Shown: positions 1 to 64,000 of the stretch, in pieces
Layout of the letters: each line of letters opens with the position of its first letter
How positions within the stretch are numbered: the first letter of the stretch is position 1
IMG/VR virus record: IMGVR_UViG_3300042446_001440
Span: 16,170-80,169 of that record
Direction: 5' to 3' (one strand)
From: a virus
DNA: 64,000 nucleotides
Translations under genes and position numbers: made by a program
The notes under the pieces: generated by a model
Database searches by the model: none
What the model saw: only the letters and a program-made list of their open reading frames with translations
Told to the model about the DNA's origin: nothing

Positions 1-1092
1 CAAGATAATAATACATTAGTAGATTTTAATAGAGGAATAATAGATAGAATTGTACCTAGAAAAGATACTCCTACTTCACCTCCAACTACTGACACCCCTC
101 AATCTAATCTTACAACGTTATTAGAATCTTTAGGAGTAATATTTACTTTCTTTACAGATCTAGATCCGGAAGCTCATAAAACTGGTTTATTAAATGATGG
201 AGATTATGATGTAGATGAAGCAGGTAAATACCAAAACTCATTAAAAGATTTAATAAATTTCTTTAAAGCAATAAGTACATCCCGTACAAAAAATAAAGCA
301 ATTATACCTACTAAAGTATCATTAGTAATGGATGGTATAGGAGGAATAGTAATAGGAAATCTATTTAGACTCCCTTCAGATGTATTACCTAAAGGGTATA
401 GAGGAAGAGAAAATGAAGGAGGAAATAAAATAGGATATGCCGTTACTGGTTTAGGACATTCAATACAAAATAACGATTGGATAACTAATGTAGATGCTCA
501 ATTTATGATACTAGATGATCCAAAAAAAGGAATTGATGGTATTGATATTGATTTTGGTAATATAACAATAGTTACTACTGGTCAAGAAGCTAGTTTATCT
601 CCCTCCAATCCAGGTATATCTACTCCAACAGGGGGAACAACAAAGATAATTAATGGCGTAGCAAGAAAAAATGGAGACATAGAGGATTTACTAGTACCAA
701 TGAGATCAGATCTATATATCAGACATTGGAGCTCAGTATGTCAAAGTGATAAAAAACGTATAAGACTTCAAGCAGCAGCAATGCAAAATTTAGAAAAAAT
801 GCTAACAGACGCTTATACAGCGGGAATATATATTAAAGTAAATTCATCATACAGAACATATGAGGACCAAGTAAGAATAAAAAATCTGGCTGCTGGAATA
901 CCAGCTGCTGAACCTGGTAATTCAAATCATGGATTTGGATTAGCTGTAGATTTAGCAAATTCGGATGGTGGTAGAATTAATCCAATATCTACTCCAAAAG
1001 AATGGAAATGGATTCAAGATAATAAAGCAAAATATGGCTTTGAAAATATCAATACCACCACAGAATCACATCATTATAATTATATAAAATAA
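1..1092 (+). CDS. C-terminal part of a virion (baseplate hub/tail-like) protein with a VanY/M15B D,D-peptidase-like domain; 5'-truncated by the window
   Basis: Frame is open from base 1 (caa gat aat...) into the 328..1092 ORF. Contains M15 motifs SSYRTYEDQ, PGNSNHGFGLAVD and ESHHY. Confidence 0.75.
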   Translation, partial: QDNNTLVDFNRGIIDRIVPRKDTPTSPPTTDTPQSNLTTLLESLGVIFTFFTDLDPEAHKTGLLNDGDYDVDEAGKYQNSLKDLINFFKAISTSRTKNKAIIPTKVSLVMDGIGGIVIGNLFRLPSDVLPKGYRGRENEGGNKIGYAVTGLGHSIQNNDWITNVDAQFMILDDPKKGIDGIDIDFGNITIVTTGQEASLSPSNPGISTPTGGTTKIINGVARKNGDIEDLLVPMRSDLYIRHWSSVCQSDKKRIRLQAAAMQNLEKMLTDAYTAGIYIKVNSSYRTYEDQVRIKNLAAGIPAAEPGNSNHGFGLAVDLANSDGGRINPISTPKEWKWIQDNKAKYGFENINTTTESHHYNYIK

Positions 1093-1613
1093 TGTCACTA
1101 AGAATACCAGCTAACCAAATTGTAAAAAGTAAATATACTATCGGAAAAGAGTATATGTTTGAAAATACTTATAGAGAATATCAAGGATATTATTATGAAA
1201 CAAAGGGTAAATTATTTGCAGGTAAAGAATTTAATATTAATGCTCCCGTATTAGTAAAAATAAATTTTCTTAATACCACTCCTTTACGAACAAATCCCGC
1301 TACATTTGTGTATGGAATAATATCTGGAATAAAATTAAATAGTGCTGTTCCACCTTCTTTTATATTTCAATATAATTCTAATACTAGATATTTTTCATAT
1401 CAACTTACTAAAAAATTAATTAAAGAAATAGATAAAGATACTTTTACTAATTTTCAATCTAATCCTTTATATGTTATAGTATCGTTAAGTTATGCTGGAA
1501 AATTTAAAGATAGTGAATTAAAAGAAGCAGAGAAGAAAATTCCAGGTATAACTACTTATGTAAATACTTCTTATATAAATCCTTCTATAGAAGAAAGTGG
1601 TTTGATAGGCTAA
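1092..1613 (+). CDS. Hypothetical phage protein, possibly structural
   Basis: 173-aa ORF overlapping the upstream stop (TAATG). Confidence 0.55.
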   Translation: MSLRIPANQIVKSKYTIGKEYMFENTYREYQGYYYETKGKLFAGKEFNINAPVLVKINFLNTTPLRTNPATFVYGIISGIKLNSAVPPSFIFQYNSNTRYFSYQLTKKLIKEIDKDTFTNFQSNPLYVIVSLSYAGKFKDSELKEAEKKIPGITTYVNTSYINPSIEESGLIG

Positions 1614-1632
1614 ATTTCCTTTCATATCTTAA
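1601..1632 (+). promoter_or_regulatory. Bacteroidota-type promoter (TTTG-N20-TATCTTAA) upstream of the PolA-like gene
   Basis: Matches a motif repeated at more than 10 intergenic sites in this window. Confidence 0.6.
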
Positions 1633-1654
1633 AGCAAACAAAAGGTTATGAAAT

Positions 1655-2950
1655 ATGTTCTACATTATTGAAAGAAAAGACCAACTAGACCAATTAGGTC
1701 CGTTCAAAGATTGCTTTGTAAAGTTTATTCAAGGGAATGACAACTACCACCCTAAATTAAGTCCATTAAGCTTAATTTATGTCAGAGATACATCTGAACA
1801 TAAAGGATACATTCTATGCTTAAACCACAATGAATCATTTTCATTAGAGATTAAAGACGTATTTGATTGGTTATTGAATAAAACCGAACGCTTATTCGTA
1901 TTGAATAAGAAAGAAGCATTATATTCGTTTCCACACGAACACAAATTATTCGACATTGAATTCCTTAAACTTCCGGACCTAACCGCGTCACACCGCGTGC
2001 CAGCAATTACGTACTATTATCAACACCATACTAACTTACCGAATGTTAACTGCTTAATTCCTATTAGTAAACATTACGAAGAAAACGAAAATATATTTAG
2101 TGTAATACTACCTATAATCCGTAGCTATCGAGCAGATAACGCCGTTTATGCGTTTAATAATGGCCCTTTAACGCGCGTATTTCATGAAATAGAATCACAA
2201 GGTATTCAAGTAGATAAAAAATGCTTCGTGGATTGCTATGGTGAGGAATTAAAATACCCTCAATTTAACCTTAGCAAAAGTAAAATATACAGCCAATACA
2301 ATTTACAAACACTAACAGGCAGACCTTCAAACACATACAACAGTATTAACTTCGCAGCATTAAATAAAACAAGTGGCGAGCGTTTATGCTATAAACCCGC
2401 AAATGGTACGTTTGTAGAATTCGATATGCAAGGATATCATCCACGCTTAATAGCTGAATTGATTGGATTTGAATTTAATGATAAAAACACATACGAGACA
2501 TTAGGAGAATTATTAGGTGTCAGTACTCAAGAAGCTAAGGAACTAACATTCAAACAATTGTATGGAGGTGTATGGGATGAATATAGAAACAAACCATTCT
2601 TCAAAGATATCGTAGCGTTAACCGATGGTATATGGGAAGAGTATCAATATGGGGGACGATATTCGACAGAAAATCGAATATTTATATCTGACCGTGAGAT
2701 GACGCAATCTAAATTGCTGAATTACATCGTTCAAAGTATGGAAACGTCAACTAATGTTAAGATGTTAGTAGATATATTGGAGTATTTAAAAGATAAACAA
2801 ACCAAAATAGTACTGTATACTTATGATGCATTCTTATTCGATTATGCTGAATCAGACGGAAAACAAACGCTAATAGATATAAAACAGTTAATTAAATACC
2901 CAGTGAACATTAAAATGGGTAAATCTTATCACGAACTAAACAAAATATAA
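1655..2950 (+). CDS. Family A DNA polymerase-like protein (short, degenerate exonuclease region)
   Basis: Motif A-like FVEFDMQGYHPRL, motif B-like KELTFKQLYGG, motif C-like YTYDAFLFD, and TLTGRPS. Confidence 0.8.
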   Translation: MFYIIERKDQLDQLGPFKDCFVKFIQGNDNYHPKLSPLSLIYVRDTSEHKGYILCLNHNESFSLEIKDVFDWLLNKTERLFVLNKKEALYSFPHEHKLFDIEFLKLPDLTASHRVPAITYYYQHHTNLPNVNCLIPISKHYEENENIFSVILPIIRSYRADNAVYAFNNGPLTRVFHEIESQGIQVDKKCFVDCYGEELKYPQFNLSKSKIYSQYNLQTLTGRPSNTYNSINFAALNKTSGERLCYKPANGTFVEFDMQGYHPRLIAELIGFEFNDKNTYETLGELLGVSTQEAKELTFKQLYGGVWDEYRNKPFFKDIVALTDGIWEEYQYGGRYSTENRIFISDREMTQSKLLNYIVQSMETSTNVKMLVDILEYLKDKQTKIVLYTYDAFLFDYAESDGKQTLIDIKQLIKYPVNIKMGKSYHELNKI

Positions 2951-3417
2951 TGGACAGTAAGATATCATTAGTAAACAATCCTAACATATTTATGGGTAAT
3001 GAATGGTCACCCAACACAGACTTAATGAACAAATTATTTTGTACTTTTACATTACTGATTGATTTAGAGGAAACAGTAACAACAATTAATCGCAGATACT
3101 CAATATTATTCGGTAAAATATTTATACTTGAATCACCTCAAAGTGATGAATTGATATGCACATACAATATTGATACCAATAATGTATCAGCAGAACCAAT
3201 GCCTAATACTATCTTATTACATCGTAAGAAAGAATCTAATACATTATATACTATCAATGCACTTAATACATTGATTATGTCATTGAATGAAGGTAGATTA
3301 GATAAAAACTATATGGTGAATTGGCAGGATTATAAAAATAGTATATTACTAACTAATGGTCCTGACCTAAGAAAATTAGATACAGCAATACATAAGATAA
3401 TAGATTTCAATAAATAA
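2950..3417 (+). CDS. Hypothetical phage protein (true start may be ATG 3025)
   Basis: ORF in the replication block. An ATATTTAT motif at 2986 precedes ATG 3025. Confidence 0.6.
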   Translation: MDSKISLVNNPNIFMGNEWSPNTDLMNKLFCTFTLLIDLEETVTTINRRYSILFGKIFILESPQSDELICTYNIDTNNVSAEPMPNTILLHRKKESNTLYTINALNTLIMSLNEGRLDKNYMVNWQDYKNSILLTNGPDLRKLDTAIHKIIDFNK

Positions 3418-3433
3418 TCTTCGTAAGAAGAGT

Positions 3434-3464
3434 TTTGAAAACCAAAATAAGAATCATAGATTCA
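3434..3464 (+). promoter_or_regulatory. Promoter TTTG-N19-TAGATTCA upstream of the SSB gene
   Basis: Same recurrent motif. Confidence 0.6.
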
Positions 3465-3510
3465 ACCTATATTGTGTTCATAGAACACCTAACAATTAAA
3501 CCCAATTAAC

Positions 3511-4347
3511 ATGGACTTAAGTCTCATCAAACAGAAGTTGACCGCTTCTCAAAACAAAGGTCAAAAGAAAACATACGAAAAGATCGACTACTCAAAGATC
3601 TTCTGGAAACCAAAACCAGGTAAACATCAAGTTCGTATTCTACCTTCAAAATTCAACAAAGCCGATCCATTCCGCGAAGTGTATTTCCACTATGGTTTCT
3701 CTAAAGGACCTATCTTGGCATTAACTAACTGGGATGAAAAAGATCCAATCGCTGAATTCGCAAAATCACTACGCAAATCATCAGACAAAGAAGATTGGCA
3801 GTTAGCATCAAAAATCAGTCCTAAATTACGTTATTTCGTTCCTGTAGTAGTACGTGGCGAAGAAGCAGCAGGTGCTCGTTTATGGGAATTTGGTAAATTG
3901 ATCTACGATCAATTACTAGGTATTGCTAATGACGAAGATTATGGCGATTTTACAGACATTACAGATGGTCGTGACTTTACAGTTGAAGCTGTTGAAGAAG
4001 CAGTAATGGGTAGAAAAGGTATTAAATGCACACTTCGCGTTAAACCTAAAACAACTACAATTTCAGATGACGCCGCATTCGTAACTAATGTATTAGAAAA
4101 TCAACCCGATATTCTTAGCATTAACAAACGTTACACATTTGATGAATTGAAAGATTTATTAGATAAGTGGTTAAATCCTGAAGACGAAGAAACAACTGAA
4201 ACTCCAATCGCTTCTAAAACAGAAGATGAAGAGGAAGAAGATGATTTCTTGAAGGAAATGAACAAGCCGGTAGAACAAACCTACAAACTTGATACCAACG
4301 CAGCAAAAACGTCCAACGCTGACAAATTCGACGATTTATTTAACTAG
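3511..4347 (+). CDS. T4 gp32-like single-stranded DNA-binding protein
   Basis: FWKPKPG..VRILP, LWEFGK.IY and DITDGRDF motifs; acidic tail ending DDLFN; directly upstream of RecA. Confidence 0.8.
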   Translation: MDLSLIKQKLTASQNKGQKKTYEKIDYSKIFWKPKPGKHQVRILPSKFNKADPFREVYFHYGFSKGPILALTNWDEKDPIAEFAKSLRKSSDKEDWQLASKISPKLRYFVPVVVRGEEAAGARLWEFGKLIYDQLLGIANDEDYGDFTDITDGRDFTVEAVEEAVMGRKGIKCTLRVKPKTTTISDDAAFVTNVLENQPDILSINKRYTFDELKDLLDKWLNPEDEETTETPIASKTEDEEEEDDFLKEMNKPVEQTYKLDTNAAKTSNADKFDDLFN

Positions 4348-4359
4348 TAAAATCAAGTT

Positions 4360-5463
4360 ATGGCCAAAGCAAAAACGGGAGAAACACTTTCGAGTGTAAT
4401 ATCCAAATCAATAAACGCTAAGGAAGGCTTTAGTTTAGATAATTTTAAAAAATCTAAATTTCTAGACCAATCCGTTAAGTTTAAAAAACAAAGATGGGTT
4501 CCATTCTCTCCTGCATTACAGGAAGCATTAGGAATCCCAGGAATACCATTAGGTGGAGTAACATTACTTCGTGGCCATTCAAACACAGGAAAATCTACAA
4601 CACTATCTGAAATAGCAGCTAATGCTCAACAGATGGGAGTACTACCTGTATACATCATCACTGAGATGAAACATGATTGGGACTTTCCAAGAAAGTTAGG
4701 ATTTCAGATGGAAGAGGTAGTAGATGAAGAAACTGGAGAAGTTACCAACTATAAAGGATTCTTCATGTATGTAGATAGAGGTTCCTTAAATAGCATTGAG
4801 GATATGGCTGGATTCATTGCTGATCTTCTAAACGAACAAGCACAGGGTAAATTACCATACGATTTATTATTCTTAATTGATAGTATCGGTTCAATCCCAT
4901 GTAAAATGAGTATAGAAGCTAACAACAATAATCCTCAATGGAATGCAGGCGCGTATAGTCAACAATTTGGTAATTTCATTAACCAAAGAATTACACTATC
5001 ACGTAAAGAAACACAACCTTACACCAATTCTATAGTAGCAGTAAATAAAGTATGGGTATCACCAGCCGAAACTAGGTTCTCGCAACCTAAAATGAGAAAT
5101 AAAGGTGGAGATACAATGTTCTATGATGCTTCATTAGTATTAACATTTGGTAATATTACCAACTCAGGTGTAAGCAAAATTAAAGCTACTAAGAACGGAA
5201 AAGAAGTAGAATTCGCAACCCGAACTAAAGTAAGCTGCGACAAGAATCACGTTACTGGAATCACTACTAAGTCAACTATAGTAATGACACCTCATGGATT
5301 TATAGAAGATGAACCTAAAGCTATTGACAAATACAAAAAAGAGCATAGCAATGAATGGTCAGCAATTCTAGGAACTACAGGTGAAATTAAAATTGTAGAA
5401 GATAACTCAGAATGGGAAGAAGATAACAAAAACATTCCCGTAATAGGAGTAGAGGAAAACTAG
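4360..5463 (+). CDS. recA: RecA/UvsX-like recombinase
   Basis: Walker A GHSNTGKS, Walker B FLIDSIGS, KGG..FYDASL and KVSCDKNH. Confidence 0.85.
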   Translation: MAKAKTGETLSSVISKSINAKEGFSLDNFKKSKFLDQSVKFKKQRWVPFSPALQEALGIPGIPLGGVTLLRGHSNTGKSTTLSEIAANAQQMGVLPVYIITEMKHDWDFPRKLGFQMEEVVDEETGEVTNYKGFFMYVDRGSLNSIEDMAGFIADLLNEQAQGKLPYDLLFLIDSIGSIPCKMSIEANNNNPQWNAGAYSQQFGNFINQRITLSRKETQPYTNSIVAVNKVWVSPAETRFSQPKMRNKGGDTMFYDASLVLTFGNITNSGVSKIKATKNGKEVEFATRTKVSCDKNHVTGITTKSTIVMTPHGFIEDEPKAIDKYKKEHSNEWSAILGTTGEIKIVEDNSEWEEDNKNIPVIGVEEN

Positions 5464-5464
5464 T

Positions 5465-6490
5465 ATGAAAAACAAATATGCCAATATGTTGGCTAAGGTA
5501 AATAATGATCAACGCGGAGTCCAAGACTCCGTTTTGATTCTGGATGGCTTAAATACATTCTTAAGAGCATTTACTATGATCAATCACATTAACCCTGAAG
5601 GCCATCATGTCGGTGGTCTGACGGGTTTCTTAAAATCTTTAGGCTACGCTATCAAAATGATAGACCCCACAAAGGTGATTATAGTATTTGATGGTGTTGG
5701 AGGTTCTAACAGTAGACGAAATTTATTCCCTAATTATAAAGCTAATAGGAATACAAGCCGAATGACTAATTATGCTATCTTCTCTAGTAAAGAAGACGAG
5801 AGAGAAGCAATAAATAATCAAATGGCAAGATTAATAAATTATCTTCAATGTCTACCAGTATCTATGATCTGTGTAGATGGAATTGAAGCGGATGACACAA
5901 TAGGATATCTAGTAGGTAAATTTGAGAAATTTGAATCTACTAAAGAAGTAGTAATAATGTCTGCTGATAAAGATTTCCTTCAATTAGTAAGTGATAAAGT
6001 AAAAGTATATTCACCTACTAAAAAGAAAATGTATAAACCATCCGATGTATTAGAAGAATATAAAGTCAGCAGCATCAATTTCATCAACTATAAAGTATTA
6101 ATGGGAGATGTCTCAGATAATATACCAGGTATAAATGGATTAGGACCTAAAAAACTATTCAAAATGTTTCCTGAATTAGCAACCGACACTCCATTAACAG
6201 TAGAAGGTATAATAAATAAAGCTACTGAGAATATAAATGAACATGACTTATACGCTCGCATAGTAGAAAGAAAACGCCAATTAGAAATTAACAATCAATT
6301 GATGAATCTAAAGACAATTCCTATATCGCAAGGTAACGAGGAACAAATTAAAGCTAGCTTCAACTCACAGTATAAATTAAATTCACATGCCTTTATGAGT
6401 ATGTATATTGCTGATCTCTTAGGAGAAAGCATACCGAATACACCTACTTGGTTAAATCAAGTATTTGGTTCTTTAAATTCTTCTAAATAA
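5465..6490 (+). CDS. 5'-3' exonuclease / flap endonuclease (T4 RNase H-like)
   Basis: LILDGLN, FDG, YKANR, EADDTIG, SADKDFLQL and GDVSDNIPGINGLGPK motifs. Confidence 0.9.
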   Translation: MKNKYANMLAKVNNDQRGVQDSVLILDGLNTFLRAFTMINHINPEGHHVGGLTGFLKSLGYAIKMIDPTKVIIVFDGVGGSNSRRNLFPNYKANRNTSRMTNYAIFSSKEDEREAINNQMARLINYLQCLPVSMICVDGIEADDTIGYLVGKFEKFESTKEVVIMSADKDFLQLVSDKVKVYSPTKKKMYKPSDVLEEYKVSSINFINYKVLMGDVSDNIPGINGLGPKKLFKMFPELATDTPLTVEGIINKATENINEHDLYARIVERKRQLEINNQLMNLKTIPISQGNEEQIKASFNSQYKLNSHAFMSMYIADLLGESIPNTPTWLNQVFGSLNSSK

Positions 6491-6510
6491 ATTTAAATAA
6501 AATAGGTTAT

Positions 6511-7887
6511 ATGGCTACATTAAATAAGCTTAATCAATACGGAAACGCCTTCCAAATTAAAGTATTAGGTGCATTATTAACACAACGAGATTTCCTATTA
6601 AATATAGCAGATTCATTAGACAGTGAGTACTTTGAATCACAAGCACACAAATGGGTGATAGAATATATTATTAAATACTTCAGCCAATACCATACTTATC
6701 CTACAATAGAAACATTAGCGATTGAAATTAAAAAGATCGATAATGAAGTACTAAGAATATCACTTACAGATTCAATACGTGAAGCATATAAAATGTCTGA
6801 TGTGAGTGATTTAGAATGGGTAGAGAAGGAATTTAGTGATTTCTGTAAGAACCAGCAAATGAAAAAAGCGATTATGACATCAGTAGACCTACTAAACTTA
6901 GGTGACTATGATGGAATTAGAGGCTTAATTAACGATGCTATGAAAGCGGGTGAAGAAAAAAACATAGGTCATATATACGAAACCGATGTTGAATCTAGAT
7001 ATAGAAAAGACGATAGAAACGTCATTCCATTCCCTTGGAAAACATTTAATGAACTAACACAAGGTGGATACGGTAAAGGAGATCTAGTATTATTATTCGG
7101 TAATCCAGGTGGAGGTAAATCATGGGGTGTAATTGCAATGGGAGCGTATGCCGCCGCATTAGGATTTAACGTAGTACATTACACATTAGAATTATCTGAA
7201 GGATATGTAGGTAAACGTTATGATGCAGTATTCTCAGGTGTAGATGTAGATAAATTAGATAATCATCGCAACGATGTAAACGAAGCAATCGCTAAAATAA
7301 AAGGTAAAATCGTTATTAAAGAGTATGCTCCAAAACGAGCATCACTAGATACAATCGAAGCACATCTACAACAATTAGAACATCAAAACGAATTTAAACC
7401 AGATATGATCATTATAGATTATTTAGATCTATTAAGAACTAAAGGTAGAAAAGAACGTAAAGATGAAATCGATGATGTTTATACTGATGCTAAAGGAATG
7501 GCTAAAGAATTAGGAATACCTGTAGTATCACCATCACAAGCAAATAGAACAGGCGCAGATAAGGACATACTTCAAGCGGAAAATGCGGCTGGCTCATACG
7601 ATAAAATTATGATTGGAGATATCATTATATCGCTTGCACGTGGCAGAAAAGATAAGGTAAACGGTACTGGTAATTGGCATTTCATTAAAAATAGATACGG
7701 CGCTGATGGATTAACATTCGGTTCTCACATCAACACAGCCAACGGCTATATAGACATAAATGAACAACCTAGAGATGATGAAGAACATGATGCTAAACAA
7801 ACTAAAGCATCTAGCTACTCAGACGTAGGAGTAGAAGATCGTTACGTTCTTCGAAGTAAGTTCATGAAATTAGAAAAGGAAACATAG
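6511..7887 (+). CDS. dnaB: Replicative DnaB/gp41-like helicase
   Basis: GNPGGGKS Walker A, TLEL, IIIDYLDLL, SQANR and KNRYG. Confidence 0.9.
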   Translation: MATLNKLNQYGNAFQIKVLGALLTQRDFLLNIADSLDSEYFESQAHKWVIEYIIKYFSQYHTYPTIETLAIEIKKIDNEVLRISLTDSIREAYKMSDVSDLEWVEKEFSDFCKNQQMKKAIMTSVDLLNLGDYDGIRGLINDAMKAGEEKNIGHIYETDVESRYRKDDRNVIPFPWKTFNELTQGGYGKGDLVLLFGNPGGGKSWGVIAMGAYAAALGFNVVHYTLELSEGYVGKRYDAVFSGVDVDKLDNHRNDVNEAIAKIKGKIVIKEYAPKRASLDTIEAHLQQLEHQNEFKPDMIIIDYLDLLRTKGRKERKDEIDDVYTDAKGMAKELGIPVVSPSQANRTGADKDILQAENAAGSYDKIMIGDIIISLARGRKDKVNGTGNWHFIKNRYGADGLTFGSHINTANGYIDINEQPRDDEEHDAKQTKASSYSDVGVEDRYVLRSKFMKLEKET

Positions 7888-7928
7888 TATATACTATATT
7901 TATAACTACAACTACAACAATTAAATTT

Positions 7929-8186
7929 ATGATAACAGTTAAAAGATTTACGGCCGCTTGGTGCGGTCCGTGTAAGCAGCTTGCTCCAATTATGGGACAA
8001 GTACAATCCGAGATGTCAAATATCGATTTTCAAACCATAGACGTAGATGCTAGTCCTGACTTAGCAGTGAAATATAATGTATCTTCTATCCCAGCTTTAA
8101 TATTTGAGAAGGATGGGCAAGAAGTAAAGCGTATCTTAGGCGTACAATCAAAATCAACATTAATTTCAATTTTAAACTCACTTTAA
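7929..8186 (+). CDS. trxA: Thioredoxin
   Basis: WCGPC active site; adjacent to ribonucleotide reductase genes. Confidence 0.92.
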   Translation: MITVKRFTAAWCGPCKQLAPIMGQVQSEMSNIDFQTIDVDASPDLAVKYNVSSIPALIFEKDGQEVKRILGVQSKSTLISILNSL

Positions 8187-9136
8187 TGATCACTGAACCA
8201 CGTTTATTCTACAAACCATTTGAATATCAAGAAGCATTTAATTTCTATAAAGACCAACATAGAGTACATTGGTTAGCTGATGAAGTTCCATTAGCATCTG
8301 ATCTTAATGATTGGAAACAAAAACTAACCGAATCTGAAAAGAACTTAATCGGTAATATCTTAAAATCATTCGCTCAAACAGAAGTACACGTAAACGATTA
8401 CTGGTCTACTAAAGTATCATTATGGTTTCCAAAACCAGAGATACAAGCAATGGCTCGTGTATTTGCTGACTTTGAAAGTATACATGCTGAAGCATATGCC
8501 CGTTTAAATGAAGAATTAGGGTTAGATGATTTTGAAGCATTTATGGAAGACGAATCATCAAAAGCAAAAATTGACCGTTTACTAGAAGTACCAGGAGATA
8601 ATATAGCAGAAAAAGCACTATCATTAGCTATCTTCTCAGCGTTTACTGAAGGTGTAAATTTATTCTCTTCATTCGCTATATTAATGTCTTTCCAATTAAG
8701 AAACTTAATGAAAGGAACAGGACAAATAGTAGAGTGGAGTGTTAGAGATGAGTCATTACATTCAAGAGCAGGATGTTGGTTATTTAATAAGTTATTAGAA
8801 GAACAACCTGAACTTAATACATCTGAAATGAGAGATAATGTTATTGAAGCATGTAACATATCAGTTAAATTAGAATTTGATTTCATTGATAAAGCATTTG
8901 AGATGGGTGCTGTTGAAGGATTAAATGTAGATCAATTAAAGAACTTCATCAAAGCTAGAGCAAACGAAAAAATGATTGAATTAGGTTATAATGCAATATA
9001 TAATGACATTGATCCAAATCTATTAAAACAAATGGATTGGTTCGGTCACTTAACAAGTGGTAAAACACATCAAGACTTCTTCGCGGGTCGCGTAACAAAT
9101 TATTCTAAATCAGCCGCTGATTGGTCTGACCTTTAA
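8186..9136 (+). CDS. nrdB: Ribonucleotide reductase class I beta subunit
   Basis: ESIHAEAY, TEGVNLFSSF, RDESLH and DFF motifs. Confidence 0.95.
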   Translation: MITEPRLFYKPFEYQEAFNFYKDQHRVHWLADEVPLASDLNDWKQKLTESEKNLIGNILKSFAQTEVHVNDYWSTKVSLWFPKPEIQAMARVFADFESIHAEAYARLNEELGLDDFEAFMEDESSKAKIDRLLEVPGDNIAEKALSLAIFSAFTEGVNLFSSFAILMSFQLRNLMKGTGQIVEWSVRDESLHSRAGCWLFNKLLEEQPELNTSEMRDNVIEACNISVKLEFDFIDKAFEMGAVEGLNVDQLKNFIKARANEKMIELGYNAIYNDIDPNLLKQMDWFGHLTSGKTHQDFFAGRVTNYSKSAADWSDL

Positions 9137-9187
9137 AAAGTATCCAATGGGGACAATATTCTTATATATTTATTGCAAATAACATAT

Positions 9188-9751
9188 ATGAAAAAATGCA
9201 ATAAATGTTTAAAGGAATATCCATTAGATGGTTTTAGTAAATTTAAAAGAAATAAAGATGGATATATGTCATACTGCAAAGTATGCCACCGTGTTCAAGT
9301 TAAAGCTAATAGGAGTAAATATAAAGAATACGATAAAGAATACGCTAAACTTCAATGGCCTAAAAATAAAGATAGAATTAGAGAAGAATACAGGGAGTAT
9401 TTTAAAATATATAAACGTGAACGTAGAAAAGATCCTATATTTAGATTAAAAGAAAATATGCGTAATTACTTCTATCAATCTTTCATAAAGAATAGAAATG
9501 CTAAGCGTGATTCCATTTTAAGCTATATAGGATGTTCATTCGATGATTTAAAAATATACTTAGAAAATAGTTTCGATGAAAATATGTCTTGGGAAAACTA
9601 TGGTTCATATTGGGAAATAGACCATAAAGATCCTATATTTAACTTCTCCACATCGGAAGAAGATTTATATAAATGTTGGAATTATAGTAATTTACAACCC
9701 CTAACAATATCAGAAAATAGAATAAAACATAATAAAATACAAACAAAATGA
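9188..9751 (+). mobile_element. Free-standing HNH-type homing endonuclease between nrdB and nrdA
   Basis: N-terminal CxxC..CxxC; MSWENYG..WEIDHKDP and NYSNLQPL..EN..K motifs. ATG 9188 preferred over TTG 9173. Confidence 0.75.
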
Positions 9752-11472
9752 GTATAAATACGGATATTAGTAAGTGGGTTAAAGGAAAAGATTATCCTGA
9801 GTTTATGGATGAAATAGCAATAAGTATGATTTCAAAAGGATATTTACTTCCAGACGAAAACGTATTTGACGCCTATAAGAGAGTAAGTAAAGCAGCATCA
9901 CGCAGATTAAGACGTAAAGATCTACAAGCATACTTTAACGAAGCAATAATAAAAAATTGGCTATGCTTAGCATCACCAGTACTATCAAATCTAGGTACTG
10001 AACGTGGAATGCCAATTTCATGTTTTGGAATTGACGTTGGTGATTCTATTGAAGGAATTGCTGATGCAAATTCAGAATTAATGAGATTATCATCTCAAGG
10101 TGGTGGAGTGGGAATTGGAGTATCTCGCATTAGAGGTAGAGGTAAACATATTAGAGATAATGGCACCTCGGAAGGTGTAGTTCCATGGTGTAAAATATAT
10201 GACTCAACTATCCTAGCAACTAATCAAGGTTCAGTTAGAAGAGGAGCGGCATCAGTTAATTTATCTATTAACCATCCTGATATTGAAGAATTCCTAGGAA
10301 TCCGTAGACCAAAAGGTGATGTTAATCGTCAATGTTTAAACTTACACCAATGTGTAGTAATTGATGATACATTCATGGATAAATTAGAAAATAAAGACGA
10401 ACGCTCAATGCGTTTATGGGGTGAAATACTAAAAACACGTCTTGAAACAGGTGAACCTTATATCATGTTTGAAGATAACGTTAATAAAGCTAATCCTGAA
10501 GGATATAAGAAACTAAATCTACACGTTTCAATGACAAACATATGTAGTGAGATTTCACTATACACAGATGAATTACATTCATTCATATGTTGCTTATCAT
10601 CATTGAATCTAGCACGTTGGGATGAATGGAAAGATTATAAGTTTGAAAATGGAATGACACTACCAGAACTAACATGCTGGTTTCTAGAAGGTGTATTACA
10701 AGAATTTATTGATAGAGCTAAGAACATTAAATTTATGGAAAACACAGTTCGCTCAGCATCTAAAGGTAGAGCAATTGGAATTGGCGTTTTAGGATGGCAC
10801 ACATTACTACAATCAAAGAATTTACCATTCGCAGGAATACAAGCATCATCATTAACAAGAATCATTTCTGAGTTCATTGAGACAGAAGCATTAAAAGCAT
10901 CTAGAGATCAAGCTGAAATGTATGGTGAACCAGAATGGTGTAGAGGTACTGGATTGAGACATTCGCATCATTTAGCAATTGCTCCAACAGTATCAAACGC
11001 TCATATTTCAGGTGGTGTATCTCCATCAATTGAACCTATTCCTGCGAACGTATACAATCTTAAAACCGCTAAAGGAGTATTCATCAAACGAAATAAAATA
11101 CTAGAAACACTATTAGAGAGTAAGGGATATAACATTGATAGCGTTTGGGATCAAATCTTAAAAGATCAAGGATCAGTAATCAACGTTCCTAGCTATATTC
11201 TAACAGACGAAGAAAAATCAGTATTCTTAACGTTTAAGGAAATTAATCAATTAGAAATAGTAAAACAAAATGCTATTAGACAAAAATACGTTGATCAAGC
11301 TATATCATTAAATCTATGCTTTGATCCTAATGATACACCAAAGTGGATATCTCAGGTACACAAAGAAGCACATAAAGCAGGAATTAAAACATTATACTAT
11401 CTACGTACTGAATCAGTATTGAGAGGAGATAACTTACAAAGACTATCAGAATGCATATCTTGTGAAGGGTAG
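9748..11472 (+). CDS. nrdA: Ribonucleotide reductase class I alpha subunit, no N-terminal ATP cone
   Basis: ISCF, GGGVG, TNICSEI, AIAPT, KTLYY and C-terminal CISCEG. Confidence 0.95.
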   Translation: MSINTDISKWVKGKDYPEFMDEIAISMISKGYLLPDENVFDAYKRVSKAASRRLRRKDLQAYFNEAIIKNWLCLASPVLSNLGTERGMPISCFGIDVGDSIEGIADANSELMRLSSQGGGVGIGVSRIRGRGKHIRDNGTSEGVVPWCKIYDSTILATNQGSVRRGAASVNLSINHPDIEEFLGIRRPKGDVNRQCLNLHQCVVIDDTFMDKLENKDERSMRLWGEILKTRLETGEPYIMFEDNVNKANPEGYKKLNLHVSMTNICSEISLYTDELHSFICCLSSLNLARWDEWKDYKFENGMTLPELTCWFLEGVLQEFIDRAKNIKFMENTVRSASKGRAIGIGVLGWHTLLQSKNLPFAGIQASSLTRIISEFIETEALKASRDQAEMYGEPEWCRGTGLRHSHHLAIAPTVSNAHISGGVSPSIEPIPANVYNLKTAKGVFIKRNKILETLLESKGYNIDSVWDQILKDQGSVINVPSYILTDEEKSVFLTFKEINQLEIVKQNAIRQKYVDQAISLNLCFDPNDTPKWISQVHKEAHKAGIKTLYYLRTESVLRGDNLQRLSECISCEG

Positions 11473-11514
11473 CGGGCCTTTAGTATCTTCATATATTTAT
11501 TGGAAACAATAATT

Positions 11515-12150
11515 ATGATAGGAATATACAAAATTACAAATCCAAGAGGTGAAGTTTATGTGGGATTGTCAAAGAATATAGAATTGCGATGGCAATCCCA
11601 TAAAAATTTCCAATTCCATAAAAACAATAAATTAAAAGAATCTTTACTACGAGATAATATTGAACTTCATATATTTGAAGTAATTGAAGAAGTAGATATA
11701 TCGGATTTAAGACAATATGAAGCTAATGCTTTACTTCGAAAACGAGAAAGGTATTGGATTAATAAATTAAATTCATTCAATATAGGACTAAATGAAAACG
11801 GTGGTGGTAGTGGATGCGGTTCCCATACAGACGAATCTAAACAAAAGATTTCTCAATCTTTAAAGGGTAAACCAAAACCATTAGACTTCGGAGCTAAAAG
11901 AAAAAAATGGCAACATACGGACGAGTGGAAGGAAAAAGTAAAATCAGCTCCTAGATGCCCTGTACTAATGCTTAAAGATAATATAATAGTTCAAGAATTT
12001 CCAAATCAACAATCCGCAGCTGATCATTTAGGAGTAAGAAAACAAGCAATATGGAATATGTTAAACGGATTTAAAAATAGAAATGGTGTTCCTATCATCC
12101 AAGTAAGAGGATACACATTTAAATATAAAGAAAAAAATAGTATAAAATGA
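11515..12150 (+). mobile_element. GIY-YIG homing endonuclease with NUMOD3-like and HTH DNA-binding repeats
   Basis: MIGIYKITN..VYVGLS..R, RERYWI and HTDESKQKIS motifs; inserted right after nrdA. Confidence 0.85.
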
Positions 12151-12264
12151 AAAAACAATTTAAAAAACAACTAACAGAAGTTGAATCAACTGAATTAGAC
12201 AAAAAAATCCAAGATAGATGGATTAGTATTAATAAAATGAAACAACTTTTAAAATTAAAAGGAT

Positions 12265-12522
12265 ATGATAAGTCTAGTAGAACTTCTAAATGAAATAAAA
12301 GCTTCTAAATATATTGATATTATAGAAAATTTATTACTTAAAATTAACTGGAATCAATTTCAAGAATTCCAGTCTATTCATGATACTGCTCTGAGTATAG
12401 TAGATGATATTAATAATATCCATAATTATGAAGGTGAAAGTGCTATTAAACATTTAGAAGAAATAAAAAAACAAGCTAATGATGTAATATATATTTTAAA
12501 TAATCTGTTAGAAAATCAATAG
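12265..12522 (+). CDS. Hypothetical protein
   Basis: 85-aa ORF. Confidence 0.5.
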   Translation: MISLVELLNEIKASKYIDIIENLLLKINWNQFQEFQSIHDTALSIVDDINNIHNYEGESAIKHLEEIKKQANDVIYILNNLLENQ

Positions 12523-12715
12523 TATAAAATAATAGGAATGGCAAAATAAAAATCTTAAATTTACACTATGGATTTAGAGCAAATAAAAAAAGAAGCAGAG
12601 CAAATAAAGGAGCTAGATTTTAATAAAATACCTCCTGAAAAAGTAGATGAACTAATAGAAAAACTACTTGGGATGCTAGACACTACAGAACAACACCTAT
12701 CACAAATCAAAATAG

Positions 12716-12928
12716 ATGATCATGAATAATACAATAGAAAATATAATACATATTTTAGGTCTATTAATGTTAATAGTTGTATTATTAGGATTTCCATTAA
12801 TGATTCTATGGAATTGGCTGATGCCAGCAATATTTGGACTCCCAGAAATTGGATTCTGGCAAGCAATTGGACTTAATTTATTATCAGCAATATTAATTAA
12901 ACCATCAATTAAAATAAATAAAGACTAA
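12716..12928 (+). CDS. Small two-TM membrane protein
   Basis: Hydrophobic helices; LWNWLMP.IFGLPEIGFWQA. Confidence 0.6.
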   Translation: MIMNNTIENIIHILGLLMLIVVLLGFPLMILWNWLMPAIFGLPEIGFWQAIGLNLLSAILIKPSIKINKD

Positions 12929-12932
12929 GATT

Positions 12933-13601
12933 ATGAAAAAAGGTTATGCAGTATTAGTTATCTTATTACTAACACTACTTAGTTGTAGAAAAAGTAATGA
13001 TCCCTATCCATTTGCAAATAGCAAACGAACTAAATTAGTAATGAATTACCCAAAAGATAATAATGGATATTACAGAGTACCAATTGATTCTTCAACTAAT
13101 ACAAATAGATTCGTTATATATGCTGAAGCTGCTAAACTAATTCCATTCTACTGGTATAATAAAGTATCAGTGATGTCTGTTAGATTTGATTGTAATACTT
13201 ACTATATATTAGGATCACTAAGTGATACTCTAGTAGTTCATATTCCATTATATAGTCCCTTTAGCAGTTTATACAGTAGTCCATACTTTAATGTACCAAT
13301 ACCCGTTAAAAATAAAACCGTAGTACTAAGTCAATATGCAAATAGCATTGTTGAAATGGTACAGGAAACAAGTATATATCTTAAAGAATATGATCCAGGT
13401 AATTCATATAAACCAGCTGATGAATACAAACCAGAAGAGGGAATGTATTGGAGTAAACGTATCGTGGGACCTATACCTGGATATTTTAAAGGAGATACAA
13501 TAATAGTATATTCTAAGACAGAATGGGATGCCGGAAATTATACTTACGAGCACCCAGATGAAACTACCAAAATAGATAGCGTAAAAATAATATTTAAATA
13601 A
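12933..13601 (+). CDS. Putative lipoprotein
   Basis: MKK, hydrophobic stretch, then LLSC lipobox. Confidence 0.65.
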   Translation: MKKGYAVLVILLLTLLSCRKSNDPYPFANSKRTKLVMNYPKDNNGYYRVPIDSSTNTNRFVIYAEAAKLIPFYWYNKVSVMSVRFDCNTYYILGSLSDTLVVHIPLYSPFSSLYSSPYFNVPIPVKNKTVVLSQYANSIVEMVQETSIYLKEYDPGNSYKPADEYKPEEGMYWSKRIVGPIPGYFKGDTIIVYSKTEWDAGNYTYEHPDETTKIDSVKIIFK

Positions 13602-13602
13602 T

Positions 13603-14064
13603 ATGAGTAAATTTCAATCAACAAAATTATTCGACGGATTCAGTTGTGTATTCCGTCAATGGAAAGCAGAAGGTACACATTGTCGTTTCCTTCATGGATA
13701 TGGAATATCATTTAGAGTATGGTTCGAAGGCGAATTAGACGAACGCAATTGGGTTTGGGACTTTGGAGGAATGAAACGCGCTAAAGGAACTATAGATGGG
13801 ATGAATCCTAAAGCGTGGATGGATTATATGTTCGACCATACAACTATAGTAGCAGAAGATGATCCAGGATTAGCTGGATTTAAAACAATGGATCAAATAG
13901 GTATAGTCCAATTAAGAGTAATTCCAGCAGTTGGAGCAGAACAATTTGCAAAATATATCTTTGAAAAACTAAATACATTCGTTCAAGAAGAAACAGAAGA
14001 TAGAGTTAAAGTTATAAGAGTAGAATTTATGGAGCACAGTAAGAATACTGCTATTTATGAATAA
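13603..14064 (+). CDS. queD: 6-carboxy-5,6,7,8-tetrahydropterin synthase
   Basis: HCRFLHGY, VWDFG, FDH and GAEQFA motifs; cluster context. Confidence 0.9.
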   Translation: MSKFQSTKLFDGFSCVFRQWKAEGTHCRFLHGYGISFRVWFEGELDERNWVWDFGGMKRAKGTIDGMNPKAWMDYMFDHTTIVAEDDPGLAGFKTMDQIGIVQLRVIPAVGAEQFAKYIFEKLNTFVQEETEDRVKVIRVEFMEHSKNTAIYE

Positions 14065-14335
14065 AAAGTTTGAAAAAAATTACGAAAAGTCACGTCGCAA
14101 GATACTTCGTGAAGAATATGAAAAAAATAATCCTCGTATTCCAACAGAAGACGAATTATTAGAAAATAATAGTTATTGGGATATTGATTACTTAGAAGAA
14201 GCAAACAAAAAAACTAACCAAGGTATTAAATATTGGAAAAATAGATATGATAATGCCTCGGGTAATATGGGAAAATGGTATTGTCAAATACGAATTGATT
14301 TATTAAAGAAAAAATTAAAACACTATGAAAATTAG
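14057..14335 (+). CDS. Hypothetical protein
   Basis: 92-aa ORF overlapping both neighbours. Confidence 0.55.
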   Translation: MNKKFEKNYEKSRRKILREEYEKNNPRIPTEDELLENNSYWDIDYLEEANKKTNQGIKYWKNRYDNASGNMGKWYCQIRIDLLKKKLKHYEN

Positions 14336-15110
14336 TCACGAGCTTCCCTTATGCTTCATGCATTACAGTACTAAATGGAATGATTATGAATATTGCCTTC
14401 CTCATTTAGTAGACGAATATGATCAATATAGAATACATTTTCAACTAGCTCGTATCTATAAACGCTTCATTATAATGGATAATGGATTATTTGAAGGAGT
14501 AAAACACACACAAAAAGATCTATTATCTAAAATAAATCTAATACGACCAAACATATTCATAGTACCAGATGCTTGGAATGATTCAACTCAAACAATAGTG
14601 AATGCTAAGAGCTGGATGAAAAATAATAGAGCTAAAATATCAGATGAAGTTGAATTAATGGCAGTATTACAAGGTAATACCTTAGCTGAATTACTAACAA
14701 CATATCAAACGCTAGTAGATTTAGGATATAAACACATAGCATTTAATCATTCTAGTATTGCATATCAAGATATGTATCCTAACATTGAACCTCTTAAAGC
14801 ATCAATGTATGGTAGAATGGAATTAATTAGAAAACTAGTAGAAATGAAAGCTATAGTTAACTCAAATTACCACCATTTATTAGGATGTTCATTACCACAG
14901 GAATTTATGGGATATAAAGATTGGAAATTTATTAAATCAGTAGATACGTCTAATCCTATCCTAGTAGGGGCTGAAGGTAAACGCTACACAGATAGTGGTT
15001 TAAATTGGAAACCTAAAGAAAAACTAGAATATTACTTTGAGAAAGATTTGAGTGGGCAAAAAGAAGATATTATGTTTAACGTGCAAAAATTTAAGCAATT
15101 TATAAAATAA
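14325..15110 (+). CDS. dpdA: TGT-fold guanine transglycosylase, DpdA-like (7-deazaguanine insertion into DNA)
   Basis: IMDNGLFE, IVPD, MAVLQG, HHLLG and SVDTS parallel TGT/DpdA motifs; lies between queD and queC. Confidence 0.7.
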   Translation: MKISHELPLCFMHYSTKWNDYEYCLPHLVDEYDQYRIHFQLARIYKRFIIMDNGLFEGVKHTQKDLLSKINLIRPNIFIVPDAWNDSTQTIVNAKSWMKNNRAKISDEVELMAVLQGNTLAELLTTYQTLVDLGYKHIAFNHSSIAYQDMYPNIEPLKASMYGRMELIRKLVEMKAIVNSNYHHLLGCSLPQEFMGYKDWKFIKSVDTSNPILVGAEGKRYTDSGLNWKPKEKLEYYFEKDLSGQKEDIMFNVQKFKQFIK

Positions 15111-15115
15111 AAGTT

Positions 15116-15394
15116 ATGGAAAGAATGATATCATTATTTGATTATTTAGGCTATGCAGCAGGAAATGAATTAGGACAAAACGTAGCTGACTATGCTAAAA
15201 TTAGAAAAGTAAAATGTGGAATGCGTTCTGTATCTACTCTTAAATATAAAGGACCCGTTATGTTATATACTAAGGAATTTATAGATGAATATTTCGCAGT
15301 AGAAAAATTATTTAATGGTAAAGATTATACAGAGATTAATACCGAATTAACAGAAGATAGTTTTAAAGCAGCAGCAGTAGAGTCAGTATATTAA
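15116..15394 (+). CDS. Hypothetical protein
   Basis: 92-aa ORF after promoter motif 15047-15078. Confidence 0.55.
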   Translation: MERMISLFDYLGYAAGNELGQNVADYAKIRKVKCGMRSVSTLKYKGPVMLYTKEFIDEYFAVEKLFNGKDYTEINTELTEDSFKAAAVESVY

Positions 15395-15451
15395 TAAAGG
15401 TTTGCAACTCCATAACCTACAATACCGGAGTATACAATATAATTATTTAAA

Positions 15452-16294
15452 ATGAAAAAACAAGCAGTATTAAGTCTATCTGGTGGAATGGATTCATCCA
15501 CACTATTACTTCATCTATTAGCTGAAGGTTATCAGGTAACAGCATTAGGATTCGATTACGGTCAAAAACACAAAGTAGAATTAGAAAGAGCAAAATCATT
15601 AGTAAAGTATATTAATGACGTTATGTTTGAAAGTAAACGAGACAATTTCGTTAAACATCAAATCATCAAATTAGACGGATTACCTTCACTATTAAATTCA
15701 GCACTAGTAGAAGGTGGAAAAGATGTTCCTGAAGGTCACTACGAACAAGACAACATGAAAGAAACAGTTGTTCCTAATCGTAATAAAATATTCAGTTCAT
15801 TAATTCAAGCAGTAGCATTATCAATTGCAACTACAGGAGATAAGAAAGAAGTAAAAATCGCATTAGGAATTCACGCTGGTGATCATGCTATTTATCCTGA
15901 CTGCAGACAAGAATTTAGAGATGCAGATATGGAAGCATTTAAATTAGGTAACTGGGATAGTGAATTAGTATCATTCTATACTCCATATCTAGATACTGAT
16001 AAATTCGGTATATTACAAGATGGATTAGCAGCATGTAACAAATTAGGGCTTAACTTTGATGAAGTATATAAGCGCACAAATACATCTTATAAACCAATTA
16101 AATTGTCAAAGGATATTTGGTTATCAGATTATAAATCAGCAGCATCAGTAGAACGTGTAGAAGCATTTATTAAATTAGGCAGACCAGATCCTGTACAATA
16201 TGGGGAAGTGGTAGAAGGTAGTGGAATAAGAATAGTAAAATGGGAAGAAGTAAGAGCATCAGTAAAAGAAGTATTAGATGCACACAATTCGTAA
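15452..16294 (+). CDS. queC: 7-cyano-7-deazaguanine (preQ0) synthase
   Basis: SGGMDS PP-loop, FDYGQKH..E, VPNRN and YPDCR. Confidence 0.92.
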   Translation: MKKQAVLSLSGGMDSSTLLLHLLAEGYQVTALGFDYGQKHKVELERAKSLVKYINDVMFESKRDNFVKHQIIKLDGLPSLLNSALVEGGKDVPEGHYEQDNMKETVVPNRNKIFSSLIQAVALSIATTGDKKEVKIALGIHAGDHAIYPDCRQEFRDADMEAFKLGNWDSELVSFYTPYLDTDKFGILQDGLAACNKLGLNFDEVYKRTNTSYKPIKLSKDIWLSDYKSAASVERVEAFIKLGRPDPVQYGEVVEGSGIRIVKWEEVRASVKEVLDAHNS

Positions 16295-16315
16295 ACAAAA
16301 ATCAAATATACAGTT

Positions 16316-16546
16316 ATGAGTTATCAAACAAAAGTTCGTGCTAATTACATGAACAGAACAGCAAAGTTAGCCTTCTTTAAAGCCCGTAAACGCACAGGCG
16401 ATGTTACTAAAGTAGCAGAAACAGTAGGTTATTCAACTAGTCACGTATCTAATACAATTAGTGGTACTAGGAGAATTAATAATACAATTGCAAATGCAAT
16501 GTATTCACTAACACGCAGACGCATCAAAAACAGTGAGTTAGCATAA
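16316..16546 (+). CDS. Small basic helix-turn-helix DNA-binding protein
   Basis: VTKVAETVGYSTSHVSNTISG HTH pattern. Confidence 0.65.
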   Translation: MSYQTKVRANYMNRTAKLAFFKARKRTGDVTKVAETVGYSTSHVSNTISGTRRINNTIANAMYSLTRRRIKNSELA

Positions 16547-16560
16547 GCTAATCCATACCC

Positions 16561-16600
16561 AAGATCTCAGTTGCCCTGTAAGGCAATTGGGATCTTTTTT
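16561..16600 (+). terminator. Rho-independent terminator
   Basis: AAGATCTCAGTTGCC-CTGTAA-GGCAATTGGGATCTT followed by a T-run. Confidence 0.8.
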
Positions 16601-16896
16601 AAACTTAACATTATGATAGAATTTATAGAACATACCTTAGGATTATGTGGAGAAAAACATTTTAATATTGCAGCAGTAATATTGGATTGGCAAAACTTTA
16701 GCCCTATATTAAACTATATTAAATCATTATTCAAATAAAACATGGAGGACAAACATATGAAGTGTATTAAAAGTAATAAAACCGGAAACATCATCCGAGT
16801 AAGTAATCAACAAGCAGATCAAACTGTAGGTAGAGAATGGAAATTCGTATCTAAATCAGAATGGAAAAATAAAGATAAAGTTGAAAAAAGTAACGT

Positions 16897-17154
16897 ATGA
16901 GTTATATAGTTAAGTTTATATTAGTAATGTTTGTTACGATAGTAGCAGATGTTTGTTGGACCTACTATTTTCTAAATGTAGAAGAACGCAAGCCGATGGC
17001 TGCAGGTATTTGGTCAGCACTTATTATAGTAGCGAGTGCTTTTATAACAACTAGCTATGTAGCAGATAGATCATTAGTACCAGCAGCAGTTCTAGGAGCA
17101 TTTATAGGAACTGCAGGTACAGTATATTATAAAAAGAAAAAAGAAAATAAATGA
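16897..17154 (+). CDS. Small three-TM membrane protein
   Basis: Hydrophobic segments; overlaps the queE start. Confidence 0.6.
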   Translation: MSYIVKFILVMFVTIVADVCWTYYFLNVEERKPMAAGIWSALIIVASAFITTSYVADRSLVPAAVLGAFIGTAGTVYYKKKKENK

Positions 17155-18053
17155 GTAAAATAGAATCAAATAAGCTACTAATCAGTAGCGACTTCTATTC
17201 CGTCCAAGGAGAAGGAATAAGCAGTGGAATACCATCGTACTTCGTTCGTTTAGGATTATGTAATCTAACTTGCGGTATGTCTAGACCATTCACTAATAAC
17301 CTATTAAAGGAAGCAGCATTAGCTGATGGTGAAATATTCAAAGGTGATTTAGAATTAGAAGGTAAAGCAACTTGGACTTGTGATAGTACATCTCAGTGGT
17401 TATGGAGAGGTGAAAATAAAGATTTCCAATACCTAATTGATCAATGGAAAGAACAAGGTATATATGATGATATTTTAAATGGTAATATCCATATCATTTG
17501 GACAGGTGGTGAACCAACAATTAAAGGACATCAAGTAGCTATTGCCGGTTTTATTAAATATTGGGCTAATTATGTAGAAGATAATAAAGAAGGAGATACA
17601 GAAGTTCATACATTTGATCGTGAAACAAATATGCATTCTATTCATTACAAACCAGTAAATTCATTTCATGAGATAGAAACAAATGGTACAAACTATATTG
17701 AAGAATATTTATTCGGTAAACTAAATCAAATCAACTGTTCACCTAAGTTATCCAATTCAGGTATGACAGCTAAACAACGTATTAATCCAGAAGCGATTAA
17801 ACGTATAATGGAACATAAAAATTATCAATTTAAGTTTGTTGTTAGTATAGAGGACGACATTCAAGAAATCTTTAGAGACTTTATTGAGCCGTTTAATATT
17901 CCATTGAAAAATATAATTATAATGCCTGGAATGGATAGTAGAGATGATTTTCATGAAAGAACGCAGTTTAGCTTAGAAATGGCTAAAAAGTATAAGATTA
18001 GAGGTATGACCAGATTACATTTAAGTGCGTGGGATAAAACCTTGAACGTCTAA
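17151..18053 (+). CDS. queE: 7-carboxy-7-deazaguanine synthase (radical SAM)
   Basis: FYSVQGEG, FVRLGLCNLTC, CDS, TGGEP, IETNGT, CSPKL and RLH motifs. Confidence 0.92.
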   Translation: MSKIESNKLLISSDFYSVQGEGISSGIPSYFVRLGLCNLTCGMSRPFTNNLLKEAALADGEIFKGDLELEGKATWTCDSTSQWLWRGENKDFQYLIDQWKEQGIYDDILNGNIHIIWTGGEPTIKGHQVAIAGFIKYWANYVEDNKEGDTEVHTFDRETNMHSIHYKPVNSFHEIETNGTNYIEEYLFGKLNQINCSPKLSNSGMTAKQRINPEAIKRIMEHKNYQFKFVVSIEDDIQEIFRDFIEPFNIPLKNIIIMPGMDSRDDFHERTQFSLEMAKKYKIRGMTRLHLSAWDKTLNV

Positions 18054-18082
18054 AAATATATTTTCTAGATATTTATTATAGT

Positions 18083-18167
18083 AAAAGGCTGCTGGCACAG
18101 TTCTAAAATAATAGGCTCAAGGTCCTTAGAGTATGCCAGTACTCTATCATGACTAAGAGCCTTTTTT
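18083..18167 (+). promoter_or_regulatory. Pseudoknot-capable RNA leader / terminator-like hairpin before the HNH gene
   Basis: Stems AGGCTC/GAGCCT and TAGAGTA/TACTCTA; loop TGCCAG is complementary to upstream CTGGCA; T-run follows. Confidence 0.55.
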
Positions 18168-18177
18168 ATTTATTATA

Positions 18178-18750
18178 ATGCATTATAGACAGATTTGGGA
18201 ACAAGTAAATGGATTAATTCCAATTGATGAACAAGGAAGACCTTATGAAATACATCATCTAGATGGAAATCGAAAAAATAACAATGTTAATAACTTAAAG
18301 TGTGTAACTGTAGAGGATCATTACAATATACATCTACAACAAGGAGATTATTATGCTGCTTGGATTATAGGTCAAAGACTTAGCAGAAGCCTAGAAGAAT
18401 TAGTAGAACTAAAAAAGAAAATGTCAGCTGCTAAAAAAGGTAAGCCGAGTAGTTTTACGGGAAAAAAACATTCCGAAGAATCAAAACATAAAATGTCTGA
18501 ATCCGCTAAACGCAGAGGTATCCCAGAAGAAAGACAGCGTAGAATGGCGTTAGCAAGGATAGGAGTAAAAAGAGGACCATTCTCGGATGAACATAGAGCT
18601 AAACTAAGTGCGGCACATAAAGGTAAACCTAACCTAGGCAAAGGAATATCAAAAGGATTTGTAGAATGCCCTTACTGCAATAAAGTAGGAGGTGCACCAG
18701 GAATGAAAAGGCACCACTTTACACACTGTAAAAAATATTTGGAAAATTAA
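18178..18750 (+). mobile_element. HNH homing endonuclease with NUMOD3 repeats inserted after queE
   Basis: EIHHLDGNRKNNNVNNL..H motif; HSEESKHKMS and SDEHRAKLS repeats; C-terminal CPYC..HHF..C. Confidence 0.85.
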
Positions 18751-18840
18751 AATAATTAACATATCTTTATTTTATGGTTATAAACATTATCTACAACCTC
18801 GTATACATTCCAGTAATTTATAAAACATTAAACGTATAAC

Positions 18841-19119
18841 GTGAAAACAATTAACATAGAAATCGCAAATATTACTGATGCTCAAGCAATTGCTTTAGAG
18901 GATATGTTTAGAACTTGGGTTAGTTTAGGAAATATTGGCTCAAGCAGATGGACATCCTTTTATGCAGACGGAGACGGTAACTTTAGGCCTAGTATTAAAG
19001 TAGACGGTAAAGACGCTGAATTTTCTCCTTTAATAGATGAAAAAATAAGAAATAAAATGTGGGAAGAAGGGGAATATAGAATTGATTATGACATGCTTGC
19101 ATGGAAATTAAAACATTAA
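18841..19119 (+). CDS. Hypothetical protein (cassette)
   Basis: 92-aa ORF between repeat copies 1 and 2; contains YADGDGNFRP. Confidence 0.6.
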   Translation: MKTINIEIANITDAQAIALEDMFRTWVSLGNIGSSRWTSFYADGDGNFRPSIKVDGKDAEFSPLIDEKIRNKMWEEGEYRIDYDMLAWKLKH

Positions 19120-19129
19120 ACGTATAATA

Positions 19130-19291
19130 GTGGAAAATATAATAGAAGTAAAATTCTGGATGGAACTTGAAACTACAGTAGATAATATGAATGAATTTAC
19201 TAAAAGTGAAGATTATAGATTAGTAGCTGAAATACTTAAAAAGTATTCTATTGATGTAGTTATTTGCTCTAAAGTAAAACCAAAACATTAA
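19130..19291 (+). CDS. Small hypothetical protein (cassette, 53 aa, GTG start)
   Basis: VENIIEVKFWMELE...KVKPKH*, lying between repeat copies 2 and 3. Confidence 0.45.
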   Translation: MENIIEVKFWMELETTVDNMNEFTKSEDYRLVAEILKKYSIDVVICSKVKPKH

Positions 19292-19300
19292 ACACATAAT

Positions 19301-19468
19301 ATGACAATCGATAAAGACGAACTATTTAAACTCTATATGGAGTGGGTCAATGAAGTAACTGAAGAATGTGATTGGAAAACTTCATTCGGCCCAGAAGAGA
19401 TCGTACATTCAATAGCAACAATATTAGAACAAAACCCCCAACTAATAAATAATGAAGTTACTAACTAA
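19301..19468 (+). CDS. Small hypothetical protein (55 aa)
   Basis: MTIDKDELFKLYMEWVNEVTEECDWKTSFGPEEIV...; starts right after repeat copy 3. Confidence 0.5.
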   Translation: MTIDKDELFKLYMEWVNEVTEECDWKTSFGPEEIVHSIATILEQNPQLINNEVTN

Positions 19469-20084
19469 ATCAAACGGTAATCTATCCCGTACACCAGAAG
19501 AAATAGAACAAATGATCGAAAATGCTACAACAGCATACGCTAACTTCCTTACAGCAGTTGGATTTGACTATACAGCAGATAGACAAACCGAAGATACACC
19601 TCGTCGTGTAGCTAAAGCATGGCTTAAGGACCTAATTGTAGGTTCAGTAACAAACGAACCAAACATCACTACATTTCCTAACGATGAAGGATATGATGGA
19701 TTAGTAATTCAATCAGGTATCCCTATCACTAGTATGTGTGCACATCATAACCTAGCATTTACTGGATTCGCTACAGTAGCATACGTTCCAGGTGAAATGG
19801 TAATCGGATTATCAAAACTAAATCGTATCGTTGAATGGTTTGCTCGTAGACCACAAATGCAAGAATCATTAACACAACAAATTCATGATTATATTGCTGA
19901 TAAGATGGATTGTAAATCAGTAGCAGTAAGTATCGCTTGTAAACATACATGCTGTTCACATAGAGGTATTAAACACGCCTCAGTAATGTCAACCAATAAA
20001 TTCAGTGGAGTATTCATGGAACGAGACAATTTAATCCGTGAAGAATTACTATCAGCAATCGAAATGAACGGAACTAAATTCTAA
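19452..20084 (+). CDS. folE: GTP cyclohydrolase I
   Basis: DTPRRVAK, SMCAHH, GLSKLNR, RRPQMQE and HTCCSHRG. Confidence 0.95.
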   Translation: MKLLTKSNGNLSRTPEEIEQMIENATTAYANFLTAVGFDYTADRQTEDTPRRVAKAWLKDLIVGSVTNEPNITTFPNDEGYDGLVIQSGIPITSMCAHHNLAFTGFATVAYVPGEMVIGLSKLNRIVEWFARRPQMQESLTQQIHDYIADKMDCKSVAVSIACKHTCCSHRGIKHASVMSTNKFSGVFMERDNLIREELLSAIEMNGTKF

Positions 20085-20086
20085 TT

Positions 20087-20506
20087 ATGAAGAAAAAATA
20101 TTACAGCTGGGAAGAAATAGACGAGCATATGGAAATGTTATCTTTGGATATTATGAAAAGTGGAGTTAACTTCAATAAAATATATGGTATACAAAGAGGC
20201 GGTTTAATTCCTGCAGTAATGTTATCTCATATACTAAATACTCCTATATCGGATATAATAGATTCCTATACACTAGTAGTAGATGATATTTGCGATACTG
20301 GAGAAACACTAAAATTCTATTCAGAACAAAAGTGTCCAACAGCTACTATCCATTATAAACGCTCAGCAATTATTGAACCTACGTTTTGGAGAGAAATAGC
20401 TGAAGAAGATATATGGTACTGTTACCCTTGGGAAAGAAAAGATTCAAAAACAATTGCTGACTATAAAATATACAATGACACAAGAAGAAAAAGATTTAAT
20501 ACTTGA
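20087..20506 (+). CDS. Type I phosphoribosyltransferase (purine PRT-like)
   Basis: RGGLIPA and PRPP-binding LVVDDICDTGETL; C-terminal YPWE. Confidence 0.85.
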   Translation: MKKKYYSWEEIDEHMEMLSLDIMKSGVNFNKIYGIQRGGLIPAVMLSHILNTPISDIIDSYTLVVDDICDTGETLKFYSEQKCPTATIHYKRSAIIEPTFWREIAEEDIWYCYPWERKDSKTIADYKIYNDTRRKRFNT

Positions 20507-20611
20507 TATTGATTTTGAATGTGCTAAACTTGAAGATATATTACACGGAGAGGAAGGTAAAGCAATAACATACATAAGAATATTAATATTAAACCTCTTA
20601 AAAAAATAAAT

Positions 20612-20773
20612 ATGCAACCTAAAGAATCAAAATCAAATAAACATTTCCAAATCAGCCTAGTTAAATCAACTATACGGATATTAGCAGGAATAGCTCTAGT
20701 ATTAGGTAATATTCCACTAGCTGGAGTAGCTTTAATAATAGCAGAAATATTAGGGATCGCTGAAGAACTATAA
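20612..20773 (+). CDS. Small membrane protein (53 aa)
   Basis: MQPKESKSNKHFQISLVKSTIRILAGIALV...AEILGIAEEL*. Confidence 0.5.
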   Translation: MQPKESKSNKHFQISLVKSTIRILAGIALVLGNIPLAGVALIIAEILGIAEEL

Positions 20774-20782
20774 AAATAAAAT

Positions 20783-21310
20783 ATGTTAAACGCAAAACAA
20801 ATATTAGAAGAAGGATTATTACAATTAGAAACAGCACAAGGTAAGCCAGCACAAGTTGGATACGACCTTACACTTAAAGCAGTACAAAAAGTAGGTAATA
20901 GCATTGGTGGAAACTTTGAATTTATAGGTAAAATTGGTAAAATCTTAAAAGATAAAACCGAACTTACAACCTACACTCCTAAAGATATTATTAATTTAGA
21001 TGGAGTTAGAGGATGGCTATTACACGAGGGTGTATATGATATCACATTTAATGAAGGATGTAAAATACCAGAAAATCGAGTAGCATTTATTAAACAACGC
21101 TCATCTCTCTACCGCAATGGTGCTATAATCAATAGCCCTGTATTTGATCCCGGCTTTGAAACAGCAAATATGGGTACTATATTATACGTACATGAAACAA
21201 TATTCATTGAAGAAAATGCACGTGTAGCACAGATATACTTCCACGAATGCAATGGCGCTGATCTATACAACGGACAGTGGCAAAACGATAAGCAACGTAG
21301 CTCACTATAA
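20783..21310 (+). CDS. dcd: dCTP deaminase / trimeric dUTPase family protein
   Basis: GYDLTL, RSSLYRNG, FDPGF, RVAQIYF and YNGQWQ. Confidence 0.8.
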   Translation: MLNAKQILEEGLLQLETAQGKPAQVGYDLTLKAVQKVGNSIGGNFEFIGKIGKILKDKTELTTYTPKDIINLDGVRGWLLHEGVYDITFNEGCKIPENRVAFIKQRSSLYRNGAIINSPVFDPGFETANMGTILYVHETIFIEENARVAQIYFHECNGADLYNGQWQNDKQRSSL

Positions 21311-21316
21311 TATTAA

Positions 21317-21346
21317 TAGCTCCTCATATCGAGGGGCTATCTTTCT
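21317..21346 (+). terminator. Probable terminator hairpin
   Basis: TAGCTCCTC-ATATC-GAGGGGCTA followed by TCTTTCT. Confidence 0.65.
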
Positions 21347-21372
21347 CTTATATTTATATGTAAATAACATAG

Positions 21373-22704
21373 ATGGCAATTGTATATCGCGTAACGAATG
21401 CTCCTAATACAGGAAGTTCATTCATTAAAAACACTACATTAACATACGCTGAAGGTGATGGTAACTTCGCTGTATTGGAAAATTTATCTTCCTCTTACGT
21501 CGCTTTTATCCGCTCGTATAATACGGGTTCATTTACTGGATCCTTTACAGGTTCACTTCTTGGAACGGCGTCATATGCTAACCACAGTAATAGCGCATCA
21601 TATGCCGCTACATCGTCTTATGCAAAATATGCTGAAACATCATCATATGCCACCTCATTCACTGTAGCTAATACATTAACTGCCCAAACAATAATAGTTC
21701 AAACTATTACTTCAAGTGTTGAATTCGTAACTGGATCTACAAGATTTGGAAGTCTTATAGGTAATACTCATATATTTACAGGAAGTGTAAGTGTTAGTGG
21801 TAGCATAACAGGAACTAACGGAGTGGTTAATAATTTAACTGCATCTTGGGCTATATCTAGTTCGTATGCAAGTAATAGCGTTAGCGGTTCATATGCCATT
21901 TCCGCATCTTATTCAAATAATAGTACAAGTGCCTCTTATTCAAATAATAGTACATCAGCATCTTATGCTTTAACTGCTTCATATTCAAACAACAGTACAA
22001 GTGCCTCTTATGCATTAACCTCTTCATATTCTAAATATGCTGAGACATCATCATATGCTACTAGTTTTAGCGTAGCTAATAACTTAGTAGTAGGGGGTAC
22101 AATAACAAGTGGTGGAACGGCAGTGGTATTAGGAAGTGGAACTACAAACACCGTACCAAAGTTTACAGCAGCAAGTACAATAGGGGATAGTAATATAAAA
22201 GATAATGGAACTGTAGTAAGTATTAACGCCACAGCAGGTAGTTTTGGAGCACTTCAAGTTGGTAGCTACAATGGTAATATCTTAATGAATACTAATAATA
22301 CATCTGCTGGTTTAATATTTCAAAATACTGATTCTTCTAATAAATTATGGGATTTTTCTTCTTATAACAATAACCTATCTTTTAATGAATCAAATATTGG
22401 TGTTGTAATGTTACTTCAAGCAGGAGGAAATGTAGGTATAAGACAACCAAACCCAACAGCTGCACTTCATGTATCAGGAACAGTAAGATTTCCAGATTTA
22501 ACATCAACATCAGGATTATCAAATATAGTAATGACTGATCTTTCAACAGGACAACTTCACTACACAGCATCATCTATGTTTGTAACAAATATAAATGATA
22601 CCTATGCAGCAACACCAGCAATAACAAACATAATCACTTTATCAGCAGCTGAATACAGTAGTATAGGAGCTCCTTCATCAAACACACTTTACGTGATAAT
22701 ATAA
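21373..22704 (+). CDS. Tail-fibre / virion surface protein with Ser-Ala-Ser-Tyr repeats
   Basis: GSFTGSF and repeated SNNSTSASY(A); GNVGI..PTAALHVSG fibre motif; C-terminal LSAAEY..NTLYVI. Confidence 0.7.
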   Translation: MAIVYRVTNAPNTGSSFIKNTTLTYAEGDGNFAVLENLSSSYVAFIRSYNTGSFTGSFTGSLLGTASYANHSNSASYAATSSYAKYAETSSYATSFTVANTLTAQTIIVQTITSSVEFVTGSTRFGSLIGNTHIFTGSVSVSGSITGTNGVVNNLTASWAISSSYASNSVSGSYAISASYSNNSTSASYSNNSTSASYALTASYSNNSTSASYALTSSYSKYAETSSYATSFSVANNLVVGGTITSGGTAVVLGSGTTNTVPKFTAASTIGDSNIKDNGTVVSINATAGSFGALQVGSYNGNILMNTNNTSAGLIFQNTDSSNKLWDFSSYNNNLSFNESNIGVVMLLQAGGNVGIRQPNPTAALHVSGTVRFPDLTSTSGLSNIVMTDLSTGQLHYTASSMFVTNINDTYAATPAITNIITLSAAEYSSIGAPSSNTLYVII

Positions 22705-22708
22705 ATGT

Positions 22709-23401
22709 ATGGGTAGTTTAAAAGTAGGTACAACATTAAGGGATACAATAGGTCAATTAAAATTAGGAAGTAGCAATGTAACAGCTATGTATAACGGTAG
22801 CGTACAAGTATTTCCATCAGCGACTACAACAACAACTAGCACAACTACTACAACAACAACGGCAGCACCAACTACAACGACAACAACAACTACTACAACT
22901 GCAGCACCAACAACTACAACAACAACAACTACAACGGCTGCACCAACAACAACTACAACAACAACTGCGGCACCAACTACAACTACAACAACAACGGCTG
23001 CACCAACAACAACTAGTACAACTACAAGTACAACAACTGTTCCTCCATCAACTGTAGACGTTACTCTACAATATGATGGTTTAGCATGGGAAATTTACGC
23101 CTCAATACCATTCTCATCCCCATCAACACTTGATGATTTAAATTTCTATGGAACAGCAACTGGTTATTCTTCAGCAGGATGTATTAATGTCACAAGCACG
23201 CAAGGCTTCTCAATTACTTTATTAGCAGGTAATACTTCGACACATACTGAACTTGGAACAAACCCACCATTAGATTGGGAAAGTATGAAAGTTACAACAT
23301 TGTATGTAGAGGGTGAATTAATAACTACTACTCCACAAAGTATAGTAGTAAACGGCCATACTTATATAATAACAGGATACGGAAATTGCTTTAACGCATA
23401 A
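22709..23401 (+). CDS. Thr-rich mucin-like virion protein, likely partner of the upstream fibre
   Basis: N-terminal LKLGSSNVTAMYNGSVQVFP; five (T)nAAP repeats. Confidence 0.65.
   Translation: MGSLKVGTTLRDTIGQLKLGSSNVTAMYNGSVQVFPSATTTTTSTTTTTTTAAPTTTTTTTTTTAAPTTTTTTTTTAAPTTTTTTTAAPTTTTTTTAAPTTTSTTTSTTTVPPSTVDVTLQYDGLAWEIYASIPFSSPSTLDDLNFYGTATGYSSAGCINVTSTQGFSITLLAGNTSTHTELGTNPPLDWESMKVTTLYVEGELITTTPQSIVVNGHTYIITGYGNCFNA
22820..23040 (+). repeat. ACA/ACT-rich coding tandem repeat (TTTTTTAAP)n
   Basis: Visible tandem units ending in GCAGCACCA/GCTGCACCA. Confidence 0.85.
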
Positions 23402-23453
23402 CATATAAAAATTTAAGTTGGGAACTGCAAAGTTCCCTTCTTATATTTAACGT

Positions 23454-26042
23454 ATGTATCAATCAATATATTACGATCGCCCAACATACACTTATTATCT
23501 AAGAGATGATGAGAAAGGCTGGCTCGATTTTAAATACACTCCCGAGCTATATAAGATAACTCCAAATGGACCTTTAGAAACACTAGATGGTAAACGTGCT
23601 ACACCTGTAGAAAAATACGAATGGAGAGACATTTCATTATATGAACAAGACGTTGATAAATGTACTCGCGTACTAATTGACCTATATAAAGACAGTGATG
23701 ATGCTCCTAAATTTCAAAACATAGTATACTTTGATATTGAGTGTGAGATTGGAGGGACATTAACATCAGAATACATTAAAACAGCACCTATGAAGATGAC
23801 TTCAGTTGCTATATATGATTCTACTACTAAAAAACACTACTGCCTAATACTAGATGAAAAACAACAACTTACATCTATAGAAGAAGAAAATAGACAAATA
23901 AAACCTTACCGTACCGAAGCAGATATGCTCTCAGCATTTCTAGACTTATGGAAATATCTAGACCCAACCATCATTACAGGATGGAATAGTGGATTCTTCG
24001 ATGTACCCTATCTGTATTATAGACTATGCAATGTGCTAGGTAAAGATCAAGCTGCTCGCTTATCTCCAATTCGCAAATTTAACTTCACTGAATGGGATAC
24101 ATCTCAACCTATTGAAATAGGAGGTATTAACCATCTAGATTACATGTTATTATTTAAAAAGTACATTGTAAAGCAAGAACCATCATATAAATTAAATGAT
24201 GTAGGAGAAAAATACGTTAAATTAGGTAAAGTAGAATACGAAGGATCATTAGATAAGTTATTCGTAGATGATATAAATAAATTTATAGAATACAATATTC
24301 GTGACGTTGAAATTATCATTGAATTAGAGAAGAAATTAAAGTTCATGGATTTAACAGTAGCAATCTGTCATCTATGTCACGTACCCTACGAAAATATCTA
24401 CCTATCAACAGTATTGAATGATGGAGCTATATTGACTTATCTTAAACGTCAAGGTATAGTATCACCAAATAAACCAACTACAATCAATCCAATACTGAAA
24501 GAGAGCAACAATGATGAATATGCAGGTGGATACTTAAAAGACCCAGTACCCGGATTATACGAGTGGGTTATTGATTTGGACTTTACCTCCCTATACCCCT
24601 GCATCATCCGCTCACTCAATATCGGAATTGAAACATTAATAGGTAGAATCGTAAATAATGGTAAATATGATAATCATTGGACGTATGCTGAACTAAAGGA
24701 AATGGATCCTACTGACTTAGTAGTGATTGAACGATTAAATGAAGACTTTACCTTATCTCGCTCACAAGTAGCAGTAAGTAAGATATTGAACATGATAGAA
24801 GCAAACGCTTGGATTACAGCAGCATCAGGAGCAATATTTCAAACTACTAAATCATCAGTAGTATGTGAAGTATTAACTGATTGGTTCAATAAGCGTGTTG
24901 AATATAAAAACATGATGAAAGCAGCATATAAAGCTGGAGATACAGTTAAATATGAATTCTACCATCGATTACAACACGCTTATAAGATTAAATTAAATGA
25001 CGTTTATGGATGCTATGCTATCAACAGCTGGAGATACACAGACGGACATAAAATAATATCCTCAGCAATTACATTAACAGGACAAAGACTAATCCAAGAA
25101 TCAATCATATTCGTAAATAAGTGGTTAAATACACAATTACAAACTGAAGGTAAAGATTACGTAGTAACATCCGATACCGATTCACTATTCGTTCAAGTTA
25201 AAGACTTAGCATTACGTCGTAATCCTGATCTAGCTACTGCTAGTAAAGAAGAATGGGTAACTAATATCTTAGAAATCACAACTGAAATACAAAAAGCAGC
25301 AAATGATTATATTTCTACCTTCGTTAGGAAAACATTTAACATACTAGATAATAGAGAGCATTACTTAGAATTAAAACAAGAAGTAGTCATTGAACGAGGA
25401 TACTTTGCAGGTAAACGTCGTTATGCGATGGCAATTGTAAATAAAGAAGGCCTACCTGTAGATGAAATGGTGATGATGGGATTAGATATGATGAAATCAA
25501 ATATGCCTCCACTATACAAGAAATTTGGACACGGACTATTAACAGAAATAATGGCTGGTAAACCCAAATCCGAAATTGATAAATGTATAGTAGATTTCAA
25601 AACATCACTAGATCAACTACCCTGGAGCGAGTTAGCAAGACCAACAGGCGTTAAACAAATAAACTCATACATCGCTAAACGTCCATCACCAGGCGAAATA
25701 TTCAGTGAATTTAAATTAAAAGCACCTATTAACACAAAGGCAGCAGTATATTATAATGATTTGCTAAAATTCAAGAAAGCGGATAAAACATTCACAAGAT
25801 TTACAGAAGGCGATAAGATGAAATATGTATCATTGAAGCCCAATCCCTTTAACATTAACGTAATAGGTTTTACTGGATATAATGATCCTGAATTTATCAC
25901 ATCCTTCATAGATAAGTATGTAGATAGAGAGGATGCATTTAACTCAGTACTATTAAATAAGTTAACTGGCATATACAGTGATCTAGGTTGGGACTTCCCC
26001 GTATTAAACGCTAAAGTCTTAAAATTCTTTAAATTCAATTAA
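23454..26042 (+). CDS. polB: Family B DNA polymerase (T4 gp43-like)
   Basis: Exonuclease motifs FDIE, GWNS.FFDVPY and YNIRDV; polymerase motifs DLDFTSLYP, KIKLNDVYG, SDTDS and KRRYA. Confidence 0.95.
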   Translation: MYQSIYYDRPTYTYYLRDDEKGWLDFKYTPELYKITPNGPLETLDGKRATPVEKYEWRDISLYEQDVDKCTRVLIDLYKDSDDAPKFQNIVYFDIECEIGGTLTSEYIKTAPMKMTSVAIYDSTTKKHYCLILDEKQQLTSIEEENRQIKPYRTEADMLSAFLDLWKYLDPTIITGWNSGFFDVPYLYYRLCNVLGKDQAARLSPIRKFNFTEWDTSQPIEIGGINHLDYMLLFKKYIVKQEPSYKLNDVGEKYVKLGKVEYEGSLDKLFVDDINKFIEYNIRDVEIIIELEKKLKFMDLTVAICHLCHVPYENIYLSTVLNDGAILTYLKRQGIVSPNKPTTINPILKESNNDEYAGGYLKDPVPGLYEWVIDLDFTSLYPCIIRSLNIGIETLIGRIVNNGKYDNHWTYAELKEMDPTDLVVIERLNEDFTLSRSQVAVSKILNMIEANAWITAASGAIFQTTKSSVVCEVLTDWFNKRVEYKNMMKAAYKAGDTVKYEFYHRLQHAYKIKLNDVYGCYAINSWRYTDGHKIISSAITLTGQRLIQESIIFVNKWLNTQLQTEGKDYVVTSDTDSLFVQVKDLALRRNPDLATASKEEWVTNILEITTEIQKAANDYISTFVRKTFNILDNREHYLELKQEVVIERGYFAGKRRYAMAIVNKEGLPVDEMVMMGLDMMKSNMPPLYKKFGHGLLTEIMAGKPKSEIDKCIVDFKTSLDQLPWSELARPTGVKQINSYIAKRPSPGEIFSEFKLKAPINTKAAVYYNDLLKFKKADKTFTRFTEGDKMKYVSLKPNPFNINVIGFTGYNDPEFITSFIDKYVDREDAFNSVLLNKLTGIYSDLGWDFPVLNAKVLKFFKFN

Positions 26043-26044
26043 CA

Positions 26045-26275
26045 ATGATCCGTCTAAACGAGAGTACCAAGCAAATAAGAGTAGATACAAGTATTAAAAT
26101 TATAGAGCAAGACGGTACTGAGGTGACGGCATTAGTAACAGTATTGGTAGGGGTAAATAGAGTAAAAGAAGACAAATGGTACAATATATACAAAATTGCA
26201 AATACACTATTCAATAAAGATTTCATATTGGATAGGCGGTTAACGCCTAAGAAATCATGGTGGAAAATTTGGTAA
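26045..26275 (+). CDS. Hypothetical protein
   Basis: 76-aa ORF ending KKSWWKIW. Confidence 0.5.
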   Translation: MIRLNESTKQIRVDTSIKIIEQDGTEVTALVTVLVGVNRVKEDKWYNIYKIANTLFNKDFILDRRLTPKKSWWKIW

Positions 26276-26303
26276 GTCACAATAAAAGTTATATATTTAA
26301 GTT

Positions 26304-27029
26304 ATGAAAAAGTTATATTTAGAAGACGTTATCGAAAAATACTATCTAGGTGGACTAGTAGAACGTGTTAAAATCAATATCAAAGATAAAACACTAACGA
26401 CTAAATTCCTAGCTACTAAGAAAAATCTAGTAGGGACAATTACAGCTCCCAACATCGAATTAGAAGATTGCGAATTTGGTATATACGATACATCGCAACT
26501 ACTAAAATTAATCGGTATTACAGATCATTTCCTAATGCTAAACGTTGAAAAGCATGGTAAAATAGCAAATAAGCTATTAATTGCAGACAACGAATTTAAT
26601 CTAGAATATGCATTAGCCGATGTAATGTTAACTCCATCAGTACCATCTATTGAAGAACCAGAATATGATATGCAAGCAGACGTAGATACTGACTTCGTAT
26701 CTCGTTTCCTAAAAGCAGCTAAAGCATTAAATACAGACGTGTTCATCGTTGAACAATCTACAGACGCAGAAGGCGAAAAAGCAATGAAGTTTACACTAGG
26801 TGGAACCGAAGGCTACACTAATAAAATTAACTTTACATTACCCACACTAGTACATGGTAGAGTAGGTAAAATTACTAAATTTACATTAGAGGAATTCAAT
26901 GAAATACTATTAGCAAATAAAGAATTTAAAGCAGGTAAATTAAGCATTAGTGTAGATGGATTATTAAAACTAGAATTTATCAACGAAGAAGGAGTAATAG
27001 CCTCTTATATTCTCGTCGGTAAGGAATAA
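26304..27029 (+). CDS. Sliding clamp (gp45-like)
   Basis: Size of 241 aa, EFGIYD..QL motif, and position between PolB and the clamp loaders. Confidence 0.7.
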   Translation: MKKLYLEDVIEKYYLGGLVERVKINIKDKTLTTKFLATKKNLVGTITAPNIELEDCEFGIYDTSQLLKLIGITDHFLMLNVEKHGKIANKLLIADNEFNLEYALADVMLTPSVPSIEEPEYDMQADVDTDFVSRFLKAAKALNTDVFIVEQSTDAEGEKAMKFTLGGTEGYTNKINFTLPTLVHGRVGKITKFTLEEFNEILLANKEFKAGKLSISVDGLLKLEFINEEGVIASYILVGKE

Positions 27030-27082
27030 TCTTCATATACGTATATACGCAAACACAAAGTTATAATAAATAAAAGTTACAA

Positions 27083-27373
27083 ATGACAATCAAACCGTTA
27101 CATAACCACGTCGTGGTTAAACAAGTAGATGAAACCGAAACAATGTATGGTAATATCATCGTACCAGATGCAGGTAAAGAAAAACCACTAATGGGTGAAA
27201 TTATCGCTACAGGCCCCGGCATCATCAACATGAATGGAATATTAATTCCAAATACACTATTAGTAGGTCAAAAAGTAGTATTCCCATCATTTGGAGGACA
27301 ACGCGTCTCTATAGGTGGAGAAGATTACCTAATCTACAAAGAACAAGACATATTTGCAATTCTAGAAGACTAA
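27083..27373 (+). CDS. groES: Co-chaperonin GroES
   Basis: IKPLHNHVVV, GNIIVPD..KEKP..GEIIATGPG and EQDIFAIL. Confidence 0.93.
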   Translation: MTIKPLHNHVVVKQVDETETMYGNIIVPDAGKEKPLMGEIIATGPGIINMNGILIPNTLLVGQKVVFPSFGGQRVSIGGEDYLIYKEQDIFAILED

Positions 27374-27384
27374 AACCAATATAA

Positions 27385-29016
27385 ATGAGTAAAATAATCA
27401 GTTTCGACCGCGAAGCAAAACAAAGGCTTCAAGCAGGTATCGACAAAGTAAACAAAGCAGTATCCGTTACAATGGGTCCCTTCGGACGTAACGTATTAAT
27501 TGAAAAAGAACATGGCCAAGTAGCATCCACTAAAGATGGAGTTACCGTTTCAAGAACCATTACATTGGAAGATCCAATTGAAAACATGGCGGCTACAGTA
27601 ATTAAACAAGCAGCAGAGAAAACAGTAAGTGCAGCAGGTGATGGAACAACAACATCAACCGTATTAGCTCATTCAATCGCTTCACAAGCTCTAGATGCTA
27701 CATCATACCCATCAACAAACGCAACTCAAGTAAAGCGTGGTATCGAACAAGCAGTTAAAGTAGTAGTAGCGGAATTAAAGAAAATGTCTCGCCCTATCGA
27801 AAGCGAAGATCAAATTAAACAAATCGCTACATTATCAGCTAATGGTGATGCTGAAATAGGTGAATTAGTAGCTACAGCATTAGATAAAGTAGGAAGAGAC
27901 GGAGTCGTTACAGTAGAGGAATCGCGTACTGGGGAAACTAGTTTAGAAGTAGTAGAAGGTATGCAGTTTGATAGAGGTTACAAGTCACACTACATGGTAA
28001 CAGACAACAACACAATGTCTGCTAACCTAGTAGATGCATTAGTATTACTAGTGGATGGTAGAATTTCAGCAGTGAAAGATCTATTACCGATTTTAGAATC
28101 AGTATCTAATGATAATAAATCATTATTGATTATAGCTGAAGATATTGATGGTGAAGCACTAGCAACATTGATTGTAAATAAGATGAGAGGTATTTTGAAG
28201 GTAGCGGCTGTTAAAGCACCTGACTTTGGAGAACGTCGCTTATTAATCTTAGAAGACATTGCAACCATCACAGGTGGAACAGTAGTATCACCTCAAAAGG
28301 GAATGAAATTAGATAAATTCAATAAAACCTGGTTTGGATCTGCACGTACAATTACTGTAGGTAAGGATACAACTACAATTATTGATGGTAAAGGAGATAC
28401 AACAGCAATCGAAACACGTGTATTAGAATTAAAAGCACAAATCGACAAATCAAGTTCACCATATGAAATTGAGAAACTACAAGAGCGCCTAGCTAAAATG
28501 ATTGGTGGAGTAGCTATTATCAATGTAGGAGGAGGAACGGATATTGAGATGAAGGAAAAGAAAGATCGCCTTGATGATGCTCTACAAGCAACACAAGCAG
28601 CATTAGATGAAGGTATATTACCTGGAGCTGGAGTAGCATTATTGAATGCTAGAAAAGCACTTAAAGCAGATCTAGATGGTAAAAATGATATATCTAAAGG
28701 AGTAGCAATAGTGTTTGCAGCTTGTGGAAAACCATTTAAACAAATTCTAGAAAACGCAGGTGAAGATGCTAGTGAATGGTTAATGTCCTTAAACATACAT
28801 AGCGAAAACCTAGATCTAGTACCTGATATTGCAAAAGGAGCAGCAGTAGATGCCTTCGAAGCAGGAATCATTGATCCTACTAAAGTAGTAAGATCAGCAT
28901 TAGAGAATGCAGCTGCAGCAGCAGTAACATTACTGATGACAGAATGTGTAATCCATGATAAACCTGATACTAAGAAAAAGGTAGAAGACTTTGGGATGGC
29001 AGAGATGGGAATGTAA
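27385..29016 (+). CDS. groEL: Chaperonin GroEL
   Basis: [35 protein letters not shown] and EKLQERLAK. Confidence 0.97.
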
Positions 29017-29042
29017 TTTCACAGTACAATAAAAATATAGTT

Positions 29043-29981
29043 ATGAAGCAACACACGCTCTGGATAGAGAAATATAGATCACAAACCCTAGAACAATATA
29101 TCGGAAATGATGCGATCAAAGATCGCATCGCCGATTGTATTGCTAAAAACGATATACCACACTTTATATTTAGTGGAACAGCAGGTACAGGTAAGACAAC
29201 ATTAGCTAAGCTAATAGTAAATAATATTAAATGTGATTACCTCTACTTAAATGCTAGTGATGAAAATGGAATTGACATTATTAGAGATAAAGTAAAAGGC
29301 TTCGCATCATCAGCCTCATTTAATCCACTTAAAGTGATTATATTAGATGAAGCAGATTTCCTCACTCAACCTGCTCAAGCAGCACTTAGAAACATTATTG
29401 AAGAATATTCAATCAATACACGTTTTATTTTAACTTGTAATTATATTGAACGTTTAATTGAACCACTACAGTCCCGCTGTGAAATCAATATCCTAAAACC
29501 ACCAACTAAAGGCGGTGTAGCTAAACATATCTGTACTAATGTATTAGATGTTGAAAAGATAACATATGAAATGAAGGATATAGCTCAGGTAGTAAATATG
29601 TTCTACCCTGATATTCGTTCCATTATTAAAGTACTACAACAAAATACTATACTTGATCATCTATCAGGAGAAAATATATTAGTAATAGATAAAATAGATA
29701 ATAACTGGTGTAAGCAACTCGTTCAAATACTAAATAAACGCGATAAGGATGCTTGGTTTCAAATACGCCAACTTGTAGCAGATTCGCAAGTAGATGATTT
29801 TCAAATCGCTTATAGATATATGTTTGAACATATGCCTGAATTTAGTTATGGAAACGATGCTAATCTATCAGTTATATTAGATGATTTCATTTGGAGGTCA
29901 TCAGTAGTACCTGATAAAGAAATTAACTTCGCAGCAGCAATCGCTAAAATATTAGACACAACCAAAAAACAAATATTATAA
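29043..29981 (+). CDS. Clamp loader AAA+ subunit (gp44/RFC-like)
   Basis: LWIEKYR, GTAGTGKT, LNASDENG, ILDEAD and LQSRC. Confidence 0.92.
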   Translation: MKQHTLWIEKYRSQTLEQYIGNDAIKDRIADCIAKNDIPHFIFSGTAGTGKTTLAKLIVNNIKCDYLYLNASDENGIDIIRDKVKGFASSASFNPLKVIILDEADFLTQPAQAALRNIIEEYSINTRFILTCNYIERLIEPLQSRCEINILKPPTKGGVAKHICTNVLDVEKITYEMKDIAQVVNMFYPDIRSIIKVLQQNTILDHLSGENILVIDKIDNNWCKQLVQILNKRDKDAWFQIRQLVADSQVDDFQIAYRYMFEHMPEFSYGNDANLSVILDDFIWRSSVVPDKEINFAAAIAKILDTTKKQIL

Positions 29982-30229
29982 TGGAACAACAACAGATGAA
30001 TATTAGTCTAGATAAGACAACAGGAATATCATGTAATGAATGTAAAGGTGAAGTATTTCAAGAAGGAGTGATGCTTAGAAAAGCATCTCGATTCTTAACA
30101 GGTACAGCACAAGACGCATTAGTACCAATTCAAGTATTCGTATGCGCTAAGTGTGGAAACGTAAATAATGAATTCCTACCTTTACAGTTAAGAACTGATG
30201 AAGTAGAAGTTATAGAAGAAAATAATTAA
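29981..30229 (+). CDS. Small zinc-finger protein
   Basis: CNEC...CAKC. Confidence 0.6.
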   Translation: MEQQQMNISLDKTTGISCNECKGEVFQEGVMLRKASRFLTGTAQDALVPIQVFVCAKCGNVNNEFLPLQLRTDEVEVIEENN

Positions 30230-30231
30230 CA

Positions 30232-30486
30232 ATGTTTAATATATTCAAACAAATAAAACAACTTAAAATGAAAAAAGAAGAGTTAGAATTGGAAAGAGAA
30301 CAAATGTTAGAAGTTATACAGAAATTAAATGTTGCTACTAAACAACAAGATGCTTATATTTCTCAATTACGAGAAAATTTAGATGAAGCAATTGCTCGAG
30401 TAAAATACTTAGCTGGACAGCTTGATATGAAAGAAGCACAGAAAAAAGCATCAACCCAATTCAATGATAATAATAGAGATTATTAA
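30232..30486 (+). CDS. Coiled-coil hypothetical protein
   Basis: 84-aa heptad-rich ORF. Confidence 0.5.
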   Translation: MFNIFKQIKQLKMKKEELELEREQMLEVIQKLNVATKQQDAYISQLRENLDEAIARVKYLAGQLDMKEAQKKASTQFNDNNRDY

Positions 30487-30866
30487 TGTCAACAATATTT
30501 GACCATATTAAAAATATTACCACTAATAAGGGTCCGTACCTGGGAGACGAGGGATGGAACAATTGGATGATCAATCGCTTCCTAAGTATGGACCCCGATT
30601 ACTGTGAAGTAGTAAATATCGTTCAGAAGAATACCTGGCAGATGAAGGGAGAAAATCTATATAACTTATATAAAGATCTTATTCCTAAACAATACAAGTA
30701 TCTTAAGTATATTAAGGCATCTAAAAAGGTAGATTATAAACCTGAAGAGGTAGAAGCGGTACAAGTATACTTTGAAGTTAGTAAAAAAGAAGCTAAAGAA
30801 TATATAAACATGCTTCCTAAAACTGAATTAGAAACAATCACATCTCAAATACATGGCGAAATGTAA
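30486..30866 (+). CDS. Clamp loader small subunit (gp62-like)
   Basis: IFDHIKNI, WMINRFLS and YFEVSKKEAKEY pattern; context. Confidence 0.75.
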   Translation: MSTIFDHIKNITTNKGPYLGDEGWNNWMINRFLSMDPDYCEVVNIVQKNTWQMKGENLYNLYKDLIPKQYKYLKYIKASKKVDYKPEEVEAVQVYFEVSKKEAKEYINMLPKTELETITSQIHGEM

Positions 30867-31320
30867 TTTACATTCATGGGAAGGATCACCACAAGTAGAC
30901 TATTGCTATCTGTGTGAACAAGAACAATATAAAATAAATGTTATGAACAACAGTACAATAAATGTAAAATCAGCTATATCACAATCGCTGATGGAAGAAC
31001 TAGTGTATGGTTCTCTCGATAAGAATTTAATGGCGGCTCTAGTTGAAGTAGCTACTCAGCTACCTAAAGACTCTATTACATGTGCAGTGATGGAAGATTT
31101 AAAACATAGAGCAGATCGTGGATTACAAAAATATAATACCACACTAGGTGAAAATGATCATCAAAATATGCTACAACATGCATACGAAGAAGCTCTAGAC
31201 ATGGCTCAATACCTTAAGAAAGAGATCATTACTTTAAATACTATTCAAGACTTAGTTAAGAAACATCCCAACGACACTGAATTAGGAATGCTAATACGAA
31301 ACAAATATGGCAAAGCCTAA
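30853..31320 (+). CDS. Hypothetical protein, possible all-alpha NTP pyrophosphohydrolase
   Basis: RGLQKYNTTL..LQHAYEEALDMAQYL resembles an EExxD motif. Confidence 0.4.
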   Translation: MAKCNLHSWEGSPQVDYCYLCEQEQYKINVMNNSTINVKSAISQSLMEELVYGSLDKNLMAALVEVATQLPKDSITCAVMEDLKHRADRGLQKYNTTLGENDHQNMLQHAYEEALDMAQYLKKEIITLNTIQDLVKKHPNDTELGMLIRNKYGKA

Positions 31321-32251
31321 ACTAACAGAGATTGAATTAAGTATTAAGAAATATATTCCTCCTGAAGTAAACCCAGCATACCAACGCTCAGTATCTTATT
31401 CCCAATATTCTATGTGGGCTACTTGTCCTCATAGATGGGCAATGAAATACATTGAGAATAAAGAACCTTATCAGGCTAGTATCCACACCGTATTCGGAAC
31501 AGCGTTTCATGAAACATTGCAAGAGTATCTCAAAATAATGTATAATGAAAGTGGATCAGCCTCTGATAAAATGAATCTAGAAGAACTATTCCAAGAACGA
31601 TTTAGAGAAGTATATTCTAAAGAATATAAATCAGCTGGAGCTCACTTTAGTAGCCCTACTGAAATGAGAGATTTCTTCGATGATGCAAGAGCAATGCTAA
31701 TCTGGATTCAAAAAAGAAGAAATAAAATATTCACTATCCGTAATGTAAGATTATTAGGAATAGAAATACCTTTACTACTTAAACTATCAAATAACCTATA
31801 TTATAAAGCATTCGTTGACTTTGCAGTATATGATATAGATTTAAAAAAAGTTACTATATATGATATCAAAACATCAACGCGTGGATGGAGTGACGCTGAA
31901 AAAAGAGACGATAAAAAAACTGCTCAAATCTTACTATACAAAGAGTATTTCGCTAGACAGTACGGATTTGACATCGAGCAAATCGAAGTCGAGTTCTTCA
32001 TCGTTAAGCGAAAAATCTATGAAAAAGCTGAATACCCTATTCCCCGGATTCAGTCATTTAGACCAGCTAGTGGAAAATCCAAACGACGAAACGCCGTAGA
32101 TAGCTTCCAAGACTTCATTAAAGATTGTTTCGATGAAAGTGGAAAGCCACAAATAAAATCTTACCTTAAAAATGTAGGTGAGAGTAGTTGCAAATGGTGT
32201 CCTTACAAAGATGATGCAAGTCTTTGCGATAAGAATGCGGTTTCCATATAG
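31307..32251 (+). CDS. PD-(D/E)XK nuclease (RecB/Cas4-like)
   Basis: SYSQ...CP, FGTAFHE, E..L, FVD, YDIKTS, Q..LY and C-terminal CKWCPY..C. Confidence 0.85.
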   Translation: MAKPKLTEIELSIKKYIPPEVNPAYQRSVSYSQYSMWATCPHRWAMKYIENKEPYQASIHTVFGTAFHETLQEYLKIMYNESGSASDKMNLEELFQERFREVYSKEYKSAGAHFSSPTEMRDFFDDARAMLIWIQKRRNKIFTIRNVRLLGIEIPLLLKLSNNLYYKAFVDFAVYDIDLKKVTIYDIKTSTRGWSDAEKRDDKKTAQILLYKEYFARQYGFDIEQIEVEFFIVKRKIYEKAEYPIPRIQSFRPASGKSKRRNAVDSFQDFIKDCFDESGKPQIKSYLKNVGESSCKWCPYKDDASLCDKNAVSI

Positions 32252-32280
32252 ACGTATATATTTATATCAAATATAATATT

Positions 32281-32472
32281 ATGGCAAAGATGCAATTAAC
32301 ATCGGTAAAAATACCGGAAGACTTATTCGAACAATTTAAAATAGCATGTGTTAGATACAAATTCAGCGTACAAAAATTAACAGAACGCGGTATGTTTCTA
32401 TATCTAACAGATGAAGAATGGAGAAAAACAATTCACAATACCCTAGACACACAATTAACAGGAAGTTTATAA
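32281..32472 (+). CDS. Small ribbon-helix-helix-like DNA-binding protein
   Basis: LTSVKIPEDLFEQFKIAC pattern. Confidence 0.55.
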   Translation: MAKMQLTSVKIPEDLFEQFKIACVRYKFSVQKLTERGMFLYLTDEEWRKTIHNTLDTQLTGSL

Positions 32473-32491
32473 AATTTAAAACACGTTACGA

Positions 32492-33982
32492 ATGAAAGAA
32501 GGTTATATTGAGCAATCAAAACGTAAGAAAATCTTACTACTATGTGATGATATTAGAATGACATCTGGTATCTCAACAATGGCGCGAGAAATGGTCATTG
32601 GAACTGCCCACCATTTTAATTGGGTAAATGTAGGTGGAGCTATTAATCACCCTGATCAAGGTAAACGCTTTGATATTAATGGTGATACCAATACCCATGC
32701 AGGAATATCAGATGCTAGTGTATATTTGTATCCTATTAATGGATATGGAGATCCTACATTTCTAAAACAGATGATAGCATTAGAAAAACCAGATGCACTA
32801 ATGATGTTTACTGATCCAAGATATTGGATTTGGTTGTTTCAAATGGAGCATGAAATAAGAAAGAAAATGCCTATTATATATTTAAATATATGGGACGATT
32901 TACCTTATCCCATGTATAATAAACCATACTATGAGTCATGTGATGCCCTATTAGCAATCAGTAAACAAACTGAAAATCTAAATAGAGCAGTATTAGGACC
33001 AGAATTATCAGCTGAGAAAGTAATTAAATATGTTCCTCATGGTATTAATGAAAGTATATTCTTTCCTATTACTACTGAACATACTGAATATTTATCCTTG
33101 CAAGAATTTAAAAAACAATTATATGGAAATAAATCGTACGACTTTACTGTATTATATAATGCGCGTAACATCCGTCGTAAATCGGTTCCTGATTTAATGT
33201 TAGCTTGGAAGATATTCATTGATGAACTTCCAGAAGATAAAGCTAAAAAATGCGCTTTAGTATTACATACTCAAATCGCAGATGAAAATGGTACTGACCT
33301 ACAAGCAGTAAAAGATATGCTATTTGGATATGAAGAGAAATATAACATCATATTTGATCAGAATAAGTATCCTGCTAACATGATGAATTTACTCTATAAT
33401 GCTACAGATGTGAATGCATTAGTTAGTAGTAATGAAGGTTGGGGATTATCATTAACAGAAGCAATGATGTGTGGTAAACCAATCATAGCAACAGTAACAG
33501 GCGGAATGCAAGACCAAATGCGTTTTGAAGATGAAAATGGTGAATGGGTTAAATTCACTGAAGAATTCGGTTCTAACCATAGAGGTAAATATAAAAAACA
33601 TGGTAAATGGGCGTTTCCCGTATTCCCATCTAACCTATCAATTGTAGGTTCAATTCCAACCCCTTATATTTTTGATGATAGAGCAGAACCATTCGATATT
33701 GCTGAACAAATTCAAGAGGTATATGCCTTAAAAACAAATCAAATCGAAGAGTATGGATCTCATACTAGAGGATTTCAAACATATGAAGAAGTTTGTAAAG
33801 CAGCTAGAGATTGGGTTACATCAGATGAATCAATGCAGTCAGCAAGATGGATGTGTAAGAATATAATTGATGGTATAGATGAAACATTCGCTAACTGGCA
33901 ACCACGTCATTCATTTGAATTAATTCAAGTAGAAACTCCAAAACAACCAAAACATTACAATAAATACGTTATAGCAAAATAA
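32492..33982 (+). CDS. Glycosyltransferase, GT-B fold (GT4-like)
   Basis: VPHGI, RNIRRK and NEGWGLSLTEAMMCGKPII. Confidence 0.88.
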   Translation: MKEGYIEQSKRKKILLLCDDIRMTSGISTMAREMVIGTAHHFNWVNVGGAINHPDQGKRFDINGDTNTHAGISDASVYLYPINGYGDPTFLKQMIALEKPDALMMFTDPRYWIWLFQMEHEIRKKMPIIYLNIWDDLPYPMYNKPYYESCDALLAISKQTENLNRAVLGPELSAEKVIKYVPHGINESIFFPITTEHTEYLSLQEFKKQLYGNKSYDFTVLYNARNIRRKSVPDLMLAWKIFIDELPEDKAKKCALVLHTQIADENGTDLQAVKDMLFGYEEKYNIIFDQNKYPANMMNLLYNATDVNALVSSNEGWGLSLTEAMMCGKPIIATVTGGMQDQMRFEDENGEWVKFTEEFGSNHRGKYKKHGKWAFPVFPSNLSIVGSIPTPYIFDDRAEPFDIAEQIQEVYALKTNQIEEYGSHTRGFQTYEEVCKAARDWVTSDESMQSARWMCKNIIDGIDETFANWQPRHSFELIQVETPKQPKHYNKYVIAK

Positions 33983-33983
33983 T

Positions 33984-35294
33984 ATGAAACAATTAATCGT
34001 TATAAGTTGCCCAATAGACACATATAGTGGATATGGTGCTCGCGCAAGAGATATAGTTAAATCGCTTTTAAAGACGGATAAATACGAGGTAAAGATCCTA
34101 TCACAACGATGGGGTAATACGCCTTTTGGATTTTTAAAAGCAGACAATGCTGAAGATAAACAGATATTAGACTGTATATTATCATCAAATGAATTACCAA
34201 AACAACCAGACATTTGGATTCAACACACAGTACCAAATGAATTCCAAGCAATAGGAAGATATAATATTGGTATTACAGCAGGAATTGAAACAACACTATG
34301 TGATATTTCTTGGATTGATGGAGTTAATAAAATGGATTTAACATTAGTATCCTCTGAACATGCTAAAAGAGTATTTGAAGTGTCAGCATTCGAGCAAAGA
34401 GATAAAAATACTCAGCAATTAGTTAAAACTATTAAATTAGAAAAACCAGTTGACGTATTATTTGAAGGAGTAGACACTAGCATATATGAGAAAATAGATG
34501 CTATAAATGAAAGTCAAGTATGGGATGTACTAGATACTATTCAAGAAGATTTTAATTTCCTATATGTTGGACATTGGCTTCAAGGTGAATTAGGACAAGA
34601 TAGAAAAGACACAGGTATGTTAATTAAAACATTCCTTGAAACATTTAAAGGAAAAGGTAAAAAACCTGGACTGATTATGAAAACTTCTACTGCTACCTAT
34701 TCTGTAATGGACCGAGATGAAATATTAGATAAAATTCAAAGATTAAGACTATTAGTAGGTGATCAAGATTTACCAAATATATATTTAATGCATGGTGAAT
34801 TAACAGATGGAGAAGTAAATGAATTATATAATCATCCTAAAGTAAAAGCACACGTGTCATTTACTAAAGGTGAAGGATATGGTAGACCATTATTAGAAGC
34901 AACTATTAGTCAAAAACCAGTAATTGCTCCTAACTGGAGTGGACAAATTGATTTCTTAGATAAAGATATGTCTGTATTGTTAGCAGGTGAAATAAAACAA
35001 ATTCATCACTCAGCAGTAGTAAAAGATATGTTATTACCTGAAAGTGGATGGTTTACTGTTGATTATGAGAAAGCATCTGCTGTATTAACAGACGTTTATA
35101 AAAATTATAAAAAGTACATTGATGGGGCAAAGAAACAAGCTTATCGTTCACGTACAGAATTTAGTTTAGATAAGATGGCTGAAAAATTAAATTCAATAAT
35201 TGATACAAAGATACCTAAACAAGTAGCACTTAAACTACCTCAGCTTAAAAAAATTGAATTACCTAAACTTAAAAAAGTAGATGATGCAGAGTAA
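33984..35294 (+). CDS. Glycosyltransferase, GT-B fold (GT4-like)
   Basis: SGYG, DRKD and GEGYGRPLLEA..KPVIA. Confidence 0.88.
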   Translation: MKQLIVISCPIDTYSGYGARARDIVKSLLKTDKYEVKILSQRWGNTPFGFLKADNAEDKQILDCILSSNELPKQPDIWIQHTVPNEFQAIGRYNIGITAGIETTLCDISWIDGVNKMDLTLVSSEHAKRVFEVSAFEQRDKNTQQLVKTIKLEKPVDVLFEGVDTSIYEKIDAINESQVWDVLDTIQEDFNFLYVGHWLQGELGQDRKDTGMLIKTFLETFKGKGKKPGLIMKTSTATYSVMDRDEILDKIQRLRLLVGDQDLPNIYLMHGELTDGEVNELYNHPKVKAHVSFTKGEGYGRPLLEATISQKPVIAPNWSGQIDFLDKDMSVLLAGEIKQIHHSAVVKDMLLPESGWFTVDYEKASAVLTDVYKNYKKYIDGAKKQAYRSRTEFSLDKMAEKLNSIIDTKIPKQVALKLPQLKKIELPKLKKVDDAE

Positions 35295-35338
35295 TACAGG
35301 AGCCGTAGTTTATACTTATCAAAATAACAACTTAAATT

Positions 35339-35731
35339 ATGAAAGAATTACTTACAATATGTCCTAAATGCAGTTCAAATGCATGTAGTGAAATATCAAA
35401 TGATAAATTAATTGTATGGAATTGTTTTGGATGTGGCTTCACATCCAATTCAACCCTTACAGAAAAAAATATAGAAACAACAGAGGAAGTATTACCTGAA
35501 TTATATAAAGCACTTAGATTTAAAAGTGTTGAAGGATTATATTGGTATCCTATGTCTGTAATATTAGAAAATAAAGCAATGGTATTTGCTGAAGGTAAAA
35601 CCATTGAAGATTGGAAATGGTCTGCCATTCAATCTAAAGAAGATAAACCTGATATGTCTACTAAAAAAGAATATATAGAATCCGAGTTTATGGATGCGTT
35701 AGAATATATTGGTTACTTTAATCAAAAATAA
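35339..35731 (+). CDS. Zinc-ribbon protein
   Basis: CPKC...CFGCG. Confidence 0.55.
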   Translation: MKELLTICPKCSSNACSEISNDKLIVWNCFGCGFTSNSTLTEKNIETTEEVLPELYKALRFKSVEGLYWYPMSVILENKAMVFAEGKTIEDWKWSAIQSKEDKPDMSTKKEYIESEFMDALEYIGYFNQK

Positions 35732-35733
35732 AT

Positions 35734-36360
35734 ATGCCTACAATTAGTTATGCAATTACAGCCTGTAATGAACATGTTGAATTAGAACGTCTATTAAATC
35801 AATTAAACGAAAGTATTCGTCTTGAAGATGAGATAGTGGTTCAATTAGATATAACAGCTACTGCTGAAGTTAGGGCGGTAGCTGAACATTATAATGTAGG
35901 AGCTCAATATGAATACCATAGAGTATATGCTACACTAAATAACGACTTCGCATCATTTAAAAATAATCTTAGCGAACATTGCACACGCGACTATATCTTT
36001 CAAATAGATGCAGATGAATATCCACACCCAGAACTAATTGAAAATTTACCTGCTCTTCTTGAACATAATCCTGAAATTGATGTATTTCTAGTTCCTAGAA
36101 TTAATACAGTAGAGGGACTAACAGAAGAACATATTAGAAAGTGGGGATGGAATGTACAAAATAGTAGAGTTAATTTCCCAGACTACCAATGGAGAATATG
36201 GGTAAATAAGAAAAATATTAAATGGATAAATAAAGTTCATGAACGATTAGATGGTTTTGGATTATATTGTAATTTACCTCTAATAGATGAACTATGCCTA
36301 TACCACCCAAAAGATATAATTAGACAAGAAAAACAAAATAATTTTTACAACACACTATGA
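35734..36360 (+). CDS. Glycosyltransferase family 2
   Basis: ISYAITACNE, IFQIDADE (DxD), PDYQWR and VHE. Confidence 0.88.
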   Translation: MPTISYAITACNEHVELERLLNQLNESIRLEDEIVVQLDITATAEVRAVAEHYNVGAQYEYHRVYATLNNDFASFKNNLSEHCTRDYIFQIDADEYPHPELIENLPALLEHNPEIDVFLVPRINTVEGLTEEHIRKWGWNVQNSRVNFPDYQWRIWVNKKNIKWINKVHERLDGFGLYCNLPLIDELCLYHPKDIIRQEKQNNFYNTL

Positions 36361-37091
36361 ACTCAGAAATATTTAAAAATGAAGACGGCACTTTCATCAT
36401 TTTCCCGAATGACGCTATTGCCCAACATATTAAAAGTGGTAGATTATGGGAACCTCATTTTAAGACTGTTATTTCCAATTTAATTGAACTAGGAAATACA
36501 GTCGTTGATTGCGGTGCTAATTTTGGATACAATGCTGTTTTGATGGGGAAAGAAATAGGATCTAATGGAATGCTTATAGCATTTGAACCACAAAGAATTA
36601 TCCATCAACAACTGAATGGTAATTTAATATTAAATAACATATTCAATGCAATTACTTTCCAAGCAGCCTTAGGAGATGGTTCTATATCATCAACTACTAT
36701 GAGTTCTGTGAATTATGAACTACCTTGGGTAAACATTGGAGATACATCTGTGGGAAATGGTGGAGAAGAAGTAGCTGTTTACTCATTAGATAGCATCAAT
36801 ATGGTAAGTGTAGATTTTATCAAAATAGATGTTCAGGGATATGAATTATTTACACTTCAAGGAGCTAAAGATACTTTAAGTAAATTTCAACCTGATCTAT
36901 TTATTGAAATTGAACCACATCAACTAATTAAATTTGGTATAAATGCAGACCAGTTATTAGATTATATTAAGTCATTTGGATATAAGATCTTTAAAATAAA
37001 TAATGACTATCCTTGTGATCACATCTGTACAATAAACAATCTAGATAAAATAGAAAAACTAAAAAATTTATTACCGTTATTAGAAGTATAA
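36357..37091 (+). CDS. FkbM-family SAM methyltransferase
   Basis: VDCGANFG, AFEPQ and FIKIDVQGYE. Confidence 0.88.
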   Translation: MNSEIFKNEDGTFIIFPNDAIAQHIKSGRLWEPHFKTVISNLIELGNTVVDCGANFGYNAVLMGKEIGSNGMLIAFEPQRIIHQQLNGNLILNNIFNAITFQAALGDGSISSTTMSSVNYELPWVNIGDTSVGNGGEEVAVYSLDSINMVSVDFIKIDVQGYELFTLQGAKDTLSKFQPDLFIEIEPHQLIKFGINADQLLDYIKSFGYKIFKINNDYPCDHICTINNLDKIEKLKNLLPLLEV

Positions 37092-38014
37092 TGAAAAAAG
37101 TTTTATTTTTTGATCCTCATTTAAATGAGAGGGGAACTAGTATTGCTACATATGACTATGCTTATTACAATGAAACTATTTTAGGAAATAAATCTATCAT
37201 AGCATCTCTAACATCATCAGAATTAAAAAGTTATAATAAGTTTAATGATAGGTTTGAAGTCATTATGTGTAAGGACACAGCTGAATTATCTAATATTGAG
37301 TGTGATTACATGTATGTATTAAAATTTGGTACTAATGATGGGGTATTACATAAAAATGCTAAGAATTTAGTTCATGTTGTGTTTCCATCATACGATCCTC
37401 ATGGAGATGTATATGCTTACATTTCAAAATGGTTAGCTGAGGCTCATGGCAAAAACTCTCTATTTGTACCCCATATGGTTAATCTACCAGAGGTTAAAGA
37501 AGATTTTAAAGATTTTTTTAAGATTAAAGATAAGTTAGTAGTTGGTTGGTATGGAGGTGATAATTTTGACATTTCATTTGCTCAACAAGCTGTTATAGAG
37601 GCTGCATCTAAAAGGAGTGATATTGTATTTCTATTTATGAACCAATCAGCGTTCTGTGATATAGATAACGTCATATTTGTTAAAGGAACTACAGATCAAG
37701 AACAAAAAGTAGCATTCATCAACACATGTAATGTTATGATACATGCTAGAGAAAGAGGAGAAACATTTGGATTAGCAGTAGCAGAATTTTCCTCCAAAAA
37801 CAAACCAATCATTACTTACTTTGACTCACCAGAAAGAAACCATTTAGTTCAATTGAGAGATAAAGGAATTTATTATTCTAATTACTCAGAATTACTAAAT
37901 ATACTACTTAACATCCAATTATCAGATATTCAACACAGAGAATGGAATCAATATACTGATTTTACTCCTGAAAAAGTTATTAATCAATTTAACAATGTAT
38001 TTTTATGGAATTAG
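37091..38014 (+). CDS. Glycosyltransferase, GT-B fold
   Basis: ERGTS..YDYA and HARERGETFGLAVAEF. Confidence 0.8.
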   Translation: MKKVLFFDPHLNERGTSIATYDYAYYNETILGNKSIIASLTSSELKSYNKFNDRFEVIMCKDTAELSNIECDYMYVLKFGTNDGVLHKNAKNLVHVVFPSYDPHGDVYAYISKWLAEAHGKNSLFVPHMVNLPEVKEDFKDFFKIKDKLVVGWYGGDNFDISFAQQAVIEAASKRSDIVFLFMNQSAFCDIDNVIFVKGTTDQEQKVAFINTCNVMIHARERGETFGLAVAEFSSKNKPIITYFDSPERNHLVQLRDKGIYYSNYSELLNILLNIQLSDIQHREWNQYTDFTPEKVINQFNNVFLWN

Positions 38015-38598
38015 ATCAAATTAAATCTTATTTTACCCCCACCAATATCTTAGATATTGGGGCTAATGTTGGTGGATGGTATAATCATTGTAAATCTTAC
38101 TTCCCAGATAGCTATATACTTTCTATTGAAGCAAATGAAGGGTGTGAAAGTGCTTTAAAAGCATGCAATCCAAATTATATTATTGCTTTATTAGCAAAGG
38201 ACGAAGAGATGTATGATTTTTTTACATTAAGGGATGCCCCTACAGCTACTGGTAATTCAATATATAAAGAATTAACTTATGTCTACACGGATAACTCTAC
38301 TATCATTAATAAGAAAAAAGGAGTAATGTTAGATAATTTATTAAGAAATCGAAGTTTTAATTTAATCAAAATGGATGTACAGGGGGCAGAACTAGATGTG
38401 ATTAAAGGGGGGCTAACAATATGTAAACAAGCTAAAGGAATAATCTTAGAAGTAGCTTTTGAAGCATACAATCAAAATGCCCCATTATATGATGAAGTAA
38501 TAGAATATATGTCTTCAATAGGATTCAGTAAAGAATTAATACTAACAAACCTACCACAACACCATGACATATTCTTTATAAATAAAAATATTTTATAA
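38005..38598 (+). CDS. FkbM-family SAM methyltransferase
   Basis: LDIGANVG, IEAN and LIKMDVQGAE. Confidence 0.88.
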   Translation: MELDQIKSYFTPTNILDIGANVGGWYNHCKSYFPDSYILSIEANEGCESALKACNPNYIIALLAKDEEMYDFFTLRDAPTATGNSIYKELTYVYTDNSTIINKKKGVMLDNLLRNRSFNLIKMDVQGAELDVIKGGLTICKQAKGIILEVAFEAYNQNAPLYDEVIEYMSSIGFSKELILTNLPQHHDIFFINKNIL

Positions 38599-39468
38599 AT
38601 GAAGATATTATACGTAACTAACCATTTAAGTATAGCTAGAGCAAGTGGTGGATATATTAATGATTATCAAAATGATCTAATATTCTATGGGTTAAGAGAA
38701 TTATTTGGAGACGATGTTGTAGATAGTACCCAAATCGTATCACTTTATAAAGAAAATAAAGATAAAATACCATCCCAACACATATGGGGAGGTATGACTA
38801 CTTGTTGGTTAATAGATAAAAATAATATTAACCGGGATAGTATTGAAGACAAAATTAAATCCCAATATTACGATTTAATAATATATGGTACTATTAAAAG
38901 ATGTAAAGACTATTACGATTTAGCTTCTAAAGTATATCCCCCAAATAAAATAATTCTAATTGATGGTAATGACGAAAGTGAATTAGATCCTCTTTATAAA
39001 AAACATTTATATTTTAAAAGAGAATTAACTATAAACCATCCTAATCTTCTACCTATAACATTCGGAATACCTACTTCTAAAATAGCCACACCTACCCTTG
39101 CAAAAACTAAAGATTTTGCTACATGTATACCTGGCCAACCTGAAACTTATATTTTTAAAGAAGAACAGCCATATTATGAAGATTATCAAAAATCATTTTA
39201 TGGAGTAACCATAAAGAAAGCTGGGTGGGATTGTATGAGACACTATGAAATATTAGCTAATTATTGCATACCCTACTTCATTGGATTGGAAGATTGTCCT
39301 AAAGATACACTATCTCATTTTCCTAAAGAATTATTATTAGAAGCAAGAGAATTAGCTAATAACTTTGATGAGCAAAAATACTTCAATATATTGGATGAAT
39401 TATTTAATTACACAAAAAATAATTTAACAACAAAAAGCATAGCAAACTATATAATATCTAAAATATAA
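38599..39468 (+). CDS. Putative glycosyltransferase
   Basis: IDGND, YFKREL and KKAGWDCMRHYEI motifs; island context. Confidence 0.6.
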   Translation: MKILYVTNHLSIARASGGYINDYQNDLIFYGLRELFGDDVVDSTQIVSLYKENKDKIPSQHIWGGMTTCWLIDKNNINRDSIEDKIKSQYYDLIIYGTIKRCKDYYDLASKVYPPNKIILIDGNDESELDPLYKKHLYFKRELTINHPNLLPITFGIPTSKIATPTLAKTKDFATCIPGQPETYIFKEEQPYYEDYQKSFYGVTIKKAGWDCMRHYEILANYCIPYFIGLEDCPKDTLSHFPKELLLEARELANNFDEQKYFNILDELFNYTKNNLTTKSIANYIISKI

Positions 39469-40121
39469 TGTACACTAGTAATTTACACGAACCCGAAACT
39501 ATCCGCAATTTAAATTGTGAAATTAAACGTCACGATATAATTAATCATTTAATTGGAAAATACAATTTGGTTAATTACTTAGAGATTGGTGTATTTAAAG
39601 GAGAAAATATAAGAGAAATTAATGCTCTCCATAAAGATGGAGTTGACCCCGGACATGAAGGGGTAATAGTACCTGAAGTAAATTATAGAATGACGTCAGA
39701 CGATTTCTTTGAATTACTTAAAGGACATGAGGATATTAAATATGATATTATTTTTATAGATGGTTTACATCATGCTGACCAAGTAACTAAAGATATTAAG
39801 AATGCTTTAAATCACTTAGTACCTAAAGGGTTTGTTGTATTACACGATTGTAATCCAATCAGCTATGAAGCACAACTAATACCTAGACAAACAGTAGCTT
39901 GGAATGGTGATACATGGAAGGCATTTGTTGGATTTAAAATGGATAATATAGATTTTCAATGTTGTGTTATAGATACTGACTTTGGAGTTGGAGTAATTAA
40001 GAATACTGTTTACACACCTAAATTTAATATCCATTCAACTTTACATTGGAATCAGCTTAACGAAGATAGAAAACAGTTATTAAATCTAATTAGTTATGAT
40101 GAATTTAAAGCAACTTATTAA
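39468..40121 (+). CDS. Class I SAM methyltransferase (Methyltransf_24-like)
   Basis: YLEIGV, SDDFF, DIIFIDGLH and VLHDCNP. Confidence 0.85.
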   Translation: MYTSNLHEPETIRNLNCEIKRHDIINHLIGKYNLVNYLEIGVFKGENIREINALHKDGVDPGHEGVIVPEVNYRMTSDDFFELLKGHEDIKYDIIFIDGLHHADQVTKDIKNALNHLVPKGFVVLHDCNPISYEAQLIPRQTVAWNGDTWKAFVGFKMDNIDFQCCVIDTDFGVGVIKNTVYTPKFNIHSTLHWNQLNEDRKQLLNLISYDEFKATY

Positions 40122-40893
40122 TAAATCTGTTTACGGAACGATAGGTTATATTTCATCTCAAGAAGATTTAGATGTATTAGAACAATATATTGTATATAAT
40201 TTACCTGTTTTAAAAGAATTTAAACAAATATTAGTAGCAACTAATTATTCTGATTTAGATCTAATAGAAGATAATAAACAACTATGGACTAAATATTTTC
40301 CAAATTGTACTTTATTAGACTCCAAAACTAATAGGGGCCATAACTTTGGCACAGCGGATTTAGATAATATGATTTTTAATTATTGCAAAACAACAGGTGA
40401 AGAATGGCTATGCAAATCAGCAAATGACATTATAGTTCAGGAATCAATATTAAATAAAGAAGTAGAAGAAGCTGACTTTTACTATATGAATGGGATTGGC
40501 TATACAGGTATGGCGGAATATGACTTTGATTTTGATAGGATAGTGAAGGAATGTTTTTATCCCCAAACAAATCTATATTTTGTAAATGTTAGTAAAACTG
40601 ATTATCTAACAGATAAAATATATCTAGACGAAACATATCAATATTCCCTAACTATTCCCAATTATAATGGAAAAATATGGGAATATATTAGTGGATGGAG
40701 TTGTGAAAATTTTCTTAAACAATGTGTTGAAAGGAATAATCTTTCTAAATATAATTGGGTTTCTCAAGAAAAGTATCGTAATTTACTTCAAATAATAAAA
40801 GACTTTAATTTCCATGATTGTAGTCATAAAAATATAATGATAGAGGGTGTATGTCATCTTCAAAATCCTCAAAATCAAATAATAGAAATATGA
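40096..40893 (+). CDS. Hypothetical protein, possibly GT-A fold glycosyltransferase
   Basis: NRGHNFG and WLCKSAND resemble GT-A elements; island context. Confidence 0.45.
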   Translation: MMNLKQLINKSVYGTIGYISSQEDLDVLEQYIVYNLPVLKEFKQILVATNYSDLDLIEDNKQLWTKYFPNCTLLDSKTNRGHNFGTADLDNMIFNYCKTTGEEWLCKSANDIIVQESILNKEVEEADFYYMNGIGYTGMAEYDFDFDRIVKECFYPQTNLYFVNVSKTDYLTDKIYLDETYQYSLTIPNYNGKIWEYISGWSCENFLKQCVERNNLSKYNWVSQEKYRNLLQIIKDFNFHDCSHKNIMIEGVCHLQNPQNQIIEI

Positions 40894-41474
40894 AAAATAT
40901 CTTTTTAGATTGTGGAACGCATTTATGTGAAGGATTAATTAATTTCTATAATAAGGGAATTATAGATGATACCTTTGAAATACATACATTTGAAGCAAAC
41001 CCAGAATGTAATATAGAGGAAAGAATTAAACAAATTCCTTTAAATATAATTCCATATAACAAAGCAGTATGGATTGAAGATGGATTTATATACTTTAATC
41101 AAGAAAACCATCAAGAGAGTAGAACCGGCTCTCCAACAGACGGATATTCAAATATTGATGGATGGGGATCATCTGTTGATGGTATAGGATTTAATCATCC
41201 TGGATATAATACTAAAGTTAAAGTACCAAGTATAAACTTCAGTAAATTTGTCTCTGAATTTCCATCCGAATCAAATATAATTTGTAAAATAGATATTGAA
41301 GGAAGTGAGTATGAAGTTCTTAGACATATGATTAGAGAAAATACAATTACAAAAATAAAAGAATTATATATAGAATTCCATGAAAGATTTATGCCTGCTG
41401 AATCTCCAGAAACAGAACAAAAACTAATTACTCAGATCCAGGATTTAGGAATTAAAGTACATACCTGGTTTTAA
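40890..41474 (+). CDS. FkbM-family SAM methyltransferase
   Basis: FLDCGTH, TFEANP and CKIDIEGSEY; ATG 40890 overlaps the upstream stop. Confidence 0.85.
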   Translation: MKNIFLDCGTHLCEGLINFYNKGIIDDTFEIHTFEANPECNIEERIKQIPLNIIPYNKAVWIEDGFIYFNQENHQESRTGSPTDGYSNIDGWGSSVDGIGFNHPGYNTKVKVPSINFSKFVSEFPSESNIICKIDIEGSEYEVLRHMIRENTITKIKELYIEFHERFMPAESPETEQKLITQIQDLGIKVHTWF

Positions 41475-41483
41475 TATAATAAC

Positions 41484-42230
41484 ATGGATATATATTTTAA
41501 AGAAACCCCAGCAGGTCATTTTTGCCTTATTGAAAAAGATCTAATTAGTAGCTGTATAGCCAACTCAGGATATTGGGAACCTCATTTATATTATTTTTAC
41601 TCTCAATTTATTAAACCCAATTACACCATTATAGATGGAGGAGCTAATATTGGTTTTCATAGCATACAATTCGCTAAATTAGCAAATGAAGGTAAAGTAT
41701 ATAGCTTTGAACCACAATCACTAATATTTAATGTTCTATCAACTAATTCACTTATAAATGGAACAAGTGATATAATCCTACAATATAGATTAGGTTTAAG
41801 TGATACTGATGGTAACCTAAAAATGACTCCACTCAGTGAACAACAATTCTCAGAAACTTGTATTAACTATGGAGGAAGAGGAATAACAGACTCAGATTTG
41901 GGTGAGGAAGTAGTAGAATTAACAACTATAGATAACTTACATTTACCTAAATTAGATTTTATTAAACTAGATGTACAAGGATTTGAATTAAAAGCACTTA
42001 AGGGTGGTGAAAATACTATTAAGTCTAATTACCCAATAATGTTTATTGAAAATTATCTTAATTTAGAAGTAGACCAACATGTAATGCAGTTATTAGAAGA
42101 TTGGGGGTATGTAATATATAGATTATTATGTACTGAGAATAAAGAAGATTGTATAATAGTACATCCAGAAAGACACATTGAAGAAATTAAATTTATTGAA
42201 ACACAAGATAAAATAAAATGGACAAAATAA
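41484..42230 (+). CDS. FkbM-family SAM methyltransferase (paralogue of 36357..37091)
   Basis: WEPH, IDGGANIG, SFEPQ and FIKLDVQGFE. Confidence 0.88.
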   Translation: MDIYFKETPAGHFCLIEKDLISSCIANSGYWEPHLYYFYSQFIKPNYTIIDGGANIGFHSIQFAKLANEGKVYSFEPQSLIFNVLSTNSLINGTSDIILQYRLGLSDTDGNLKMTPLSEQQFSETCINYGGRGITDSDLGEEVVELTTIDNLHLPKLDFIKLDVQGFELKALKGGENTIKSNYPIMFIENYLNLEVDQHVMQLLEDWGYVIYRLLCTENKEDCIIVHPERHIEEIKFIETQDKIKWTK

Positions 42231-43414
42231 CGTTTTGCATACCTAGTAAAAATAATTTAAGATACTTAAAAACATGTATCCCTTCTATTCGTAAAAATTC
42301 ATTTAGAAAAGACCATGATATTATTGTATTTGTAGATAGCGATAATGATGGGACTGTAAACTGGTTAGAAGAAAATAAAGAACAATACAATATTACATAC
42401 TATATTAACCCAGATCTAGGAAAACAATTATTTGGAATAGGTAAAGCATATGATTATTGCATTGAACATTCTCAAACAGACATATGTATGATATTTCATG
42501 CTGATATGATGTTAGGTAAGGATGCTGATTTAGAAGCATATAAACATATGCAATCAAAAACAGTAGTATGTTCTACTAGAATTGAACCACCTCTACACCC
42601 AAATGCTGGAGAGAAAATACTTCAAGATTTTGGAGTATGGCCTGAAGATTTTAAAGAAAATGAATTTAATGAATTCGTAGAGCAAACCAAACAACAATAC
42701 GAGGATAAAATAACCAATGGTATATTTGCACCGTGGATGATATATAAACAAGACTTATTAGCTCTAGGAGGACATGACCCTATATTAATGTCAGCTAGAG
42801 AAGATTCGGACCTATTTAACAGAATGAAATTAGCTGGGTATAAGTTTATTCAAAGCTGGAAGTCTTTAGTATACCATTTAACGGGAAGAGGAGGACAATT
42901 TCAACACGGAGATATAGAAAAAGCTAAAAGTGAAGAATGGCAAAAACTAATGAATAATTCAACTAAAGAATTTATTAGAAAATGGGGATCTCCAGTTAAA
43001 CATACTCCATTAATGGATCCTATAATACTTCCTAAATATAATATTGCCTTTGTAATTAATAACGGTAATTTACCATTATTAGACGCATTAGAGCCATGGT
43101 GTGATAGGATATATGTTAATGAGAAATTTAAGGTAATAGGTAGAGCTTGGGATTATGTTGAGATGGAACAGAGTAATACCAAATTTGATTTAAGTAAACG
43201 CGTATTAACTATAGAAAACAATGATCCAATTAGTGAAAATGATATAGTAGTTGAATTTGATGGAAATCAGATAACCCAACAATCATTCCTCATATTACAG
43301 CAGTTACCCGATATTATACAGAACTCGGGAGCGATCGGAACATTTGAATTAGATATATTTAAAATAACAATCAATAGTTTAGAAACATACGAACATACTT
43401 TAATATATTTATAG
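42218..43414 (+). CDS. Glycosyltransferase family 2
   Basis: ITFCIPS, DSDNDGT, HADM and EDSD..R..VYH. Confidence 0.85.
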   Translation: MDKITFCIPSKNNLRYLKTCIPSIRKNSFRKDHDIIVFVDSDNDGTVNWLEENKEQYNITYYINPDLGKQLFGIGKAYDYCIEHSQTDICMIFHADMMLGKDADLEAYKHMQSKTVVCSTRIEPPLHPNAGEKILQDFGVWPEDFKENEFNEFVEQTKQQYEDKITNGIFAPWMIYKQDLLALGGHDPILMSAREDSDLFNRMKLAGYKFIQSWKSLVYHLTGRGGQFQHGDIEKAKSEEWQKLMNNSTKEFIRKWGSPVKHTPLMDPIILPKYNIAFVINNGNLPLLDALEPWCDRIYVNEKFKVIGRAWDYVEMEQSNTKFDLSKRVLTIENNDPISENDIVVEFDGNQITQQSFLILQQLPDIIQNSGAIGTFELDIFKITINSLETYEHTLIYL

Positions 43415-43430
43415 AAGAAAAATATATATT

Positions 43431-43970
43431 ATGGCTACTTCTTCAAAACGCAACGCACCAAAGTTAAGCAGAATTGTAACATTAGGAGAAATTGAGTCAG
43501 AACTTATCAATAATATCATACAATTAATATATGAAATTAATGATGAAGACGCGAAAAAAACGCATGCTGAACCAATTAAGCTCATAATCAACTCACTTGG
43601 AGGCGAAGTGTATAGTGGCCTAGCTTTAATTGATGTCATTGATAGTTCACAGACTCCCGTTTATACAATATGTCATGGTTCATGCATGTCTATGGCGTTA
43701 CCAATATACGCTGCTGGTCACCATAGATTAGCAAGTAAAAATGCTACATTCATGTATCATGAAGCATCATATGCCGCTGAAGGAAAAGTATTACACCATA
43801 AACAAGAATTGAAAGAAACTGATCGTATTGATATATTATGTGATAATTACTTATTATCTAAAACTAAATTCACTCAAAAACAGCTGACAGATATTAAAAA
43901 TAAGCGTGGAGAGTGGTATTTTGATATAAAAGTAGCTACTAAATATGGGCTAGTAAACGAAGTAATTTAA
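43431..43970 (+). CDS. clpP: ClpP-like ATP-dependent protease proteolytic subunit
   Basis: LIINSLGGEV, GSCMSMA (Ser), FMYHE (His) and KYGLVNEVI. Confidence 0.85.
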   Translation: MATSSKRNAPKLSRIVTLGEIESELINNIIQLIYEINDEDAKKTHAEPIKLIINSLGGEVYSGLALIDVIDSSQTPVYTICHGSCMSMALPIYAAGHHRLASKNATFMYHEASYAAEGKVLHHKQELKETDRIDILCDNYLLSKTKFTQKQLTDIKNKRGEWYFDIKVATKYGLVNEVI

Positions 43971-43992
43971 TATTTATATATAAACATAAACA

Positions 43993-44292
43993 ATGGCTGA
44001 CAATAAACCAAAATTAAAAATCGACGTAAATCATAACCCAACTAAGAAGGGTATTAAAGTACAGTTTGTACTACCACAAACCTTAGAAGGTGATGCTAAA
44101 GCAGAGATGACTCAGAAATTACAAGCTAGACTAAATAGTGGATTACAACAATATAATCTTACAGTTAGTCAAGATACAGACGTTCCATACAGTAACGTTA
44201 TAGGATTCTTAATTCCAATAGCTGATATTAAGTTATTAATTAAGAAAGCTATTACAGGTGGAGCTGAAGCGCCTCCAGAAGAAGCAATTTAA
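43993..44292 (+). CDS. Hypothetical protein
   Basis: 99-aa ORF after an ATATTTAT motif. Confidence 0.6.
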   Translation: MADNKPKLKIDVNHNPTKKGIKVQFVLPQTLEGDAKAEMTQKLQARLNSGLQQYNLTVSQDTDVPYSNVIGFLIPIADIKLLIKKAITGGAEAPPEEAI

Positions 44293-44307
44293 TTTTAATA
44301 ATTAGTT

Positions 44308-44625
44308 ATGATTAAAACTCGAAAGATGAGGAGAAAAATACCTATATTCAAAGTTGTAATGAATGGTAGAGAGGATTACTCCCAACTAACAGAAATACCC
44401 GAAATAATAGAGGTAGTAATTGAAGAGACTGTTGTTGCTATTAAAGATGGAATAGAGAAAAATAAAAAATCTATATCTTTATTTGAAGTGGCAAATTCAG
44501 ATTGTTATATTGACTTAGAGAAAAACAAATGGAAACCAACTCTAGAACATACTATTGGTTACTTTGTTGAAAAGGAAGACTATAGTAAATGTGCTGAGAT
44601 TAGAGATTTAATAAACAAACTGTAG
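44308..44625 (+). CDS. Protein with C-terminal UVR (UvrB/UvrC-like) coiled-coil motif
   Basis: EKEDYSKCAEIRDLI. Confidence 0.6.
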   Translation: MIKTRKMRRKIPIFKVVMNGREDYSQLTEIPEIIEVVIEETVVAIKDGIEKNKKSISLFEVANSDCYIDLEKNKWKPTLEHTIGYFVEKEDYSKCAEIRDLINKL

Positions 44626-44627
44626 TT

Positions 44628-45056
44628 ATGGAAAAAGACCCCCACGCGGAAGGTATTAAAAAGTCTATTGAGGATATTATTGGCGCTGATACGTCTTTAA
44701 GACGTAAGAAAAAAACAGACGAGGATTTTCAAAAAGAAAAATTTACAAAACTTATTCAAACATTAGATGAAATAGAAGTACGTTCTATGATAATGGGTGG
44801 TGATTTGGGTTTAGATTTTACTAAATATGATGATAAATTCTACTCAGTAATTGATGGGTTATTAGGATTACTATACCCAAAAGAAGCATGTGAATTAATA
44901 TTCTTCTACTTATATGAACGTATAAATGAAGATGGTTCAACTAATGAATTAGTAGATGAAGATGGGAATATAGTTTCCCTCGTTTCCCCAACCGATCTTT
45001 GGTATTTAATAAAAATAATCCAAGATAAAATTGGGAAGGCAAAAAAGAAAGCATAA
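44628..45056 (+). CDS. Hypothetical protein
   Basis: 142-aa ORF. Confidence 0.55.
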   Translation: MEKDPHAEGIKKSIEDIIGADTSLRRKKKTDEDFQKEKFTKLIQTLDEIEVRSMIMGGDLGLDFTKYDDKFYSVIDGLLGLLYPKEACELIFFYLYERINEDGSTNELVDEDGNIVSLVSPTDLWYLIKIIQDKIGKAKKKA

Positions 45057-45085
45057 ATTAAATCAAACAAAAATAAATAAACAAA

Positions 45086-45229
45086 ATGAAAACAGTTATC
45101 GCAATCGCAATGATCGTGGCTTTAGCCTCATGTGGTGGTGCTGCAACTAGCACTCCAACCTCAACTGATTCAACTAAAGTTGACAGTACCGTAGTAGTAG
45201 ACTCAGTAAAAGTAGAGTCTGTAAAATAA
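45086..45229 (+). CDS. Small lipoprotein (47 aa), missed by the ORF track
   Basis: MKTVIAIAMIVALASC-GGAATSTPTSTDSTKVDSTVVVDSVKVESVK*; lipobox LASC; own promoter-like motif and terminator. Confidence 0.75.
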   Translation: MKTVIAIAMIVALASCGGAATSTPTSTDSTKVDSTVVVDSVKVESVK

Positions 45230-45236
45230 TCCCCCT

Positions 45237-45270
45237 AATAACGGGGCTTAGAGTCCCGTTATTTTTTATT
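45237..45270 (+). terminator. Rho-independent terminator
   Basis: AATAACGGGGCT-TAG-AGTCCCGTTATT followed by a T-run. Confidence 0.8.
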
Positions 45271-45873
45271 ATGCCTGCTGCAAAACCTTTAACTAAGTTT
45301 CAAATAGAAACAGCAATGCGCTACACTAAATCAGTGAGAGCAGCCGCTAAGTATTTAGGATGTTCCTATCATCACCTTAAGCCTTTTATGAAGGTACTTA
45401 GAGTAGATGATTCAGATCCTAATTCACCAACTTTATTTGATGCTCATAAAAATCAAAACGGTAAAGGCATTCCTAAGTTCTTACCTAACAAACGTAAAGA
45501 ACCAAATGTTAAAAATATTATCTTAACAGGTACAGGATGGGAATCATTTACACCTGATAAAATAAAAGTAAGACTAGTAGCTGAGGGTTATTTAAGAGAT
45601 GAATGTTATGTTTGTGGATTTAGTGAACGTAGAGTAACAGACTTTAAAATTCCATTACTCCTACATTTTAAAGATAATAATAAATGTAATTATCTACTTG
45701 ATAATCTAGAGCAAACATGCTATAATTGCTATTATTTATACGTTGGAGAGGTATTAACACCAAGCCAAATACGCAGTGTAGAAGATTCATCACCACCATT
45801 AGCAAAACCATTTGAATGGGACTTAGATGATGAACAAATAGCAAATATGAAGGCATTAGGAATTTTTGAATAA
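45271..45873 (+). CDS. HTH plus degenerate HNH/zinc-finger protein
   Basis: SVRAAAKYLGCSY HTH; CYVCG..LLLHFKDNN..NL...CYNCY. Confidence 0.6.
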   Translation: MPAAKPLTKFQIETAMRYTKSVRAAAKYLGCSYHHLKPFMKVLRVDDSDPNSPTLFDAHKNQNGKGIPKFLPNKRKEPNVKNIILTGTGWESFTPDKIKVRLVAEGYLRDECYVCGFSERRVTDFKIPLLLHFKDNNKCNYLLDNLEQTCYNCYYLYVGEVLTPSQIRSVEDSSPPLAKPFEWDLDDEQIANMKALGIFE

Positions 45874-45893
45874 TTAAAATAAAAACAATAAAT

Positions 45894-46184
45894 ATGAGTT
45901 ACGAATTAGCACAAAAATATGTTGACTTTCAAATTCCATCAGAAATTAAACAAGCTGCTAAAGCAGGTGTAAGAATGACTGGTTCACTAAATTTCATCAA
46001 GATGATGATGTTTGCAGATGAAGTACAATTAACCAATGATAATATTGATTATTATATGGGTCTTCCTCCACAACGATTAGAAGATGAAACGTACGATGAA
46101 ATGAAAAACAGAGGCAAACTAGCAAAAGCACTATTGAAATATAGAGCACAATTATATGATTATTCAGTATACGAAAAACAATAA
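45894..46184 (+). CDS. Hypothetical protein
   Basis: 96-aa ORF. Confidence 0.55.
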   Translation: MSYELAQKYVDFQIPSEIKQAAKAGVRMTGSLNFIKMMMFADEVQLTNDNIDYYMGLPPQRLEDETYDEMKNRGKLAKALLKYRAQLYDYSVYEKQ

Positions 46185-46187
46185 AAC

Positions 46188-46397
46188 ATGGCACAATTTT
46201 TCCAAGTAAAAGTTCAATTTAGAACAGAAGACGAAAGAGGTAAAGTAAAAAAAGAAAACGTAGCGTATTTAGTAGATGCAATGTCAGTAACAGAAGCAGA
46301 AGCTAGAACAGTACAATATTTAACCGAGCATGGTGAAGAGGCATTTGAAGTAAAAGCAGCATCTGAATCTAAAATCGCTCAGGTAGTAACAGCTTAA
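46188..46397 (+). CDS. DUF4494-like protein (Bacteroidota-type)
   Basis: GKVKKENVAYLVDAMSVTEAEAR. Confidence 0.7.
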   Translation: MAQFFQVKVQFRTEDERGKVKKENVAYLVDAMSVTEAEARTVQYLTEHGEEAFEVKAASESKIAQVVTA

Positions 46398-46407
46398 ACT
46401 TAATAAT

Positions 46408-46509
46408 AGTCAGGTGGCGGAATGGTTGTAGACGCTAGTTGAATGTATTGATTACTTCTGACGCATTCGATGAACAAATAATTGCTAGGTTCAAATCCTG
46501 CCCTGACTA
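46408..46509 (+). ncRNA. tRNA-like RNA with non-canonical anticodon arm
   Basis: Acceptor AGTCAGG/CCTGACT+A, D arm GCG..CGC and T loop GGTTCAAATCC. The central arm has a 16-nt loop instead of an anticodon loop. Confidence 0.65.
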
Positions 46510-46514
46510 CAAAA

Positions 46515-46630
46515 TCGTTCGAACGTGGAACGACGAAGACGGCCGTGGCATACCGTAAGATCTGCTCGCTTAGTGGCTCCGTATCGTAGGACGGCACAGT
46601 TAGCAACTCTGGTGGTATTCTAAAAGTTGC
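46515..46630 (+). ncRNA. Candidate structured ncRNA A (tRNA-array spacer)
   Basis: GC-rich; stems TCGTTC/GAACGA, GCCGT/ACGGC and GCAACT/AGTTGC. Confidence 0.4.
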
Positions 46631-46634
46631 AAAC

Positions 46635-46707
46635 TCCAGAATAGCTCAGTTGGTAGAGCAGCTGATTTGTAATCAGCAGGTCGCAAGTTCGACTCTTGTT
46701 TCTGGAT
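46635..46707 (+). tRNA. tRNA-Thr(TGT)
   Basis: Acceptor TCCAGAA/TTCTGGA; anticodon arm GCTGA-TTTGTAA-TCAGC; T loop GTTCGACTC. Confidence 0.92.
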
Positions 46708-46710
46708 CAA

Positions 46711-46807
46711 GGATGAGAGAATACAAAGTAGCAGCACCCGTCATCATGTGTAACTCGTGGTGCCAACTACCAGTAACTTTGTTTGGTTGGCCAACCGAAC
46801 CTCATCT
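46711..46807 (+). ncRNA. Candidate structured ncRNA B
   Basis: Nested stems GGATGAG/CTCATCT, ACAAAGT/ACTTTGT and GCACC/GGTGC, plus hairpin TTGGTTG/CAACCGA. Confidence 0.5.
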
Positions 46808-46812
46808 TTATT

Positions 46813-46899
46813 GGAAGAGTAGCCAAGCGGTTGACGGCACCTGACTTGAAATCAGACATACGGGAAACTGTATCGTGGGTTCGAATCCTACCTCTTCCG
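46813..46899 (+). tRNA. tRNA-Ser(TGA)
   Basis: Acceptor GGAAGAG/CTCTTCC+G; anticodon loop CTTGAAA; long variable arm; GGTTCGAATCC. Confidence 0.92.
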
Positions 46900-46904
46900 C
46901 AGCT

Positions 46905-46975
46905 TGGGTTATGGTGTAATGGCAACACTACAGATTTTGATTCTGTCGTTTTAGGTTCGAGTCCTGGTAACCCAA
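46905..46975 (+). tRNA. tRNA-Gln(TTG)
   Basis: Acceptor TGGGTTA/TAACCCA; ACAGA-TTTTGAT-TCTGT; GGTTCGAGTCC. Confidence 0.92.
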
Positions 46976-46976
46976 C

Positions 46977-47109
46977 AAAAAGAACTAGCAAACAAATGAC
47001 ACGCACGGCAGCCTGGAATGTGTGCACACTGAACAGGCAATGCGAACGAAGAGGATGGGATACCTCACTGTGCGTAGGTTAGATTCAACGCCCGTCGCTA
47101 GTTCTTTTT
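46977..47109 (+). ncRNA. Candidate structured ncRNA C (multi-branch, possible pseudoknot)
   Basis: Perfect 13-bp closing stem; inner stems ACGCACGG/CTGTGCGT, GCCTG/CAGGC and GAGG/CCTC. Confidence 0.6.
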
Positions 47110-47115
47110 TTACAT

Positions 47116-47275
47116 TGTAGGATGGTGAAATGCTCTAGAGCTTGGAATACACAGCGCCCCGTCTAGGCGCCGCGGATCACGAAATAGATAAATGATAATG
47201 GGTTGACCACACGCTTGCAAGCACAAATGTCATTTATTGAATCGCCGTATGGAGGTTCAAATCCTTCTCCTACAG
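47116..47275 (+). ncRNA. 160-nt tRNA-Asp(GTC)-like RNA with D-loop hairpin and ~80-nt variable-arm insertion
   Basis: Acceptor TGTAGGA/TCCTACA+G; anticodon arm GCGCC-CCGTCTA-GGCGC; T arm GGAGG-TTCAAAT-CCTTC. Confidence 0.7.
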
Positions 47276-47280
47276 CTAAA

Positions 47281-47422
47281 GAGGATAAAATGTGTAGTAA
47301 CCTCAAGGAAGCTAGCTCCTACTACACTCTTTAAGTGTTACCCAAAGGGTAAACGCACTGGTATGAGACTTGTTCTCTCAAACTCGATACCTAAAGTTGA
47401 GCTGTCAATTGAAAGATTGACT
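47281..47422 (+). ncRNA. Candidate structured ncRNA D
   Basis: Stems GTGTAGTA/TACTACAC, TTACCC/GGGTAA, GGTAT/ATACC and GTCAATT-GAAA-GATTGAC. Confidence 0.45.
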
Positions 47423-47426
47423 TAAT

Positions 47427-47512
47427 GCCCCGGTGGTGGAACTGGTAGACACGCAGGACTTAAAATCCTGTTCGCTGTAAGGCGAGTGACGGTTCGATTC
47501 CGTTCTAGGGCA
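47427..47512 (+). tRNA. tRNA-Leu(TAA)
   Basis: CAGGA-CTTAAAA-TCCTG; Leu-type D arm GGTGGAACTGGTAGACAC; variable arm; GGTTCGATTCC. Confidence 0.9.
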
Positions 47513-47525
47513 CATAATTATAATC

Positions 47526-47843
47526 ATGGCATGTCATTGTTTACATCTGAAAAACGCAAGCGAATTCTACACGTTACTTAAACAACGTGACCCCGATTTA
47601 ATCAAGAAAATGGTTAAATGTGTAATGAGCGCATATAAGCGAAATAAAGCAGATATTGATATATTTGATATCACATTCAAAGACATGAGCGAATTGACAT
47701 TTAATATTGAAAGATCACAGTACAGCGAATTACTCAGCAATTGTCTTAAAGACATGATTGAAATAGAAGAGTACGAATTATGTGCTGAGATTAAGAAAAT
47801 AATAGATAAAAAATCAAAACACGGGGATGGCATAGGCATTTGA
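47526..47843 (+). CDS. Protein with C-terminal UVR-like motif, paralogue of 44308..44625
   Basis: EIEEYELCAEIKKII; last 21 nt overlap the tmRNA 5' end. Confidence 0.6.
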   Translation: MACHCLHLKNASEFYTLLKQRDPDLIKKMVKCVMSAYKRNKADIDIFDITFKDMSELTFNIERSQYSELLSNCLKDMIEIEEYELCAEIKKIIDKKSKHGDGIGI

Positions 47844-48292
47844 TCCGTATGAGATGGGTATGTATACACGCAGAGACATGGCATTCATTCTCTTTAATCA
47901 TGATGCAAACAATTTAAACGACAACAAAATCGCTCGTCAAGAAATCGGTGCTTCTATTATCAACATGGCTTTTGCTAGAGTTGCTATGGCTGCCTAAGAT
48001 CTTCGGATCTTTCTTTCCCTGGCAACTTGGGTGAAACAGTAAGTTGCAAAAAATTCCACTTTGGGGAGTAGGGTGTTCATCTACCCGACGCCCACCAGGT
48101 TGGGGATGTACGACCATAACACGTCCGTGGAGCTGATGAAAATGTTTTTCTAGTTATGTCAAAACTAGATGGTGGACTGTTACCAAATCGGTAGCCCTAA
48201 CATACGGTGCAGTAGCAATACAGTACTAAGCGTGTGAGAAGCTGTACATATTTGTACTTACGGAGACGAGGGTTCGAACCCCTCCATCTCCA
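47823..48292 (+). ncRNA. ssrA: tmRNA (transfer-messenger RNA)
   Basis: GGGGATG/CATCTCC+A acceptor with G3:U; T arm GAGGGTTCGAACCCCTC; tag ORF 47920-47997 (A)DNKIARQEIGASIINMAFARVAMAA*. Confidence 0.9.
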
Positions 48293-48335
48293 CTCATCTC
48301 CCCCTGTTCTCATATATTTATTGGAAACAATAATT

Positions 48336-48782
48336 ATGAAAACAGGGACTAAGGAGTATTATGCCAATTATTATGAGCAAAACAAAGAAGAACATAATTT
48401 TAAGTCTATAGAGTGGCAATCTCAAAATAAAGATAAGGCATTAGAATCCGTTAAAAAATGGAAAGGAAAGAATGCAGATAAAGTAAGAGAATGGGATAGA
48501 TTACGGAAACAACAACAAAATAAAGAACGTAGACAATTTGTAAATGAATATAAATTAACATGTTCTTGTAAAAAATGTGGCGATATTAGACCATATGTCT
48601 TAGATTTTCACCACTTGGACCCTTCAGCCAAATCGTTTGACTTAGGTAATGCTTCCAAATATAATATATCTAAATTAAAATTAGAATTAGAAAAATGTAT
48701 TACATTATGCAGAAATTGCCATAGTGAATTTCATTATTTTGAAAAAAAACAAAATATAATTATTACGGAGTATGTAAAATAA
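48336..48782 (+). mobile_element. HNH homing endonuclease immediately downstream of tmRNA
   Basis: CKKCG..VLDFHHLDP..K..LEKCITLCRNCHSEFH; ATG 48336 follows the shared endonuclease leader. Confidence 0.8.
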
Positions 48783-48826
48783 AAAACTTATAATTTATTC
48801 TTTACATATCTCCACAAATTTAAAAC

Positions 48827-48850
48827 TAGGGAAGCAGAAATGTTTCCCTA
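48827..48850 (+). terminator. Terminator-like hairpin
   Basis: TAGGGAAGCA-GAAA-TGTTTCCCTA. Confidence 0.65.
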
Positions 48851-48890
48851 TTGTTGTCTCTACATATTTATAGGTAACCATTATAAAATT

Positions 48891-49403
48891 ATGAGACACT
48901 TCATTTTAGTTGTCCTCGCAGCATTCCTAATGGTAGGTTTTGTGGGTGATAAACGTAAAATGAAAAGATCCCACCATAATCCTACTAAACTGTGTGTAAA
49001 CAGCGTCACAAACAACATTAAAGTTGGCCCTCTAACGGGCAATCAGAATTTATCATTTGGAGTTAAAAATATACTTGAAGAAGTAGCCCAAGACCGAGGA
49101 TGGATACTCGTAGATAGATTTGAAGCAGATCAAGTACTCGATGTAGAAATAGTTTATTTCGACTACGAGCAAACTAAAAGTAATATGTCTGTATTTCATA
49201 AAAATGAAAACAAAATCATTATTACAATACAAGGTACAGTCACCGAAAACGGAAAGGTAGTAAAATCAACCTCAGTTACAGACAAATCAGGAGAAGTAGT
49301 TTCGTCAACAGGAATAGTAGCGGAAGGGGGAACCTTTAGCTCAGTTATGGTAAGAAACGCAATCAAGAAAACTTGCGTTGTTATGGCTTATCGTATACTA
49401 TAA
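48891..49403 (+). CDS. Secreted protein, possible CsgG/LptE-like alpha-beta fold
   Basis: Signal-like MRHFILVVLAAFLMVG; FGVKNILEEV..ADQVLDVEIVYFD. Confidence 0.5.
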   Translation: MRHFILVVLAAFLMVGFVGDKRKMKRSHHNPTKLCVNSVTNNIKVGPLTGNQNLSFGVKNILEEVAQDRGWILVDRFEADQVLDVEIVYFDYEQTKSNMSVFHKNENKIIITIQGTVTENGKVVKSTSVTDKSGEVVSSTGIVAEGGTFSSVMVRNAIKKTCVVMAYRIL

Positions 49404-49413
49404 AAACTGAAGC

Positions 49414-51171
49414 ATGAAACAAACATTAGTATTATTACTACTATTAATAGGATTTAATTCCTATAGTCAAAACTGGCCTAAAATATGGGTCCCTTCAAGT
49501 GTAACTAAAGATATCAATGGTGGCACTATTAGTAAAGGAGATACTGTAGATGTTGTAATTGAAATGAATAGAAACTACAACGATCAAGAACCATTATCAA
49601 ATCAAATCCGCTCAATACTATTTGATTTTCAACATCAAAACGATGCTTTTAAGTTAATAAACATGATTGTCCCTACTATTGGTAGTGGAGCAATACCTAA
49701 TACCAACTACAGTATTAGTAAAAATGAATACCCAGGATATAACTATTTAGAATCAACTTTAAACACAACTACTAATGGTAATACAAATTATAACTATAGT
49801 AACTATGCTTATAGTCCAACAAGTGTTAAACAAATTACTCGTGTTAGTCTAAATATTAATGCTAATTTAGGTAATGGGGTTATTTTTATACTTCGTTTTA
49901 TAGCATTAAATCCAAATGCAGGGTATGTATACGATCCTCTAAAAATGAACTTCGCAGCCTGTTTTACAACTACATCCGGTGCTGGAGGAAGTATTATGAC
50001 AAATCAAATATGTCCATTTATTTTAGATCCTACTGCTAACTCATTATTAACATTAAAAATGGAAAATAATAGTAATTTAGATATGGGTTATATGCCTAAA
50101 GTGTATATTGGAGAATATGCACAAGATGGTACTACACAAGTAGATGTAAAAGAATTTAGCATAGCATCTAATGGTGTTGTAAATATAGATCAAAGTTGGT
50201 TAAAAACAAATACTAACTATTTTATTATGCCGTGGGCACCACTAGATAGTGCGTATTCTATACAAGATAAAGCAGTAACCGTATCTGATTTTACAGCAGC
50301 CCAAACTGAGTTTATTAATCAAAATCTAGATAAAACATATAGTAACTCAAATATGCAAACAGGTATGAGTTATTATGCCTCGGATGTAGATAAGAATCAG
50401 ATATTTGATGCTGCTGATGTTAATAAAATATTTACTCAAGTTACAGGGGCAGGATATCTGTTAACTGTTAATCAAGCAAATTCATGGAATAATAGCGTAT
50501 TTACATTCTTTACAGATAGTATGTATAATAATTTAAAAACTACTAATTGGTCTACTATTAACTCTTGGAAAGTAGATTTCAAAACATCATCTGTAAACCA
50601 AAATGTTAATTTAAAATACTCAATATTAGGAGATATTAATCGTTCACACTCATCTCAAGTAATAACAACTACAGGTCAGATTATAAGTAATAGAATAGCA
50701 AATAATTCTAATGTAACTACTCCTTTGGTATTCATTAATACACCAAATGAAATATCAAATATAGACGTTAATTTAAACAACGTTACAGTGACGTCTGATA
50801 ATATTGAAATACCATTTAAAGTAGATTCAAAAACAAATAAAACATCAGCATTACAATTTGAAATAGTATATGACGCAACTAAAATTAAATTTGAAGAAAT
50901 AAAATCTGAATTACCTAATACATGGTTTACATTTGTAAATCCAACAACAGGCAAAATTAAATTTGGAGCAATTGATAAAGATTTAAAAACTCCAATTACG
51001 GGAGCAACTATACCATTCAAATTAAGATTCTCCTCTATAGGAAGTGGAGTTGATGTATTATCTCAAATTAAAATAACATCAAATATGGATGCTAGTGATA
51101 ATAAGGGTAATCAATTAGGAATCAATTTAAATATAGTAACCATTAAATTAACAGGATACAATAAATTTTAA
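49414..51171 (+). CDS. Secreted protein with cohesin-like beta-sandwiches and dockerin/EF-hand-like motifs
   Basis: Signal peptide; KGDTVDVVI..FDFQH; DVDKNQIFDAAD and GDINRS; IEIPFKV..SALQFEIVYDATKIKF. Confidence 0.6.
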   Translation: MKQTLVLLLLLIGFNSYSQNWPKIWVPSSVTKDINGGTISKGDTVDVVIEMNRNYNDQEPLSNQIRSILFDFQHQNDAFKLINMIVPTIGSGAIPNTNYSISKNEYPGYNYLESTLNTTTNGNTNYNYSNYAYSPTSVKQITRVSLNINANLGNGVIFILRFIALNPNAGYVYDPLKMNFAACFTTTSGAGGSIMTNQICPFILDPTANSLLTLKMENNSNLDMGYMPKVYIGEYAQDGTTQVDVKEFSIASNGVVNIDQSWLKTNTNYFIMPWAPLDSAYSIQDKAVTVSDFTAAQTEFINQNLDKTYSNSNMQTGMSYYASDVDKNQIFDAADVNKIFTQVTGAGYLLTVNQANSWNNSVFTFFTDSMYNNLKTTNWSTINSWKVDFKTSSVNQNVNLKYSILGDINRSHSSQVITTTGQIISNRIANNSNVTTPLVFINTPNEISNIDVNLNNVTVTSDNIEIPFKVDSKTNKTSALQFEIVYDATKIKFEEIKSELPNTWFTFVNPTTGKIKFGAIDKDLKTPITGATIPFKLRFSSIGSGVDVLSQIKITSNMDASDNKGNQLGINLNIVTIKLTGYNKF

Positions 51172-51173
51172 TT

Positions 51174-51542
51174 ATGAAAAAATTATTATTAACCACATTA
51201 ATCGTTTTATTAGTAATTGGAGGATGTCAAAAAATTGATGTTCCTATTATTAAACCACAAATAATAGAGCTAGGTAAAACATCAACATCAACTCAAATTA
51301 ATAATATAACACAAGTAAATAATGTATTTACTATTGGGTATACTGTAACTACAGGAGCTAAATATTCAGTACAGATTATACCATTTGGAAGTGAAACACC
51401 TGTAAAAACATTAGGATTTACGGCATTAACAGATACAGTTACAAAAACATATGATTTAAATTCTTTAGATAAAAAAGATTATGATATCATATTAATCGAT
51501 ATAAACGGAACAGAAACAAAAAGACCTATAAAAATTAAATAA
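51174..51542 (+). CDS. Lipoprotein with Ig-like domain
   Basis: MKK..LLVIGGC lipobox; YSVQI..VKT..YDL..YDIIL beta pattern. Confidence 0.6.
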   Translation: MKKLLLTTLIVLLVIGGCQKIDVPIIKPQIIELGKTSTSTQINNITQVNNVFTIGYTVTTGAKYSVQIIPFGSETPVKTLGFTALTDTVTKTYDLNSLDKKDYDIILIDINGTETKRPIKIK

Positions 51543-51543
51543 A

Positions 51544-51900
51544 ATGGCAAAAATAACTAAAACAACTAAGACAACAGAAGAAGCGGCAATGGCTAAAAAC
51601 GAAAAACACAATGATGGTACAATGAGTGGTTTAAAAAAGACCATGATTGGTACTATTGGTACATTAGTAACAGCAGGTGGAGCATTTTTAATGACGTATA
51701 TGCAAAAACCAAAAGAAGGTGATGTTAAACAAGCAGCACCCCAAAGTATTAATATTAATATGCCTGCTCAACAACAGGCAACTTCAAATAGTAAAACAGT
51801 AATCATCAAAGAAAAAAGTAGTACTGCACCTCAACCAGTTGCTCCTGCTACTAAGAAAAAAGATGGTGATGAATTTAAAGAGAAACCTGCTCAGTGGTAA
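51544..51900 (+). CDS. Single-TM membrane protein
   Basis: MIGTIGTLVTAGGAFL TM segment followed by a low-complexity tail. Confidence 0.55.
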   Translation: MAKITKTTKTTEEAAMAKNEKHNDGTMSGLKKTMIGTIGTLVTAGGAFLMTYMQKPKEGDVKQAAPQSININMPAQQQATSNSKTVIIKEKSSTAPQPVAPATKKKDGDEFKEKPAQW

Positions 51901-51932
51901 TTACCCCTTGTTAACCGTTAAAAATTAAAAGT

Positions 51933-52190
51933 ATGAATTTCAAACAATGGATCATCGACTTATTTAAAGATGAGAGAGGATCAACATCAATCAAACCAGT
52001 TATTGCATTTGTAGGTGCTTTATTCCTATGTGGAACAATGTTAGCGAATAGCTTTTCAAAAGCTGATTTCGCTCCATCTCCAGATTTAGTAAATGCAGTA
52101 ATGATTATCACCGCAATTGGTATGGGTGCTGATACATTAGATAAATTTACTAAAAAAGCAAAAGCTGAAGAACCAAAAACAGAAGAATAA
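51933..52190 (+). CDS. Two-TM membrane protein (holin-like)
   Basis: LFKDERGSTSIK, two TM helices and a charged C-terminus. Confidence 0.5.
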   Translation: MNFKQWIIDLFKDERGSTSIKPVIAFVGALFLCGTMLANSFSKADFAPSPDLVNAVMIITAIGMGADTLDKFTKKAKAEEPKTEE

Positions 52191-52192
52191 TT

Positions 52193-52221
52193 AAGGGAGG
52201 GTTTAGGCCCTCCTTTCCTTT
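52193..52221 (+). terminator. Probable terminator
   Basis: AAGGGAGGGT-TTAG-GCCCTCCTTT. Confidence 0.6.
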
Positions 52222-52239
52222 AACCATTAAAACTAAAAA

Positions 52240-52491
52240 ATGAAAAAACTAAAAAACATAGGTCGTGCTATTGCTATGGCATCCCTATTATTAATGTCAG
52301 TAATGATATTTAGTATAGTATTTTTCGAATTGTATCTAGTCTACTTAAATACATCAGGACAAATCGAAAAATCAGAAAAAATAATGAGCGATATTGATTT
52401 TAAAATTGATGGAACCTATAAAACTAACCCCAATAATATTTGGTATGAAAAACCTACTGATAATATTACCTCTACTAATAGCATTAAGTAG
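52240..52491 (+). CDS. Single-TM hypothetical protein
   Basis: N-terminal hydrophobic helix. Confidence 0.5.
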   Translation: MKKLKNIGRAIAMASLLLMSVMIFSIVFFELYLVYLNTSGQIEKSEKIMSDIDFKIDGTYKTNPNNIWYEKPTDNITSTNSIK

Positions 52492-53161
52492 TAAATCTCA
52501 AAACATTGGTACAACCAAAACAGAGGAATATAAAGCCTCGTTTGAAACCAAAGTAAATATTGACTCATTAATGGATTATAGTGGCCCAACCATCCCTATT
52601 CAGATATTAAAATGTGGTATAAGCGATGAAATATATGAACAATACCCAGAACTCAAAGAAAAGAAAGTCGGTCTTGGTGTGGCGAATATATCTATGGAAT
52701 ACCTTGAAAATCTTAACCGTTTTACTTTTACTGAAGATAAAACAGAAATAAAGAATAGAATGGTAAAACAATTTCAGGCATCACAATCTGGAATTAGTCA
52801 AGATAAATTAGATGGACGTGGTAAAATACGTCTTGCTCATTACTTCGTTGAAATTGAAGTATATGATTTCTCAGTAAGTGAAGATGAAACAGTTAATCTA
52901 AAAGATGGAGTTAAAAATTTAGTTGTAACTCGTTTAGGTTTACAAGTACGTTTTACTGATGCTGAAACGGGTGAAATACTATCAGCAAGTGGATTAGGTG
53001 AAGCTAAAACAACTCGTGAAATGAGTTTAATGAGTGATGCTAATTTATCTGATATTAAATTTAACCAATCAACAATAGGAACGACAACTAAAAAAGCATT
53101 AGATATAGCCTGTAGTAGAATATTACTGAGGATGATTAAGAAGAATATATTCAAGAAATAA
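52445..53161 (+). CDS. CsgG-like (curli assembly/transport-fold) secreted protein
   Basis: Signal peptide MKNLLIILPLL; GLGVANI..EYL..NRF; AHYFVEIEVYDF; LQVRFTDAETGEILSASGLG. Confidence 0.65.
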   Translation: MKNLLIILPLLIALSSKSQNIGTTKTEEYKASFETKVNIDSLMDYSGPTIPIQILKCGISDEIYEQYPELKEKKVGLGVANISMEYLENLNRFTFTEDKTEIKNRMVKQFQASQSGISQDKLDGRGKIRLAHYFVEIEVYDFSVSEDETVNLKDGVKNLVVTRLGLQVRFTDAETGEILSASGLGEAKTTREMSLMSDANLSDIKFNQSTIGTTTKKALDIACSRILLRMIKKNIFKK

Positions 53162-53169
53162 TCTAATGA

Positions 53170-54552
53170 ATGTTGAAAAAAATAATATACACGTTATTAC
53201 TAACGTTAGTTAGTTTCATAACTAAGGGACAGGTTATTACTCAAACCTATATAGACCCATGTGATAGTAAAACATATACTGTTACATTCCCTGTCCAAGC
53301 CCAAGCTGTAATGGTAATAATCAGAAATGAATATAAATCATTTAGCTATACTGAGGCAGCATCTGGAGCAGTATACATATGGGTTAACCAAGTATTATCT
53401 AAACCATGCCCCGTAACAACACCAGTAGTAACAACAGCGGTACAACAAGCAGTATCCCAAGCAGCAGCACAAGCAGCATCACAAGCAGCAAGTTCAGCCG
53501 CATCCTCAGCAGCAAGCGCAGCAGCATCAAATGCAGCAAGTGGAGCAGCATCAGGAGCCGCTTCAGGAGCAGCAAGTGGAGCAGCATCATCAGCAGCTTC
53601 AGGAGCAGCATCGAGTGGTGCGCCACCACCACCTCCCTCATCATCTTCATCCCAGTCTTCCTCATCATCTGGCTCTTCATCTTCATCAACCTCAAGTGGG
53701 GAGAGCAGCAGCGGAGGAAGCAGTTCAAGCAGCGAATCAAAAACGGAATCCAAAACGGAAAGCAAGAACGAATCAAAAACCGAATCAAAGGAAGAAAGTA
53801 AATCTGAAACTAAAGAAGAAAAATCAGAATCTAAAGAGGAAAAGAAAGAAGATAAAAAAGAAGAGAAGAAGGAAAGCAAAAAAGAGGAAAAGAAAAAAGT
53901 AATAATAAATCCCGTAATGATTGGTTCTGATCTAACAGTAGGTCAAAATGCAACAGGTGGATTTACACCAATTATATCATTAAGTATGTCTCAATCATCG
54001 GCTACCGGTGAATCAAGTTGGGGTGTTAGTTCAATGATTTGGGGTGATTTAAAATCGTTTGCTCTATCTATCAATAAAAGCGATATGATATTTAAGAACG
54101 GCGCTTTAACCGCTATTAAATCATATTCATATACCATTGCTCGTGTAGCTAATACAAACTTAACGTTTGGAGGCTACACTTGGATTAAACCACATCCAAA
54201 ATATGGAACATACGGTTATAATCTATCCTATATTAACATTAAATTAAAAGACGATGTTGGGTACTCATACTCAACTATGACATCAACAACAGCGTTCTGG
54301 ACTAAACCATACCCCGTAAGTAAAAGATCAGTATTATCTCCAGGAGTATTTTTAATGGCGTCACCATATGCTTTTAATAGTAAATCAGGAAGTACCTGGA
54401 ATTACAATGTAACAGGTTTAATAGGTACAGGATATAGTTTTAAATTAAGTAAAAGATTTGGCTTTAATATTGATTACAAAACAAGTATATCAACAACACC
54501 AAATACTCCAATACTAAGTTACTTCTTAATAGGTTCTAGAATGATGTTATAG
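53170..54552 (+). CDS. Secreted protein with Ala/Ser and Glu/Lys low-complexity linker and C-terminal beta-barrel-like domain
   Basis: Signal peptide; two Cys; (SGAA)n and (ESK)n repeats; alternating aromatic beta strands. Confidence 0.6.
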   Translation: MLKKIIYTLLLTLVSFITKGQVITQTYIDPCDSKTYTVTFPVQAQAVMVIIRNEYKSFSYTEAASGAVYIWVNQVLSKPCPVTTPVVTTAVQQAVSQAAAQAASQAASSAASSAASAAASNAASGAASGAASGAASGAASSAASGAASSGAPPPPPSSSSSQSSSSSGSSSSSTSSGESSSGGSSSSSESKTESKTESKNESKTESKEESKSETKEEKSESKEEKKEDKKEEKKESKKEEKKKVIINPVMIGSDLTVGQNATGGFTPIISLSMSQSSATGESSWGVSSMIWGDLKSFALSINKSDMIFKNGALTAIKSYSYTIARVANTNLTFGGYTWIKPHPKYGTYGYNLSYINIKLKDDVGYSYSTMTSTTAFWTKPYPVSKRSVLSPGVFLMASPYAFNSKSGSTWNYNVTGLIGTGYSFKLSKRFGFNIDYKTSISTTPNTPILSYFLIGSRMML

Positions 54553-54553
54553 A

Positions 54554-54585
54554 TTTGGTTAAGGCAAAATAGTTTCGTATATTTA
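54554..54585 (+). promoter_or_regulatory. Promoter TTTG-N20-TATATTTA with GGCAAAA in the spacer
   Basis: Recurrent motif at the start of the small-ORF region. Confidence 0.65.
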
Positions 54586-54601
54586 TTGAAAATAGCAGGT
54601 T

Positions 54602-55102
54602 ATGTATAGAATCCAGCAATTCTTCAAACAAATTTACAATTTAATTCGTTGGTTTCCCACTATCTGGAAAGATAAGGATTGGGATGACCACTATATCTTT
54701 GAAATATTAAAATTCAAACTTAAAAATCAAGCTGAATATATTGGTAAGAAAAACCGTCATTTATCCGCTAAACGCGATGCTGAAATAATGATGTTATGTG
54801 TTCGCTTAATCGAGAAAGTTCAAAGTGAATATTATGGAATGGAATATCACGAATATTACAAATCAAATATTAAATTTGTACCTAGTATTTCCCACCCAGG
54901 TAGTTATGAAATGGAGGAGGAACTAATATCAGAACACTACGACAATTATTTTAAAAAATATCCATTAATATATAGAATGGTCCCTGATTTGCAAGCACCT
55001 AAAGCAAAAATAGCATTTCAAATGGCTAGAATAAACGGAGAACGAGCACACAAATTATTATTTACAATATTAGAACAAAATATTAGAAAATGGTGGGATT
55101 AA
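54602..55102 (+). CDS. Hypothetical phage protein
   Basis: WFPTIWKDKDWD...KWWD. Confidence 0.6.
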   Translation: MYRIQQFFKQIYNLIRWFPTIWKDKDWDDHYIFEILKFKLKNQAEYIGKKNRHLSAKRDAEIMMLCVRLIEKVQSEYYGMEYHEYYKSNIKFVPSISHPGSYEMEEELISEHYDNYFKKYPLIYRMVPDLQAPKAKIAFQMARINGERAHKLLFTILEQNIRKWWD

Positions 55103-55275
55103 TTATTGTACTTGTTATTGTATTACCAATAGCTTGTATTTGGTCAATAAGAATTGACAACATGAATAGAAATCACCCCGAGTATAAGGGTGAAGATTTC
55201 CTAAACTCAGCAGGGCGTGATGGTTGGGATGAAGATCTAGATCAATCGGCAAAATAAGGGTTATATATTCATGTT

Positions 55276-55614
55276 ATGAAAATACTAACAGCGTTTATAC
55301 TATGCATAGCTGCTAGTATAATATCATTCATTCAGCTACAAGGACAGATAGCATGGAAATTTCCTAAAGATCATCCATATCTAATGATGTTATTAGGATT
55401 ACCTATTTCATTAATATTCATTAATACAACTAGAATATTTAATGAATATTATGGAGCTAATTGGCCAGGTCGTTTAATTGGATTTGGAATTGGTATTATA
55501 ATCTTTACAATAATGAGTTGGTTAGTATTTAAAGAACACCCAACTCCTAAAACAATAGTGTGTTTAGGATTAGCATCGCTAATTGTTGCATTACAAGTAT
55601 TTTGGAAGAATTAA
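55276..55614 (+). CDS. Four-TM small membrane protein (DMT/SMR-like size)
   Basis: Four hydrophobic helices; FKEHPTPKT loop. Confidence 0.55.
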   Translation: MKILTAFILCIAASIISFIQLQGQIAWKFPKDHPYLMMLLGLPISLIFINTTRIFNEYYGANWPGRLIGFGIGIIIFTIMSWLVFKEHPTPKTIVCLGLASLIVALQVFWKN

Positions 55615-55781
55615 ATTATGATAGTAAATTATAAAGATAAAAGAATTAGTACAATAATTAAATTAGAAATAGAATTAACTGAAGCACTAATCAATGGTCA
55701 TAAGGCAGCAGATAATGATAAGTTTGCTAAAACTAGAGCTAAACTAAAAAAACTTAGAGAAGAATTAAATATAACTTGAAT

Positions 55782-56546
55782 ATGAAACTAGTAGCTATCA
55801 GCGATACACACAATAGACATAAGCACTTAACATCTGTAGCTATGGGAAGTAGACTACCGGATGGTGATTTGCTTATTCATGCTGGTGACTTAACTGGACA
55901 AGGTATGAAAGGAGAAGTACAAGACGTACTTAAATGGTTAGTGCAACAAGTACCTCGCTATACTCACGGAATAGTATTTACAGCTGGTAATCATGATAGG
56001 ACATTTGATGGCCCTAAGTTTGGTGATTATAACATCTACGATGATATATTAGAAGGACCTAAAGAAAAGCCATTATGGCTTCAAGAAGCTCTAGCTAGTT
56101 TGCCATCCAACATTCACTACTTAGAGAACGAAGACATAACTATAGATGGAGTTAAGATATGGGGTAGTCCAGTAACACCTTGGTTTCATGGAGACAGATG
56201 GGCATTCAATAAACATAGAGGTGAAGATATAGATGCAGTATGGAATAAGATTCCAATGGATACTGATATTATTGTAACACACGGACCTATAGCATATAAA
56301 TTAGATTATGTAGCACACGATCAACACTATGCTGGGTGTGAGCATTTAAGACAACGAATACAGTCAATTAAACCTTTAATTCATATTAGTGGTCATATAC
56401 ATGAATGTTATGGTTATGATTACGATGAGAATACTAACTACTTCAATGCTAGTATCTGCAACCATCAGTACGAACCGTTAAATGCGCCTTGGGAGATTGA
56501 GATGGATTTGGAGAGCAGAGAAATAAGCGGTAACTTTATAATATAA
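55782..56546 (+). CDS. Calcineurin-like metallophosphoesterase
   Basis: ISDTH, HAGD, AGNHD, THGP and SGHIHE. Confidence 0.9.
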   Translation: MKLVAISDTHNRHKHLTSVAMGSRLPDGDLLIHAGDLTGQGMKGEVQDVLKWLVQQVPRYTHGIVFTAGNHDRTFDGPKFGDYNIYDDILEGPKEKPLWLQEALASLPSNIHYLENEDITIDGVKIWGSPVTPWFHGDRWAFNKHRGEDIDAVWNKIPMDTDIIVTHGPIAYKLDYVAHDQHYAGCEHLRQRIQSIKPLIHISGHIHECYGYDYDENTNYFNASICNHQYEPLNAPWEIEMDLESREISGNFII

Positions 56547-56555
56547 AATAAATCA

Positions 56556-59500
56556 ATGGCACTTAAAAAGCAATTAAAAGAGGTCAAAGCAAAAATATTA
56601 TATTGGCAACAATACCCAGCTACCAATTGGTTAGGTAAAATATACCAACACCACCAAATAGGGAAGTATGAATATGAGAAGGAACATATTGAGCAATTAT
56701 TAAAAGATAAAAAAAGTTATGAAAAAGAAAAACCAAACAATGATAAATGAAGTTATTGATAATTTTAATTGGCATAAAGTGTCAGTGGTGATGGAAGAAT
56801 TAAATTGGAAATGGGCTGGTTTAGATGAAGGTGGAAGTATACCTACTAAATTAGATTTAAAAGTAGCAGCACAAGAGAGACTTGAATCTGCTATTAGGCA
56901 AGCATTAAATCCAAAAAATACAGAAGATAAAGACATTGGATGGATTAGTGCTAGTGGTGGATTAAAAGCAACAGCTTGGAGAACAAAAACCTATAAATTA
57001 GCTCAAATTAGATTAGAATTCGTCATTGAAGAATGGGATGCTACAAAATAAAATTATATGAAAGTAAAAACACTAAGAAATTATTTAATAGGATTACCAG
57101 AAGAGTTCGACGAATTCTTTGTGAAAATGACAAAGCACGAATTTCCAAAAAATGATTCACTAAAGAGATCTGTAGAGAATATTCACGGTACCATAGCAAG
57201 ATTAGAAACAAAAGAAGTATTCCTATTGGATGAAGCAGGGTCGGACTTTTTTAATAGTGTAAGTAATGACGACTACCAAAATAAAATTATATGAAAGCAA
57301 TATTAGAATTCAACCTACCTGAAGATAAACAGGACTTTACAGTAGCAACAAATGGACTTAATTTTTGGCATGTGTTATATGACTTAGATCAATCGTTAAG
57401 ATCTAAGACCAAATATGCTCCTGATGACCTACCTCAAGATAAGTATGATGCATACGAGGAGATTAGGGACGAGCTTCATGAGCTTCTGTCAAATCATAAT
57501 GTCAATCTTGATATGGTTAGTTAAAATTAAATAATATGGAAAAATATAAAAGTGACTACAAGAAACCAAAGTGGACGTTTAACTTCTATAAGAACTATAG
57601 ATTTGTATTGATTCCTGAAAAGCGGATAGTAAAAAAAGTATTGTGGAAAGATAAATTCGATTCACCACGATGCGAAGTACCACCATATATTAGAATTGAG
57701 TGGTTGTGGTTTGGATTTTATGCTGAGCAAGGAAATGATGAGCAGTGGGAACAGTGGTTATGGGTTCATATATACCATGATGGTAATGTAGATAGAGCAA
57801 AGAAAGAATGGGAATGGATTGATGGAATAACTAAAAAGTCTACTTGGGACGACACATTTGGAAAATGATTAAAATAATATACTTAATATTTCAGCTAGCA
57901 GTAGCATCATCCATACCTTTATTATTATTATGGGTAGCAATTAAAATATCTGACAAAACAAATAAGTCATGAAAACAGCAATGGAACTAGCACTAGCTAG
58001 AATAGAGTTAATGAAGGATATAAGTCCAGATAGTATACATTGGAAAATGTTTAAAGATAATTATATTCAACAAGAAGAGCAACAGATTCAAAATGCTTAT
58101 TGGGTAGCATATAAAGAAGGTCAGTATAGTGGTGATAGAACAGCAGAAGAATATTATAAAGAAACGTTTAAAGATAATATATGAATTACATTTACTACGC
58201 ATGCTATGCATCAGATAAAGGTTCAATAGCAGCATCAAACACACTTGAAGGACTATTTGAAATAGTAGATGACCATATGGGAGCTACTGATCAATATGGA
58301 CACTCAGGAATAAGAACTAAATACGAACCTCATTATAGTAAGTACCCTTCATCAAACGAACTAGAAGGAATTATAACCTATCAAACACCAGATGAAGAAA
58401 GGGTGAGTGTTTATATAGTTGACTTTAATCAAAAATAATATGACACCCAAAAAAATAGCAGAAAAATTATATTGTAAGTATATAGATGCAATGCCACACC
58501 CAGAACATTCAAATATAGCAACTTATGTTATTGCAAAAAGATGTTCTTTAATTGCAATAGATGAGGTATTAAAATTTTCAAAAGCACATGGGTTTATTGG
58601 ATTAACAGAAGAATATAAACAAGTTAAAAAAGAAATAGAAAAATTATGAAACCAATACACAAATTTAATGGAGGCAACGGAGCTACATTATGCCACAGAT
58701 GTAATAGAATAATTTCTATAGGACTAACTGATGATCTATATTGTATAGAACATGGTGGAATGAAAAGAGGATATAAGTACTATATAACACGTCACGATGG
58801 ATTAAGTAAAAGTGGTAATGATATAAAATGGGTTGAATGGAATGAAGATAGCTCATTTAAAGATAAATTTGATACTATAGCCGTTGGTCGTAGTATGGTA
58901 TTAGATTTCAGTATGGGTAATTTCAAATGGATGACAACTCAAGTAACAGAGGTTTTGGAAAGCACAGCAACTTATATTAAATTTAAAACGAAAAATAGCG
59001 AATACGAACTTTATATTATAGAACATGACAGCAAAACAACTAATTGAGACACTACAACAAATTGATCCCGAAACAAGAATATTTGTTGCAGGATATGAAG
59101 GTGGGTATGATGATCTTGTTACTGTGTCTGAAATTAAAGATATAGCATTAGATGTTCATGCTGAGTGGTATTATGGTGATCATGAAGATGCCGACCATTC
59201 ATATTATAAAGTAGAAGGTAAAACAATAGTTAAAGGTATAGTATTATGAGTTATTCAAGATGGAGTACATCCGTTTGGTATACATTTTGGGCAGCAACAA
59301 CTGATCTAAGCTACAAATGGCCTACTAATGAATTAAAACGTTCTCAAGTATTTGAGATATGTGATATGCCATCATTTCGACTTACATATGGTGAATTACA
59401 AGATAAGGGAATGACTAGTATTTTAGAAGAGATAAATACATTTTACAATAAAGACCATTCAGGTAATATATTTGCTGGATTTGTAGATGGAGTATCTACT

Positions 59501-60302
59501 TACGAGCCTATGAACTACGTAGCTAAAGAACCAAATATATTAGAAATGTTAGAACTAACAGAATATATAAGAAGATGGGAGGCAGATGTGGATGATCACT
59601 TTAAATTCATTAACTTTATAAAGTATGAATGGTATTATCCACTCAAAAATAAATGTTATGAAAAAAGTAAAGCAAAAAGACGTTAAACGAGAATGGTTTA
59701 TTGTAATGAATTCTGATTTAGAATATTTTGCTGGATTAATGTATGGTGGAGAGATAGTTTGGTGTAGTGATTACAAAGAAGCAAAACCACTAGATGACGA
59801 ACGCAAATTCGTAACATTAAAGAATATGTGTTTTGGCAATGAACTAATCTTAGATTACATTTAAATAATAAGTTATGACTCCAGTTTACCCAAAGGAAAA
59901 TCTTGAATATAGAGAAAGAGTATTAGAGCGCTTTCGTAAATTAGTTAAAGATACAAGATGGGATACTTGTGAAGATAAAATATCACCACGTGGACGTAAA
60001 CCAAAAAAATTCGTTCGCATTGAAACTAAACCTCGATCATCAGAAAAATATAATTGGTTATGACAACACAACTTAGTTTATTCCCCGAAATGGAATCTAA
60101 TTCTAATAAGTACACATCAGTAAATGATACGTACTTTGGATTTGAATTGTTTGAAGAAATATTAGCGGCTATTAATGAACGAAACAGCGTTACAGAAGAT
60201 AACATGTTTAGAGCAGGCGTTGGTTCTGCTGATGCAGCTGTTAGACGAATTAGAGAAGAATATTACCACGCAATTTTAATATCGGCAAATGGAGGATTAT
60301 AA
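56556..60302 (+). other. Array of ~15 short, tightly packed or overlapping hypothetical ORFs (variable early region)
   Basis: 60-150 aa ORFs with ATGA-type overlaps and A-rich GTTATG/TAATATG starts; no recognisable motifs. Confidence 0.65.
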
Positions 60303-60397
60303 TAACGATAAATTAACTAATATCCTTATTTTAATAATTGGTATTGGTTTGATTATAGCGTCTTTGTACAGTGTATTGACGTAATATATTTATAGGT

Positions 60398-61030
60398 ATG
60401 AAATACCTACTACCACTGTTATTGTTGTTTTGCATCAATACTTACGCTCAAGATACTATTACATTAGTACATAAGTCATATAGAACTACATTCAGTAAAT
60501 CAAAACATTATCCAGTTAAGGTAGAGTGGTGGTTAACTAGAGCAATGTTAAGTTGCCCTGTTAAAATAAAACGTACAGATAGATTCGTAGCTGATCCTCA
60601 GCTACCAAATGAAACAAATATACAAAAAGATTATGATGGTAATGGATTGGATCGTGGGCATAACTTTAATGCTGCTGATGGTGCCTGTGATCAGACGTCG
60701 ATGGTAGAGTCATTTTATTTTTCAAATATGACGGCTCAATATCCTTCATTGAATAGGGGTGATTGGAAAGCATTAGAATCAATGACACGTGAATATGCAC
60801 TTAAAGATGATTCAATTCATGTGTGGTGTGGCTCAATAGGTGTAGCTAAGAAGATTGGAACAACATCAGTACCAACTGAATGTTGGAAAGTATTATACTT
60901 TGTTAAAACTAAAGAATGGATGGCATTTTTATTCTCAAATACACCTACTAAACCAACAGGTATCCATTCACACGAGGTAACAGTTGAAATAATAGAGAAA
61001 CTAACAGGCTTTAAGTTTAAGGCAAAATAA
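60398..61030 (+). CDS. Secreted DNA/RNA non-specific endonuclease (NucA/Serratia-type)
   Basis: Signal peptide; LDRGH, SFYFSNMTAQ..LNRGDW..LE and VPTECWK. Confidence 0.9.
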   Translation: MKYLLPLLLLFCINTYAQDTITLVHKSYRTTFSKSKHYPVKVEWWLTRAMLSCPVKIKRTDRFVADPQLPNETNIQKDYDGNGLDRGHNFNAADGACDQTSMVESFYFSNMTAQYPSLNRGDWKALESMTREYALKDDSIHVWCGSIGVAKKIGTTSVPTECWKVLYFVKTKEWMAFLFSNTPTKPTGIHSHEVTVEIIEKLTGFKFKAK

Positions 61031-61069
61031 AAGTCATACATTTACTACGAACCAAAAAATAAATAAAAT

Positions 61070-61255
61070 ATGGCTATTCAAACGAAAGATCAAGCGCAAG
61101 GAAAAGTAGACAAAAAGTTAGATAGAGTTTTAAATAAGCCAAAAAAGTATGTCCCATTGATGGAACGTAACTTCAACGACTTAACTACATTAGCAGAACA
61201 ATTTGAGTGGTTAAAGCGTAAGCAACGAATAAAAGATAGAAACGCGGCACAATAA
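61070..61255 (+). CDS. Hypothetical protein
   Basis: 61-aa ORF after a promoter motif. Confidence 0.5.
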   Translation: MAIQTKDQAQGKVDKKLDRVLNKPKKYVPLMERNFNDLTTLAEQFEWLKRKQRIKDRNAAQ

Positions 61256-61285
61256 TATTCGTACATTCATCTAAATTAAAAACGT

Positions 61286-61480
61286 ATGACAAATAATATT
61301 GAATTAGATATGAAATGTCTTCAAATAGAAGATTTAGTTAGAGGAATGGTAATGTGTGGTTGCGATGATCTTGAAAAGTTAGTAGCTGCTGTCGATACAC
61401 ATTATACACCAACTAACGAATTTGAAATGGAAATGTATAGCGAAGCTATTATATACGGCAAATTAGGTGTTTTAAACTAA
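61286..61480 (+). CDS. Hypothetical protein
   Basis: 64-aa ORF after a promoter motif. Confidence 0.5.
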   Translation: MTNNIELDMKCLQIEDLVRGMVMCGCDDLEKLVAAVDTHYTPTNEFEMEMYSEAIIYGKLGVLN

Positions 61481-61550
61481 TTTGGGAGGCAAAGTAATAC
61501 TCGTACATTCAACGTATTAAATAATTAAAAAACCAAATAAATAAGTTATG
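61481..61550 (+). promoter_or_regulatory. Early promoter plus leader (TTTG-N19-TACATTCA ... AACCAAATAAATAAGTTATG)
   Basis: Leader repeated at 62347-62400, 63481-63537 and 63717-63771. Confidence 0.7.
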
Positions 61551-62339
61551 ACAAACGAATTAAGCACAACATCAATGATGACTAGCACTAGTTACTCATT
61601 AGAGCAAATCAGAGAAATTGCTCCCTCTGTATTTACAGAAACCAAAGCAGCCCATTTAACAGACAAGTACATTCAAACCCCAACATCACGTGTTGTAGAG
61701 GATTTAATGGCACTAGGATGGGAAGTAACTAAAGCGCAAGAAGTTAAAGCGCGTAAAGGTAAAGGATTCCAAAAACACCTTGTTGTATTCCGTAACCCGG
61801 ATATTATGATTAAGGGTAAAGGGGGTGATGATGCATTTCCACAAATCCTATTAACAAATAGTCATGATGGTAAAGCAGCATTTAATTTCAGAGTAGGTAT
61901 TTTCAGATTAGTATGTAGTAATGGATTAGTAATTAGCGATGCTGATTTTAGTAATGTATCTATTCGTCATATGAATTATACATTCGAAACACTACAAACC
62001 AAAATTGGAGAAGTAATTGCTAAGTTACCTGGTTTAGTTGCTAAGATTAATTTATTCAAATCAACTCAGCTAAGTGAAACAGCAATGATTGAATTTGCTA
62101 CTAAAGCAATAGCATTGAGAAATAAAGAAACGGTTAATATAATGGAAGTGTTACGAGCTGATAGGGATGCTGATATGGGAGATGATTTATGGTCAGTATT
62201 TAATCGTGTTCAAGAGAAGATTATTAACGGTGGTTATGGTTACGGACGTAAGAGTCGTAAGGCAAGATCAATTAAGAACTTCCAACAAGATATTAAGTTA
62301 AATGAAGAACTATTTGAATTAGCTGATACTTACCTATAA
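61548..62339 (+). CDS. DUF932-family protein
   Basis: APSVF, KHLVVFR, LTNSHDG, GIFRLVCSNG and LWSVFNRVQE. Confidence 0.85.
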   Translation: MTNELSTTSMMTSTSYSLEQIREIAPSVFTETKAAHLTDKYIQTPTSRVVEDLMALGWEVTKAQEVKARKGKGFQKHLVVFRNPDIMIKGKGGDDAFPQILLTNSHDGKAAFNFRVGIFRLVCSNGLVISDADFSNVSIRHMNYTFETLQTKIGEVIAKLPGLVAKINLFKSTQLSETAMIEFATKAIALRNKETVNIMEVLRADRDADMGDDLWSVFNRVQEKIINGGYGYGRKSRKARSIKNFQQDIKLNEELFELADTYL

Positions 62340-62346
62340 GTAAAAT

Positions 62347-62400
62347 GGGGGAGGCAAAACCTCCCCCTTACATTCACGTTAACCAAATAAATAAGTTATG
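62347..62400 (+). promoter_or_regulatory. Hairpin/promoter/leader module
   Basis: GGGGGAGG-CAAAA-CCTCCCCC, then TACATTCA and GTTAACCAAATAAATAAGTTATG. Confidence 0.65.
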
Positions 62401-62934
62401 ATAAAAACGTTAGTAATTCACCCTAAGGATTCAAGTACAGATTTCCTAAAACCAATATATCAACATCTTACTGACGCAACGATCCTTACAGGAGGTAAAA
62501 CTAAAGATGAAGTAAGAGAATTAATTGAACAACACGATAAAATAATTATGTTAGGACATGGTTCACCAAGTGGTTTATTTAGTTGTGGTCAATTTGGAAT
62601 GGACGGAATGATTATCGATCGAAGTATGGTTGCAGCGTTAGGTAATAAGAAAAATAACATATACATTTGGTGTAATGCAGATCGATTTGTTAATATGTAT
62701 TACTTAAAAGGATTTTATACAGGTATGTTTATATCTGAATATAGCGAAGCATCATATTGTGGAGTATCATCATTCAAGGGTGAAGTAGAACAATCAAATG
62801 CTTTATTTGCAGATATAGTAGGCCAATCTATATTAATGGAAGCTAAAAATATACAAGCTAACACAAAGCTGTTGTATCACATTAAGAATAGTGGAGTCAA
62901 CAAATACAATAATGATAGATTATATTATAGATAA
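62398..62934 (+). CDS. Hypothetical protein, possible caspase/gingipain-fold (clan CD) peptidase
   Basis: IIMLGHGS and IYIWCNA resemble a His-Cys dyad. Confidence 0.4.
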   Translation: MIKTLVIHPKDSSTDFLKPIYQHLTDATILTGGKTKDEVRELIEQHDKIIMLGHGSPSGLFSCGQFGMDGMIIDRSMVAALGNKKNNIYIWCNADRFVNMYYLKGFYTGMFISEYSEASYCGVSSFKGEVEQSNALFADIVGQSILMEAKNIQANTKLLYHIKNSGVNKYNNDRLYYR

Positions 62935-62947
62935 GTAAAAAATAAAT

Positions 62948-63253
62948 ATGGCCCCTAAGAAAAAAGAAAATGATATTTTTATGGGAGATGGACAACATCT
63001 AAACATCCAATCCTCTCAACATCTTCAAACATTTAATTCATTAAAATTGTTTACAGTTGAAGATGGTGCTATTGAACTAAATATAGAGATAAAAGCTGAT
63101 TTTAGTAAGATACCCTCTAAATATCAAGAGGTATTTTTGAATATGTTTTCATCAAAGTATGTAGGTACAGTATCATTTGGTGACAATCCATTTAGCGCTT
63201 GTCAACCACTTAAAAAACGCAGATGGTATCAGTTTTGGCGTTCTATAAAATAG
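62948..63253 (+). CDS. Hypothetical protein
   Basis: 101-aa ORF ending RRWYQFW. Confidence 0.5.
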   Translation: MAPKKKENDIFMGDGQHLNIQSSQHLQTFNSLKLFTVEDGAIELNIEIKADFSKIPSKYQEVFLNMFSSKYVGTVSFGDNPFSACQPLKKRRWYQFWRSIK

Positions 63254-63534
63254 TATAATATTTATAAAAAATAAAAATAAATGGCATCAGCACAAGTAGA
63301 AATGAAAGTAATTAGTGTGTTATTAGATGAAGCGATGGATAGTGGATTGGAAGTAGAAGTAATATATTCAGCTCTTAAAGTAATGAGAGAAGACGACGCA
63401 ATCACCCCAGCACAAGCATTTCAATACGCAATGGACGAGTGGGTTAAGTAAATACATAAGCACTCATCATACAAACACTAAAGTGGCTAGGCAAAATTGC
63501 TTAGCTACCTTTATGTTAACCAAATAAATAAGTT

Positions 63535-63723
63535 ATGAGTGTAAAATTAATGCAAACCGAAACAACATTTCATGTTGAGTATAATGGAGAAGAATATTCC
63601 ATTACCATATTAGAAGATGGTGTTATAGGTTATACGAACTATGACGTGTTTGATGACCAAGGTCAATTAGTAGATGAAGATTTAGAAGCAATACTTATTG
63701 CTTATTTAGAAGAGCATTTGTAA
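63535..63723 (+). CDS. Hypothetical acidic protein
   Basis: 62-aa ORF after the repeated leader. Confidence 0.55.
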   Translation: MSVKLMQTETTFHVEYNGEEYSITILEDGVIGYTNYDVFDDQGQLVDEDLEAILIAYLEEHL

Positions 63724-63768
63724 GGCAAAGTAATGATTGTACATTCACGTTAACCAAATAAATAAGTT

Positions 63769-64000
63769 ATGAACCAAGAAAAAAAACGCGGCCGCCCGGC
63801 AAAAGTAAAGAACGTTACCTACGTTCCATCATTAATTGATTTTTCAAACATTACACCCTTAAACAAATTAGATATTGATTCTAAAATGTTAGAAGTAATG
63901 AAAAGTGGTTTACCTATAGATGAATTATTATCTGAAGAAGGTGGTTTACCTTGTGCATCAAATTATATGATGATAGGCGATCCTGGAGTAGGTAAAACAA
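63769..64000 (+). CDS. RecA-superfamily (RadA/Sms-like) ATPase with AT-hook-like N-terminus; 3'-truncated
   Basis: MNQEKKRGRPAK...SGLPIDELLSEEGGLP...IGDPGVGKT. Confidence 0.7.
   Translation, partial: MNQEKKRGRPAKVKNVTYVPSLIDFSNITPLNKLDIDSKMLEVMKSGLPIDELLSEEGGLPCASNYMMIGDPGVGKT

Follow-up and report, generated by a model that had tools for sequence, protein, structure and literature searches.

The interval between queE and folE in the 64,000-nucleotide stretch of DNA analysed here (the window), which comes from an uncultured lake phage, appears to be one example of a hyperplastic slot shared by a large group of T4-like phages from fresh water, in which small genes are probably gained and rearranged by recombination at a short stop-start linker, carried out in UvsX-encoding genomes. 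The process would resemble that of the promoter-early stem-loop (PeSL) cassettes, with the linker being the coding end of a gene, and an HNH gene in the same interval is taken as a separate event. A previous sequence-only reading of this DNA had merged two events that are now separated, namely the arrival of a homing endonuclease with a co-converted queE tail and the stacking of cassettes.

The slot opens behind queE (17151–18053; this and all other features named below lie on the + strand), which encodes a 300-aa QueE-like 7-carboxy-7-deazaguanine synthase-like radical SAM protein (PHROG 2076, E 4e-36) that matches, by tblastn, the annotated QueE of haloviruses and Cellulophaga phages; the conserved right flank is folE (19452–20084; GTP cyclohydrolase I, Pfam GTP_cyclohydroI 6e-48). 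The end of queE, AAAACCTTGAACGTCTAA (18036–18053, linker copy 0), encodes KTLNV* and differs from the 18-mer AAAACATTAAACGTATAA at three positions, all of them synonymous third positions. Exact copies of this 18-mer are located at 18822–18839 (copy 1) and 19110–19127 (copy 2), and a copy with two mismatches is located at 19282–19299 (copy 3), so that a mismatch scan confirmed the three downstream repeats of KTLNV* reported earlier. At a threshold of three mismatches, six sites are observed against 0.51 expected, a count reached by none of 100 shuffles, and the whole 80-kb contig holds a single additional match, a 3-mismatch site; a queE-internal match at 17791 was rejected as a further repeat, being the conserved coding motif AIKRI that occurs in 20 of 83 relatives. 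As had been noted, the next ORF starts 1, 2, and 1 nt past the three downstream copies (GTG at 18841, GTG at 19130, and ATG at 19301, respectively). TAA occurs in two frames of the 18-mer; both the 92-aa ORF and the 53-aa ORF described below terminate at a TAA within it in the frame ...KH*, not in the queE frame. The genome is 32% GC with A-rich gene junctions, and start signals of the host type are Shine-Dalgarno-less with A-rich leaders. An Rfam scan of 17000–20200, the HNH leader (18054–18177) included, returned nothing at E<=1. A megablast search with this region, run against 50,697 phage records, yielded no match, and all comparison is therefore based on IMG/VR contigs.

Downstream of the HNH gene, this genome follows the order linker, 92-aa gene, linker, 53-aa gene, linker. 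The 92-aa cassette gene (18841–19119, GTG start) belongs to phrog_10928, of unknown function, and a Protein Atlas search with its product gave no usable match. Its homologues at 82–88% in three other loci (L190–L192) lie outside any queE context, start with ATG, and end in ...LAWKLNNQNK* without a linker; here, the linker replaces the native C-terminus, the TAA inside copy 2 ends the gene, and the joints to the linkers coincide with short shared strings, TTAAA/AAAACA on the 3' side and ATAAC on the 5' side. Judged from these junctions, the gene may be a capture caught in the act, with its own ends elsewhere and linkers here. The GCATGG before copy 2, previously matched to the 'AW' of queE, is 2 nt out of register and native to the 92-aa family, in which it precedes an end that has no repeat. 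The 53-aa cassette gene (19130–19291, GTG start), also of unknown function, has homologues at 98% nucleotide identity in L166/L057 and at 88% in L118/L039; in each of the three contexts, the linker closes the gene on the 3' side, the neighbours differ, and in L118 the linker is read in another frame. Behind copy 3 lies a resident 55-aa gene (19301–19468) that overlaps the start of folE and is 96% identical in a close relative, L007.

The variation of this interval was followed in 83 distinct queE-to-folE arrangements from IMG/VR relatives, which are freshwater T4-like phages. The gap ranges from 10 to 6464 nt and holds 124 ORF families, with an empty site in L050, where 10 nt separate the two genes. 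The queE terminus is the 18-mer in 74 of the 83 arrangements at up to three mismatches, and exactly so in 40. Extra linkers, one to four of them, occur in about 25 of the 83 intervals. They all share one strand and a queE-proximal position, every one of them caps a cassette, and L082 reaches the maximum of five linker copies. These varying intervals, in which an empty site and numerous alleles whose only 18-mer is the queE end stand beside alleles with 0 to 4 extra copies, bear out the proposal that genes accrete at the queE end with its terminus repeated after each. For instance, a nested series runs from L033 (queE-linker-f1...) through L089 (queE-linker-f30-linker-f1...) to the four capped cassettes of L082, and L124 and L088, with 94% identical flanks, are exactly one 190-nt cassette-plus-repeat unit apart, bounded by a 25-nt repeat. 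Similarly, the right breakpoint between this genome and L007 falls at copy 3, the right-hand boundary of the differing block, and identity resumes at 19301. Six families (f18, f24, f29, f30, f43, and f26) carry the linker at their 3' end in every context, and five resident families (f1, f2, f3, f4, and f15) never do; the 55-aa gene is likewise never followed by a linker and has none before it in L007. Many genes of the same slot in relatives have no repeat, so the repeat is not the universal cap that it had seemed from one genome.

The frame in which the linker is entered varies, with upstream ORFs ending in the queE frame, in the +1 frame, or ahead of the linker, and the 53-aa family runs through it in different frames in different phages, which identifies linker plus cassette as a unit at the DNA level. 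A start codon lies 1–5 nt past nearly every linker copy, relatives included. Of 798 control gene starts, none has the 18-mer upstream, as against 27 of 222 in-slot junctions, and in complete relatives of 183 kb and 167 kb it is confined to the queE slot; it is not a genome-wide translation-initiation motif. Mismatch numbers among the copies follow a bimodal distribution, exact copies being numerous and those with 2–4 mismatches few, and the 5' edge of the copies is sharp, as the 12 nt preceding them match queE at a mean of 4.0 positions compared with 3.06 in shuffles. Repeats carrying longer queE remnants (6–8 nt) were sought and found only in L083 and the f43 family, not in this genome, and the idea that distal junctions are decayed repeats was set aside as unconvincing, given a mild excess at 5–6 mismatches (14.5% vs 7.9%). 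In another phage, a different 13-nt junction is used in the same way as the linker, and L190 has an array of a 13-mer as an analogous tandem linker. Relatives carry in the queE slot, among other cargo, a CBASS inhibitor, a thioredoxin, oxygenases, and homing endonucleases, and in one of them an Acb3 anti-CBASS gene lies directly 3' of the queE-end site.

In a different lake sample, a 1761-nt contig matches this locus without a single difference, and the array is therefore stable on that scale. Among assembled unitigs of four lake runs, no recombination intermediates, within-population excision variants, or credible back-joints were seen. In Logan contigs of the four runs, one 'joint' from 18843 to 19110 (20-nt side) was rejected as an excision product, as were the loose ends GCAGCTTGGA and TGGAAATGTT, which fit the queE-linker-membrane-gene junctions of other phages (as in L090).

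The HNH gene (18178–18750) encodes a predicted free-standing homing endonuclease with HNH_3 (Pfam, 9e-11) and NUMOD3 (5e-15) domains, both above the curated cut-offs, and a C-terminal Zn-finger-like CxxC...HxxxC motif; its best PHROG match is 12324, 'intron-like DNA endonuclease' (2e-25). A homologue (81% aa) occupies the same slot after queE in L170, and this HNH is present only in these two genomes of about 140 queE loci. The leader of the gene (18054–18177), with about 75% identity to the L170 leader from immediately after the queE stop, belongs to the inserted block. Moreover, queE itself is chimeric: this genome and L007 are 98–100% identical up to about 17776 and about 70% identical thereafter, and the 5' 626 nt have their nearest counterpart in L007 (98%), whereas that of the 3' 277 nt (17777–18053) is in L170 (80.5%), the only other HNH carrier. 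The sporadic site, the co-converted queE tract, and the HNH/NUMOD modules together mark a predicted free-standing homing endonuclease, and the HNH gene is thus best regarded, on its sequence context, as a separate homing-type insertion apart from the cassette stack. In this independent event, the gene would have entered right after the queE stop and brought along about 277 nt of foreign queE 3' end, whose arrival accounts for the three synonymous differences at the terminus. The suggestion that the HNH element had supplied a recoded, nuclease-resistant queE end was set aside as unsupported: divergence is uniform over the 277-nt tract, the terminus keeps 15 of 18 consensus positions and is no more changed than the rest, 3-mismatch queE ends occur in HNH-free relatives too, and the foreign tract explains the 'recoded' terminus without nuclease resistance.

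Between the HNH stop and copy 1 lie 71 nt (18751–18821) that include most of a 21-aa ORF (18774–18839). That ORF, which had been counted with the HNH gene as one unit, does exist, but it looks like a remnant, and the HNH gene a distinct insertion. Neither 180 related loci nor IMG/VR, scanned for exact matches, yielded a homologue of the 71 nt, which are not significantly queE-like; they are probably the 3' end left of a cassette that the HNH insertion truncated. Exact matches in IMG/VR to the junction of remnant and copy 1 were sought and not found, nor did a blastn search of the HNH flanks against the 180 loci return anything, so that the pre-insertion allele was not recovered. L170 has the HNH gene without extra linker copies.

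As to the recombination machinery, Phage_integrase (PF00589), Resolvase (PF00239), and Y1_Tnp are absent from all five complete relatives (94–100% complete; 14 of 14 positive controls were recovered in the PF00589 search). The earlier remark that no integrase is visible extends to the examined part of the phage's own 80-kb contig, in which no tyrosine or serine recombinase was found. A RecA/UvsX-like gene is present in five of five complete relatives and the Gp23 capsid protein in four of four tested; the contig itself is 49% complete and does not include the capsid region. The linker, which consists of the last five codons and stop of queE, usually followed by T-ATG(GAA), is an unstructured stop-start junction of 18–25 nt. 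When each copy was folded in a 50-nt window, on either strand, minimum free energies were 0 to -2.3 kcal/mol and z values 0.2 to 1.1, no better than for shuffles; no promoter-like site overlaps the repeats, the count of such sites being no higher than in shuffles, and no terminator-like sites were found at them. With a start codon 1–2 nt past the repeat, there is no room for a transcript start. Per-site divergence is 4.9% in the linker and 5.8% in adjacent cassette DNA, which suggests that the linker is under no special constraint and evolves as fast as the cassettes.

In the preferred explanation, short-homology or microhomology recombination at the linker, between co-infecting or replicating genomes, would join the DNA, most likely by the phages' own UvsX/RecA-type system in recombination-dependent replication. 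Newly captured small genes would land directly behind queE with a linker copy at the 3' end of each, older residents (e.g., a Zn-finger protein, small membrane proteins, and the 55-aa gene) would be displaced from queE and be linker-free, and a gene flanked by two linkers could be deleted, inserted, or exchanged as an exact gene-plus-linker unit. The anatomy of the locus, the confinement of the linker to it, the variation among relatives, the exact unit indels, the lack of three recombinase families, and the chimeric queE are direct observations. Both the enzymology, namely general short-homology recombination, and the attachment of the first linker copy to a new gene are what we infer. A length of 18–25 nt is short for UvsX-type recombination. 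Most linker copies begin at the same base, where random illegitimate joining should give queE remnants of variable length; this constant start would also fit a sequence-specific enzyme, and the bimodal mismatches could mean maintenance as well as rapid turnover. An unrecognised enzyme may be at work, as the recombinases excluded belong to three families.

A rather unlikely alternative is that the repeat is kept as a good region for translation restart or initiation, acquired time and again because only recombinants retaining it express the downstream gene, with recombination itself being secondary. The A-rich composition of the repeat, its TAA in two frames, the start codon close behind nearly every copy, and the Shine-Dalgarno-less, A-rich leaders of the host type all agree with this. 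However, the 798 other gene starts in the same genomes do not use the 18-mer and most slot genes do without it, the repeat shows no extra conservation relative to its cargo, and selection for expression alone leaves the exact unit indels unexplained.

We give similarly low credence to the 18-mer being a recognised site at which a candidate phage enzyme would take up units of one gene behind queE and let them go again; such an enzyme could be a homing-type nuclease that frequents the slot. If this were true, lytic T4-like phages would own an integrase-free, integron-like collector of accessory and anti-defence genes beside a DNA-modification operon. A true site-specific 'phage integron', with circular units of gene plus 18-mer that are inserted or excised at the queE end by an as yet unrecognised enzyme of phage or host acting on the 18-mer, is unlikely. 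Its attractions are the integron-like polarity with queE-proximal stacking, the exact unit indels, the sharp and constant 5' edge of the repeat, the many exact copies with few intermediates, and an imperfect palindrome (10/12), TTAAACGTATAA, visible in the repeat sequence itself. These are offset by five complete relatives that have no tyrosine or serine recombinase or Y1 transposase, by a repeat that forms no hairpin on either strand and drifts as fast as its cargo, by the many slot genes without a repeat, and by the 13-nt junction of another phage, more in keeping with a generic process than with a dedicated site. 'Integron-like' as a mechanism, which had been put forward for this locus, thus fails on the missing recombinase families and the lack of an attC-like fold.

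Equally doubtful is that homing endonucleases drive the whole process, with the queE-end junction as their target, break repair from co-infecting phages as the source of duplications and imports, and altered junctions as resistance changes. In two phages, the HNH gene does sit exactly at the queE-end junction, next to a queE tract that was co-converted, a GIY-YIG gene is present in the same interval of L010, L076, and L100, and none of the four copies in the HNH-carrying genome retains the canonical ...GTATAA-T-ATG junction (an interruption at the queE end, GTG starts behind two copies, and two changes in one copy). Yet this HNH is confined to 2 of about 140 loci and most arrays have no slot endonuclease; about 45% of copies in HNH-free phages are non-canonical as well, giving p ~0.09 for three non-canonical downstream copies; and L170 combines the HNH with no extra copies, the HNH target site being only putative. 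Chance matching of A-rich junctions to the queE end in a 32% GC genome is hardly credible in view of the shuffles and the exclusively synonymous queE-end differences, and it is refuted by the relatives, whose queE end is so often the exact 18-mer.

Recombination at the queE-end linker matters because the acquisition and shuffling of small ORFan and anti-defence genes by lytic phages are poorly understood. A stop-start junction of 18–25 nt from the end of a conserved gene marks a single hot slot with directional pile-up and exact-unit movement, which makes the system a natural, compact model for the minimum homology needed by phage recombination and the queE end a practical marker with which to harvest novel accessory genes from metagenomes.

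Several known systems resemble parts of this locus. Lambdoid phages evolve in modules with short conserved boundary 'linker' sequences as preferred crossover points between unrelated modules; the mosaic linkers of tailed phages were inferred from single joints, whereas the queE linker occurs in tandem up to five times and its exact unit indels are visible. Among the free-standing homing endonucleases of T4-like phages (e.g., the seg and mob genes and I-HmuI-type HNH proteins with NUMOD), flanking markers are co-converted, and the HNH gene alone corresponds to them in its HNH_3 and NUMOD3 domains, its position between two conserved genes, its presence in the same slot of a second phage, and its foreign flanking tract; this comparison covers the HNH block and the altered queE end, not the repeat-capped cassettes. 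In genomic islands at tRNA 3' ends, incoming DNA provides a replacement 3' end, the displaced end becomes the far-side direct repeat, and tandem accretion gives arrays. The replacement 3' end of the target gene, the direct repeats of the displaced end, and the arrays built by repeated insertion have their likeness here, but those islands need an island-encoded integrase and insert kilobases, in contrast to the present units of 160–700 nt without an integrase. Integrons share the promoterless single-gene units with a 3' repeat, stacked in varying number at a fixed site with the newest nearest to it; they differ in having an integrase and a folded bottom-strand attC in place of plain direct repeats, and the fixed site here is the end of a metabolic gene, with the elements residing in lytic T4-like phages.

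We know of no described mechanism of such small-gene shuffling in lytic phages other than the PeSL-mediated one of coliphages. PeSLs are promoter-early stem-loop cassettes of T4-type phages, namely intergenic regulatory modules of a sigma-70 promoter and a stem-loop terminator that occur in about 50 copies across plastic regions, and PeSL mini-circles arising from recombination between neighbouring repeats have been shown (Arbiol et al. 2010, PMC2839356; Comeau et al. 2014, PMC4122927). In both systems, the small ORFan genes that lie in the hyperplastic regions of T4-like genomes are bordered by short repeats, and indels or replacements between close relatives are bounded by repeats with no dedicated recombinase, as seen here in the unit separating L124 from L088, the nested series, and the breakpoint against L007 at copy 3; the present relatives are likewise T4-like phages with their own recombination system, to judge from Gp23 and the RecA/UvsX-like gene. 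Unlike a PeSL, the queE linker measures 18–25 nt, originates in the coding end of a single conserved gene, and lacks a promoter, a terminator, and a fold; it is limited to one slot and stacks directionally from queE. What is new, therefore, would be a second, simpler solution to the shuffling achieved by PeSLs, in abundant freshwater T4-like phages.

Between queE and folE, the window carries an array of small genes that are closed by copies of an 18-nt linker, M (AAAACATTAAACGTATAA), which occurs exactly at 18822 and 19110 and with 2 mismatches at 19282; the next ORF starts 1–2 nt past each of these downstream copies, and the queE end itself, at 18036, is M with 3 mismatches, all at synonymous third positions. 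Matches to M with up to 3 mismatches number 6, against 0.51 expected, and the repeat described in the sequence-only reading was reproduced in its positions, mismatches and ORF spacing. The window, which belongs to a viral IMG/VR contig of 80 kb (completeness about 49%), has a GC content of 32% and A-rich leaders devoid of Shine-Dalgarno sequences; almost all of its genes lie on the same strand, and the runs holding its sequence are lake-water metagenomes. The gene order proceeds from queC through small genes to queE (17151–18053; PHROG QueE-like, 4e-36), an HNH/NUMOD3 endonuclease gene (18178–18750), three small ORFs of 92, 53 and 55 aa, folE (19452–20084) and a phosphoribosyltransferase gene; Pfam, PHROG and other protein searches gave no assignable function for the three small proteins.

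A QueE search yielded 64 related loci (aa identity 63–91%), an exact scan for M yielded 100 stretches, most of them at queE or just behind it, and the removal of duplicates left 83 different queE-to-folE intervals. M is the conserved queE terminus of a large phage group, forming the queE end in 74 of the 83 intervals at up to 3 mismatches and exactly in 40. In complete relatives (183 kb with terminal repeats; 167 kb), M at up to 2 mismatches is limited to the queE–folE slot, apart from one 2-mismatch site, and is restricted in like manner in the window's own 80-kb contig. M-like sequence precedes 0 of 798 flank gene starts versus 27 of 222 junctions within the slot. With the slot restriction, this shows that M does not serve as a general motif of translation initiation, the outcome by which the sequence-only reading would have been refuted. 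Inside queE, 256 nt before the stop, a site at 17791–17808 (ATTAAACGTATAA) has 13 nt in common with M, encodes a conserved AIKRI motif found in 20 of the 83 relatives; the recombination breakpoint with L007, the closest relative, lies ~20 nt upstream of it, probably by coincidence.

Across the 83 intervals, the slot measures between 10 nt, in the empty site of L050, and 6.4 kb, and 124 ORF families are found in it. About 25 arrangements have 1–4 extra M copies, invariably on one strand and, with few exceptions, in an unbroken series that starts at queE; the predicted empty-site alleles and variable cassette numbers were thus found. For instance, three loci read queE-M-f43-M-f30-M-f26-M-f19-M-f1-f4-f2... 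(L082), queE-M-f30-M-f1-f4-f2... (L089) and queE-M-f1-f4-f2... (L033), where f denotes an ORF family. L124 and L088, with flanks 94% identical, are distinguished by a single, exact unit of 190 nt (f18 and M), which is bordered by a 25-nt direct repeat made up of M and TATGGAA. M stands at the 3' end of f18, f24 (the 53-aa family), f29, f30, f43 and f26 in every context, and never caps the resident families f1 (a Zn-finger protein), f2 and f3 (membrane peptides), f4 and f15 (55-aa); the polarity of cassettes in the slot is that of an integron array. In L083 (500–570), a variant queE tail (...WNQVLNK*) is followed ~10 nt on by a displaced second tail copy, consisting of CTTGGAAT and an exact M, and the two copies enclose no gene; this tandem duplicated queE terminus without cargo is either a loss footprint or a first capture step.

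The cargo of the slot in relatives comprises a Rieske oxygenase, a phosphoribosyltransferase, a dCTP-deaminase-like protein, thioredoxin, a 2OG oxygenase, an epimerase, a methyltransferase and Cpn10. An Acb3 CBASS inhibitor homologue (L074:4789–5463; Pfam PF25187, 6e-38) lies directly after queE-M, so that the slot carries anti-defence cargo. At the folE-proximal end, a GIY-YIG endonuclease gene (L076:2801–3439, also L010 and L100) represents a second homing-type gene family using the slot.

M behaves as DNA, not as a peptide or a structure. The ORFs upstream of it end in queE's frame (...KTLNV*) at about 16 copies; at 6 copies, those of both window genes included, they stop at M's internal TAA in the +1 frame (...KH*), and elsewhere they end before M. 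Within the 53-aa family the end frame differs between the window and L118. The 5' edge of M is sharp, the preceding 12 nt matching queE at 4.0 positions versus 3.06 in shuffles, and extra queE bases (6–8) are retained before M only in L083 and f43. A fold test on either strand, a promoter/terminator scan and Rfam returned no fold, no element and no match for M. Between homologous capped cassettes, divergence per site is 4.9% in M versus 5.8% in the adjacent cassette and thus gives no indication that M is under special constraint; youth and fast turnover best account for the excess of exact copies (19/38).

The capture of the 92-aa gene is directly readable from a comparison with its homologues in 3 other viral contigs (82–88% identity), which lie away from any queE, start with ATG and retain a native end, ...LAWKLNNQNK*, without M. 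At either end, the window gene is fused to M through a short stretch of sequence common to both: from TTAAA/AAAACA onward its last codons have been replaced, and ATAAC is the join in its start region, where GTG stands in place of ATG. The GCATGG once matched to queE's AW proved to be the gene's own sequence, as the native end of the homologues indicates. GTG starts occur at 18841 and 19130, both after exact M copies, GTG being rare in the genome (~5/109 called ORFs); homologues of both genes begin with ATG (L190; L166). In L190 (2266–2790), an unrelated viral contig of 46.5 kb, a different junction of 13 nt (CAAAACAAATAAC), always with NT-ATG behind it, occurs in 3 exact copies that flank a 67-aa ORF together with the 92-aa homologue; repeat-capped cassettes therefore exist with another linker, away from queE. 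Since the window has further repeated junction modules (61.0–63.8 kb; 9.2, 11.5 and 48.3 kb), these phages appear to use repeated stop–start linkers generally, the linker M being an instance formed by the end of a conserved gene. At 61013–63776, a 33–55-nt module (...TACATTCACGTTAACCAAATAAATAAGTTATGA) occurs 3–5 times upstream of consecutive small genes and constitutes another local set of junctions repeated at gene starts, and a 30–46-nt leader (TCATATATTTATTGGAAACAATAATTATGA) is repeated at 9159–9204, 11489–11518 and 48307–48352, each time before a gene.

The HNH gene, which had been counted among the cassettes, instead represents a separate event. The window is 98–100% identical to L007 up to about 17776 and about 70% over the last 277 nt of queE, the cassettes are unrelated, and identity returns to 96–100% from 19301, the ATG after copy 3. 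L170 has an 81%-identical HNH gene at this position, and there too a homologous leader begins right after the queE stop; L170 is also the best match (80.5%) of the window's queE 3' tract, the 5' part being L007-like. The chimeric queE and the shared HNH site are the co-conversion signature of endonuclease homing, the queE 3' tract having been converted along with the HNH gene. Between the HNH stop and copy 1 lie 71 nt with no detectable relative in the related loci or an exact IMG/VR scan; they are probably what is left of a capped cassette. Paired segments ending in a T-run occur in the HNH leader (18054–18177, 124 nt), which matches no Rfam family and shows ~75% conservation in L170. Mosaic patches of 76–88% identity lie at 15501–16250 (inside queC) and 20801–21100 (near the dCTP-deaminase-like gene), amid 97–100% identity to L007, and form further small mosaic tracts between the two phages.

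The canonical ...GTATAA-T-ATG junction is present at 0/4 M copies of this HNH-carrying genome, a weak hint (p about 0.09) that the non-canonical junctions reflect nuclease-site avoidance. A nuclease-resistant recoding of the queE end, as once proposed, may have happened but is not needed, because the 3 synonymous changes are no denser than divergence across the whole queE tract and HNH-free relatives have equally divergent queE ends.

Among assembled unitigs, one contig of 1761 nt, which comes from another sample and another year, is identical to 17932–19692, and the array is therefore real and stable. A single "joint" and loose ends in the unitigs, considered as signs of excision, are both explained by queE-M junctions of other phages. 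A RecA/UvsX-like gene is present in 5/5 complete relatives (94–100% complete), Phage_integrase, Resolvase and Y1 transposase are absent from all five, and a T4 Gp23-type capsid gene occurs in 4/4 relatives tested. The simplest mechanism would be that cassettes are joined during recombination-dependent replication or co-infection, through recombination at short homologies or microhomologies, and we infer its enzymology.

The term "integron-like" accordingly holds for stacking and polarity and fails for mechanism: the layout of the array is alike, but the integrase (none in 5/5 relatives) and attC fold of integrons were not found here. A literature search of limited coverage found no published description of queE-end repeat cassettes. 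The system works in like manner to PeSL-mediated modular shuffling (PMC2839356, PMC4122927); however, a promoter and a stem-loop are the defining features of PeSL, and M has neither. We file the M array as a new variant of linker-mediated phage mosaicism.

Follow-up and report, generated by a model that had tools for sequence, protein, structure and literature searches.

Candidate structured RNA modules and tRNA-shaped RNAs interleaved with tRNAs in an uncultured phage array

The window analyzed here, a stretch of 64,000 nt, is part of an IMG/VR record of approximately 80 kb with an estimated completeness of approximately 49%. Related contigs were 130–180 kb long, and the stretch holding the RNA island was contained in lake and freshwater metagenome runs. 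The window encodes a DnaB-like helicase, a family-B DNA polymerase, a ribonucleotide reductase, a RecA-like protein, and a clamp-loader-like ATPase, as well as GroEL, a ClpP-like protease, and glycosyltransferases, a gene content from which a large tailed phage was concluded. Two weak hints point to the host: the DUF4494 domain in the gene immediately upstream of the RNA island, and the binning of one identical contig within a Flavobacteriales MAG. Pfam scans found no RNA-processing enzyme among 30 window proteins, and no outstanding promoter was found upstream of the array. The features of the island and its flanks are the following.

45271–45873, HNH-type endonuclease gene flanking the RNA island
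46188–46397, small upstream gene, used as a query for related loci
46408–46510, + strand, tl1, tRNA-Leu-shaped RNA (RF00005 hit at 46408–46509, 28.9 bits, just under the cut-off of 29)
46511–46634, spacer A
46514–46631, + strand, RNA A (16 unique copies aligned, alignment A4)
46635–46708, + strand, tRNA-Thr(UGU) (ARAGORN and Rfam)
46709–46812, spacer B
46711–46809, + strand, RNA B (8 unique copies)
46813–46900, + strand, tRNA-Ser(UGA) (ARAGORN and Rfam)
46905–46976, + strand, tRNA-Gln(UUG) (ARAGORN and Rfam)
46977–47115, spacer C
46977–47111, + strand, RNA C (45 sequences aligned, alignment A2)
47116–47275, + strand, tl2, 160-nt tRNA-Asp-like RNA (in 25 related loci; 19-sequence alignment A1)
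47277–47426, spacer D
47277–47328, + strand, RNA D1, predicted 52-nt pseudoknot (16 sequences, alignment A3)
47331–47426, + strand, RNA D2, three predicted hairpins directly upstream of tRNA-Leu
47427–47513, + strand, tRNA-Leu(UAA) (ARAGORN and Rfam)
47526–47843, ORF after tRNA-Leu (105 aa), used as a query for related loci
47823–48295, tmRNA downstream of the array (Rfam, 61.9 bits)
approximately 48300–48782, HNH-type endonuclease gene flanking the RNA island

Positions 46408–47513 thus hold four canonical tRNAs, two aberrant tRNA-shaped RNAs (tl1 and tl2), and four non-tRNA spacers. The tRNAs for Thr, Ser, Gln, and Leu were the only ones called by ARAGORN and Rfam in the entire 80-kb record. 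The element order of the original prediction was correct, and its description of spacers closely adjoining the tRNAs agreed with the gaps of 0–6 nt to the flanking tRNA-type elements. The spacers had also been described as GC-rich in an AT-rich genome, which they are: GC content was 0.42–0.56 in the array (100-nt windows) vs. approximately 0.25–0.37 in the flanking genes, and the region as a whole had 45–56% GC in a genome of approximately 30% GC. Strong structure, ascribed to all spacers, was found in three of them when single sequences were folded against shuffles (B, z = −2.3; C, z = −3.1; D, z = −3.1), but not in spacer A (z = −0.7). Because spacer A folded no better than its shuffles, folding energy alone is weak evidence; the compensatory changes among homologues of A, C, and D1 weigh more. 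The fourth spacer, taken as the single RNA D, actually consists of the two modules D1 and D2.

A search of the spacers against Rfam, which had been proposed earlier, matched no family: a cmscan of 46300–48500 against Rfam 15 (E ≤ 10) returned only the tRNAs, the tmRNA, and chance matches, and a scan at the Rfam gathering cut-offs likewise gave nothing besides tRNAs and the tmRNA. The Rfam models of GOLLD and ROOL had no match in the array, the modules of which are 50–160 nt long, and a blastn search of 50,697 cultured-phage records matched the tRNA parts alone.

Related loci were collected with the small upstream gene and the ORF after tRNA-Leu as queries, which gave 44 loci of the same phage group (38 and 6, partly overlapping). 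These loci share a frame composed of a DUF4494-like gene, a variable RNA island, tl2, tRNA-Leu(UAA), the 105-aa ORF, and the tmRNA, and within the island each phage has its own selection and arrangement of tRNAs and non-tRNA blocks. A, B, C, and the first approximately 52 nt of D reappear at different positions in the relatives and are therefore separate modules; D1 and D2 were likewise found separately in other phages. A, C, and D1 recur in further uncultured phage contigs, always on the tRNA strand and usually flush against a tRNA.

RNA C was searched for with a 19-nt core pattern, which matched 58 IMG/VR contigs and, with the window included, gave the 45 distinct sequences of alignment A2; across all loci, 46 unique copies were gathered. 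Its predicted elements are as follows.

46977–46989/47097–47109, outer stem P0, followed by a T-run
47001–47006/47070–47075, helix P1 (ACGCAC/GUGCGU)
after P1, extended hairpin P2–P3
47055–47059/47091–47095, pseudoknot helix P4
47062–47065 and 47076–47079, invariant ACCU and AGGU

The invariant AUACCUCAC comes after the 5′ strand of P4, and GUGCGUAGGUAAG before the 3′ strand; since P4 encloses the 3′ strand of P1, RNA C is predicted to be a pseudoknot. Compensatory pairs were present at all five positions of P4, with 99.6% of cells paired in A2, and P2 and P3 covary likewise; in slid controls, pairing fell to 22–40%. P1 and the possible ACCU/AGGU helix are invariant, which is in part an effect of retrieval with the core pattern. 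A covariance model recovered only copies with the exact 19-nt core and none more divergent, and the pairing of P1 and of ACCU with AGGU therefore carries no covariation signal. The window shares the outer stem and the T-run with several other phages; in others, a 3′ hairpin stands in their place. The topology presumably resembles the P3/P7 core of group I introns, and a 14-nt stretch presumably resembles part of 23S rRNA; neither likeness was relied on.

The RNA C core was also found in three high-GC alphaproteobacterial MAGs (one contig of 287 kb), among ordinary housekeeping genes. In these copies P2 (GGA/UCC) and P4 (GGCCA/UGGCC) are altered compensatorily, and an intrinsic terminator follows RNA C in two of the three. 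The occurrence is sporadic: an order-level search found RNA C in 2 of 151 alphaproteobacterial genomes, one of them doubtful. The alphaproteobacterial loci had no Rfam match, and the genes flanking them, unrelated housekeeping genes, gave no functional clue. RNA C is, by these comparisons, a candidate class of free-standing RNA common to phages and a few bacteria.

RNA D1 was retrieved with a degenerate pattern that matched 19 contigs, from which 16 distinct sequences were aligned. Its predicted fold has three helices.

47281–47284/47301–47304, helix S1
47292–47298/47321–47327, pseudoknot helix S2
47306–47320, hairpin S3 with a palindromic apical hexamer

All 256 cells of the 16 proposed pairs were standard pairs (100% paired; slid controls, 26–56%), and seven of the 16 pairs, distributed over S1, S2, and S3, showed compensatory changes. 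D1 always starts 1–2 nt past a discriminator base, which belongs to a tRNA, to a carrier, or to tl2. The apical 6 nt form a perfect palindrome in 16 of 16 sequences (GCUAGC, GGUACC, CCUAGG, GAUAUC, or GACGUC), and the compensatory changes reach the central dinucleotide, which is unable to pair inside one hairpin. Such a pattern suggests that two molecules pair with each other or, alternatively, that the DNA itself is under a constraint or a mutational bias. D1 is presumably like preQ1-II-type pseudoknots, a likeness that was not used in the analysis. D2 had one homologue (locus L171), located directly before tRNA-Leu(UAA) in an unrelated array.

Copies of RNA A were fetched with a pattern from its 3′ half, which matched 16 contigs, one of them 344 kb long; every match lay within a tRNA array. 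From 5′ to 3′, RNA A consists of a hairpin, a conserved CGAAGA, a variable domain closed by stem Pb, a hairpin Pd (CCGW/WCGG), and a predicted H-type pseudoknot in which the 9-nt loop of a 3-bp stem (CAG/CUG) includes GCAAC, which would pair with GUUGC downstream of an A-rich stretch. Compensatory changes were found in all three helices Pb, Pd, and Pe among the 16 sequences of A4, and the 3-bp stem occurs as CAG/CUG, AUG/CAU, CUG/CAG, UUG/CAA, and AAG/CUU. GCAAC and GUUGC are invariant in 15 of 16 sequences, hence without covariation signal, and their pairing is a prediction. For RNA B the predicted fold has a closing stem (GAUGAG/CUCAUC), an inner CACCCG/CG-GGUG arm, and a near-palindromic hairpin. 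In the alignment of eight copies, column identity was 82%, 95% of cells were paired in this three-helix fold, and compensatory change was seen at two pairs only. All copies lie flush between tRNA-type elements, and RNA B is a conserved candidate RNA among phage contigs.

Conserved and covarying structure, for which the original prediction had called for a test, was found for A, C, and D1; B has its two compensatory pairs, and D2 its one homologue. A tRNA or tRNA-like element was present on the same strand within 60 nt of 13 of the 16 unique copies of RNA A, 9 of 9 of RNA B, 28 of 46 of RNA C, and 15 of 15 of D1, and for none of the copies of these four RNAs was a tRNA found on the opposite strand within 400 nt. 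Taken as sequence comparisons, these results support the spacers being independent, conserved, structured RNA modules.

The two aberrant tRNA-shaped RNAs depart from canonical tRNAs in different ways. tl1 has an acceptor stem (AGUCAGG/CCUGACU), a class-II D-arm with A14, a T-arm, and A73; its middle is a cargo of approximately 50 nt that is not an anticodon domain, and there is no anticodon arm. The sub-threshold RF00005 score and the missing 7-nt anticodon loop set it apart from canonical decoding tRNAs. The same frame with unrelated middles occurred in 37 versions in the first related loci, and its 3′ motif was found in at least 120 IMG/VR contigs, with up to seven copies in 5 kb. The gathered loci contain 175 unique carrier versions of 55–280 nt. 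Their frame is near-invariant, whereas the middle is hypervariable: 174 middles fell into 149 clusters. Default ARAGORN called 46 of the 175 carriers tRNA, with scattered and often nonsensical anticodons. One middle is RNA C itself, carried as cargo inside a tl1-type carrier (L180:1039–1198). As unrelated middles, RNA C among them, occupy the same frame, the tl1 frame appears to behave as a carrier for swappable cargo.

Identity of tRNA-Leu depends on A73, A14, and a class-II D-arm, and the anticodon is unread by LeuRS (PMC9976931). The frame of the carriers, AGTCAGG-UG-GCGGAAUUGGUAGACGC ... CCUGACU-A, includes A14 and, in most cases, A73, and because LeuRS ignores the anticodon, charging of tl1-type carriers is conceivable. 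When introns were allowed, ARAGORN called tl1 an intron-bearing tRNA for Asp and tl2 one for Pro; both calls conflict with the covariation and were rejected as artefacts of the relaxed threshold.

tl2 comprises a 7-bp acceptor stem, a D-loop with an inserted palindromic hairpin, an anticodon-like stem and loop, a variable arm of approximately 75 nt, a T-arm, and G73. Two elements are located as follows.

47159–47165, anticodon-like loop CCGUCUA (GUC at 47161–47163, with C33 and U37)
47200–47210, invariant 11-nt GGGUUGACCAC in the variable arm

An initial IMG/VR search with an overly loose tl2 pattern (GGGTTGACCAC..AATC) gave mostly noise. In the 19 sequences of A1, compensatory changes were found at 27 of 41 pairs, in helices including the acceptor, the D-stem, the anticodon-like stem, the T-stem, and an 8-bp stem of the variable arm. 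The loop consensus is YCGUCUM, with C33, G34, U35, C36, and U37 invariant, so that the U33 and the purine 37 of canonical decoding tRNAs are missing; tl2 had no Rfam tRNA match (E ≤ 10). The identity set of tRNA-Asp comprises G73, G34, U35, C36, and C38, and in bacteria also G1-C72 and G2-C71 (PMC9976931). G34, U35, C36, and G2-C71 do not vary in A1; G73 occurs in 18 of 19 sequences, and C38 in most, with A38 in the window; the 1–72 pair is U-A, not G-C. Most Asp identity determinants would therefore be in place, in a molecule with a loop that departs from those of decoding tRNAs. Decoding by tl2 is doubtful, given the extra arm of approximately 75 nt and the missing universal U33.

Four lake metatranscriptome runs contain assembled contigs covering parts of the array. 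An RNA-library contig over 46291–46543 had no differences from the window; another contained RNA A, there joined directly to tl2 (2 differences), and another contained tl1 in a different context (2 differences). Contigs with tl2, D1, and D2 had 3–6 differences. These contigs, of depth 2–6, are a weak hint that the array is transcribed: RNA ends are not readable from them, carry-over of DNA is possible, and gaps in coverage are uninformative.

The alignments demonstrate that the modules exist and are conserved, modular, and tied to tRNA arrays, with predicted folds that covary for A, C, D1, and tl2. We interpret the array as a stable-RNA operon of a large lake phage, to which we assign a probability of approximately 0.7. 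The tRNAs, the tRNA-shaped carriers, and the free-standing RNAs, three of which (A, C, and D1) are predicted pseudoknots, would most likely be co-transcribed on one strand. Host RNase P would cut at the 5′ end of each tRNA or tRNA-like element, and RNase Z or other 3′ trimming would act after each discriminator base, so that tRNA-maturation enzymes would cut the transcript apart into discrete passenger RNAs of approximately 50–160 nt. Counted among these passengers are A, B, C, D1, and D2, together with the tl1 cargo and the tl2 extra arm; all would be independent modules exchanged between phages. They would act in trans, speculatively by binding proteins or by self-association, and would thereby adjust translation in the host or defences that target RNA. 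The original prediction had the tRNAs as punctuation that releases the intervening RNAs; the shuffled, co-oriented, and mostly flush modules are in keeping with it, and the release itself we infer. The roles suggested there for the released RNAs (RNase decoy, antitoxin mimic, or ribozyme) are speculative.

An unlikely alternative is a role in cis in tRNA expression, with the spacers serving as processing guides, as insulators between adjacent tRNA folds, as attenuators, or as terminators, and having no life after cleavage. In its favour are the position of the spacers against tRNAs and the T-run after the outer stem of RNA C, in the window and several other phages. The 13-bp stem with its T-run might terminate transcription in the middle of the array, which counts against co-transcription. 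The invariant or covarying loops and pseudoknots across distant contigs go, however, far beyond the needs of an insulator, and one and the same module is found beside different tRNAs. RNA C, moreover, stands in bacterial chromosomes without tRNA neighbours and with its own terminator. As RNA C occurs both as carrier cargo and as a stand-alone chromosomal gene, tRNA neighbours would be dispensable to it, which fits action in trans.

Still less probable is a part played by undescribed self-cleaving ribozymes in cutting the array, with one or more modules, such as D1 or C, being of this kind. Small ribozymes are common in phages, the candidate modules lie directly 3′ of tRNA-type elements, D1 is a compact pseudoknot with its fixed start past the tRNA discriminator, and the joining strands in the nested pseudoknot core of RNA C are invariant. 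The hammerhead, twister, twister-sister, pistol, hatchet, HDV-like, and other Rfam models were nevertheless unmatched at E ≤ 10, no cleavage-site signature was found, and CCA addition to a tRNA would probably be hindered by a cyclic-phosphate 3′ end. That the spacers are functionless decayed tRNA genes or scars of mobile elements is very improbable and was already disfavoured: HNH-type endonuclease genes on both flanks and the highly variable array content among relatives speak for this reading, but the spacers have no cloverleaf remnant, compensatory change preserves their folds, and long invariant stretches extend across phage groups and, for RNA C, even to bacterial chromosomes.

A broader extension of the stable-RNA operon is tentative, and we hold it to be possible rather than probable: phage tRNA arrays in general may be expression platforms for a large and fast-evolving arsenal of small RNAs, the RNA counterpart of protein anti-defence islands. 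If so, a near-invariant tRNA-Leu-shaped carrier would display hundreds of unrelated cargo sequences, the palindromic loops of some free-standing RNAs could drive the assembly of homodimers or cage-like structures, and at least one member of the arsenal, RNA C, would be common to phages and bacterial chromosomes.

Several known systems resemble parts of the array. In the engineered tRNA scaffold of Ponchon and Dardel, a tRNA frame in which foreign RNA replaces the anticodon arm provides processing and stability (PMC3753655). tl1 and its family of 175 carriers have the same design, but it is natural, phage-encoded, and of the tRNA-Leu type, with a putative role in stabilising or releasing the cargo. 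The tRNA-miRNA units of murine gammaherpesvirus 68 are another case of viral small RNAs linked to tRNAs. ROOL and GOLLD, phage and prophage RNAs frequently encoded close to tRNA islands, assemble into homo-oligomeric cages (PMC12286853); they exceed 500 nt, compared with the 50–160 nt of the array modules. The palindromic loops of D1 and tl2 hint at a comparable self-association. Phage tRNAs with altered anticodon loops evade tRNA-targeting defences (PMC10264068; PMC11555353). Those tRNAs are ordinary-sized and decoding, whereas tl2 has its extra arm of approximately 75 nt and no universal U33; by analogy, tl2, with GUC kept and C33 and U37 around it, could be a nuclease-resistant tRNA or a decoy. 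IMG/VR contains thousands of unnamed candidate structured RNAs, tRNA-like ones included (PMC10690425), some of which may belong to the same families as the array modules.

The kind of RNA described here is already known, both from GOLLD and ROOL near tRNA islands and from phage T4, in which rnaC (species 1, 139 nt) and rnaD (species 2, 119 nt) are annotated as small stable RNAs on the tRNA strand. Apparently uncatalogued are the families and their pseudoknot folds, the relatives of RNA C in bacteria, and a carrier-with-cargo design on this scale; the families could enter RNA family catalogues. The purpose of phage tRNA clusters and of their extra stable RNAs, such as T4 species 1 and 2, has been an open question for approximately 50 years. 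The present locus supplies compact RNA families with covarying folds, a putative natural tRNA scaffold with swappable cargo, and one family with relatives in bacterial chromosomes, and because the modules are small enough for direct biochemistry, the old T4-era question becomes testable. HMMs of A, B, C, D1, and D2 had no match in T4 positions 69000–74000 (nhmmer, E ≤ 10), and the array differs from T4 in having more families, three of them with predicted pseudoknots and one also found in bacterial chromosomes. The layout is alike: rnaC and rnaD directly follow tRNA-Arg, 2–6 nt from it, in a cluster with the homing endonuclease gene segB, and the array modules are likewise non-tRNA RNAs on the tRNA strand that adjoin tRNAs in an island flanked by HNH endonuclease genes. 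In its terminal T-arm and acceptor-like pairing, T4 rnaC resembles the carrier design of tl1 and tl2.

The carrier family of tRNA-Leu-shaped RNAs combined a near-invariant frame (acceptor, D-arm, and T-arm) with a hypervariable middle of 20–200 nt. We gathered 175 unique versions, 174 middles of which fell into 149 clusters, and the frame motif was present in at least 120 IMG/VR contigs among the matches listed. Examples of the family are as follows.

Window 46408-46510, the carrier in the RNA island (tl1)
L180:458-1198, on another contig
L281, a locus with 7 copies in 5 kb

RNA C, a pseudoknotted spacer, was the cargo of one carrier. An A-run lay ahead of the 5′ strand of its outer stem and a T-run directly 3′ of that stem (window 47097-47115). 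Because this A-run, outer stem, and T-run layout recurred in several other phages, RNA C may have a second role as a transcription terminator in mid-array. Homologues of RNA C were also carried by three alphaproteobacterial MAG genomes of high GC content (63–67% GC).

L239:1380-1500, minus strand, RNA C homologue
L242:380-640, RNA C homologue
L243:4950-5210, RNA C homologue

None of the three matched Rfam (0 of 3). These copies sat within a larger structure of approximately 250 nt, two of them had an intrinsic terminator at their end, and their neighbours were ordinary housekeeping genes (one contig was 287 kb long).

Hairpins in three RNAs of the island were perfect palindromes of 6–14 nt, centres included.

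Window 47311-47316, apex of D1 (first half of RNA D)
Window 47132-47141 and 47213-47222, hairpins of tl2 (the tRNA-Asp-like RNA)
Window 46790-46801, hairpin of spacer RNA B

The palindrome was perfect in 16 of 16 cases for D1, 18 of 19 for the tl2 extra-arm hairpin, and 13 of 19 for the tl2 D-loop insert. Because the hairpins are palindromic to the centre and their sequence differs from phage to phage, comparison of the sequences suggests either intermolecular pairing (dimers) or a templated mutational process.

The island was bordered by HNH-type endonuclease genes (window 45271-45873 and about 48300-48782). These are a parallel to segB, which lies among the tRNA genes of T4, and the rearrangement of the RNA modules may be driven by them. 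Directly upstream of the island, a 69-aa protein (window 46188-46397) matched DUF4494 over its N-terminal half alone (residues 1–65 of 139); 38 related loci kept the same protein length, always with the RNA island directly downstream.

The phage encoded a tmRNA of approximately 470 nt (window 47823-48295; Rfam, 61.9 bits), the 5′ end of which was overlapped by approximately 20 nt by an upstream 105-aa ORF. Its tag reading frame was long and ended in AMAA, and ARAGORN placed tmRNAs at the same position in relatives, with tags ending in ADYAVAA or ANEYALAA. The window also coded for a GroEL-type chaperonin (27385-29016) and a ClpP-like protease (43431-43970).

Follow-up and report, generated by a model that had tools for sequence, protein, structure and literature searches.

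A 160-nt RNA gene, shaped like tRNA-Asp and carrying two extra self-pairing arms, is placed exactly at 47116-47275 on the plus strand of a 64,000-nt stretch of viral DNA (hereafter the window, to which all positions refer). We are highly confident that this gene specifies a functional, discrete RNA of ~157-160 nt and that it belongs to a large family, so far uncatalogued, which occurs in lake phages and in other uncultured phages. The family is strongly constrained, resides in phage tRNA arrays, and is missed by every standard finder. The mechanism preferred here, to which we assign a probability of roughly 0.4, is that the RNA would act off the ribosome and carry aspartate while GatCAB converts it to asparagine.

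Structure and distribution of the RNA family

The match boundaries of the family's own covariance model are identical to 47116-47275 (152 bits), and the centroid fold of this segment gives the same layout as that described below, in which all features lie on the plus strand. The acceptor stem is formed by the 5′ strand TGTAGGA (47116-47122) and the 3′ strand TCCTACA (47268-47274), with compensatory changes in 6/7 pairs and with U1 and A72 invariant in the family, and it is followed by the discriminator G73 (47275). A C comes next and CCA is not encoded; across the family this base is C in all members and CCA is encoded in just seven, and the bona fide tRNAs of the window array carry an N73-CA trailer identical to that of the 47116-47275 RNA. 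The D arm (47125-47152) has a 3-bp stem GTG/CAC (47125-47127 with 47150-47152), which covaries from UA to CG, and its loop contains a palindromic hairpin GCTCTAGAGC (47132-47141), inserted in nearly all members, and the conserved GG corresponding to G18 G19 (47144-47145). The anticodon-like arm (47154-47170) consists of a 5-bp stem GCGCC/GGCGC, in which 4/5 pairs are compensatory, and a 7-nt loop CCGTCTA (47159-47165) comprising C33 (47160), G34 U35 C36 (47161-47163), U37 (47164), and A38 (47165). The T arm GGAGG-TTCAAAT-CCTTC (47251-47267) has a canonical T loop and compensatory changes in 4/5 pairs.

Between the anticodon-like and T arms lies a giant variable arm (47172-47248) built on three helices, all of which covary. 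The basal helix GCGG/CCGT (47172-47175 with 47245-47248; 3/4 pairs changed on both sides) is followed by a 4-nt bulge, and the helix CGA/TCG (47180-47182 with 47242-47244; 3/3 pairs changed on both sides) by an internal loop AATA/GAA, which is conserved as RAYA/GAA across the family. The third helix, GATAAATGATA/TGTCATTTATT, comprises 11 bp (47187-47197 with 47228-47238), of which eight are changed on both sides. At the apex, a hairpin TGG-GTTGA-CCA (47199-47209), in which GGGTTGACC is nearly invariant, is followed on its 3′ side by a single-stranded, self-complementary arm tip GCTTGCAAGC (47213-47222), a perfect palindrome of 10 nt. All the elements from which the initial annotation had proceeded are read in 47116-47275: the acceptor stem with a G discriminator, the GTC anticodon, the normal T arm, the 3-bp D stem with a D-loop insert, C33, U37, and the ~80-nt variable region with its 11-bp stem. 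Regarding the two hairpins proposed to cap this stem, the first (TGG-GTTGA-CCA) stands, and the second (GCTTGCAAGC) is more aptly interpreted as self-complementary.

Support for the structure comes from the comparison of homologues and not from thermodynamics. Pairing is kept in 98.3% of cells among 47 distinct homologues, and 30/41 pairs are compensatory, while none of 500 shuffles was as good and slid controls were 40-50% paired; the fold energy of the single sequence is ordinary (z = -1.05). All four cloverleaf arms are backed by covariation in the 47 sequences, with the GG and the T loop (TTCRA type) kept; the acceptor stem of this cloverleaf has 7 bp, its D arm contains G18 G19, and its 5-bp anticodon stem closes a 7-nt loop. 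The arm-apex hairpin shows no covariation because it is near-invariant in almost all members; the GGGUUGACC hairpin is invariant or nearly so and is missing only in two short-arm variants (L008 and L138b), which keep the Asp-like body and loop and have lost the arm apex. Furthermore, every match of a profile of the arm alone sits within this scaffold, and none lies outside it.

Searches of viral contigs with the covariance model (cmsearch) yielded ~50 full-length copies at 79-167 bits, its weak matches being class II tRNAs, and a profile search of viral and lake-metagenome contigs yielded 136 distinct full-length members. Zero members were found by the profile search in 50,697 GenBank phage records, where blastn of the element also gave no match; in 185,579 prokaryote species genomes the profile search found one locus, in a MAG labelled Acidobacteriota. 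An exact 24-nt pattern from the 3′ half had zero matches in viral contigs. A decaying pseudogene, the outcome that the initial annotation had named as fatal to its view, is discounted because the element belongs to this large conserved family. ARAGORN, whose verdict the initial annotation had recommended obtaining, makes no call at 47116-47275 with default settings; RF00005 has no match over 46500-48500 at either the gathering score or E≤10, and no family of Rfam 15, including the ROOL, GOLLD, and OLE models, matches. No published description of the RNA family was found in the literature. A candidate RNA, DNAVirus_1850, with 27 copies, one of which overlaps a tRNA-Asp call, has been reported (PMC10690425) and might represent the same family. 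A scan for sigma-70 promoters and terminators gave nothing above chance.

The initial annotation overlooked the invariant U1-A72 pair and the self-complementarity of both inserts. At the arm tip, a palindrome of at least 8 nt is present in 96% of 84 distinct segments, versus 9% of shuffles; these palindromes are perfect, 8-12 nt long, and of 14 different sequences. Across the family, arm-tip energies range from 0 to -2.6 kcal/mol for the monomer and from -15 to -22 kcal/mol for the homodimer, with ~-1.6 kcal/mol for the monomer hairpin of GCTTGCAAGC versus ~-19 kcal/mol for its homoduplex. In the D-loop insert, a perfect palindrome of at least 8 nt occurs in 36/73 distinct inserts versus 4% of shuffles, and cross-pairing between the arm tip and the D-loop palindrome never exceeds 4 nt. 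Judged from these sequences, the two orthogonal self-complementary sites, the D-loop insert and the arm tip, probably pair two or more copies of the RNA, and such pairing would suit the two-fold symmetric AspRS dimer or a transamidosome.

Aspartate identity marks and probable exclusion from decoding

The strong determinants of bacterial tRNA-Asp are G73, G34, U35, C36, and C38 (PMC9976931). Within the family, GUC occupies positions 34-36 in 132/132 members, G73 is present in 130/132, and C38 in 112/132; the window copy has G73, G34, U35, and C36, with A38 (47165) at the remaining position. The pair G2-C71 is found in 43/47 homologues. The pair G1-C72, which is strictly conserved in bacterial tRNA-Asp and is said to help position the 3′ end in Escherichia coli AspRS (PMC9976931), is replaced by U1-A72: position 1 is T in 136/136 members and U1-A72 is formed in 47/47 aligned homologues. 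At the same loci, the canonical tRNA-Asp genes show the loop CUGUCAC and a short variable loop, and 12/15 of them have G1-C72. On this pattern of sequence conservation, the Asp identity marks are under selection, and the RNA is likely to be charged with aspartate by the host AspRS and kept out of elongation; aspartylation is predicted because the strong determinants (G73, G34, U35, C36, and usually C38) are retained. The loss of G1-C72 may lower charging by AspRS. As a class II synthetase, AspRS approaches its tRNA on the side of the variable loop, and thus the 80-nt arm could clash with it.

In place of the U33 and purine 37 of elongator tRNAs, the window copy has C33 and U37. Across 132 members, position 33 is C in 111, U in 14, and A in 7 (C or A in 118), and position 37 is U in 125 and a purine, A, in 7; every A33 comes with A37. 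The suggestion of the initial annotation that C33 provides an escape from tRNA-guanine transglycosylase does not hold as a family property, given that U33 occurs in 14/132 members and that preQ0 genes are absent from two complete genomes carrying the RNA. For the same reasons (QueC being the gene absent from the two genomes), a link to the 7-deazaguanine or queuosine pathway was discarded as an explanation for the family at large; the window phage and its three closest relatives encode FolE, QueC, and QueD, and neither TGT nor DpdA was found in the 80 kb of the window phage record.

The T stem also departs from that of decoding tRNA-Asp. Pair 51-63 is A-U or U-A in 126/128 members versus G-C in 14/15 canonical phage tRNA-Asp. 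The ddG of EF-Tu binding was predicted from the published T-stem increments (PMC3239215) for pairs 49-65, 50-64, and 51-63, and amounts to +2.1 kcal/mol for the window copy and to a median of +0.7 kcal/mol (range +0.2 to +2.1) for the family, versus a median of -1.1 kcal/mol (range -1.1 to -0.2) for canonical phage tRNA-Asp, with no overlap between the two sets. Relative to canonical tRNA-Asp, the T stem of the family is therefore predicted to weaken EF-Tu binding by ~1.8 kcal/mol. Asp requires a tight-binding tRNA body, and weak EF-Tu binders accompanied by a normal second gene copy are candidates for non-translational roles (PMC3239215).

Such a normal copy is encoded beside the family RNA in several phages. 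In addition to the family RNA, a full tRNA set covering the 20 amino acids, with Asp(GTC) among them, is encoded in G004 (238 kb) and G005 (321 kb), both of which are complete, and a canonical tRNA-Asp accompanies the family RNA also in G007 and G009/L131. The complete genomes G002 and G003 (174-179 kb) have merely 3-5 tRNAs and retain the family RNA, and G006 and G008, with large arrays of the U33 clade, have no canonical Asp tRNA in the sequenced part. The family RNA is not the decoding tRNA-Asp of the phage. Normal decoding by it is unlikely, as the initial annotation had proposed and as is now borne out by C33/U37, the predicted weak EF-Tu T stem, and the canonical tRNA-Asp in the same complete genomes. 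Exclusion from elongation would be achieved via C33 or A33, a pyrimidine at position 37, the weak EF-Tu T stem, and the bulky arms.

Proposed carrier mechanism and alternative explanations

Like its tRNA neighbours, the RNA would presumably be released from the transcript of the tRNA array by RNase P and by the enzymes of 3′ trimming and CCA addition, since it possesses a complete tRNA body (7-bp acceptor stem, 3-bp D stem with G18 G19, and canonical T arm). In the GatCAB mechanism, the host AspRS would load aspartate onto the RNA, and GatCAB would subsequently amidate the Asp-RNA, converting aspartate to asparagine on a non-decoding carrier. The Asp-RNA is proposed as a substrate because the invariant U1-A72 is a published positive determinant for GatCAB: GatCAB reads this pair (PMC4206432), which confers amidation, while the G1-C72 of tRNA-Asp prevents it (PMC9976931). 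The phage copy would thereby serve as an auxiliary metabolic RNA that raises the asparagine supply for an AT-rich, Asn-rich proteome (6.4% Asn at 32% GC). In its full form, which we put forward tentatively and from sequence features, the RNA would be an auxiliary metabolic RNA of lake-Bacteroidota phages, a self-dimerising, non-decoding chimera of tRNA-Asp (anticodon and discriminator) and tRNA-Asn (U1-A72) that is charged by AspRS, amidated by GatCAB, and boosts asparagine during infection.

The enzymes of this pathway would be those of the host, because neither GatB, nor a class IIb synthetase, nor AsnB was found in five near-complete or complete phage genomes. Some genera of Bacteroidetes have AsnRS, GlnRS, and GatCAB and no asparagine synthetase (PMC4206432); GatB is absent from the genome of Bacteroides thetaiotaomicron, which was used as a control. 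Weighing against the mechanism, GatCAB also senses D-loop size, with U20a as an antideterminant (PMC9976931), and the D loop of the family RNA has a 10-nt insert 5′ of G18 G19 and four nucleotides (CATA or CAGA) from G19 to the stem, in which the 20/20a numbering is ambiguous. Most phage tRNA-Asn are not GatCAB substrates because they have G1-C72 (19/24 genes). A further point against the mechanism is that the U1-A72 pair is not rare in the tRNAs of these AT-rich phages and is found in those for Gln and in some for Met, Ile, and Tyr. The carrier reading leaves the release of asparagine from the carrier and the need for the GGGUUGACC hairpin unexplained.

Among the alternatives, it is rather unlikely that the RNA is an aspartyl carrier or sensor for an off-ribosome process other than that of GatCAB, in which a host or phage factor recognising the conserved arm uses the Asp-RNA or its charging state, similarly to the non-proteinogenic tRNA-Gly feeding cell-wall synthesis. 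The AspRS determinants and the non-decoding signature fit this explanation and the GatCAB mechanism equally, the invariant arm loops (GGGUUGACC and RAYA/GAA) resemble a candidate binding site, and the RNA falls into the category of weak EF-Tu binders with a normal second copy (PMC3239215). However, the invariant U1-A72 would stay unexplained, and no enzyme using aminoacyl-tRNA was found among the window ORFs or the conserved neighbours, which reflect lineage synteny only and include no tRNA-using enzyme. These neighbours are a 76-aa protein with two TM segments, a DUF4494 protein, an HNH-like protein, and a protein of ~105 aa; a search with DUF4494 led to Rhabdobacter roseus.

A similarly low probability is given to a tRNA-shaped scaffold, in which the arm and the self-pairing sites are functional, as a protein-binding or self-assembling RNA for example, and the tRNA body serves just for RNase P and 3′ processing and for stability. 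Another tRNA-like shell, AGUCAGG...CCUGACUA (46408-46509 of the window), is present in the same phage group in several copies with differing interiors, and the two orthogonal palindromic sites would permit dimers or chains, as in the natural homo-oligomeric RNAs ROOL and GOLLD, which are often located near phage tRNAs (PMC12286853). A scaffold would nevertheless have no need for GUC, G73, U1-A72, and U37, which are kept in at least 130 divergent members while the stems drift, and the two short-arm variants retain the Asp-like body and loop without the arm apex.

An improbable explanation is that the RNA is a decoy or sponge, a tRNA-Asp mimic absorbing AspRS or another host factor, either a modification enzyme or a defence nuclease or toxin directed at tRNA-Asp. 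The anticodon and discriminator are kept with the flanking loop positions 33 and 37 altered, the RNA is present even in phages with minimal tRNA sets, and host anticodon nucleases are reported to be evaded by phage tRNAs whose anticodon loops are altered. We know, however, of no Asp-specific anticodon nuclease, and sequestration of AspRS would harm phage translation too. A decoy would not need the elaborate conserved 80-nt arm and the self-complementary tips, and would leave the weak EF-Tu T stem and U1-A72 unaccounted for.

We consider it quite improbable that the RNA is a specialised decoding tRNA-Asp, such as a nuclease-resistant or condition-specific isoacceptor whose arms are tolerated like those of class II tRNAs. 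Invariant GUC, the minority clade with U33, and the U33-clade arrays in which the sequenced part has no canonical Asp tRNA are consistent with this role, whereas the prevalent residues at positions 33 and 37, the predicted weak T stem despite the tight body that Asp requires, and the canonical tRNA-Asp present beside the RNA in four cases argue against it. Moreover, an 80-nt branched arm and a D-loop hairpin would be unlikely to pass through the A, P, and E sites.

Finally, a tRNA-Asp gene interrupted by the arm and the D-loop hairpin as intervening sequences removed after transcription has a very slight probability: there is no group I core and no Rfam intron match, the structure and loop sequence of the arm are conserved like those of a functional domain, C33, U37, U1-A72, and the weak T stem would remain after removal of the arm, and no contig of four RNA libraries, with a depth of only ~2, joins across the arm. 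Contigs of these libraries cover 47181-47315 and 47300-47424, and the sole joint, which ends at 47116, comes from a relative whose array is ordered differently. When introns are allowed, relaxed ARAGORN calls Pro-TGG with an 84-nt intron, which would favour an interrupted gene; this call was rejected, as it has poor D and anticodon stems and breaks the 5-bp stem proven by covariation.

Significance and comparison with known systems

If chargeable and non-decoding, the RNA would add to the few tRNAs that have non-translational roles and would show how a tRNA is disarmed (positions 33 and 37, T stem, and bulky arms) with its synthetase identity intact. If the Asp-to-Asn carrier holds, an RNA would be added to the viral auxiliary metabolic genes, and the retention of GatCAB in some Bacteroidota despite the presence of AsnRS and GlnRS would be explained. 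If the full chimera proposal is true, the family would be the first case of a cofactor RNA in amino-acid biosynthesis that is not a translational tRNA in its own right, and the first auxiliary metabolic gene of a virus to consist of RNA alone. With its two orthogonal self-complementary sites, the RNA is a compact candidate for natural assembly through RNA-RNA contacts, which gels can test. Furthermore, annotation pipelines should model the family, lest phage tRNA arrays be read as containing "spacers" or pseudogenes.

Species 1 and 2 (rnaC and rnaD) of phage T4 are stable RNAs of ~120-140 nt that lie in the tRNA cluster, are released by tRNA processing, and are of unknown function. By this description they are likened to the family RNA as discrete RNAs within a phage tRNA cluster; to our knowledge, the T4 stable RNAs do not carry aminoacyl-tRNA synthetase identity sets. 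ROOL, GOLLD, and OLE are likewise structured, uncharacterised RNAs that make intermolecular RNA-RNA contacts and are often carried by phages in the vicinity of tRNA genes (PMC12286853), although they are 500-800 nt long, are not tRNA-shaped, and are in Rfam, whereas self-assembly of the family RNA is a prediction from its palindromes alone. Class II tRNAs (Leu, Ser, and Tyr) and allo-tRNAs (PMC5389517) resemble the family RNA in that their D stem has 3 bp and a helical variable arm emerges between the anticodon and T arms; their variable arms are, however, at most ~20 nt and unbranched, while the family arm is ~77 nt, branched, and endowed with conserved loops in a molecule with the anticodon of a class I-type amino acid. 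The non-proteinogenic tRNA-Gly of Staphylococcus, which is an established non-translational donor of its amino acid in cell-wall synthesis (PMC7826273; PMC3239215), is similar in being an extra copy beside a normal isoacceptor and in having a T stem weak for EF-Tu. By contrast, tRNA-Gly has a normal size and anticodon loop and known consumers (Fem), whereas a consumer of the family RNA is inferred only.

Canonical tRNA-Asp(GUC) and the family RNA have in common the cloverleaf, G73, G34 U35 C36, usually C38, G2-C71, G10, the position in tRNA arrays, and the 3′ trailer. The family RNA differs in U1-A72 for G1-C72, C33 (or A33)/U37 for U33/A37, A-U or U-A for G-C at 51-63, a 3-bp D stem with a loop hairpin, and a variable region of ~80 nt versus 4-5 nt. 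The closest parallel to the proposed function is found in tRNA-Asn of the indirect asparagine pathway, which operates through a non-discriminating AspRS, GatCAB, and the transamidosome (PMC9976931; PMC4206432). G73 and U1-A72 are common to both RNAs; tRNA-Asn is charged with aspartate, which is then converted on the RNA, as is proposed for the family RNA, and in both the T stem is rather weak for EF-Tu, which would keep the Asp-charged form out of translation. The family RNA differs from tRNA-Asn in having GUC instead of GUU, C33/U37, the 80-nt arm, the D-loop hairpin, and self-complementary tips, and in being encoded by phages. With GUC in place of GUU, an ordinary discriminating AspRS would suffice to charge the family RNA, and the product must never decode.

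Structure and distribution of the RNA family

The giant-armed RNA at window positions 47116-47275 (+ strand) contains all the features that the initial annotation listed for it, and its centroid fold is a cloverleaf with a large arm. The tRNA-finder check recommended there gave no call with ARAGORN at default settings, and Rfam 15 yielded no match at the gathering score or at E ≤ 10. When introns were allowed and the threshold relaxed, ARAGORN proposed a tRNA-Pro(TGG) with an 84-nt intron, a model that has poor D and anticodon stems and conflicts with a stem proven by covariation.

Flanking proteins, used as anchors, led to 19 related phage loci, nine of which contain a full-length homologue, and RNAalifold analysis of eight sequences identified 41 pairs, including 19 compensatory ones. 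When applied to the loci that a loose motif scan of IMG/VR had picked out, a covariance model returned approximately 50 full-length matches (79-167 bits); the window copy scored 152 bits and was matched over exactly 47116-47275. Among 47 distinct sequences, standard pairs occupy 98.3% of cells and both sides change in 30 of the 41 pairs, a level reached by none of 500 shuffles, while slid controls gave 40-50%. A stricter motif detected at least 119 additional metagenome loci and a single contig among 185,579 prokaryote species genomes, and blastn of the element against 50,697 GenBank phage records found nothing. The homologue search envisaged in the initial annotation included a profile search of viral and metagenome contigs, which gave 178 hits; 136 of these are distinct full-length members, with lengths from 147 to 175 nt and 157 nt the commonest. 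The element is thus not a pseudogene, and it is very unlikely to be an interrupted tRNA gene. RNA-library contigs, which were thin at this locus, showed no clean transcript. An arm-only profile had no match outside the tRNA-like scaffold. An RNA-model search across the MAG G016, in which 150 of 473 candidates were scored, missed the known copy (L139), and negatives from this genome-wide search are therefore weak.

The anticodon G34 U35 C36 is invariant (132/132 members). Position 33 is C in 111, U in 14, and A in 7, position 37 is U in 125 and A in 7, and the two co-vary because A33 is always accompanied by A37. At position 38, 112 members have C and 20, the window copy among them, have A. The discriminator is G in 130 of 132 and is always followed by C, an N73-C trailer shared with the true tRNAs of the window's array; CCA is encoded in seven members only. 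U1-A72 is invariant, acceptor pairs 2-7 drift freely, and neither G18 G19 nor the T loop departs from the canonical form. At the base of the arm is a GCNG/CNGC helix. Above it lie a bulge, a second helix of 3 bp, the internal loop RAYA/GAA, and a third helix of 11 bp, and the apex carries a near-invariant UGG-GUUGA-CCA hairpin (GGGUUGACC) with a single-stranded segment after it. Variants with a short arm occur at L008 (114 nt) and L138b (147 nt), and at L084 a 12-bp hairpin replaces the arm tip. Some contigs carry two copies (L138, 3961-4271; L212, 9079-11583); at L138, a full copy is in tandem with a short-arm copy lacking the apical hairpin.

Genomic setting and coexisting tRNAs

The source phage contig, from IMG/VR, is 80 kb long and estimated to be 49% complete, and the window covers 64 kb of it, with a GC content of 32% and every gene on the + strand. 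The host is probably a member of the Bacteroidota, judging from a DUF4494 gene that adjoins the array and has its cellular homologue in Rhabdobacter. The RNA array, which recurs in DNA metagenomes from lake water or freshwater (at least 18 of them), begins with a tRNA-like shell (46408-46509), followed by tRNA-Thr, tRNA-Ser, and tRNA-Gln, the giant-armed element, tRNA-Leu(TAA), and a long tmRNA (47823-48295; 473 nt; Rfam 61.9 bits), separated by spacers of 100-150 nt.

Several neighbors are unusual in themselves. The tmRNA is phage-encoded and unusually long; approximately 20 of 48 loci have a tmRNA close to the giant-armed RNA, and ARAGORN predicts long conserved tags, e.g., DEMSTMTFDDLMAFVGADYAVAA. 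The inter-tRNA spacers (46510-46634, 46977-47115) are themselves conserved RNAs, with nhmmer matches in other loci for spacers A (18), B (4), C (23), and D (11); an Rfam search of the array spacers gave no match. The shells form a second tRNA-like family, with the acceptor AGUCAGG/CCUGACU and normal D and T arms, in which very different interiors replace the anticodon and variable region (total length 92-190 nt). Relative genomes carry several copies (L277, L278, L279, L281, and L282 in records G012 and G015), with at least six in the complete 172-kb G012, and the shells resemble a natural tRNA scaffold whose cargo can be exchanged. Furthermore, a conserved protein of approximately 76 amino acids with two transmembrane helices (motif PGLE...APVLAVVD.TLTWIR) is encoded directly 5′ of the giant-armed RNA at L006-L010 and in 90 of 144 distinct loci, and its gene stops 0-5 nt upstream of the first base of the RNA in most family loci. 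The window has no such gene directly 5′ of the element.

Full tRNA sets were taken from complete genomes. In G004 (238 kb) and G005 (321 kb), the tRNA set covers every one of the 20 amino acids, with a canonical Asp(GTC) among the genes, and the giant-armed RNA is present as well, in G005 at approximately 20 kb from the main array. A canonical tRNA-Asp and the giant-armed RNA also occur together in G007 and L131. The complete genomes G002 and G003 (174-179 kb) have just 3-5 tRNAs and a tmRNA and retain the giant-armed RNA. The giant-armed RNA is not the phage's tRNA-Asp. The canonical tRNA-Asp of these loci is of the ordinary bacterial type, with G1-C72 in 12 of 15, a CUGUCAC loop, and a short variable loop. 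Some tRNA-Asn(GTT) genes and one tRNA-Asp(GTC) gene combine D loops of moderately increased size and 15-25-nt variable arms with normal anticodon loops, and U37, as seen in the giant-armed family, also occurs in one Asp(GTC) gene of 73 nt. CTA-anticodon tRNAs (labeled 'Pyl' by ARAGORN) occur among 20-33 tRNAs at L260-L264, L105, and L113 (G006, G007), large fragments of phages with U33-type family members; they are candidate amber suppressors and hint at stop-codon recoding.

Elongation and the proposed Asp-to-Asn carrier

A link to queuosine or 7-deazaguanine was dropped after testing. The phage encodes a preQ0 pathway (GTP cyclohydrolase I, QueC at 15452-16294, and a PTPS/QueD-like protein, the other ORFs lying in the first 36 kb), TGT/DpdA was not found in the 80-kb contig, and QueC is also present in the three closest relatives and absent from two complete larger genomes carrying the giant-armed RNA.

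EF-Tu affinity was predicted from additive increments of three T-stem pairs (PMC3239215, Table 2). Canonical phage tRNA-Asp belongs to the tightest class (predicted median -1.1 kcal/mol, range -1.1 to -0.2), as expected because Asp is a weakly binding amino acid. By contrast, the giant-armed family is always predicted to be weak (median +0.7 kcal/mol, +0.2 to +2.1), with no overlap, and the window copy is the weakest (+2.1 kcal/mol). In 126 of 128 members, A-U or U-A occupies pair 51-63, where 14 of 15 canonical tRNA-Asp have G-C. Together with positions 33 and 37, the weak predicted T stem makes the family look excluded from elongation. Weak EF-Tu outliers with a normal second copy were previously considered candidates for non-translational roles (PMC3239215).

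The strong Asp determinants are G73, G34, U35, C36, and C38, and G1-C72 and G2-C71 are strictly conserved in bacteria (PMC9976931). The pair that makes Asp-tRNA-Asn a substrate for amidation is U1-A72, and in Asp-tRNA-Asp the reaction is blocked by G1-C72 and U20a (PMC9976931); U1-A72 is recognized by GatCAB (PMC4206432). The family combines AspRS marks with a GatCAB-type acceptor end and is therefore a chimera. In the mechanism that we tentatively propose, with a probability of roughly 0.4, host AspRS would charge the RNA and GatCAB would convert Asp into Asn on this off-ribosome carrier. Such a carrier must be barred from the ribosome because an Asn-charged GUC RNA would miscode Asp codons, and the non-decoding signature of the family is what a barred carrier would require. 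Phage tRNA-Asn has G1-C72 in 19 of 24 cases, and these tRNAs are therefore not GatCAB substrates themselves. No GatB, class IIb synthetase, or AsnB is encoded in the phages searched, and host enzymes would therefore be used; 18 genera, including Bacteroidetes, have AsnRS, GlnRS, and GatCAB and no asparagine synthetase (PMC4206432).

The loss of G1-C72, the A38 of the window copy, or the enlarged D loop could hinder AspRS or GatCAB. So could the bulky arm, which would face a class II synthetase. A weak point of the carrier proposal is that it gives the apical hairpin no role and Asn no exit from the carrier. The initial annotation's broader reading, a chargeable RNA that does not decode and acts off the ribosome, is supported in outline by these sequence features and is not narrowed to one role.

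Self-complementary sites and relation to known RNAs

Of 84 distinct segments following the apical hairpin, 96% contain a perfect palindrome 8-12 nt long, vs. 9% of shuffles. The 14 different arm-tip palindromes, including AGCCGGCU, GCUUGCAAGC, GCUAGCUAGC, GCUGCAGC, GCUCGAGC, and GUGCGCAC, have predicted energies of 0 to -2.6 kcal/mol as monomer hairpins and -15 to -22 kcal/mol as homoduplexes, and a simple tetraloop hairpin is inadequate because the central four bases are self-complementary in every type. The D-loop insert contains a perfect palindrome of at least 8 nt in 36 of 73 distinct inserts vs. 4% of shuffles, the remainder being ordinary hairpins. When both sites are palindromic, as they are in 79 members, the two are never identical and cross-pair over at most 4 nt. 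Two orthogonal homotypic interfaces of this kind would allow dimers, chains, or rings.

A description of the family was not found in Rfam 15 or in the papers searched, and DNAVirus_1850, a published candidate (PMC10690425), may overlap it.
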